Positions 1 through 31,943 of a stretch of 31,943 nt of DNA are shown here, piece by piece. Positions within the stretch are counted from its first letter, which is position 1. Each line of letters starts with the position of its first letter. The notes beneath the pieces were generated by a model. That model was not told the origin of the DNA. It did not search any database and saw only the letters and a list, made by a program, of their open reading frames with translations. A program made the translations under genes and the position numbers. The DNA is from a virus (Duplodnaviria > Caudoviricetes), in the IMG/VR virus record IMGVR_UViG_3300006029_000037, positions 1 to 31,943 of that record; one strand, written 5' to 3'.

Positions 1-441
1 CTACAAGAGGCTAAACGTTGGTTTAACTTCTCTTCTAACAAGTTAGAGTTTATGACTGACAAGTTGTGTAAGACGTATAAGAAGTTAAAGCATGGTGCTT
101 ATGCTGGTAACACACTTTGGGATGCTTGTCTAGTAGGGGATATGAAAGCATGGGATGAGATGGAAGAGTACAACATCTATGATGTATTATCCCTAGAAGA
201 GTTATACACTATCTTGCGTCCATATATGAAACTACACCCTAATCTAAACGTATTCTACGATGATAATAAGCTTAGATGTAATTGTGGTGGAGAAGAGTTC
301 TCACATAATGGATATCACTATAGTAACTTGAGTAAGTTTGATAGGTTCTCTTGTGATAGTTGTGGATCAGAAGTTAGAGGACGTGTTAATCTCTTCTCTA
401 AAGAGAAACGTGCTTCTCTTAGGATGAATGTAGTAGGATGA
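1..441 (+). CDS. RNase H-like / DNA polymerase-type 3'-5' exonuclease with C-terminal Zn ribbon (5' partial)
   Basis: Frame is open from base 1 (LQEAKRWFNFSSNKLEFMTDKL). Contains the ExoIII-like motif EYNIYDV and the Cys pairs CNCG...CDSCG, typical of phage RNase_H_2/YprB-like exonucleases. Confidence 0.75.
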   Translation, partial: LQEAKRWFNFSSNKLEFMTDKLCKTYKKLKHGAYAGNTLWDACLVGDMKAWDEMEEYNIYDVLSLEELYTILRPYMKLHPNLNVFYDDNKLRCNCGGEEFSHNGYHYSNLSKFDRFSCDSCGSEVRGRVNLFSKEKRASLRMNVVG

Positions 442-444
442 TAC

Positions 445-1116
445 ATGAGAGCTAAACTTGAACTAAAAGGTAAGGTATTTAATAGGCTAGAGGTTATCAA
501 GGAGGATAGCCAAAGGTCTGCTAGTGGAGACATCAAGTGGGTATGTAAATGCACTTGTGGTGATAAGGTTAGTGTAATAGGGAGTAACTTGAGAAATGGT
601 AACACGGGGTCTTGTGGTTGTTTAAGTTTAGACACCTTACACGAAAGGAACACTACACACGGTTTGTCTAAAGATCCTTTATACCTAACATACAGGGGTA
701 TGCTAAACAGATGTTTAGACAAAAAACATGTAAGCTATAAGAACTATGGAGGAAGATGTATTACTATCTGTGATTATTGGTTAGTATCTGTAGATAATTT
801 TATAAAAGATATGACAGTAGGGTACAAAGAGGGTCTTGAATTAGATAGAAGGGATAATAATAAAGGGTACTCCAAGGAAAATTGTAGGTGGGCAACTCAT
901 TCTGAGAATATGAGAAACAGAAGGGGTTTATTAGGGACGAGTAAGTATAAAGGTGTATCGAAGAATAAAGGCAAATATAGAGCGAGAGTTAAGGTCAATG
1001 GTAAGGAGAGGTCGTTAGGTGTATTCACTTGTGAAGTCCAAGCAGCCTTAGCTTATAACAAAGCAGCATCCAAACTCTTTGGCGAATATGCTTACTTAAA
1101 TATAATAGAGGAATAA
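445..1116 (+). CDS. HNH-type homing endonuclease with C-terminal AP2 DNA-binding domain
   Basis: N-terminal WVCKCTCG...SCGC, central YGGR and ELDRRDNNKGYSKENCRWATHSENMRN (HNH-like), C-terminal SKYKGV...YRARV...LGVF...AALAYNKAA...FGEYA (AP2). Confidence 0.88.
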   Translation: MRAKLELKGKVFNRLEVIKEDSQRSASGDIKWVCKCTCGDKVSVIGSNLRNGNTGSCGCLSLDTLHERNTTHGLSKDPLYLTYRGMLNRCLDKKHVSYKNYGGRCITICDYWLVSVDNFIKDMTVGYKEGLELDRRDNNKGYSKENCRWATHSENMRNRRGLLGTSKYKGVSKNKGKYRARVKVNGKERSLGVFTCEVQAALAYNKAASKLFGEYAYLNIIEE

Positions 1117-1119
1117 GTT

Positions 1120-1371
1120 ATGCAAGAAGAAAATGAACTAGATAGCACGATAATCACATACCAATCGCCTTATGATAATGCTTTCTCTGTTAATCCACAT
1201 ATTGAGACTTGGCCTGAGTTGATAATTGAGTTTAGCAGGGTGTTAAATAAGGCAGGTTACTTCATACCTATTGACTTAATTGAGGAGGCGATGTATGATA
1301 CTTCAAAGAAACTTAAGATTAGGTTAGAGACTGAGGGTTTAGAAGGTCAATTAGATTTACCACTGGAGTAG
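1120..1371 (+). CDS. hypothetical protein
   Basis: 83-aa ORF with GAGGA RBS, tightly packed in the operon. Confidence 0.7.
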   Translation: MQEENELDSTIITYQSPYDNAFSVNPHIETWPELIIEFSRVLNKAGYFIPIDLIEEAMYDTSKKLKIRLETEGLEGQLDLPLE

Positions 1372-1380
1372 GAGAAGTAT

Positions 1381-1980
1381 ATGAGTAAAGGTATTATTGG
1401 CGTAGATGTAGACTTAACTGTAGCTGATAGTAGTATAAGCCACTGGGATTTTCTTCAACAAGTATCTGAAGATGGAAACTCTTGTATGCCTAGTGGCGTA
1501 TTAGACTACGACCTTAGCACCTACTTCAATCTGCCTAAATACATTGATAGTATGGACTTCTGGAGATATGATGACTTATATGATGTCAAACCTTGTGATC
1601 TAGAGTTGGACTACTCTGCTAAAAGGATTACAAGAAGAGCTATACAACCTATTAAGGATAGTGTACAATGTCTACAGTCATTATCTTCCCAAGGATGGGA
1701 GATTGTATTTATATCACATGTCAAGGGTGGGCATCATAAGAGTAAGGTGGGATGGCTTAAACGTCACTTCCCTTTCATGGATGGCTTCATAGCAACTCAA
1801 GAGAAGGGATATGTTAATTGTGATGTGTTTATAGATGATAGACATAATCATTTGAATAGTATGGATGCTTACTGTAAGATAAAGTTTGACACAGTGTATG
1901 AACAGAGTGTAGAATTAGAACATGTAAACCTGATTAGTAATGATTGGGTTGAAATTGAAGAGTTTATTAATAAATTATAG
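1381..1980 (+). CDS. HAD-family 5'(3')-deoxyribonucleotidase-like protein
   Basis: HAD motif I IGVDVDLT, motif II VFIS, K..WL..HFP and motif IV FIDD. AGGAG RBS. Confidence 0.8.
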   Translation: MSKGIIGVDVDLTVADSSISHWDFLQQVSEDGNSCMPSGVLDYDLSTYFNLPKYIDSMDFWRYDDLYDVKPCDLELDYSAKRITRRAIQPIKDSVQCLQSLSSQGWEIVFISHVKGGHHKSKVGWLKRHFPFMDGFIATQEKGYVNCDVFIDDRHNHLNSMDAYCKIKFDTVYEQSVELEHVNLISNDWVEIEEFINKL

Positions 1981-1989
1981 GAGAGTGTT

Positions 1990-2274
1990 ATGAGTGTAAT
2001 TGAGATTGGATTAGCTGCATGTATAGTAATATTGTTTATATGGAATGTAGTCTTGATGCTTGATAAGGAAGATAAACTAACTTGTGGTTCGGAGTTAGAT
2101 AAACTAAGAAAGGCATTAGGATATACACAAACCTTCTATGATTATCACACTCCAGATTATACAGTACACCAGCGTATCAATCTCCTAATGGATCATCTAA
2201 ACTTAGAGATTAAAGAAGGTGAGCCTAGTACCACTGTATTAGTTAAGAAGAAGCCGATTAAGAGGGGTAAATAA
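1990..2274 (+). CDS. hypothetical protein with N-terminal transmembrane helix
   Basis: AGGAG RBS and hydrophobic IGLAACIVILFIWNVVLML. Confidence 0.7.
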   Translation: MSVIEIGLAACIVILFIWNVVLMLDKEDKLTCGSELDKLRKALGYTQTFYDYHTPDYTVHQRINLLMDHLNLEIKEGEPSTTVLVKKKPIKRGK

Positions 2275-2276
2275 CT

Positions 2277-2537
2277 GTGAGCCAATTGGATATGTTGTTG
2301 TTATTTTGGCTACTACCTAGTCTAATAACATTGCAATTATTTATTATTTATAATAGAGTGGGTTTTCATATTAGACTCGGGTTAGCTGATTATGACTCAA
2401 GAGATTGGGTAGCAGCATTCCTTACATCAGTATTTTACCCTATAGGGCTGATGGTTATGACGTTGTATATAGTATTATCATATGATAAGTATGGTGAAAT
2501 ACTGACTAAAGAGATTAAGTTTAAATGGAGGAAGTAA
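2277..2537 (+). CDS. small membrane protein (2 TM)
   Basis: GTG start after GAGG, two hydrophobic segments. Its stop overlaps the next start (TAATG). Confidence 0.7.
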   Translation: MSQLDMLLLFWLLPSLITLQLFIIYNRVGFHIRLGLADYDSRDWVAAFLTSVFYPIGLMVMTLYIVLSYDKYGEILTKEIKFKWRK

Positions 2538-3205
2538 TGGTTAGTCTAACAGGTAAAGTGATTATATTAAACTCCCCGCCCAACACAGGGAAGGATTCTA
2601 TTGCTAATGCTATTTGTAATATTCATACACATACTAAGCATAGACAGTTCAAGGATAAGCTGTATGAAATTACTGCTATGCTGTTTAACCGTAACCTTTT
2701 AAGTTTTAAACATGCAGCCAATGATAGGGTATTAAAGGAGACACCTTCTGAGAATCTAACTGTACCTAGCAAAGAGTTCCATAAGATTACAGCTCTCACT
2801 AAGTCTAATAGAGCATTTACAATAGCCGAGGGATGTACATTATCTGGTGATTATAATGTCCCCATCTCTCCTAGAGAAGCATTGATATACACATCTGAGA
2901 TTGTAATTAAGCCTAGATTTGGAGATAAGTACTTTGGCCTAGCTGCTGCTGATTCTATTAGGAATGATCGTAATGGCAGTGTATTCAGTGATGGAGGCTT
3001 CCAAGAGGAACTATCCCCTATTGTAGATGTCGTAGGAGAAGAGAATGTATATATTGTACAATTCACTAGAGGAGATAAACTAAACTTCTTAGGTGATAGT
3101 AGAGATTGGTTAGAACCTTATGGCAATATTAACTTGATCCAGACAACTAATGATGGTACAATAGATGAAGTAGTTGATTACATACTAAGTCAGATTAAAC
3201 AATAG
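2537..3205 (+). CDS. deoxynucleoside monophosphate (dNMP) kinase
   Basis: P-loop ILNSPPNTGKD, FKDKL, PREALI...E...KP.FG..YFG and VFSDGGF..E, as in phage dNMP kinases. Start moved to ATG 2537 (GGAGG RBS, TAATG coupling). Confidence 0.82.
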   Translation: MVSLTGKVIILNSPPNTGKDSIANAICNIHTHTKHRQFKDKLYEITAMLFNRNLLSFKHAANDRVLKETPSENLTVPSKEFHKITALTKSNRAFTIAEGCTLSGDYNVPISPREALIYTSEIVIKPRFGDKYFGLAAADSIRNDRNGSVFSDGGFQEELSPIVDVVGEENVYIVQFTRGDKLNFLGDSRDWLEPYGNINLIQTTNDGTIDEVVDYILSQIKQ

Positions 3206-3214
3206 GAGAATAAT

Positions 3215-3691
3215 ATGAGTAATGATATTAATATTAACTTAACCATCAAGCAAGGTGCATCTGAGGAGGAGATTGCAGCTCTTGTAGCAGCAGAGGTTAA
3301 GAAACACACTAAGCCTAAGTTTCCTAGGTGGGAGGAGTTGGGAAAGATTAGTGGTAGTTGGGTAACTGAAGGGGCTGAAGTTATTGGTGATGGGGATTGC
3401 CCTATAACTACATACAGTTATAATCGTAACGTCTGGCCTACTAAAGAACTAGCAGAGGCATGTCTAGCTCTATCACAATTAGCTCAATTACATGATTATG
3501 TGAATGGAGATTGGAAGCCTGATTGGAACTGCGGTCATATCAAGCACGTTATTGAGGTGTATCGGGATGGGGTTAGTACAGATCGTTACGCACATACTCA
3601 GTACTTCCTAGCATTCAAAGATGAAGGAACACGAGATGGATTCCTAGAAGCATATCATGACTTAATTGAGATTGCTAAGCCTTTGCTGTAA
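3215..3691 (+). CDS. hypothetical phage protein
   Basis: 158-aa ORF with AGGAG RBS. The C-terminal LALSQL...NGDWKPDW...FLAFK pattern looks like a conserved phage domain of unknown function. Confidence 0.7.
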   Translation: MSNDININLTIKQGASEEEIAALVAAEVKKHTKPKFPRWEELGKISGSWVTEGAEVIGDGDCPITTYSYNRNVWPTKELAEACLALSQLAQLHDYVNGDWKPDWNCGHIKHVIEVYRDGVSTDRYAHTQYFLAFKDEGTRDGFLEAYHDLIEIAKPLL

Positions 3692-3709
3692 TAGCTATAT
3701 AAAGCCCTT

Positions 3710-3813
3710 CGAGAAGGGGTCAAACGTCCATCCTAAGAGCTTTTTAGCTTAAAGAGGTAGGGTAGGTAGGGGCAAATACAAGAGGGCTTAGAGAGGCTTA
3801 CAGGGGCATATAG
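3710..3813 (+). repeat. dispersed palindromic element, copy 1 (GTAGGGTAGGTAGGGG core)
   Basis: Core at 3757-3772. Inverted CTAAG (3733-3737) and CTTAG (3787-3791), with degenerate outer arms. Confidence 0.8.
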
Positions 3814-3839
3814 GAGGGTAAACTATATAAATAAAGTGC

Positions 3840-3869
3840 TTGATAAGTTGCAAGGAATTGGGTTATAAT
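3840..3869 (+). promoter_or_regulatory. putative sigma70-type promoter
   Basis: TTGATA (3840-3845), 18-nt spacer, TATAAT (3864-3869), upstream of the RBS and ATG 3901. Confidence 0.55.
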
Positions 3870-3900
3870 AGGTACTTAATTAAATAGAGGAGAGAGTAAG

Positions 3901-4095
3901 ATGAGTGAAGAAGTATACACACTTTTATATAAGGCTAATAATCCCTTCCATAGTAATGGGATATTAAAGTCTGAGGGTACATTAGAAACGTTGGAAGGCC
4001 TTATTGCCTGTAGAAGTGGATATACATTCTATGGTATTTATAAGAAAGTGATGGACGTAGATATTAAGCTTACTAAAATAGAGGAGTTATTATGA
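3901..4095 (+). CDS. hypothetical protein
   Basis: 64 aa, GAGGAG RBS, ATGA overlap with the next gene. Confidence 0.6.
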   Translation: MSEEVYTLLYKANNPFHSNGILKSEGTLETLEGLIACRSGYTFYGIYKKVMDVDIKLTKIEELL

Positions 4096-4307
4096 AAGAT
4101 ATGTTAGGCACAGAGGTAGTGGTAGGTGACAGTGTTATTTACTTTGACCGCGAGATGGGAGATGGAGATGGCGCTTTGACAGGAGGTGTGATTAAAGATA
4201 TTAAACACAGTGCTACGTTAGTAGAAGGTGTAGATGAAGAAGGAGCTTGGCTATTAAGTGACGAGTTTGCATACTACACAACAATAAAAGATCTTACATT
4301 AGATTAA
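4092..4307 (+). CDS. hypothetical protein (small, SH3-like pattern)
   Basis: 71 aa, GAGGAG RBS. MKDMLGTEVVVGDSV resembles the D..G.E...GD.V start of small phage SH3-fold proteins. Confidence 0.65.
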   Translation: MKDMLGTEVVVGDSVIYFDREMGDGDGALTGGVIKDIKHSATLVEGVDEEGAWLLSDEFAYYTTIKDLTLD

Positions 4308-4330
4308 TAATAACACAGGAGATATAACAC

Positions 4331-4777
4331 TTGAATTCAGCACCAGAGCTAGTAGTATGTAATGAGGATTTATTCAGAGTAGAGTTATTTGATCAGATTA
4401 TGGACTTAGGAGGCTATAGTGCTTCAGACGCTTTAGCCTTAGTTAAGGAGCGTATTAGTATTGAGAAGGAGGTGAGTAGTCTACGCCGTAAATTAAGTGT
4501 GCCTAGATTTATTCCAGCATCTTACATTGAAGGGATGCCCAAAGAGGATGTAGATAAGTTCTTATTTAATAAGGCTGGCTTTGATACTATTGGATATCAA
4601 TGGGTTTACGATATTTGTTGTTACACTTTCAATGGTAAGCAAGATTGTGGACGTATAGTTATTGGTCAAGAGAGATTAGATGATAAGTGGCGCAGATCGG
4701 GAAACATGAGTGATGATGCTTTCTACTACTTAAACAGAGAAGTGGAGCGGGATGGTATGAAGCATGATGTCAAGTAA
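4331..4777 (+). CDS. hypothetical protein
   Basis: 148 aa, TTG start after AGGAG. Confidence 0.7.
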   Translation: MNSAPELVVCNEDLFRVELFDQIMDLGGYSASDALALVKERISIEKEVSSLRRKLSVPRFIPASYIEGMPKEDVDKFLFNKAGFDTIGYQWVYDICCYTFNGKQDCGRIVIGQERLDDKWRRSGNMSDDAFYYLNREVERDGMKHDVK

Positions 4778-5012
4778 GAAAGAGTTTAAGATTTGCCCTA
4801 TAATCACCAAGGATGGTGTTAGGTATGTTGTCAAGGAAGACAAGAGGTGGGGAGGGTATGTTGCAGAAGGTGGTGTTAATCCTGCTAATGATTACTATTA
4901 CATCACTACTATTAAAAGACTAGCTGCTAAGTATGAGGATATTACTACTATCTCTAATGTATTAGATATTATGTTTGGTGAGTCTTATATAATCAATGAT
5001 AATTACTTATAG
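4764..5012 (+). CDS. hypothetical protein
   Basis: 82 aa, overlaps the upstream gene end, last gene of the + strand unit. Confidence 0.6.
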   Translation: MMSSKKEFKICPIITKDGVRYVVKEDKRWGGYVAEGGVNPANDYYYITTIKRLAAKYEDITTISNVLDIMFGESYIINDNYL

Positions 5013-5014
5013 AA

Positions 5015-5062
5015 TAAACCCCCTAAACTCCCAAGGAGGAGGGTGAGAGAGAAGGGGATTTA
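5015..5062. terminator. possible structured terminator region between convergent transcription units
   Basis: AAACCCCCT...CTCC-CAA-GGAG...AGGGGATTT nested imperfect inverted repeats between the stops at 5012 (+) and 5104 (-). Confidence 0.35.
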
Positions 5063-5103
5063 TAAACTTTAGTAGCCCAGTTCAGACTACGTTATAGCTA
5101 ATC

Positions 5104-5613
5104 TTATATAGCTTTGTGTGTTCTATCGAAGTTATAATTTATTTTGTATATATCCGCAGGAGCATTTGATCTAACATAAACTGTTGCCCCGTTTGCTTCC
5201 CATGTGTCCAAAGTATAAGCACTCGGTAAACCGTAAACCACTCCTCGCTCAACACTCGCACCTTTAGGAAATACAAAAGTTTGCCTATATAGCTCTCCAA
5301 CTGCCCCACCGATATCCACCCATACTTCTAGCCATTGGTTCGCTGCTGAAGGAACCGCTTTAAAATAAAGCATCAAGTCTAACGCATCACCATTTCTTCC
5401 TGTGATTACTGAACCATCATAAAAGCTAGTAATATCAGAAGGTTTTTGGCTATCAATAATATTTCCCGCATTGTTAGGAAGAACTGTATCTGTGTCGGCA
5501 GCAATAGTGAAAGCTGTCCCTGCATCAATATGGACTGTATCTGTATAACTAGCCCACCCCGATGTGTTACTCCCGACATCGCCCCCTACCTTACTTCCTA
5601 TTAATATAGTCAT
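5104..5613 (-). CDS. hypothetical protein, probably virion-associated beta-rich protein
   Basis: 169 aa, AAGGAG RBS, G/T/S/D/aromatic-rich composition. Confidence 0.7.
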   Translation of the reverse strand: MTILIGSKVGGDVGSNTSGWASYTDTVHIDAGTAFTIAADTDTVLPNNAGNIIDSQKPSDITSFYDGSVITGRNGDALDLMLYFKAVPSAANQWLEVWVDIGGAVGELYRQTFVFPKGASVERGVVYGLPSAYTLDTWEANGATVYVRSNAPADIYKINYNFDRTHKAI

Positions 5614-5622
5614 AATATCTCC

Positions 5623-5907
5623 TTATACTTCTTGTACATTAATAGTAGTACCCAATACACTCCTAGCCTTACACCATATCTTTAAGCTACCTGTTAGTGC
5701 ATTAGCTGTAGCGTAAGGGTCGTCTGTATTAGTTACAGGTACGCCTATTGTGTCAGAAGCAGAAGGAGTACCTGTCTGCTCTAGTAATAATATCTCCCCA
5801 TTACCTTTGTTAGTAATAAGCATTGCCGTTCCTACAGTAATACCACTCTCTGTATTTACATCTACCCAAGTTTGTCCTATGACAATATCTGGTAATGTCT
5901 GTGCCAT
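5623..5907 (-). CDS. hypothetical protein, possibly virion-associated
   Basis: 94 aa, AAGGA RBS, predicted beta-rich (W.DV...GI..G...LITNKG...W.KA). Confidence 0.7.
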   Translation of the reverse strand: MAQTLPDIVIGQTWVDVNTESGITVGTAMLITNKGNGEILLLEQTGTPSASDTIGVPVTNTDDPYATANALTGSLKIWCKARSVLGTTINVQEV

Positions 5908-5943
5908 TTTATCATTCCTTTATTATTTATAATAGTTATAATA

Positions 5944-6053
5944 CCTCTACAAGCTCCATACAAGCTCTCTAAGCAACGTTAGATTTAGTAGTAGGGTAGG
6001 TAGGGGTGGGGGGTAAACGTTGCTTAGGATGGCTGTACGTGCGTTCTCAGGGG
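5944..6053 (+). repeat. dispersed palindromic element, copy 2
   Basis: Core at 5991-6006. Perfect 12-bp inverted repeat CTAAGCAACGTT (5969-5980) / AACGTTGCTTAG (6016-6027). The left arm is 11-bp periodic: CTACAAGCTCC|ATACAAGCTCT|CTAAGCAACGT. Confidence 0.85.
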
Positions 6054-6088
6054 TCTATATTAGGTACTAGGGGGGGTGGGTATGTATT

Positions 6089-6460
6089 CTACTTACCTAT
6101 CCTATCCATAAACTTATCTACTAAGTCTGTAAGCATTTTGGTGTTAGCTTGTATAGTGAGGTTAGCTGATTCTATCTTACGTTCAGAAGCTTGATTAATT
6201 CTATTAAGTTCTTCCCCCCTCATCTCTGACATATCAAGGGCTATCTTATGTCTATCTCTGTCTGTGTGACACTCCTCTACAGCAGCTTCCAGCTTCTCTA
6301 TCTTAGTATTAATAAAACTATTATGTTTATTACCTTGCCTGATAAGCGCCCACACCACTCCCGCCACTAGGATTATAAAAAGTATAGTGATAGCAGCTCC
6401 AGAGTTACCACCTTCACTTATCAATCTCACCTGATCTAGTATCTTTACTACGCTTTCCAC
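6089..6460 (-). CDS. membrane-anchored coiled-coil protein (holin/spanin-like architecture, function unknown)
   Basis: One TM (AAITILFIILVAGVVWALI) followed by a long heptad-rich helical region. GTG start with AAAGG RBS. Confidence 0.7.
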   Translation of the reverse strand: MESVVKILDQVRLISEGGNSGAAITILFIILVAGVVWALIRQGNKHNSFINTKIEKLEAAVEECHTDRDRHKIALDMSEMRGEELNRINQASERKIESANLTIQANTKMLTDLVDKFMDRIGK

Positions 6461-7020
6461 TGTGTGCCTTTCCTTTTATTGCTATTCTTAAAGAGAAGAT
6501 TAGGAGCAAGAAGTGTATCCCCAAGATACTGTAGTACCCCACATCCGACATACTTACTTCTCCCTTTTCTATCATATAAAATATACATCGCTACTCCATA
6601 ATAGATATTCACACTTATGTTATACAGCCAAGTCTCTGCATTGCTTGCAGCTACAGCTCCAGAGATAGAGAAACCTGATATATCAAATATATAGTTGCTT
6701 AGATGTGCAGACAAATGAGAACCCCAGTTGAGTATTCCTAGTCCACATATCAACATTTCAGCTATAAACAGATACATCACTGCACACTTCAATTTGCAAT
6801 GCCTTACTGTAGATAACACTATAACTCCTAGAAACACTACCATTACTTGTATAGTGTATGCCAACCAAGACTCTCCTGCATTTAGGAAGAACTTGAGAGG
6901 CTCTGGGGCTAATGCTGTGAGTAAGAAGATAGTTGCTATGCCACAGCCACGTTTAGTAGGATGTGTAATAAGACACATTCCACATAGTAGTATCAATAGT
7001 CCCCAGATAGTAATAGTCAT
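6448..7020 (-). CDS. polytopic integral membrane protein of unknown function
   Basis: 190 aa with about 5 hydrophobic segments and a basic C-tail. AGGA RBS lies inside the upstream mini-ORF. Confidence 0.75.
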   Translation of the reverse strand: MTITIWGLLILLCGMCLITHPTKRGCGIATIFLLTALAPEPLKFFLNAGESWLAYTIQVMVVFLGVIVLSTVRHCKLKCAVMYLFIAEMLICGLGILNWGSHLSAHLSNYIFDISGFSISGAVAASNAETWLYNISVNIYYGVAMYILYDRKGRSKYVGCGVLQYLGDTLLAPNLLFKNSNKRKGTQWKA

Positions 7021-7022
7021 AT

Positions 7023-7082
7023 CTACTTCCTAATCACAGGTTTGTCAGCAGTATCCCTAGTTGTACTCATTGGCTTCGACAT
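7023..7082 (-). CDS. 19-aa peptide MSKPMSTTRDTADKPVIRK (not in the ORF track)
   Basis: Strong AAGGAG RBS 6 nt before the ATG. The TAG ends 2 nt before the membrane-protein ATG. It is the first ORF after a predicted promoter. Confidence 0.6.
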   Translation of the reverse strand: MSKPMSTTRDTADKPVIRK

Positions 7083-7122
7083 TTGTATCTCCTTAGTTGA
7101 ATTAATTAATATACCAATACAT

Positions 7123-7151
7123 ATAGTAACATATTGTGTGGTAGATGTAAA
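7123..7151 (-). promoter_or_regulatory. putative sigma70 promoter with extended -10
   Basis: On the - strand: TTTACA (7151-7146), 17-nt spacer ending in TGT, then TACTAT (7128-7123). Confidence 0.6.
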
Positions 7152-7187
7152 GACTTATCGCTACCTACTCCTGCCTAATATACATAG

Positions 7188-7293
7188 CCCTAGAAGGCCT
7201 CTCGTTCCATTCTAAGGGCGTTTCTCTCTTTAGTAGTAGGGTAGGTAGGGGTATGTTAGAAGCTCTTAGGATGCTCGTATGGAGCTTCTAGAG
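7188..7293 (+). repeat. dispersed palindromic element, copy 3
   Basis: Core at 7236-7251. CTAAG 7212-7216 / CTTAG 7265-7269 and CTAGAAG 7190-7196 / CTTCTAG 7285-7291 share the same dyad axis. Confidence 0.85.
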
Positions 7294-7312
7294 AGGGGAG
7301 TGTTACCCTCCT

Positions 7313-7852
7313 CTACTTCTTCTTATAAGACTCTAATGCTTTAGCAAACTTATCACCAGTTCTAAAGCCTATGTATGCCCAAGCTGGAGATGAAAGGAAT
7401 CCTGCTAGGTATACATTAAATATATCAGAGTTAGGATTAAAGGCTGTAAACAACCAACACCCTAAGCAATAGGCTACTGTAGCATTCCAAGATTGTCTAG
7501 CCATGCGAGGACGTGTGTGGCGTACATACTCATCATCTGCATTATCACCTTGACGTATAGTATCTTGAGTCTGTTTATGCTCCTCTTGAGAGTCACCTAT
7601 TTTAGAGAGTATAAGATCATTCTCTAGCCGCTTCATTTCAAGTTTAAATGTATTATCAGCTTTCTTAATCTCAGCCATTAACTCAGGACTAGCACCATTG
7701 ATAGCAACCTCTGCACCTGACAATGTACTGATATCTTGGCCTACTACATCTGATATAGCTTTCATAGCTAATGTAGGTAGTGTAGCACCTCCTGACAACA
7801 CTGCTCCCGCAATATGAGGAGCATACTCTTTTAACTTACTTATCCAATTCAT
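7313..7852 (-). CDS. holin-like protein (3TM GTA-holin type C-terminus)
   Basis: N-terminal AP.IAGAVL..G amphipathic segment, coiled region, then VRHTRP + hydrophobic helices + YIGFRT.DK, a pattern typical of holin_3TM family proteins. Confidence 0.6.
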   Translation of the reverse strand: MNWISKLKEYAPHIAGAVLSGGATLPTLAMKAISDVVGQDISTLSGAEVAINGASPELMAEIKKADNTFKLEMKRLENDLILSKIGDSQEEHKQTQDTIRQGDNADDEYVRHTRPRMARQSWNATVAYCLGCWLFTAFNPNSDIFNVYLAGFLSSPAWAYIGFRTGDKFAKALESYKKK

Positions 7853-8196
7853 ATAAACTCCTCTGGGTATTCTGCTTTATGCGCTTTATAGCAATGTAAT
7901 GGATCATTGAAAAGCCAATTGATTAGCTTCTCAAAAGGGTATATATAAGAAGAGGAAAGATTAGCCTCCCTCTCCTTCCAAGCTTTCCTACCTGTAACAC
8001 CGCTAACAGTTTTATATGTAGTTCCGTACAGAGTAGAAGCTGCCATCACATCTATACCGTGTGCTATAGCAAAGATGTATTTAGATAGAGACTTAGTATC
8101 ACATATCTTATATAGTAAGTTCCTTATAAAGATTAAAGGGAGTAGTAGAACAGATGCTGCTATTGCCAATAATAGTAATCCTAAGTTTCTAATCAT
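7849..8196 (-). CDS. hypothetical membrane-associated phage protein
   Basis: N-terminal TM, then ID..A..LYG...TVSG..G and INWLF...HC, a recurrent phage protein pattern near lysis genes. Confidence 0.7.
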   Translation of the reverse strand: MIRNLGLLLLAIAASVLLLPLIFIRNLLYKICDTKSLSKYIFAIAHGIDVMAASTLYGTTYKTVSGVTGRKAWKEREANLSSSYIYPFEKLINWLFNDPLHCYKAHKAEYPEEFI

Positions 8197-8198
8197 TA

Positions 8199-8639
8199 TT
8201 ATCCACCTTGTAAGGCTGTAATATACTCGACAAAGATTCTATCTACTTCAGTACTACCAAAGGCCAGAGTAGCTTCTAAGTCTTCCCTGCTAACCAGAGT
8301 AGGTTGATCATCCTTAACAATCCAAAGTCTAGTTTCTAATGGTGCTAACATATTAATAGCAGAAGTCATTATGATATAGTCAGAAGCATAGTCTGGATGA
8401 CGTATCTGAATCTGCGCCCCATCAGAAGGACGGACGTATGTGATATCTGCCAGTGCTGCGTTACGAATTTCTAACGGAGTTAGAACAGGTATATAATCAT
8501 CCCAACCTGAGCCGCTCCATGTATCAAGTCCATGATTAGGTGGTGTCGCAACCTCAATAGCCCCAGCAGGCGGCAAAGCACCCTCAAAAGCTCCCAAATA
8601 ACTACCTTGATCATCTACGAAATATTTTACTGTATTCAT
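8199..8639 (-). CDS. tail fibre assembly chaperone-like protein
   Basis: Start moved to ATG 8639 (ATGA overlap with the fibre stop). KYFVD..GSYLG.F...EV..PP....W.G.GW followed by a helical DUF4376-like C-terminus. Lies directly downstream of the fibre gene. Confidence 0.7.
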   Translation of the reverse strand: MNTVKYFVDDQGSYLGAFEGALPPAGAIEVATPPNHGLDTWSGSGWDDYIPVLTPLEIRNAALADITYVRPSDGAQIQIRHPDYASDYIIMTSAINMLAPLETRLWIVKDDQPTLVSREDLEATLAFGSTEVDRIFVEYITALQGG

Positions 8640-9541
8640 GCGTATGCCCTCACATATAATTCCCATCTAGCGTTAGATAAAGCTCCACCAGTACCAGTGG
8701 TTTTATTAAGCGCATTAAAAACGCTAGAGGAAGACCCCATTCTTATGGTTAAATTAGTCGCATCAGGAACACATGACAGTCCAATCGAACTTGTGGTCGT
8801 CGTTGAACTGTGGTCGCCGCCCACGACAAGCCTATCTCCTATTGAATACCCATCCTCCGCCGTTGTGCATTGAATTGTAAACTGTAGAACCTTGGGCTCA
8901 ACCCCAAGTCCGTGCGCTAGAGTTAAAAGACTTGCAGACGTAACGGTTTGCGCTGCACTCTCGTACTCTAAAGAAAATATACTCGCTGTGGCAACCCCTG
9001 TTTCAAGCCGCGTAACACTAACAGTAGAAGAAGTTAAACGCCTAATTTTAAACGTTGCCGCTCCTCCATTAACAACCATGTTTTCGACTAACGTTACGCC
9101 AACACCAGCGGCGATAGTCACATCGAAGGGTGCTAAGTTAATCACCGTAAACTCAAAACTGCTATTATCTACACTTCCGGCCATCGCGGCTATAATATTC
9201 GCTGCTGTATCAGTAGTCTGTATTCTTGCAACAGTAGGGGTGATAGTAAATTCACCGCCGATTAACTGCGCCGCCGTAAGTGTTGCCGCTGCATCCGATA
9301 ATGGCGTGTTGCTTGTAATTGTTGATATAGGGCCGGTAAATGCTGCGCCTGTCAGATCGGCCTTTGATGAGATATCTGTAGCTATCAAGTCTTCTACATA
9401 CGTATCCAACTGTGCTAAAGGTATCCTTACATTCTCTGCACCCTCGTAACCTACTAGATGTTCAATAGCTGAAACTACTGAACTGACAGGCAGGTCTGTA
9501 CTTTTCCTAGTGGTAATAGGTAGTGATGTGATTTCACCCAT
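8636..9541 (-). CDS. tail fibre / receptor-binding protein
   Basis: T/A/S-rich 301 aa with GAAFTGP, the HGLGVEP motif and a C-terminal WELYVRAYA typical of fibre tip domains. Lies after the baseplate genes. Confidence 0.75.
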   Translation of the reverse strand: MGEITSLPITTRKSTDLPVSSVVSAIEHLVGYEGAENVRIPLAQLDTYVEDLIATDISSKADLTGAAFTGPISTITSNTPLSDAAATLTAAQLIGGEFTITPTVARIQTTDTAANIIAAMAGSVDNSSFEFTVINLAPFDVTIAAGVGVTLVENMVVNGGAATFKIRRLTSSTVSVTRLETGVATASIFSLEYESAAQTVTSASLLTLAHGLGVEPKVLQFTIQCTTAEDGYSIGDRLVVGGDHSSTTTTSSIGLSCVPDATNLTIRMGSSSSVFNALNKTTGTGGALSNARWELYVRAYA

Positions 9542-9561
9542 TTATTTCTCCTTAAAATTAT

Positions 9562-9918
9562 TTAAACAGTCTTTCTAAAGACATTATTTGTTTCACCAGC
9601 TAAAGACTGTGTACCTACCAAAACCCATGTGCCGCCCAATCTCTCGCTTATCTCTGTAGCATTCTCTGCTGTAGTAGTGGTGTGTGTATCTCCTACTATG
9701 TATCTATCGTTGAGATGTTTAATCCATCTGAAAGCTACATTGAACATGTAGTTTAAATACTGCCTAGCCCAATTCTCTTTATACTTCATACCACTTAGCT
9801 GAACCTCTAAGCTAGGTATTTTCTTATTAAGAAGTGCTATAAGATTTCCGTCATTGTTTATATCTTCCAACTCTGTGACGTTATTTGTAGCCCATTGGAA
9901 GTCTTCTGGTTGTGCCAT
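9562..9918 (-). CDS. short tail-fibre attachment / N-terminal adaptor protein
   Basis: MAQP...WAT...SG.K...RQYLNYMFN...WIKHL resembles the baseplate-attachment N-terminus of myovirus fibres, followed by a LGGTW short domain. Confidence 0.65.
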   Translation of the reverse strand: MAQPEDFQWATNNVTELEDINNDGNLIALLNKKIPSLEVQLSGMKYKENWARQYLNYMFNVAFRWIKHLNDRYIVGDTHTTTTAENATEISERLGGTWVLVGTQSLAGETNNVFRKTV

Positions 9919-9929
9919 TTTTATAACTC

Positions 9930-10709
9930 CTATGCTATTCCAATTTGATATTCTAGTAAATCGCCATTCTCTAATGCTAAAGCATTGCCATTTTCTAATA
10001 TAATGATACCCGCCTCTCCATAGAATGTATTAGCGTCTATGATGTCGCACATGGGGTTTATACTTTCAGTTTGTACATCCTCTGGTAAGTAACTCTTACC
10101 TCCTGAAGAGATGTTGTTATCACCTGAGTAGGACAATGTGTACTCAGTGCCTCCACTATCTACTATGAAGATATCTTCATTCTCGAACACTGCTACATAT
10201 TCTTTCTCTATAATCTCAGAGCCTACAAAAGAGTCTCCTTCATCATCAAACATTAGCTCCGTACCTACGCCAGCAGCAGCAGACTGATTAAGTATCACGG
10301 CTAAAGAATGGCTTGGGCCTCTATCTATATAAGCATGGAAAGATGCTGGGTAATGTTCAAATATATTAGGGATAGGGCTTCCAGAGATAGAAGATAGAAT
10401 ATCCAATATGACAGGTATAGTCCCATCTGAATTACTAATAGCTATACGTCTTAGAATAGCAGCCCTATAAGGTTCATCTAACTTACCTTGCCTAGCCTCC
10501 CCCTCGTTGTTACCTACGACATCTAGTTGCGCGGCGGCGGCTGTAGAGATGCTACGCTCTCTTAATAACCTGAAAACAACATCTTCTATATTCTGGGCTT
10601 CTCTTAGGTAAGACTCTAGAATACCCCTATAGATGGGTTTATCTTTCCAAAAGTCTATTAGATACCCTAAGCCCTCCTCTACTAAATCTTTAGGTTGTAT
10701 TTCTGCCAC
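9930..10709 (-). CDS. baseplate wedge protein (DUF2612-like)
   Basis: I.TA...QLDVVG...R....DE.YR..I...I..N.SDGT...PA motif. Follows baseplate J. Confidence 0.8.
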   Translation of the reverse strand: MAEIQPKDLVEEGLGYLIDFWKDKPIYRGILESYLREAQNIEDVVFRLLRERSISTAAAAQLDVVGNNEGEARQGKLDEPYRAAILRRIAISNSDGTIPVILDILSSISGSPIPNIFEHYPASFHAYIDRGPSHSLAVILNQSAAAGVGTELMFDDEGDSFVGSEIIEKEYVAVFENEDIFIVDSGGTEYTLSYSGDNNISSGGKSYLPEDVQTESINPMCDIIDANTFYGEAGIIILENGNALALENGDLLEYQIGIA

Positions 10710-12158
10710 TTAAACCTCCGTAGTAGTAATATCTACCAATGTAGTACTGCCAAACTCTGATTCGCCTATTGGCAATACTGTAGTTTGCCAGCTACCACCA
10801 TCAGGTGCATCACCTTGTGTAGCAATCTGCTGTACACTCACTGTGAGAGCTGCTAATGCACCTACAGTATTAATAATAGTGCCATAGTAACTTACAGGTG
10901 TAATATCTTGGCCTAAGATTAAAGTATCTGTATAATCTTTTACAGCTTGTTTAATCAAATCTTCGCCATCTATAGGGAAGGTAGTTTCACCATGTTTAGT
11001 ATATTCTACTAGGAATGCTAAGTTGATAGAAGTAGGTCTGGTTATGTAAACAGTTTTAGCATTGCCATACTTATCTTCTGTAACTACAGGAGTATTGCCT
11101 ACTGACTCTATACCAGCAGGTTTAGCTGTCAACACGGCCTTACCTATATCAGCATCTAAGCCGCCCTGTACAATAGTCTCGAAACTATGGGGGTTACGCC
11201 CATCTCCATCTACTGTACTTAAATCGTTATCAATAACTTTAGCTATAATCACTCCATCTACTAAGCTGGTATCATCTTGTATAGCTTCTACGGTAGCCTT
11301 ACCTGATGAACTCTGAGTGGTTTGTATTCTTAACCTGTACGCTTCGTCAGTTTCTTTCTCCCTGCCTAATGTGTAGGCTATAGGGTTAGTAGTGATTACA
11401 CTAGAAGATGTAACCATTCTAGTCACACTATTACTAGGCGCATTAACACTACCACTTACTACAGACTCTACATACCCTATAACTGTTACGCCCTGTGATA
11501 TCATATAAGCTACTACAGATGTTGAGAATGGTGTATTATCTGTAGATGTAATAACTAAGTAGGTGTTGTCTGTATCTAATGTAGCAGCAAAGGTTGTAGG
11601 ACTTGTAGCATCAATACTAGCTTTAAGTCCTGTAATTATTTCTAAGGCTGTAGCATCTGCATCACTCGTGTATGTATAACCTGTGTCGCCTATGTTAACC
11701 TGATAGAGTGTAGTGTCTAGTACGTCTGTAATAGAGTATTCAACTCTGACACTTTCAGTGGTAGATACATTAATAATAGCTGTAGTGTTAAACCTATCTA
11801 ATGTAACTGGGTTTTCTAGTACAGTCCCAGAGGGGATGATAAAACCATTCTGCTCTGTAAACCATTGTGCAGCAGTAAAAGATTTAGTAGCTGCCTGTCT
11901 AGGTATTAACTTAGTAGCTCCAATATCATCTAAACTAGAACCTTCTGCTTTAAGAAGATTCTGACTATTAACTACAGCCTCTAGAGCCTCTTCTAATGCT
12001 GCAAACTGTAGTGCCATGATGTTAGTTTGTTGACCAAACCCTTCGTCATCTCTTACACTTATATTAGGATTTACTAATTCCTGATAAGACTCTACTAGGC
12101 TGTCTACTACCTCTGGTTGTCGTCTTATGACTAAACCTTCTGATGTTAATTCTGCCAT
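10710..12158 (-). CDS. baseplate J-like wedge protein
   Basis: AEG.SLD, G...ETDEAYRLR, PHS.E.IV.GG, KPAGI motifs. Confidence 0.9.
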   Translation of the reverse strand: MAELTSEGLVIRRQPEVVDSLVESYQELVNPNISVRDDEGFGQQTNIMALQFAALEEALEAVVNSQNLLKAEGSSLDDIGATKLIPRQAATKSFTAAQWFTEQNGFIIPSGTVLENPVTLDRFNTTAIINVSTTESVRVEYSITDVLDTTLYQVNIGDTGYTYTSDADATALEIITGLKASIDATSPTTFAATLDTDNTYLVITSTDNTPFSTSVVAYMISQGVTVIGYVESVVSGSVNAPSNSVTRMVTSSSVITTNPIAYTLGREKETDEAYRLRIQTTQSSSGKATVEAIQDDTSLVDGVIIAKVIDNDLSTVDGDGRNPHSFETIVQGGLDADIGKAVLTAKPAGIESVGNTPVVTEDKYGNAKTVYITRPTSINLAFLVEYTKHGETTFPIDGEDLIKQAVKDYTDTLILGQDITPVSYYGTIINTVGALAALTVSVQQIATQGDAPDGGSWQTTVLPIGESEFGSTTLVDITTTEV

Positions 12159-12174
12159 TACTCCTCCTAATTAA

Positions 12175-12567
12175 TTAAAGCACTGTAAGAGATAAGACAT
12201 TATCCACTCTAATAGTACTACCTTCATTTGTAATAGCTTCAAAGGATATTGATAACTCCCTAGTGGGCTTATCTAATACACTCTCATAGGAAGTTATCTC
12301 TGTGATATTCTCTCTGTTTAATATATCCTCTTTAATATAAGAATCTATTAATCGCTTATCTGTTTTGCCTAGTAGTTTGATATTATTGTTAGCATTCTCT
12401 AACCAAGGGATGCCAGCCAAGATGTTGAAGTCCCACTCCCCTCTATATGTAGAGAGGCTAATAAGAACTTGCTGTCTGCTGGATTGCCCTATGTTATCTG
12501 TAAACTGGACAACACCATTAATGAGTGTCACATCTCCGTTATTGTTTAATAAGTAATCTACACTCAT
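12175..12567 (-). CDS. baseplate wedge / sheath initiator (gp25-like)
   Basis: L.TYRGEW.F....GIPW motif. Lies between the spike and J genes. Confidence 0.8.
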   Translation of the reverse strand: MSVDYLLNNNGDVTLINGVVQFTDNIGQSSRQQVLISLSTYRGEWDFNILAGIPWLENANNNIKLLGKTDKRLIDSYIKEDILNRENITEITSYESVLDKPTRELSISFEAITNEGSTIRVDNVLSLTVL

Positions 12568-13319
12568 GGGACTACTCCGTTTGTATTAACTTGAGAATCA
12601 CCCGCACTGTCATTACCTTGTGAATGTACGTGATCCTTACCTATACCTGTCCCTGTTTGGGAAAGGCTAGTAGCATCTAAGGCTATACTTGGCGCAGTTT
12701 GTGTTATACTTGTAGCAGTAGTTTCCTGAGTACCTGATAGTGTAGCTACTTTGTTAACTGCATTGTAAGTCTCATTGCCACCTATATTAACTATCTTATT
12801 ACCAGATATATTCTCTATGTAATCACCACTAACATCTAACTGCACATTACCTGTAGGCTTCATCTTCCAGCTACTATTAGCAAACTTAATCTCTACGTCT
12901 GTAGGGTTTGGTTTCAATGTAGTAGATGTAGTAGGACAGCCAGCAGTGGCAAAACAATCTGTTATAGCAAACTTACGTTTATCATTAGGAGTAAGAGGGG
13001 TTGTACCATCGCTCTCTAAGTATGTGTCTAAACCTTGCTTACTAAACTCTAACTTAACCTTATCCCCTACTTTAATAGGTACTGATATTAATGCTCCCCC
13101 GCCTTCAGTGAGACACACTGTTACAGCATATATAACTGGAAGCTGTATAGCCTCATTATCATCATCAAAATAGTTAATGAGAGGTTGGACATCTATTTGT
13201 TGTTTACTTTGATACTGAGATACACTGACAACTCTGGCGGGTATAGTAAGATTAATATTACTATATACAAACTCTTTAACTAGGTTATTGACTGTATCTT
13301 CAAACGTCTTATCTGTCAT
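12564..13319 (-). CDS. baseplate central spike (gp138-like)
   Basis: N-terminal PARV...DVQPL...LP...PIKVGD OB-fold pattern, beta-helix-like repeats, C-terminal HVH (HxH metal-binding tip). Confidence 0.85.
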   Translation of the reverse strand: MTDKTFEDTVNNLVKEFVYSNINLTIPARVVSVSQYQSKQQIDVQPLINYFDDDNEAIQLPVIYAVTVCLTEGGGALISVPIKVGDKVKLEFSKQGLDTYLESDGTTPLTPNDKRKFAITDCFATAGCPTTSTTLKPNPTDVEIKFANSSWKMKPTGNVQLDVSGDYIENISGNKIVNIGGNETYNAVNKVATLSGTQETTATSITQTAPSIALDATSLSQTGTGIGKDHVHSQGNDSAGDSQVNTNGVVP

Positions 13320-13320
13320 A

Positions 13321-14376
13321 TTATAATACCGTTGTTTTTACTATGGTATCCCATGTATTACCTTCAAAGTCTAAGTCATGTGTAATACTGGCTATTGGGT
13401 AAGTACCCCACCAATCTTCTTCTCCACTACGGATGTCAACAGCCATATTAGTAAGTATCCTGCCATTTAAGAACGTCCTAGCTAGTATGCCAGTATTACC
13501 TTCTTTACTGCCCTGCTTAGATGCTGAACTATCTGAATATTTCTGAAGAGGAGCTTTCAATGTTTGTTCTTCTAGTATAAAAGTTTCATACTTCTTAGCA
13601 GTGCCTTTAGGTTCTACATACATCTTACCCATTGCTGTGTAGAATGTGTAATCAACACTATCACAAAACTTTTGTATCTCTTCAAATAGGTTTCCAGATA
13701 CACTATATCCGTAAGGGTATAACTCTTTAAGAGGGCTAGAAAAACCTTCTATATCTTCTTGTACTTTACCTAGGGGGACATAACTAGCTTTTGCAACCTC
13801 CAACATATCGTCCAACACTTGCCTTCTACTTGTATTAGGAGGCCACGATTTAGATATCTTTACACTCTTCCTTGGAAGTACATTATCTCCACATATTATC
13901 TCTGTTGTCATCGTAGTGTGGTCACTACTTCTCTTAGTCTCAACCTTAGTTATCTGTGCTGCTAGTATTAAAGGAAGTTCTTCATAAGGAGTGTCTCTAG
14001 AATCTCTATCTAGCTTATAACCAGCTCTAAGGAATATAAAATCATTAACTCTTATCTGATTCTTAGTGTTCTCTGTTAGATTATCTAAAGATATAGTTGA
14101 GTATTGATTTCCACCTTTACTTCCAGTTTTCTTATACAAAACCTTAGCCTTCATGCTAAAGTCTCTTATCTCTAAGAAGTTCTCTGGTACAGACCTGTAA
14201 TCCCCTATGCCTATACCTCCTGAAGTATCACCTATGGAGCTTTCGATTACTTTTGTAGCTGCAAGGTATCTGGGGATACGTACTTTTGCTATACTAGATG
14301 GGACAGATTGGAATATAAAGTTAGAAGGTCTTCCTATAATTAAGGAATACCTCCTGTCAAATATCTCATAAGACAT
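13321..14376 (-). CDS. baseplate hub protein
   Basis: FDRRYSLIIG start, I.L.NL, L.AGY, C-terminal Y.I.SITH...G..W pattern, and position. Confidence 0.8.
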   Translation of the reverse strand: MSYEIFDRRYSLIIGRPSNFIFQSVPSSIAKVRIPRYLAATKVIESSIGDTSGGIGIGDYRSVPENFLEIRDFSMKAKVLYKKTGSKGGNQYSTISLDNLTENTKNQIRVNDFIFLRAGYKLDRDSRDTPYEELPLILAAQITKVETKRSSDHTTMTTEIICGDNVLPRKSVKISKSWPPNTSRRQVLDDMLEVAKASYVPLGKVQEDIEGFSSPLKELYPYGYSVSGNLFEEIQKFCDSVDYTFYTAMGKMYVEPKGTAKKYETFILEEQTLKAPLQKYSDSSASKQGSKEGNTGILARTFLNGRILTNMAVDIRSGEEDWWGTYPIASITHDLDFEGNTWDTIVKTTVL

Positions 14377-14378
14377 AT

Positions 14379-14732
14379 CTACACCAACCCTAGTTCTTCA
14401 TTTGTTAAATAGAATAAGCCATACTCTTTGTTCAGACCTACGTTTGCCAGTGTAGCTACATTAGTACTACGCCCACCTCTTCTCAAACATAGTATATCTC
14501 CTGTCAGGAAACCGTCTAGAAGATACCTAGCCAATAAGGACTGGCTTTCCATCACCTTCACGCCAGCTTTAATGAGAGTATCTTCTGTGTATATGTCGAA
14601 GTATAACCTGCCAGAACCATTCTCATCTCTCTCCCTAGAACTCTCCCTGAAGACGATATCATAAGACACTCCAGACAGGGTTACATTCACCTCAGAGTAG
14701 GATATACTTGGTACTGGTATCTCTATAGCCAT
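14379..14732 (-). CDS. baseplate protein (DUF6983-like)
   Basis: 117 aa, EIPV...VTLSG..Y...Y.DI...G...LFY...EE pattern, and position before the hub gene. Confidence 0.7.
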   Translation of the reverse strand: MAIEIPVPSISYSEVNVTLSGVSYDIVFRESSRERDENGSGRLYFDIYTEDTLIKAGVKVMESQSLLARYLLDGFLTGDILCLRRGGRSTNVATLANVGLNKEYGLFYLTNEELGLV

Positions 14733-14758
14733 TCTTAATTACCTTTATTATAGAAACC

Positions 14759-14773
14759 TCTCCCTAATGGGAG
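14759..14773 (-). terminator. short hairpin, possible weak terminator
   Basis: CTCCC-ATTA-GGGAG on the - strand followed by AGGTTTCT. The U-tract is weak. Confidence 0.3.
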
Positions 14774-14790
14774 TATCGGATTGGGTGGGT

Positions 14791-15387
14791 TTAAGGTGCA
14801 TCAGCATTCTCAGTTTGTACATTGCCAAGTGCGCGATCTATCTCTCCATTTACTACCAAACTATTAAACTCCTCCTCACTCACCTTACTCGTGGAGCTGG
14901 ATTTCTTACTTTTAGTTGCAACACTAGCCTCTGCTACAGAGGATGGTTTAGCAACAGATGTAGCACCTTGTGCAAACCTAGTCTTCTGCAATGTAAAATT
15001 AACATTGAAAGCATTAAGCCCATTGCCAGCTCTACCTTGGTCTAAGTCTTGCTTATGGCTGAAGGTTGTAAAGTAGCAATTACTATCTGGTGGTTGGATA
15101 TCACTATAGAATACACGTATAGGTGTTTTATTAATCTGTGCGCGTTTCAATCCATCTAGATACTGCTCTGGTTTTATATCAAAGTTAGAGCCTGAGAATG
15201 TTGATATATCTGTTATAATACCAGAGAATGATAGTATAACTGGCCTGACTACATAGTTATCTGAACGGTAAACACCATCCTCAGTTAGAGAGTTAGATAA
15301 AGCTCCATCTGAGTTTCTAGTTATACTGGTGGTTGCATTCATAGAATATATAGTACCACCTTCCACTTCTAAATAGAATATGGACAT
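14791..15387 (-). CDS. tail tube initiator / Dit-like baseplate protein
   Basis: E.G...SDN....P..LSFSGII pattern. Coupled to the TMP by TAATG. Confidence 0.7.
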   Translation of the reverse strand: MSIFYLEVEGGTIYSMNATTSITRNSDGALSNSLTEDGVYRSDNYVVRPVILSFSGIITDISTFSGSNFDIKPEQYLDGLKRAQINKTPIRVFYSDIQPPDSNCYFTTFSHKQDLDQGRAGNGLNAFNVNFTLQKTRFAQGATSVAKPSSVAEASVATKSKKSSSTSKVSEEEFNSLVVNGEIDRALGNVQTENADAP

Positions 15388-17462
15388 TAGCCACCTCCAG
15401 AGTAAACTGTCTGCATATAGTCAGGTACATACCTAGACATAGACTCTTCAATAGTCTGTCTTACTGTTTCTGGATCGCCATTAATATTATAATGGTTAGT
15501 GACAGTAGCACCTCCTGTGATCTCCCTTGCCCTACGGCGACCTTCTTCTATATTTCTATCCTGTTCCTTGTTGAAAGGGGATTTTATATCATCCATAAAG
15601 AAGCCCGCTGGGGTAAGGTTTCTTAACGCTCCTATTCCTGCTGATTTTGCAAGATCCCCAAACTCAAGGTTGGCAAGTATCTGGAAATAACCTACCATCC
15701 TTTTCAGATATCCTACTACTTTATTGAACCTTCCTTCAAGACGTAGCATACCTCGTAGCCAAAAATTAGTAAGACCTCCAGATTTCTTTATCTCTTCGTT
15801 AGCTTTCGCCTGTTCTTCAGTGAAGGTTTTAGCTGCTTCTATTAAGTCGTCGTAGTTCTTCCTACTTTCATAGTCAAATATACTAATAGCTAACTCTACA
15901 GCTAGTAAAGGCCATAATGCTCTCATCAAAGACTTAACAGATGTTGTCAAGACTTTCACACCTTTAGAAGCACCTTTTGCTCCAGTACCTACACCTAGTA
16001 AAGAAGACGCGGCTCCTAGGGAGCCTGTAACTATACCCCAAAGTGCCTTAGTTGTAGTTGCAAGTGCTGGAACAAACCTCATTAAGAGTATAGTGATCAA
16101 CCCTCTAATAGCCATGTGCAGACCTTCGCCTTCACTCATACCTAGAGCCATACCTAGCTTATCAATCATTCTAAAAGGGATAGCTACTGCCTCTGCTACT
16201 ACTTTAAGGGCAAAAGCTAAACCTTGCAAAGCAGGAGTGACAGCTAAGATTACTTCACGTATACCTTGGAAGGCAGTTTTAAATACATCTTCTAACCCGC
16301 CTTTAGACACTTTCTCTACAGCCTTGTTTGCTGCATTTACCATCCTGTTTTCTACTGCTGTGATAGACTGCATATACTCTTCTAGTGCGCCAGAGGACTT
16401 ACCCTGATCACTCAGTATTGCTGCTACTATCTTAGTAAACTCTTTAGCATCTACTCCAGCAGTTTTAATAGTATCTTTAAAACTCTTCTTATTCTTATCT
16501 AGGTGATCTTTACCAGACACACCCATTACTTCTAATGCTTTAACTGCTGCACCAGAGAATGCCGGTACTTGGTCAACAATCTGGTTTATCTCTTGTGCCT
16601 GTACTACTGTTCCAGATATCATCTGTCTGAAACCTAAGAAGGCAAGTTTAGCTGACTCTGCATTAGTACCCGCAGATGCCAAGCCTTCTGATATCTTGAT
16701 AAAGACATCTTTAGCTTCCTCTGGATCTACGCCCCCACTGATAGCACCAACGTTAAACGTTGCAAAAGCTTTAGCTGTGTCTTTGTAACGTAGTCCTAAC
16801 CTTTCAGTTAAGTCTCCTACAAATATCAAATCCTTTGCAGCCTTCTTAGCATTACCAGAGGAGAGTAAAGATGCAACACCTATATTCTCCATCTCTGCTG
16901 CTACATTCTTTAACTGGATAATACCAGCACCTATAGCAAACACAGATATCCAACTACGTCCTAAGTTCTTCAAAGAAGATGTTAAACCGTTTGCAGCGAA
17001 CTTAGTAGCATTAAACTTTCTAGCTAATGTGTTAGTACTTTTAGACATACTATTTATTTGATTCTTAGTATCTCGTAATGTCTTCTTATAACTTATGAAA
17101 GCTTTGTCTGTAGTCTTAGTAGAGTTCTTAAGACCATCTTCTGCTACTTTAAGACGTTTAACAGCAGCCTCTAGTGCCATTATCTTACTTCTAGCTTCTT
17201 CAGAGCCTACCTTCCTCAGTGCCTCTATTTGCTGTTTAGCTTTAAGATTTGTAGCATCTAAGTTAGCCAATCCTCTATCTCTCTCCCCTTGACTTATAGC
17301 AGATGAAGGGGGGCGTGAAGTGCTGTTGGAGGTGGTAGAGGATGCTGTGCTATCAAAAGGACTTTTTAATTTCCTAAACCTACGTTCGATATCTTCAAAC
17401 CCTTTATTAACGGCTGTCATATCAAACCCTAGTTTCAAGGTGTGATCATCTAGTGCTATCAT
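15387..17462 (-). CDS. tape measure protein
   Basis: 691 aa, helical, A/K-rich. Tape_meas-like QMIS.G.VQAQEINQI.DQVP motif. Follows the chaperone genes. Confidence 0.88.
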   Translation of the reverse strand: MIALDDHTLKLGFDMTAVNKGFEDIERRFRKLKSPFDSTASSTTSNSTSRPPSSAISQGERDRGLANLDATNLKAKQQIEALRKVGSEEARSKIMALEAAVKRLKVAEDGLKNSTKTTDKAFISYKKTLRDTKNQINSMSKSTNTLARKFNATKFAANGLTSSLKNLGRSWISVFAIGAGIIQLKNVAAEMENIGVASLLSSGNAKKAAKDLIFVGDLTERLGLRYKDTAKAFATFNVGAISGGVDPEEAKDVFIKISEGLASAGTNAESAKLAFLGFRQMISGTVVQAQEINQIVDQVPAFSGAAVKALEVMGVSGKDHLDKNKKSFKDTIKTAGVDAKEFTKIVAAILSDQGKSSGALEEYMQSITAVENRMVNAANKAVEKVSKGGLEDVFKTAFQGIREVILAVTPALQGLAFALKVVAEAVAIPFRMIDKLGMALGMSEGEGLHMAIRGLITILLMRFVPALATTTKALWGIVTGSLGAASSLLGVGTGAKGASKGVKVLTTSVKSLMRALWPLLAVELAISIFDYESRKNYDDLIEAAKTFTEEQAKANEEIKKSGGLTNFWLRGMLRLEGRFNKVVGYLKRMVGYFQILANLEFGDLAKSAGIGALRNLTPAGFFMDDIKSPFNKEQDRNIEEGRRRAREITGGATVTNHYNINGDPETVRQTIEESMSRYVPDYMQTVYSGGG

Positions 17463-17476
17463 TATCTATACCGCTC

Positions 17477-17812
17477 CTAATTTGATTGCTTATCTTTAAC
17501 CTTTTGGTCTAGAAATTTAGATTCCTCGTAAGCTTCTAAGACATCTATATACTGCTCTAACTCAAGTATTTGTTTCAGAGTCTTATTGTTTTCAAGTATC
17601 TCTACAGACTGCTCTGCCCTTGGGCAGTATTTATTAGTAGCTAACATAAGGAAAAACCTACTCTCATGCGAGAGAGAGCAAGTTTCTTCTACTCTTTTGG
17701 AGATAGCTCTGAACTCTCTACCTGCTTGTTCTGTGGATTCGTCATTTCTTGAAACTTTGTAAGGATTTCTGAAGTATCTATCCCCTTCGCCTTGAGAAAT
17801 CCTGTCAAAAAA
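17477..17812 (-). CDS. tail assembly chaperone, -1 frameshifted C-terminal extension (GT/E'-like)
   Basis: Open -1 frame entered at T-TTT-TTG (17812-17806), ending at TAG 17477 just upstream of the TMP. No convincing RBS of its own was seen. Confidence 0.7.
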   Translation of the reverse strand, partial: FFDRISQGEGDRYFRNPYKVSRNDESTEQAGREFRAISKRVEETCSLSHESRFFLMLATNKYCPRAEQSVEILENNKTLKQILELEQYIDVLEAYEESKFLDQKVKDKQSN

Positions 17813-18189
17813 TCCCCAAAGTTCTCCTGTAATGCCCACTGAACTACAGCAATAAGCTCTCCGTAGTTACCCCTGAAGTGTTCATCAAAGTCTACTAGCT
17901 TGCCATCTACAGTCAGGTTTCTGACTATCTGTACAACAACATCTACTACGTCTACTCTGTCTAGACCATCTACTAGGGCAATAGCAATATCTCGCCCCAT
18001 GTTATCCATCTTGTAGTTGTCATCGTCATCACTAAAACTTCCTGAATCAAAAGCTGTACCTAATGAGACACCTACTAACTTGGTTAATTTAATACCTAAC
18101 GTCAGACCTTCTCGCGCAGGTAGTAATGTAATTTGGTAGTTCTTTCCGTTTATACTTTTATTGGTTACACCAATGTTTAAAACTGACAT
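17689..18189 (-). CDS. tail assembly chaperone
   Basis: Start moved to ATG 18189 (AGGAGGAG RBS). I.GK.Y.I..LPA...FDEHF.G.YG.L..V....L.ENFGDF pattern. Lies between the tube and TMP genes. Confidence 0.82.
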   Translation of the reverse strand: MSVLNIGVTNKSINGKNYQITLLPAREGLTLGIKLTKLVGVSLGTAFDSGSFSDDDDNYKMDNMGRDIAIALVDGLDRVDVVDVVVQIVRNLTVDGKLVDFDEHFRGNYGELIAVVQWALQENFGDFLTGFLKAKGIDTSEILTKFQEMTNPQNKQVESSELSPKE

Positions 18190-18204
18190 ATATATTCTCC
18201 TCCT

Positions 18205-18234
18205 AATGAACACCTATACGCACAGGTGTTCATT
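18205..18234 (-). promoter_or_regulatory. 11-bp perfect inverted repeat (mRNA hairpin) between the tube and chaperone genes
   Basis: AATGAACACCT / AGGTGTTCATT with an 8-nt loop and no U-tract. Confidence 0.55.
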
Positions 18235-18245
18235 CCTCTTAATAA

Positions 18246-18743
18246 TTAAACAGTAGCAGCTACAGTCTCTAATGCTGCTGAAATATCTGCTAAGACACCT
18301 AATGTATCTGTCGCGCCCTCTGGTACAGATAAAAACTTATACTCTTCTACAAATAAAGTCCAAGTTCTATCCTGTCTCTCAGAAGCACCTACCAAAGTAG
18401 GGCCACCTTGAATATGGACTCTGCTGAACTTAGCAATAGCACCACCAGATGGATCTTTATATGTAAATGCACCTCTGTACAATTTCTTATTTAAACGTTG
18501 AAGCTCGATGACACCAGATAGTAAAATGTTAATTGGTGCATTCTGATCTACTGTCAACTCTACTGTACCTGTCTCATCTGGACTGATACTCGTACCTACT
18601 GAGCCATCAGCACCTACCTTACTAGATGTAAAGTCTGAACTTTGACTAGCACTCATAAACGTTTCAGCTAAACCATCTACTGCTTTACCCATGAATGCAA
18701 CTTGTACATACCTACTTCCATAATCTTCTAATTGTGTTGCCAT
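18246..18743 (-). CDS. tail tube protein (DUF3277-like)
   Basis: VGADG.......D.TGTVELT..Q..P.N..LS...RTW motif. Follows the sheath gene. Confidence 0.85.
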   Translation of the reverse strand: MATQLEDYGSRYVQVAFMGKAVDGLAETFMSASQSSDFTSSKVGADGSVGTSISPDETGTVELTVDQNAPINILLSGVIELQRLNKKLYRGAFTYKDPSGGAIAKFSRVHIQGGPTLVGASERQDRTWTLFVEEYKFLSVPEGATDTLGVLADISAALETVAATV

Positions 18744-18756
18744 GTTTTATTATTCC

Positions 18757-20109
18757 TTAAGGTTGAGCATCATAAGTTAAGCTGCCAGTGATTTTCACTG
18801 TTTGGATAGCACCTGATAGGTAAGCTGTAAATGCACCAGCGAAGTCTTGTGCTGCAACATCTCCAAAACTAATATCTTTACGTTCAGGGAAATTAATCAC
18901 ATAAGGATTATTTTTCTGTAAGATATTAGGTTGTGTATCTGTCTCTACATATCTGTCTAATACAGATGTTAATACATTCTCAAGGTCTACTATCCCTGAA
19001 TCTGTGTAAGGTACAATAGGTCTATTAATCTGGTAGGTTTGATATGCCTCTGTGATACGAGCATCTAAGAAATCTCTGTTTCTTATCAAATCTACGAAGA
19101 ATGTAGCACTACCTGATACACTACCTCTACGTGTAATAGGGATGCCACCTACAACCTCAGTCCAAGATGAGTTCTTATCTTTAAGATTACTCTTGTTTGT
19201 TGCAGATAAGTAATTACCAGTTAGAGGGTTCTTAGCTGCTGAACTCTTAATGATATTATTAGATACAGCTTTTTTACCTGCATCTGCTGGAGCTAGGATA
19301 GATATGTATTCCATCTCTGGGAATAGTGTATCTGCTTCATGGTGAAACCAATGAGATGTACGGAATCTGGCATTCTGTTTTAGTAATGAAGGAATGTCTG
19401 TAGCACTCTCTGAGTACACACCTAGATCGGCTTGGTTCTGAGTAGATACCCAGTACTGCTTCTCTCTCGCTTCTATATCTAAAGATAAAGCCATTACAAA
19501 TGCAGACTCATGATCATTACAAGCTACAAAGTAGAAGTCATTATCAGCATCTACAATAGTCGCCATAATGTCAGCAGCAGTCTGAGTAGTTACAGTGACA
19601 TAAGTTTGTCTGGCTACATCTGTTACTGCATAAGCATCTACACCTGATTTAGCTAGTGTAATGCTGCCTGTGTTATCTGTTACTGTTACACCTGTAGGAC
19701 TTCCTAGAGCTGTAATCAAAGCATCTGTTACATTAGTAGCTGTCTCTGAACCTGTAGAGGTAACGAAAGTAGCTGTAGTAGTTACATCTGCTGTATCCAA
19801 TACTTCTAGTGTATAAACTTGACCAACTGCTGTTACAGCTTCAGGGGTGAATGTAATACTATCTACTTCACGTCTACCCACCTTAACAACACTAGGATCA
19901 ATGTCTTGAGAGAATGCTTGTTGCATAGCCGCATAGACATTTGAACTTGTTGGGATATCATCTGCTACTTGAGAAAAGCTAGAGTATTGACGTGTTTGTT
20001 CTTTAAACCATACATGGTCTGCGATAAACAAAGGGATTCCGAAGGATGCCCTAGATACTGCTGAAACATCCAGTGAGATGTTTACTGTGGTGATTTCTTG
20101 ATAAGCCAA
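18757..20109 (-). CDS. tail sheath protein (DUF3383-like)
   Basis: I..VNISL......SFGIPLF start, FVD.IR..DFL, VPYTD.G, LSGAI..V.I.G C-terminus. TTG start with AAGGAG. Confidence 0.88.
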   Translation of the reverse strand: MAYQEITTVNISLDVSAVSRASFGIPLFIADHVWFKEQTRQYSSFSQVADDIPTSSNVYAAMQQAFSQDIDPSVVKVGRREVDSITFTPEAVTAVGQVYTLEVLDTADVTTTATFVTSTGSETATNVTDALITALGSPTGVTVTDNTGSITLAKSGVDAYAVTDVARQTYVTVTTQTAADIMATIVDADNDFYFVACNDHESAFVMALSLDIEAREKQYWVSTQNQADLGVYSESATDIPSLLKQNARFRTSHWFHHEADTLFPEMEYISILAPADAGKKAVSNNIIKSSAAKNPLTGNYLSATNKSNLKDKNSSWTEVVGGIPITRRGSVSGSATFFVDLIRNRDFLDARITEAYQTYQINRPIVPYTDSGIVDLENVLTSVLDRYVETDTQPNILQKNNPYVINFPERKDISFGDVAAQDFAGAFTAYLSGAIQTVKITGSLTYDAQP

Positions 20110-20142
20110 GATTATTTCTCCTTTAAGAAATTTTATTAATTA

Positions 20143-20718
20143 CTATGGTACTGGAACGACTACATCTAAATCTAATGTACTATCATCTGTATTAGTTAAA
20201 TCCCCGTTTAGGTTTATATTTGCTATAAGCCCTGTCTCTACATCTACAACAATATCTGTCATAGTTAGAGAGAGATTAAATGCTGCAACCTCTAAGTATC
20301 TGCTGGAAAGCTTTTCTGGTAGAGATGAAACTGCAAATACATCTTCTATCTTGCCACTTGTCCCCACCTCTACATCGTTTAAGACTCTATCCACTCTGAA
20401 CTTACCTTTAAGAGAGTGTGCTATAGATAGTGAGTCTGGGCCATACACTGTATATTGAAACAGTATTCTATAGTAGGAGGCAACCCAAGGTTCTCCAGCG
20501 TCATTAACACCTTGAGATATTCGCCAACTGCCTGAATCATCTATTGTTATAATATCTACAGCAATATATGGGTAACTCGGAGTAGTCTGTGTATCCCTTG
20601 CTAATATAACAGCAGGGACATCTGCACCAGACTTCCTAACAGTACTAAGCTGGCTCCCTACCTCTTTAGCTGCAATATCGACAAATGTATTAGTTATTGC
20701 TGTTATATCTAATGCCAT
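20143..20718 (-). CDS. tail terminator / neck protein
   Basis: 191 aa, PSYPYI motif, directly upstream of the sheath gene. Confidence 0.7.
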   Translation of the reverse strand: MALDITAITNTFVDIAAKEVGSQLSTVRKSGADVPAVILARDTQTTPSYPYIAVDIITIDDSGSWRISQGVNDAGEPWVASYYRILFQYTVYGPDSLSIAHSLKGKFRVDRVLNDVEVGTSGKIEDVFAVSSLPEKLSSRYLEVAAFNLSLTMTDIVVDVETGLIANINLNGDLTNTDDSTLDLDVVVPVP

Positions 20719-21099
20719 TTATGATTGCCTCTGTTGAGAGAGTTTATCTTCTCTGATGAAGATAGATTCGTAATGGTCTGCATTAGAACCATGTCTAGCC
20801 CAGTTAGCTACATTATCTGCTATGTAATACCTAGAATCTATTAAGACTCGATCCGCTTTGGTATCCTCAAACTGATCTGCCTCTTTGACAGGTGTTGATC
20901 CTATTAGAATAAGAGCATCAGAAGTTTTAATACCTTCTGGTAGTTGGTACTCTTTGCTCCCTTTCTGGTAGGGTTGTATGCTAAATAGTCCACCACTTAC
21001 TAATACTGGTGGGTTATCTATATACTTGTTATCACTATTTAGTTCACCTCCCGTACTCCTCTCTAGTGTAAGAGGGGTTTGCATAATACGTGATCTCAT
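20719..21099 (-). CDS. head closure / head-tail joining protein
   Basis: SIQP......LPEG...AD.V.ID...Y.....W......HY pattern typical of this neck family. Confidence 0.75.
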   Translation of the reverse strand: MRSRIMQTPLTLERSTGGELNSDNKYIDNPPVLVSGGLFSIQPYQKGSKEYQLPEGIKTSDALILIGSTPVKEADQFEDTKADRVLIDSRYYIADNVANWARHGSNADHYESIFIREDKLSQQRQS

Positions 21100-21599
21100 T
21101 ACATTCCTACCTCGTCTACTTTATTATTAACGGAAGATTTAAAGGCTGTAGCAGATTGAAGTTCGCCTGTATCTAATAGAGGGGTACTGTTATTACCCAC
21201 TACAGGCATTAAGTATCCTGCCCTACCAAATGTATTAGCATACTCATCTCTCAGCACTGTACCTAACTCTACAAGGAAAGCCTCACTTGCCTTGCCTGTA
21301 GTCAGACTCTTAGACCACTTCCTATATACAGCCTTAACTTTAGGATTCTTTAGGAAGCCTTTATTCTTAATCTGGTTGTGACTGAAGGCGGCTAAAGGAT
21401 TCTTAACAACACCTTCTTGTACAGCTCCATGCGCCCACAACTCTAACAAGTCTGGATAAGTTAAGTCTGAATCACTACTATGCTTACCACTAGATGCAAA
21501 ATGACCAACCTGTAGGTTATTGTTCTGTAGGGTATTAAGACTCTTTAGAAGCTTGTCTATTTTTCCGTTTTTCTTTCTTGTTACTTTCGCTTTTAACAT
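21099..21599 (-). CDS. neck / tail completion protein (HK97 gp10-like)
   Basis: VG.F...H and PLLDTGEL..A motifs. ATG 21599 preceded by GAGG. Confidence 0.75.
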   Translation of the reverse strand: MLKAKVTRKKNGKIDKLLKSLNTLQNNNLQVGHFASSGKHSSDSDLTYPDLLELWAHGAVQEGVVKNPLAAFSHNQIKNKGFLKNPKVKAVYRKWSKSLTTGKASEAFLVELGTVLRDEYANTFGRAGYLMPVVGNNSTPLLDTGELQSATAFKSSVNNKVDEVGM

Positions 21600-21696
21600 T
21601 GACAACCTCTTTAACTGAGGCTACCTCTTTGTCTAAGGTAATCTCTCTGTCTTCGATGACATTGCCATCTTTATCTTTAACTACTCTCTTTATCAA
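21535..21696 (-). CDS. 53-aa charged hypothetical protein (not in the ORF track)
   Basis: AGGAG RBS then TTG. Translation MIKRVVKDKDGNVIEDREITLDKEVASVKEVVNVKSESNKKEKRKNRQASKES. Fills the gap between two structural genes. Confidence 0.55.
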   Translation of the reverse strand: MIKRVVKDKDGNVIEDREITLDKEVASVKEVVNVKSESNKKEKRKNRQASKES

Positions 21697-21706
21697 AGGT
21701 ATTCTC

Positions 21707-22135
21707 CTATAATGTTAAGTTGTTAGTAGTGCAAGTATCTACAACTACAGCCTCAGCCTTTATTGCTTGTATTCCAAAGGTTGTAGGTAAGTTATAACCA
21801 CCTTTAGGTAAGTAGGGGCAAATATCTGATAAAGAGTTTAAGAAGTCTTTCCAGACGGATGTACCATTCTTATCTGAGTACTTATACCTTACATTACCCA
21901 CTTCTTCTTCTATGATAGATGCTGAATCAACAGAGTACTTAGTGTTGTTCATCAGCCCAGCCACTTTAAGACTCTTACATAAAGCCTCTGCATAGTAGAT
22001 TTCATCATCTTCTGGTATATGGTTATCTACTACATTATTTATAATAGATGTAAGCTGAGGTGTAGGTAATGCGTTCTGATCTGGGAGGTAAGTAACTAGG
22101 TCACTTAGTAACTCCGTTCTGTTTATTATTGCCAT
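21707..22135 (-). CDS. head-tail adaptor-like protein
   Basis: Helical N-terminus, then SIIEEEVGNVRYKYS (the EKVG.V...Y-type adaptor motif). Follows the MCP gene. Confidence 0.7.
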   Translation of the reverse strand: MAIINRTELLSDLVTYLPDQNALPTPQLTSIINNVVDNHIPEDDEIYYAEALCKSLKVAGLMNNTKYSVDSASIIEEEVGNVRYKYSDKNGTSVWKDFLNSLSDICPYLPKGGYNLPTTFGIQAIKAEAVVVDTCTTNNLTL

Positions 22136-22184
22136 AGTTAAACCCTTAATGTTTTATAATAAACACTTGTATAAAATATTTATT

Positions 22185-22211
22185 ATAAAACAGGCCACTT
22201 CCTTGTGGCCT
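22185..22211 (-). terminator. rho-independent terminator after MCP
   Basis: AGGCCAC-AAGGAA-GTGGCCT followed by GTTTTAT on the - strand, shortly after the MCP stop. Confidence 0.7.
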
Positions 22212-22228
22212 AAATCATCTAATACTTA

Positions 22229-23329
22229 TTAGGTAGAAGAAACAACAGGGAATACCAACTTAGCATTCCGATTCATATAGAGGTTGTTTGACTCTTCCCA
22301 TAAGGTAACACCACGACGATTATGCTCTTCCATAAACGCGTACTTCTTCATACCCATAGTGTTTACGTGATCCATAGTCTGTGAAGGACTATAAACAGTA
22401 GCAAAAGTATTCTCAGCACCTACAGGTAGCAAGTAACCTTTGTTAGTACCGCCCATTAGAGAGATACCACCAATGCTGTCTGCCATACGGATGTAAGTAA
22501 CACCTGTTAATGTAGAAGTGAAGTGTCTACGCTGGAATACCATTTCATCAGCAGAGAAACCGCCTCTGTCGCCAGCTAAAGATCGTAGGTCTAAAGTAAG
22601 AGGAGTGTTAACGCCCATTACGCCCATAGCTTTAGTTTGTTCATAATCAAACAACTTGTCATACAAGTCGCCACTACATAACATAACTAATGCAGTGTAA
22701 GTAGTGTTAGCTTTAGCACACTCTTGTTGTAACTTATCTACTAGATCATTGATGATCTTCTCAGCAGTAGTACCACCAAGTAATAGGTCAGTTGCAGCAT
22801 AACCTAAGTTTGCACGTGTATCACCATATACATCTTCAAAGAAGTTATAAGACTTAGATGCACCACCAAATACAGAGTTAGTATCTGAGTTTAGTACAGA
22901 AGCTAAGGCTAGTTCGTTGTGATCTACCCAAGAGCGTTCCATCTTACGAGACATTTCGTTAACACGTTCTGCAAGAGTGTAGACTTCATTAGTAAATGGC
23001 TTACGTTTACCAGATACATCTGCTGGAGAAGCATTAGCACTAATACCATAAGAACCTGTACGGAATAGTTTCTCTAAAGCGTTATCTTTACTTACTCTAG
23101 CTCCACCAACTTCATCAAAACGCTTACCAACTGGTAGTTGTACTGTCTCTACCAATTCGTCATAGCTTAGTTTATCAGTAGTTACTGAGAACTCATTCAT
23201 AGTACCGCCAAGCAAGGCTTGTAAGAAGCCTGTCTTAACAGAAGAACTGCGTGTAATACCTTCTGTTACATCCTGCAATTCAAAAGAATTGAAGCCTGAA
23301 CGTACTGCTTTATCAATAGGTGTAATCAT
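22229..23329 (-). CDS. major capsid protein
   Basis: 366 aa directly after the scaffold and decoration genes and followed by a terminator. The C-terminal ESN.L...RN..LV pattern resembles phage capsid E-type MCPs. Confidence 0.85.
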   Translation of the reverse strand: MITPIDKAVRSGFNSFELQDVTEGITRSSSVKTGFLQALLGGTMNEFSVTTDKLSYDELVETVQLPVGKRFDEVGGARVSKDNALEKLFRTGSYGISANASPADVSGKRKPFTNEVYTLAERVNEMSRKMERSWVDHNELALASVLNSDTNSVFGGASKSYNFFEDVYGDTRANLGYAATDLLLGGTTAEKIINDLVDKLQQECAKANTTYTALVMLCSGDLYDKLFDYEQTKAMGVMGVNTPLTLDLRSLAGDRGGFSADEMVFQRRHFTSTLTGVTYIRMADSIGGISLMGGTNKGYLLPVGAENTFATVYSPSQTMDHVNTMGMKKYAFMEEHNRRGVTLWEESNNLYMNRNAKLVFPVVSST

Positions 23330-23345
23330 TTTTATTCAATCCCTC

Positions 23346-23831
23346 TTATACTAAGTATGAAGCAGCGGCATCAGCAGCTAGTTCGGTAGTTGTAATACGT
23401 TGAGCTTCTAGTTGTGCTAAGAAAGCAGTTTGTGCGCCTGCATCAGCACCATTCCAGATAATACCTTCTTCTAGGACAGCAGCATCGCCGCGATACAAAA
23501 CAGTCATCTTAGGAGCAGTGCCGCCTAGATCAGTGTCTTCGTCGTTGAAGCCTTTACCTTGATAGTTACCAACACTTAGAGCAATGACAGAGCCATCTTT
23601 AAGTGGTGATCCACCTGTTGCAATAACTGTTGCAATAACTTGTGCTACGTAAGGCTCAAACTCTGATGTGGCATTATTCCAAATCATAGCAACGCCAATA
23701 TTGTCTACTGAACCTGATGCACCTACGTCTACTGTTGCATAGTTAAAGTCAATTGCATTATCCATCGCAAAACTATCTTCTGCTGCAATCAAAGTAGTTA
23801 ATAGTTTTCTGCTTGTAGAAACTGTTGGCAT
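23346..23831 (-). CDS. head decoration protein
   Basis: 161 aa between scaffold and MCP, with a VLYRGDA.V motif. Confidence 0.7.
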   Translation of the reverse strand: MPTVSTSRKLLTTLIAAEDSFAMDNAIDFNYATVDVGASGSVDNIGVAMIWNNATSEFEPYVAQVIATVIATGGSPLKDGSVIALSVGNYQGKGFNDEDTDLGGTAPKMTVLYRGDAAVLEEGIIWNGADAGAQTAFLAQLEAQRITTTELAADAAASYLV

Positions 23832-24475
23832 TATTTATTCTCCTTGTTTAATTCTTTAAGTTGTGCATTCAAATCTTTAGGATCTACTGCTTTCTCAATC
23901 TCAGCTTCTCCATCTGCACCTACCTCTGCATGTTGTGCGTCAACATCTGTCTTAAGTTCTAAAGACTTAGTGATAACTTCTTTAGCTGCAAAGATATCTC
24001 CAAATGCTTTAATTAGAACTTCACGCTCTAACACTTCTACACCTTGTAGGGCTTTGACTACAGCTTCAGATTCAGAGAATTGATACTTCTCAATGTCCGA
24101 CTCTAGTTGCTTAGTCTCTACGTCTTGCTTTTCTTGTTTAAGAACTGCAATTTCATCTAAAGCTTTTTGCAAAGCAATTTTATCTTCTGACATTTCGTTT
24201 CCTTTTGTCAAGTTGTCTTCCCCTGCATCACTCTTGACAGAGGAGAGGGAGTTGGTATCACTAAGTTGCTTTTGCAACGGAGTAAATTCTTCACCATACT
24301 TTTCTAGTAAGGCTAATTGTTCTTTAGTTAAATCTTCTTTACGTGTCTCTCTATTCTTATATAGAATAGTTTCCATACCTGATGCTGCAAAACCTTGAGA
24401 TTCATCTGTCATTGATATTTCAGATATATCTAAGTCATAGAGACTCGCCTTTGCTTTACCGTTTGATTCACTCAT
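23831..24475 (-). CDS. capsid scaffolding protein
   Basis: Start moved to ATG 24475 (GGAG RBS, 8-bp overlap with the protease gene). E/K-rich helical sequence, N-terminal L.DL.ISEIS motif. Confidence 0.75.
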   Translation of the reverse strand: MSESNGKAKASLYDLDISEISMTDESQGFAASGMETILYKNRETRKEDLTKEQLALLEKYGEEFTPLQKQLSDTNSLSSVKSDAGEDNLTKGNEMSEDKIALQKALDEIAVLKQEKQDVETKQLESDIEKYQFSESEAVVKALQGVEVLEREVLIKAFGDIFAAKEVITKSLELKTDVDAQHAEVGADGEAEIEKAVDPKDLNAQLKELNKENK

Positions 24476-25220
24476 CTTCCATCTCCACTTTAATACCTTT
24501 AGCTCCAAAAGAGGGCGCGCCCAACACTCCAGATTTCTTATCTTCCCAAGCTTCCTTGTTACTCCACTTGGCTGATATTAGGGGGGTACCTGCTTTAACA
24601 AATGTATCCTCTAATGTAGCATCTACTTCCTGCACCCAAGCACGTTGCCAAGTAAAGGTGTTGGTTTTATGCCCGTGGAATAAGCCAGCTTGTAGCGTAC
24701 CCTTGTCAATCTTCATGTTAATATTGTCTACAGCTTTTCTTATTTCTTCTAGGGAAATAGTATCTCCGTGAAGATCCACTTCTCCAGCAGGTCGCCAGAC
24801 AGGTTCTACAGATATCATCTGTTCATCATCAAAAGCCTTGATAATCTCGACTGGTGTCTCTTTACTAAAGAAGCTTTTAAGCACTTTAAGTATAGACTTC
24901 TCAACATCAGATTCTTCTGCGGGTACATCTTTCCATTCTGTTAGTTTGGTAACAAAACTAGCTTCATCTTCAATAAGACTAACTATATGATCATTGTATG
25001 TGTAAGCTATCTTAAACTGGCTGTATTTCTCTTTAGGTTCATACCATAATGTAAAGTAGATATAACTTTCATCGTGATCTTCATAATAAGCCCACTCTTT
25101 ATAACCCTTGACTTCAAATACATACTCAATAGCATCTCTGATTAGCCTTACTTTATCTTGTGCAGTATTCTTAGTAATACTTACTGCATCTGGTTTGGTG
25201 AATAAATCTTTTAAGTTCAT
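24468..25220 (-). CDS. prohead protease (XkdF-like serine protease)
   Basis: PV..P..EVDLHGD.I...EIRKA...H....W....K.G.....S.G pattern. Lies between portal and scaffold. Confidence 0.8.
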   Translation of the reverse strand: MNLKDLFTKPDAVSITKNTAQDKVRLIRDAIEYVFEVKGYKEWAYYEDHDESYIYFTLWYEPKEKYSQFKIAYTYNDHIVSLIEDEASFVTKLTEWKDVPAEESDVEKSILKVLKSFFSKETPVEIIKAFDDEQMISVEPVWRPAGEVDLHGDTISLEEIRKAVDNINMKIDKGTLQAGLFHGHKTNTFTWQRAWVQEVDATLEDTFVKAGTPLISAKWSNKEAWEDKKSGVLGAPSFGAKGIKVEMEDE

Positions 25221-25228
25221 ATTATTTC

Positions 25229-26725
25229 CTATGAAGCATTCTCGTTATTAGTATCACTACCACCACCCTCTTTCTGTGTAGCACCATTGCCAGATCCCTC
25301 TGAACCTCCACCTGTTCTTAAGGCTTCGTAGTCGATATCTTCTATACCTTCAGTGGGTAGTTCCATATTTTCAAGCAACTTTCTATGTACTGCTTGAGTC
25401 ATCAAACCAGAACTAGCTAACCTATTAGCTAACTTGCCTAACACTTCAGCATCAGCTTTAGTAGGATCGTCTGCTTCAAAGTAGGGCATATCATCCCAAT
25501 CAACTTCTATGTTATTAGCTTGTAATATCATTGGAAGTAGTTGAGTGTTTATCACATCTGTTATCCACATAATCAAACGTTGAACGTAGTAATCATGTGT
25601 AGACATTTGGTTAGAGGATAAGGCGTTAGAGCCATGTCCACTTTGACCTAATATCTTAAAGGCTGCACCAAAGACGTTGTAGATACTCTTACGTTTGATC
25701 TCAATGATTTCAGAGGTTTTATATTGCTTACCTCCTCCATCTAAACCCTTAACTCTAAAGTCGTATAACCTTTGCTTAGTATTGGGGTCAACATCACTAG
25801 CCACTACAATCAGATTACCTTCAGCGTTCTGTACACCTGCGGCTGTATCAAGTAATGTAGCATAGGCTGCTGCTTCTGCTGGGAAGTTCTCTGGGTCAGT
25901 AGCTTTGAGCATCATATCCATTGGCATGTCAACTTGACCAATACCGCCTAAATCCTTGCTTGCTCCTACTATCTCATACTGCTCTATTAGTTTCTTTTCT
26001 GCATAAGCATCATAACAACTAAAGAGTGGGCTATAACCTTGTGGACTATTATCTACTGGGTTAAACCTAAAATGTAACAACCTACTAGACTTTATAAAAG
26101 TGTATTTACTATCTTTATAAAAACCTTGTGCTACAGCAGAATAGTTTATCTTGTCTGAGGAGTAGTTACCTAACTTGGCAGTCCTACTAGCTAACTTCAT
26201 AGGCTTCTGAATAACACCTTTCAAGTCTCTGCCTTTGTTGTCCCAAACCCACCCATATACACTAGACTGTGTTCTAGGTGCTAACTTCTTTAATACAACG
26301 CTATTCTTATATTTACCATAAGTTCTATATTCTAAAACTGGGTTTATTAAAGCGTAGCCATGTACTAGACAAGTTACAGCGTTTTGCATAGCCTCTAACC
26401 AAGTGCCTTGAGACATATTCCTAATAGCGTAGTTTAATAAGTCTGCACTGTCTTTGGAGATAGTGTTAGTACCTTTAAACTTAACCTTGCCTTTCTCTAA
26501 GGCTGGTAGAGCTTTAACCAAGATACTATCTAAGGCATCTGCCACATCAGCATCATTTAACATCTCTTTAAACGTACAAGGGAGGTTAGCAGGGTGCAAC
26601 TCTAATTTCTTCTGTTCTTTTATAAGAGAGAAGCCTTCTACTATGTAGGGTTGTCCTGCTTCTTTAGGTAGCCTAGATAAGTCTGCAACAGGAATAGCCT
26701 CTGCTTTATCAATATTCTCAGACAT
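25229..26725 (-). CDS. portal protein
   Basis: 498 aa after TerL. M..D..V...L, HGY, LAPR.Q, P.G.SPL, GS.ALS.....H motifs. Confidence 0.88.
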   Translation of the reverse strand: MSENIDKAEAIPVADLSRLPKEAGQPYIVEGFSLIKEQKKLELHPANLPCTFKEMLNDADVADALDSILVKALPALEKGKVKFKGTNTISKDSADLLNYAIRNMSQGTWLEAMQNAVTCLVHGYALINPVLEYRTYGKYKNSVVLKKLAPRTQSSVYGWVWDNKGRDLKGVIQKPMKLASRTAKLGNYSSDKINYSAVAQGFYKDSKYTFIKSSRLLHFRFNPVDNSPQGYSPLFSCYDAYAEKKLIEQYEIVGASKDLGGIGQVDMPMDMMLKATDPENFPAEAAAYATLLDTAAGVQNAEGNLIVVASDVDPNTKQRLYDFRVKGLDGGGKQYKTSEIIEIKRKSIYNVFGAAFKILGQSGHGSNALSSNQMSTHDYYVQRLIMWITDVINTQLLPMILQANNIEVDWDDMPYFEADDPTKADAEVLGKLANRLASSGLMTQAVHRKLLENMELPTEGIEDIDYEALRTGGGSEGSGNGATQKEGGGSDTNNENAS

Positions 26726-26738
26726 TTAAAGTACCTAT

Positions 26739-27125
26739 TTATGTATTCTTCTTAGAGGGGCGACCTGCTTTCTTATTTTCTTTAATAGGAGCAACTACTT
26801 CTGCTACAACTTCTTTTTCTGGTTCAGCAACAATTGGCTCTTCTTTTACAACTACAGGTTCGACCACTGGAGCAACTACTTCTGGCTTTGGCTTTGCATC
26901 TGAAGGGTCTTTACCTTCTGCAAACAAAACACATTTGCCTGTTGCCATTCCTTGATAATTTCTAAAGGAGAAGTCATCTAATAGTTCAGGACTCTTAGGG
27001 AGTTTGTAACCATCGAGGATAGCTTCTTGTATGGCTTGGAAGAATAAACCTTCAACCTTAAACCCTACGCCACGTTGTATGATTACTAACTTACCTTCAC
27101 TTTCTTGCTTTACGATTGGTTTCAA
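26739..27125 (-). CDS. hypothetical protein with Pro/Glu/Val-rich linker and AT-hook-like tail
   Basis: TTG start after AAGGA. C-terminal KKAGRPSKK. Confidence 0.7.
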   Translation of the reverse strand: MKPIVKQESEGKLVIIQRGVGFKVEGLFFQAIQEAILDGYKLPKSPELLDDFSFRNYQGMATGKCVLFAEGKDPSDAKPKPEVVAPVVEPVVVKEEPIVAEPEKEVVAEVVAPIKENKKAGRPSKKNT

Positions 27126-27141
27126 TGTATTTTCCTTTTTT

Positions 27142-28677
27142 TTATAGTCTTCTCGAAGTTAATAGAGAAGATGCTAGTGTTTTATAATTAGATAGACTTC
27201 TATATACAGGAGTCTTTATAGTTTTATTTCTAGATAAATAGTTGTATGCAGTAGCGCACATATCCACTGCATCATCTTTAGATAGGGATGTATTACCTGA
27301 CCTATCCCCTACGAACCTCTCCAACTCTCCATATAACCAAGCCAGAGTCTCTGGTGTAAAGGTATTCTCTATTATGTAAACATGACCTATACCACACGCT
27401 TGGAAGAAAGGCTCTGCTTTTGTGAGCTTCTTGTGGTTAGAAACTGCTACATCCTTTTTAACTATGAAACCCTCTGCTAAGAAGTACTCCACTTTAGATG
27501 CAAAAACCTCCTTACCAGCAGAGGCCGTATCTTCTGGGAGTATCAAATGTACCTCTACCCCATCGTGTATAGCTTGAGAGAGCATTATTTCATCTCTATC
27601 TGCATATGTTCTTCTCATACGTCCATATATGTAAGTACCTTCATCTGTGAAGTCTGGTATGTAGTCTCCCCACATATAGTACTTACCCTCTGGACATCTG
27701 GACATTTTAATACTAACTGTGTAATCTGGCGACCTATAATTAGGACTTGGTAATGTACCTGCTAAGTCATAAGCTCTGATAGTTTGTAAGTCGCCTGTAG
27801 GTAAACAGTGTGCTTGTTCAAGCCATTCTCTTTTCCAGTATACTCCAGAATCAGCAGAGTCTACCCAAGCTCCCAGTAATAAGGCGTTGCGCTTATCTTC
27901 TGGCATTGAGTCCAACACTGCGAAGTACTCAGGATCCATCTCTTGTAATACTTTATTATCTTTAAGTGTTGCTGGTATATATGTGTAAGTCTGAGGAACC
28001 TTACCATGTAAATCTATTAACTCTTCTTTATCCCAAGATGTTATTAACTTTCCTGTTATAATTAGGTAATGTCTAGTTCTGCCTGCATGTTCTGGGTTTG
28101 GCAACCCACTACCATCTGTCAGTAGGAAAGGCTCTATCCACTCGAACATCCAGTGTTGAGGGTCTGGGTTTAATGTAAACCTCATACCTTTAGGTACTTT
28201 AGCTACTGAACGGTTTCTTGATCTAAGTACAGTAAAGGCATACTCACTGTGCATTTGTAGTTCATCTATATAGATCTTACAAAGTTCAGCACCATACCAA
28301 CTGTCGGCGTGTTTATCGTATTCCAAGTAAGAGAATTTAGACTTTGCACCTGACGGGAAAGTGATAGTCTTTGTCTGCTCATTTATGTGTGCCTTACCTT
28401 TAGGCTTCTTACCTTCAACATCTGAGAATAGTAAATCCCAGTACATCTTCTTAGCAGCAGGCCAAAGGTTAGTTTCTAACTCATTATTGGTTGACCTGAA
28501 GAACACACTAAAGTAGTCTGGGTCATGTACACCAAAAAGATTATCAACTAGAATAGACCATGTTTTACCGCCGCCAGCACCACCACCAAAGAACACTATC
28601 CTGATAGGGTCTTTATCTTCTGTTCCATTACATTCCAAGAACGCTTTTTGGTGAGGCTGGGGATCAATATTTAACAT
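27142..28677 (-). CDS. terL: terminase large subunit
   Basis: PQPHQ adenine-binding motif, Walker A GGGAGGGKT, Walker B IYIDE, coupling motif TLNP, nuclease motifs AYDLA and DDAVD. Confidence 0.95.
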   Translation of the reverse strand: MLNIDPQPHQKAFLECNGTEDKDPIRIVFFGGGAGGGKTWSILVDNLFGVHDPDYFSVFFRSTNNELETNLWPAAKKMYWDLLFSDVEGKKPKGKAHINEQTKTITFPSGAKSKFSYLEYDKHADSWYGAELCKIYIDELQMHSEYAFTVLRSRNRSVAKVPKGMRFTLNPDPQHWMFEWIEPFLLTDGSGLPNPEHAGRTRHYLIITGKLITSWDKEELIDLHGKVPQTYTYIPATLKDNKVLQEMDPEYFAVLDSMPEDKRNALLLGAWVDSADSGVYWKREWLEQAHCLPTGDLQTIRAYDLAGTLPSPNYRSPDYTVSIKMSRCPEGKYYMWGDYIPDFTDEGTYIYGRMRRTYADRDEIMLSQAIHDGVEVHLILPEDTASAGKEVFASKVEYFLAEGFIVKKDVAVSNHKKLTKAEPFFQACGIGHVYIIENTFTPETLAWLYGELERFVGDRSGNTSLSKDDAVDMCATAYNYLSRNKTIKTPVYRSLSNYKTLASSLLTSRRL

Positions 28678-28694
28678 AGCTACTCTTTTATTAT

Positions 28695-29111
28695 TTATTT
28701 AAACATAGAGATAACTGGAGTAGAGTGATCATCTTCTTTATCTTCTTTACCAGAGCTACCACCTCCACCTACCTTCTTCTTATCTTGCATCTTCTTGTAT
28801 TCAAATATATCAACTTGAATATCAATACCAATTAACTCTTTAAAGCAAGTGAAGCTCAACTTAGGATCGAAAGCCATATTCATCACTTTCTTAACTTCAC
28901 CTGTCTTCTCATCCACTTCATCTACATGAGGCTTCATAGCTGTGTATGCCAACTCCTCAATCATCTTGAAGTAGTGTCCTTTTCTCTTTCCAATATAATC
29001 TTGTACTTGCTTATTGGTCATCCTTTTATTAGTAGTGCCTTCTTTCCTACCTGCTGGATTACCGCTAGTACCTTTCTTAATCCTACCCTTCTCATCTCTC
29101 TCAATAGTCAT
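28695..29111 (-). CDS. terminase small subunit (putative)
   Basis: RDEKGRIKKGTSGNPAGR N-terminal motif. Directly upstream of TerL. Confidence 0.75.
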   Translation of the reverse strand: MTIERDEKGRIKKGTSGNPAGRKEGTTNKRMTNKQVQDYIGKRKGHYFKMIEELAYTAMKPHVDEVDEKTGEVKKVMNMAFDPKLSFTCFKELIGIDIQVDIFEYKKMQDKKKVGGGGSSGKEDKEDDHSTPVISMFK

Positions 29112-29452
29112 CTTACATATCCTTCAGTAATTGTTATCTCTATAGGAGGCTTCAACTCTTTTCTCTCAGATGTAGTGGAGTTATTAAACTCTGCACCTAG
29201 TGTATAGTCGTCTGGACTTATATCTGTATCTGAGGAGGATAATATAACTAAGAATCTATCTTCTGCTGTATTCTTTAAAGTGACTTCCCTGTCTACCGTC
29301 CCTGATAACACACCCGTCCTTTTGTTTCTTAATTGGATGTTACAAGTCCATTCTGTTAAGTCTGTGATAATAACACCATCACTATCTTTAATTCCAAGTG
29401 TATAAGAACATGTGCTTGTTCTAGCTATCACAACAGGTATCAACGATGACAT
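29108..29452 (-). CDS. hypothetical virion protein (BppU-N/Ig-like pattern)
   Basis: D.DG...DLT.WT..IQLR...L....T......Y pattern. ATGA overlap with TerS. Confidence 0.65.
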   Translation of the reverse strand: MSSLIPVVIARTSTCSYTLGIKDSDGVIITDLTEWTCNIQLRNKRTGVLSGTVDREVTLKNTAEDRFLVILSSSDTDISPDDYTLGAEFNNSTTSERKELKPPIEITITEGYVR

Positions 29453-29657
29453 CTATTTCTCCTATTTCCACTTCTATTTGTGTATCTTCCATTTCAACTA
29501 GGAAGTCATTATCTTGTTGCTCTGCTATAGCATCGGTTTCTACATATTCTACAACCACATCTTGTATGACAAGTTCTGCGAATAGTTCTCCAGCAGATGT
29601 AGGGTATTTATCAACTCGCCACACTGTTGCATTATTTAAACAAGGGGGTAATATCAT
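29421..29657 (-). CDS. hypothetical acidic protein
   Basis: 78 aa, ATGA-coupled to the upstream gene, acidic beta-like C-terminus. Confidence 0.6.
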   Translation of the reverse strand: MILPPCLNNATVWRVDKYPTSAGELFAELVIQDVVVEYVETDAIAEQQDNDFLVEMEDTQIEVEIGEIDVIVDTCCDS

Positions 29658-31943
29658 GCTAGTATATATCCCGTAGAGTCTGCTAGGCGTATAGGGTTAT
29701 TGTCTGAATCTACAGTAGATATTCTTTTAATCTCTGTAAGAGAATCTAAACTTCTTAATGATATATAAAAGCAGTCTGGTTGCTCCACCCTTGTAGTACC
29801 ATCTTCCCCAAAGAAATATGTTGGGTTATCATAGTTATCTATAAGGTACTGAAGTTGTGCGCTTTCAGTGGGAGTTAACCCGCTAATACCTGTCTCAGCT
29901 ACATATACCCTATCCCTCCATACAATATCTATACCACCTCCACCTGTAGTGGGGTTTTTAACAGGGTAGGAACCATCCGATTTATAGTACCTTACATTAT
30001 CAGTTTGCTTAAGGTTGGTACTTGTATTATTATTTAAGAACAGGTTAACTATATTTATATCGTTATAATAGTTTGCGGCATCCATGGCTACAATACCCCC
30101 AAAGAAGTCTCTTATCCCATCCTCTGTAGTAGTAAAGAATACATACCTAGCATACAAAGCTATTCCTTCATAATCGACAGCAGTAATAATATCTATTTCA
30201 TCATTTACATAATCCGCAGTAAAGTTAGTCACTGTAGAGCCATCTATATTGTTCAAGGTATAGACAGTATCATCTTGTTGTTCTGCAAGAACACTCCAAC
30301 CGTTAGAGCCTACGATAACACTCTGCTTAAAGCCTAATTTTGCTACTAGACCTGCTTGGTATGTTATTGTAACTTCTACTAAATCCCCTGTGGTATATGT
30401 AGTACCTTCTATATAAGTATCTGAGTAGTCAGAAGATGTCACTACAGTATTTAAAATCTCACTGCCTGTGGTTACATTTAGTATTCTTAAACGTGAACCC
30501 ACTACTATGTTCGTTACAGACACGTCCGATAAAAGTATTGGAAAAACAAAAACTACTGTAGCACCTGCTGTGTCATAACTAGGCACAGTCTGCCCTTCTG
30601 CCAGAGTGATAGTTGTCGTGCCTGTGGCAGCAGTTACATTTAAAATAGTAGTATAACCACTGAACGTAGAGCCTGTTAAATCATAAGTACCTCCTACACT
30701 AGATAACTCTATAGCATAAGTCTCTGATCCTTTCTCAAAGTCATATCCTACGGAAGCTCCATCGGAAGCAGTCATGGCATGTGTGGTACTTATACTATCG
30801 GAAACAGTTCCATTTAAAAACTCAGCACCTTTTATATCAATAACACCACAAGCTACAAAGTTAGCGCCATTACAAGAAACTCCTGTTTTCCACGTAACAT
30901 CGTAACCACTTACAATCCACGAATTAGTTAAGTACGTAGCACTTATACTAGATAGAGGGTCAACTATGAAATCTTGTTTATCAGGAGATCGTAGAATCCA
31001 AGATCTAAAATCTAAAGTATCTTCATCACTGGCTTTTACAAGGAATGAGTGAGAACCTGCTTCGCATTTATATCCCAATAAAGAATCGCTGTTGTTGGCA
31101 GGGTATGATGTAGAATCCAAAGAGCCTATGAAGTGTGTCTTTGTTACTAGGTCGCCTAACTCAACACTGGTGGCTATCAGATCTTGTCCTATACCCTGAG
31201 AGCTAGAGCGGTATATACTAACACCACTGCCAAAGCTGTCTGCAATAAGTTTAGGGGACGTAGGGCTACTTGCCATGCCTCCTGTAATTAGCGCAGGAGT
31301 CATCACAGCCTCACATGCAACATTCCACCTCTGCGTAGATACGCTAGTGGATACAACGTCCTGACCCTGCCCTGTGACAACAATGTCTGACCAATCAATA
31401 ATACCACCAGAGTCAACAAATGTTTGATCTGGCATTTTAGCAATAATAGTTCTAAGAGTACCATTGCCGAATTGTTCTTTTGTTAAAGGCTGCCACAACG
31501 CCCAGTTACCGGCACTGTCTCTAAAATAAAATAGCGCGGCGCCATCTGAGTATCTAAAAGTCTGGGAGTTGCCAAACGTTATAGAGTAGGGATAAACTGA
31601 CATGTCCGTACTAGTTACTGTCTTACAAAGTAACTGGACAGAAAGACTGTTAGGAGTACTTACGAAGTATTGAGTGTAGCCCCCATGCCAGCTTAAGTCA
31701 GAGCCATAACTAATCAACCTAGACACTGAGTTTATACTAACGTTAGCTGTAGTCTTACCTAATAACGTAGCATGTAAAGTAGTTATATCAAATGTAGTAG
31801 GCGGCGCACTGTAATCAGCGATGATATCAGGTTTTGAATTAACGCACGGCTGTAAATCCGCAGCAGTCTCCATACTAAAAGCAATAGTATAGGTAGTGCC
31901 ATAACGAGCTGTGCCTGCTACAGCACTTCCTGTGTTATACGCC
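29654..31943 (-). CDS. large multidomain T/S/G/V-rich protein, probably virion fibre/appendage (5' partial)
   Basis: The frame stays open upstream of the ATG at 31873 to the window edge (AYNTGSAVAGTARYGTTYTIAFS), so the protein is >760 aa. Beta-rich composition. Confidence 0.7.
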   Translation of the reverse strand, partial: AYNTGSAVAGTARYGTTYTIAFSMETAADLQPCVNSKPDIIADYSAPPTTFDITTLHATLLGKTTANVSINSVSRLISYGSDLSWHGGYTQYFVSTPNSLSVQLLCKTVTSTDMSVYPYSITFGNSQTFRYSDGAALFYFRDSAGNWALWQPLTKEQFGNGTLRTIIAKMPDQTFVDSGGIIDWSDIVVTGQGQDVVSTSVSTQRWNVACEAVMTPALITGGMASSPTSPKLIADSFGSGVSIYRSSSQGIGQDLIATSVELGDLVTKTHFIGSLDSTSYPANNSDSLLGYKCEAGSHSFLVKASDEDTLDFRSWILRSPDKQDFIVDPLSSISATYLTNSWIVSGYDVTWKTGVSCNGANFVACGVIDIKGAEFLNGTVSDSISTTHAMTASDGASVGYDFEKGSETYAIELSSVGGTYDLTGSTFSGYTTILNVTAATGTTTITLAEGQTVPSYDTAGATVVFVFPILLSDVSVTNIVVGSRLRILNVTTGSEILNTVVTSSDYSDTYIEGTTYTTGDLVEVTITYQAGLVAKLGFKQSVIVGSNGWSVLAEQQDDTVYTLNNIDGSTVTNFTADYVNDEIDIITAVDYEGIALYARYVFFTTTEDGIRDFFGGIVAMDAANYYNDINIVNLFLNNNTSTNLKQTDNVRYYKSDGSYPVKNPTTGGGGIDIVWRDRVYVAETGISGLTPTESAQLQYLIDNYDNPTYFFGEDGTTRVEQPDCFYISLRSLDSLTEIKRISTVDSDNNPIRLADSTGYILA

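Follow-up and report, generated by a model that had tools for sequence, protein, structure and literature searches.

A 19-codon gene, a five-helix membrane protein gene, and an overprinted gene in a Felix O1/V22-like myovirus: a candidate unit for tuning lysis

Does a very short open reading frame (ORF) ahead of a phage membrane protein gene encode a working peptide, or does it serve only the translation of its neighbor? The question is raised by a virus record of 31,943 bases, analyzed here at its full length and called the window, in which a first-pass annotation had described a cassette made of a promoter, a 19-codon ORF, a membrane protein gene, and a coiled-coil gene. Peptide signaling or processing of the AgrD/AgrB kind, superinfection exclusion, and a lysis-timing switch had been offered as explanations, next to a leader that couples translation. 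The promoter, the ribosome-binding site, the 19-codon ORF with its 2-nt gap, the 190-aa gene, the 13-nt overlap, and the 123-aa gene were all confirmed at their places. The gene inventory was incomplete, however, and had missed a 45-aa gene (6551-6414) that overprints the others.

Genomic Setting and Relatives

The minus strand of the window carries terminase, portal, capsid, sheath, and baseplate genes, as judged from the ORFs and from comparisons, and the genes are of the Felix O1/V22-like myovirus type. Its terminase is most like those of Alteromonas phage V22 and of the Barba phages of Rheinheimera (46%), which makes a Gram-negative gammaproteobacterium the probable host. No lysogeny genes were found in the window. 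An HNH/AP2-type homing endonuclease-like ORF (445-1116), recognized by eye, lies among the plus-strand genes.

The cassette follows the tail-fiber region and stands downstream of a gene for a 179-aa membrane protein (7313..7852, minus strand). The label "holin-like" earlier given to this gene (7852-7313) is conjectural, its family being PHROG 1544, whose function is unknown; relatives come after the endolysin in both of the cultured phages looked at, which makes the gene lysis-associated by neighborhood. Neither an endolysin nor a spanin was recognized among the window's ORFs, and this counts against a lysis-timing switch. Genes of the PHROG 1544 type after the tail fibers (window 7313-7852; L002 2511-3041; L021 1566-2084) are strongly divergent in sequence among otherwise syntenic relatives, a pattern that suggests exchange at this position. 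The place of two small, beta-rich genes (PHROG 4770 and 8270; window 5104-5907; L010 3331-4151; L021 3577-4378) shifts around the cassette: one lineage has the pair upstream, and others have it downstream. A 206-aa ORF after the cassette of L010 (5310-5930) resembles, by eye, 2-oxoglutarate/Fe dioxygenases.

DNA context was available for five lineages: the window's own (L011), L002, L010/L015, L013, and L021. Their membrane proteins are 34-39% identical to the 190-aa protein of the window. The lineages, the window's own included, are mutually related, so that the conservation counts given below are not independent. The peptide gene, the membrane gene, and the hidden 45-aa gene were kept in all five, the promoter in four, and the downstream coiled-coil gene in all except L021. 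Beyond these, tblastn searches of cultured phages with the 190-aa and 123-aa proteins and three distant family members gave nothing usable, the prokaryote genomes scanned held no relative, and the Atlas searches returned no usable family. Viral scans with two distant members of the membrane protein family gave no locus, which leaves most family members without DNA context.

A 19-Codon ORF under Protein-Level Constraint

The ORF (7023..7082, minus strand) encodes a basic peptide of 19 residues; the translation of 7082-7023 is MSKPMSTTRDTADKPVIRK. A Shine-Dalgarno sequence, AAGGAG (7089..7094, minus strand), lies 6 nt before its ATG, and the stop is placed 2 nt ahead of the 190-aa gene. In each of the five lineages the ORF has exactly 19 codons and ends 2-5 nt before the membrane gene. 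Five residues (M1, D13, K14, P15, and K19) are invariant across the five peptides, and the codons under them vary, with two in use for D, two for K, and three for P. Over codons 12-19 the pairwise differences comprise 22 synonymous and 24 replacement changes, where 21% of the possible point changes are synonymous; the other two reading frames over the region are closed. Judged by these codon comparisons, the peptide is under protein-level constraint. The constraint is local: along the whole peptide we counted 87 replacement versus 38 synonymous differences, and the N-terminal two thirds vary freely. The first-pass annotation had expected a mini-ORF upstream of homologous membrane genes, and one is indeed present, and constrained as a protein, in every lineage with DNA context.

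The same ORF carries a second function, since its last codons form AGGAAG or AAGAAG and double as the Shine-Dalgarno sequence of the next gene. The conservation of these last codons is explained by that role, which is a point against the lysis switch. It is also the starting point of an alternative that we regard as rather unlikely, namely, that the ORF is a translational leader only, bringing ribosomes onto the membrane gene and setting its level, and that the membrane proteins are lysis accessories of the antiholin, releasin, or Lcc6 type. The spacing to the next ATG in all five lineages fits such a leader, as do the purine-rich final codons and the absence of a signal peptide, and accessory single-helix lysis factors are known, as the accessible parts of two sources describe (PMC9239132; 10.1101/2024.01.23.576932). 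A leader does not account, however, for the D-K-P motif, which lies 5-7 codons before the stop and is preserved through synonymous changes, or for the exactly fixed length; nor would a mere leader need the three tandem peptide units found in Edwardsiella phage PEi21 (see below).

The residues found in processed signaling peptides were not seen. None of the five peptides contains Cys or an invariant Ser/Thr, and no fixed Ser/Thr stands five residues before D-K-P. There is likewise no export signal or signal peptide in the 19 residues, which are polar, though the conserved acidic loop of the neighboring protein is predicted to face outward; this, too, argues against a peptide-operated switch.

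An Overprinted Gene for a Small Basic Membrane Protein

The hidden gene (6414..6551, minus strand) lies in the +1 frame; it overprints the final third of the membrane gene and extends into the beginning of the coiled-coil gene. Its 45-aa product has one membrane helix and a basic tail, and a GGGAG sequence stands 8 nt upstream of the start. The gene has an ATG in all five lineages and encodes 45-47 aa. Its effect can be read from the codon positions of the membrane gene: in the gene body, the variable columns at positions 1, 2, and 3 number 108, 84, and 120 of 139, with position 3 the highest, versus 13, 10, and 8 of 22 in the overlap, where position 1 is the highest. A shift of this size was reached by 18 of 10,000 resamplings of the gene body, a figure that is not a strict probability. 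As the peak of variability moves from position 3 to position 1, the tail of the 190-aa protein is shaped by the overprinted gene. Lineage L021 retains the hidden gene and has no coiled-coil gene downstream, from which we infer that the core of the unit consists of the peptide, the five-helix protein, and the small basic membrane protein.

A Five-Helix Membrane Protein without a Family Assignment

The membrane gene (6448..7020, minus strand) encodes 190 aa, of which about residues 1-156 form the working part. The protein had no match in Pfam or PHROG, and neither it nor the 45-aa protein matched any named holin family in the profile scans. A profile search over 1.84 billion representatives gave 16 matches, of which 15 were kept; the remaining one (P0031), a repetitive retroelement-like protein, was removed by eye as false. 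Among 20 aligned family members, three touch PHROG 15451, a family of unknown function (best E 7e-5), and Pfam returned single weak DUF matches only. The earlier statement that the protein could be assigned to no known family thus stands.

A confident structure model built from 27 sequences (pLDDT 79, pTM 0.72) was used in place of a first model from 13 sequences (pLDDT 51), which was set aside. It agrees with the earlier estimate of about five transmembrane segments, placing five membrane-length helices at residues 5-18, 23-45, 52-70, 76-101, and 131-149; the long loop contains a further, short helix (103-115). K/R residues are more frequent in loops 1 and 3 and in the tail, and loops 2 and 4 have a net acidic charge; by the positive-inside rule applied to the model, the protein is predicted to be N-out/C-in and to expose an acidic, conserved outer loop at 98-127. 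The most conserved stretch is part of this loop (104-118; 0.61 vs. 0.41-0.51 in the helices). Elsewhere, Cys13 is found in all 16 family rows covering its position, His20 in 14 of 18, with replacements in four distant members, and Glu88 in 15 of 19.

Comparison with solved structures (48,161 chains) gave a best Z of 7.5, with none at 8 or more, and the matches were generic helical bundles. No predicted viral structure was matched by Foldseek at E ≤ 0.001. The top six Foldseek matches have E values of 0.002-0.06, probabilities of 0.99-1.0, TM scores by query of 0.42-0.60, and lengths of 142-166 aa; the three named proteins among them are uncharacterized phage proteins, including those of Edwardsiella phage PEi21 and Caulobacter phage phiCbK. 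Matches in BFVD include K4JPZ4 of phiCbK as well as A0A2I7QJM8, H9C0H3, and A0A5B9N926.

The Coiled-Coil Protein and Lone Receiver Domains

The 190-aa gene overlaps by 13 nt the next gene (6089..6460, minus strand; 6460-6089), which encodes a 123-aa single-helix/coiled-coil protein and is the variable member of the unit. The flanking charges of the N-terminal helix in eight sequences predict an N-out/C-in topology, a releasin-type feature. The likeness to DUF2730 is weak: the 123-aa protein scores 14.8 bits against PF10805, below the cut-off of 24.9, and neither of the two L002 paralogues matches that family.

Upstream of the peptide gene, three of the five lineages (L002, L010, and L021) have two more genes, one for another helix/coiled-coil protein and one for a lone receiver domain; the L002 receiver matches PF00072 at E 5e-6, under the cut-off. 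The window has neither a receiver nor a kinase, and the L013 sequence is too short to judge. We also observed that the helix/coiled-coil gene overlaps the lone receiver gene (L002 3177-3867; L010 2634-3330; L021 2233-2899; L019 8870-9699). An RGEELNxxN motif might be read as that of a signaling helix. The lone receivers have apparently intact phosphorylation-site residues and no adjoining kinase, and they occur in or beside the lysis genes of several myoviruses. In V22, the coiled-coil/receiver pair sits between amidase and spanin-like genes; the V22 paper, in its accessible part, names the receiver only as a signaling auxiliary gene (PMC7289586).

Similar Layouts in Cultured Phages

The gene context of one of the fold matches, that of PEi21 (AP013057), was inspected; the match was assigned to ORF-50 by its unique length only, as the sole CDS of 143 codons among 71. 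The preceding ORF-49 ends 2 nt before ORF-50 and encodes a basic peptide of 41 aa in which DAGGRGKTR occurs three times. An unannotated 51-aa ORF in the +1 frame (L022 28115-28270), whose product has one helix and a tail rich in Arg, overprints the end of ORF-50 and overlaps ORF-51, the gene of a membrane protein whose tail is helical and charged. All annotated members of the set are called "hypothetical," and the set is divergent from, and next to, an annotated SAR endolysin and spanins. PEi21 is thus like the window in having a peptide gene 2 nt before a multihelix gene, a +1-frame ORF for a single-helix protein with a basic tail, an overlap with the next membrane gene, and a matching fold. 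It differs in its peptide, which is longer, repeated, and free of D-K-P, and in the membrane protein, which is 10% identical. The three tandem nine-residue basic units of ORF-49 (L022 27644-27769) resemble a multicopy ligand precursor.

A looser parallel was seen in Barba19A (NC_048190), where gp133-gp135 comprise a helix/coiled-coil gene (annotated PF10805), a gene for a 24-aa basic peptide with DKP, and a 139-aa multihelix gene, and the set falls between endolysin and spanin-like genes. Unlike in the window, the gene order is different and gp135 has no detectable sequence likeness to the family (probability 0.9%), and we therefore treat Barba19A as no more than an analogue. Comparing profiles with Barba gp135 and gp133 and V22 gp029 gave nothing significant.

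Among the explanations first offered for the cassette, the lysis-timing switch gains most from these layouts, with PEi21 and Barba19A having their sets beside endolysin and spanin genes.

Promoter, Flanking Repeats, and Expression

The sigma70-like promoter (7123..7151, minus strand), TTTACA-17-TACTAT with an extended -10 TG, has 9 of 12 consensus letters. Taken as a lone match it is at chance level, since a scan found 12 such sites versus 15.5 ± 4.3 in shuffled sequences. What speaks for it is that spacing and place are conserved in three other lineages: TTGACT-17-TG-n-TAnnnT, read by eye, occurs at the equivalent place in L002, L010/L015, and L013 and is absent in L021. A weak terminator-like hairpin (7186..7199, minus strand) lies upstream of the promoter. 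The unit is less fixed than the first-pass description has it, as L021 lacks both an own promoter and the downstream coiled-coil gene.

Identical copies of a 24-nt repeat stand upstream (7229..7252, no strand) and downstream (5984..6007, no strand) of the cassette. The repeat has two matches in the window versus none in 100 shuffles, and similar repeats were found in four of six other loci scanned. The copies are the cores of related intergenic elements with inverted arms (window 5945-6030 and 7200-7295), and similar elements occur in related loci. Such elements may be recombination points for the swapping of accessory units. Exchangeable accessory (moron) units have this anatomy too, with an own promoter and repeats on both sides, and this is a further point against the lysis switch.

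Three metatranscriptome runs contain about 70% of the cassette's words. The contigs cover pieces of the cassette together with the whole late region, and one (6741-7406) crosses the promoter and the hairpin, so the RNA does not show a separate transcript or start.

These features could also belong to an accessory unit, expressed early, that serves in superinfection exclusion or membrane defense and in which the peptide would be an intracellular, antitoxin-like inhibitor of a membrane effector. The host-type promoter in four of five lineages, the flanking repeats, the location behind the tail genes, where the region is variable, and the conserved loop predicted to face outward would all fit. 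We think it improbable, as the PEi21 and Barba19A layouts stand beside or inside lysis genes, L021 has no promoter of its own, and the family scans, which covered Pfam and PHROG, found no exclusion family.

Comparison with Known Systems

In AgrB/AgrD and in arbitrium, as in the cassette, a small peptide gene adjoins the gene of its partner. The AgrD propeptide has a ring-forming Cys (or fixed Ser) and an amphipathic leader, and arbitrium pairs the AimP propeptide, which carries a signal peptide, with an adjoining cytoplasmic TPR receptor, AimR. None of the 20 family members matched AgrB (PF04647) at E ≤ 0.1, and there was no match to RRNPP. Membership in AgrB/AgrD fails on the missing Cys and the missing AgrB match; arbitrium was ruled out on the 19 polar residues without signal peptide and on neighbors that are membrane proteins. 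The probably Gram-negative host and the lack of lysogeny genes in the window set the cassette further apart from both. A related proposal makes the membrane protein a peptidase (Cys/His) or exporter by which the peptide would be matured into a secreted signal, with a host kinase and the phage receiver as its readers. It could cite Cys13, His20, and the lone receiver upstream in three of five lineages, and we consider it highly unlikely given the unmatched AgrB profile, the replacement of His20 in distant members, a peptide without Cys or the fixed Ser/Thr before D-K-P, and a window lineage without receiver or kinase.

Single-helix lysis proteins are nearer in form. Releasins lie within five genes downstream of the endolysin, in transposable phages. 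Releasin membership does not apply here: PF10805 stays below the cut-off, no endolysin was recognized in the window, and the window is Felix O1/V22-like, not a transposable phage. The releasin Mu gp25 (DUF2730, PF10805) and LambdaSo Lcc6 are single-helix N-out/C-in proteins, the topology predicted for the 123-aa and 45-aa proteins too; the cytoplasmic part of Mu gp25 is mainly acidic, whereas that of the cassette proteins is neutral or basic. In the accessible parts of the sources, both Mu gp25 (PMC9239132) and LambdaSo Lcc6 (10.1101/2024.01.23.576932) are accessory factors needed for lysis, and no peptide or five-helix partner is described for either system. N4 gp62/gp63 and T4 RI/T are membrane regulators that delay lysis upon an outside cue (PMC12642591, accessible part), and N4 gp62 is a further precedent for an accessory single-helix factor; there the cue is superinfection, not a peptide, and no sequence match to the cassette was seen.

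A crude pattern scan for a lipobox, run without a positive control on the window and four loci, found none in or near the cassette, and Rz-like PHROG matches appeared at E 0.002-0.04 only. A literature search, which did not reach subscription papers and supplements, returned no paper on a set of peptide, membrane, and overprinted genes. The parts come from no named family, and their layout is unlike any described system that we found.

Discussion

We tentatively propose that the peptide, the five-helix protein, and the overprinted single-helix basic protein form a membrane switch tuning lysis timing, a reading that we consider plausible if short of probable. The role in lysis is assigned because the neighbors in PEi21, Barba19A, and V22 are lysis genes. 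The overlaps of the genes point to coupled translation, which would give matched amounts of the interlocked products. The basic peptide, as the predicted ligand, would bind the five-helix protein, and the bound form would restrain or release the small basic membrane partner of 45 aa, which may act at the holin or endolysin-release step. The helix/coiled-coil protein and, in relatives, the lone receiver domain would be optional inputs or adaptors.

A more speculative variant, which we regard as decidedly unlikely, places the peptide between cells, as a signal of virulent phages in Gram-negative bacteria. The basic peptide would accumulate during infection and be spilled by lysis; infected cells nearby would sense it through the acidic outer loop of their five-helix receptor and shift their lysis time, and no secretion would be needed. 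On this reading, the fold matches suggest that a single superfamily of receptors, each with peptides specific to its phage, spans many phage groups.

Burst size is set by when lysis occurs, and this timing is understood for only a few phages. Should the peptide be a mere leader, the finding reduces to a variant of lysis accessory genes. The 19-codon ORF and the overprinted gene are, in either case, of kinds that annotation routinely misses. If the proposed membrane switch is real, a peptide-switched membrane regulator would be a new layer of control for Gram-negative lysis, present in cultured phages, and if the peptide also acts between cells, it would amount to phage communication without a secretion system.
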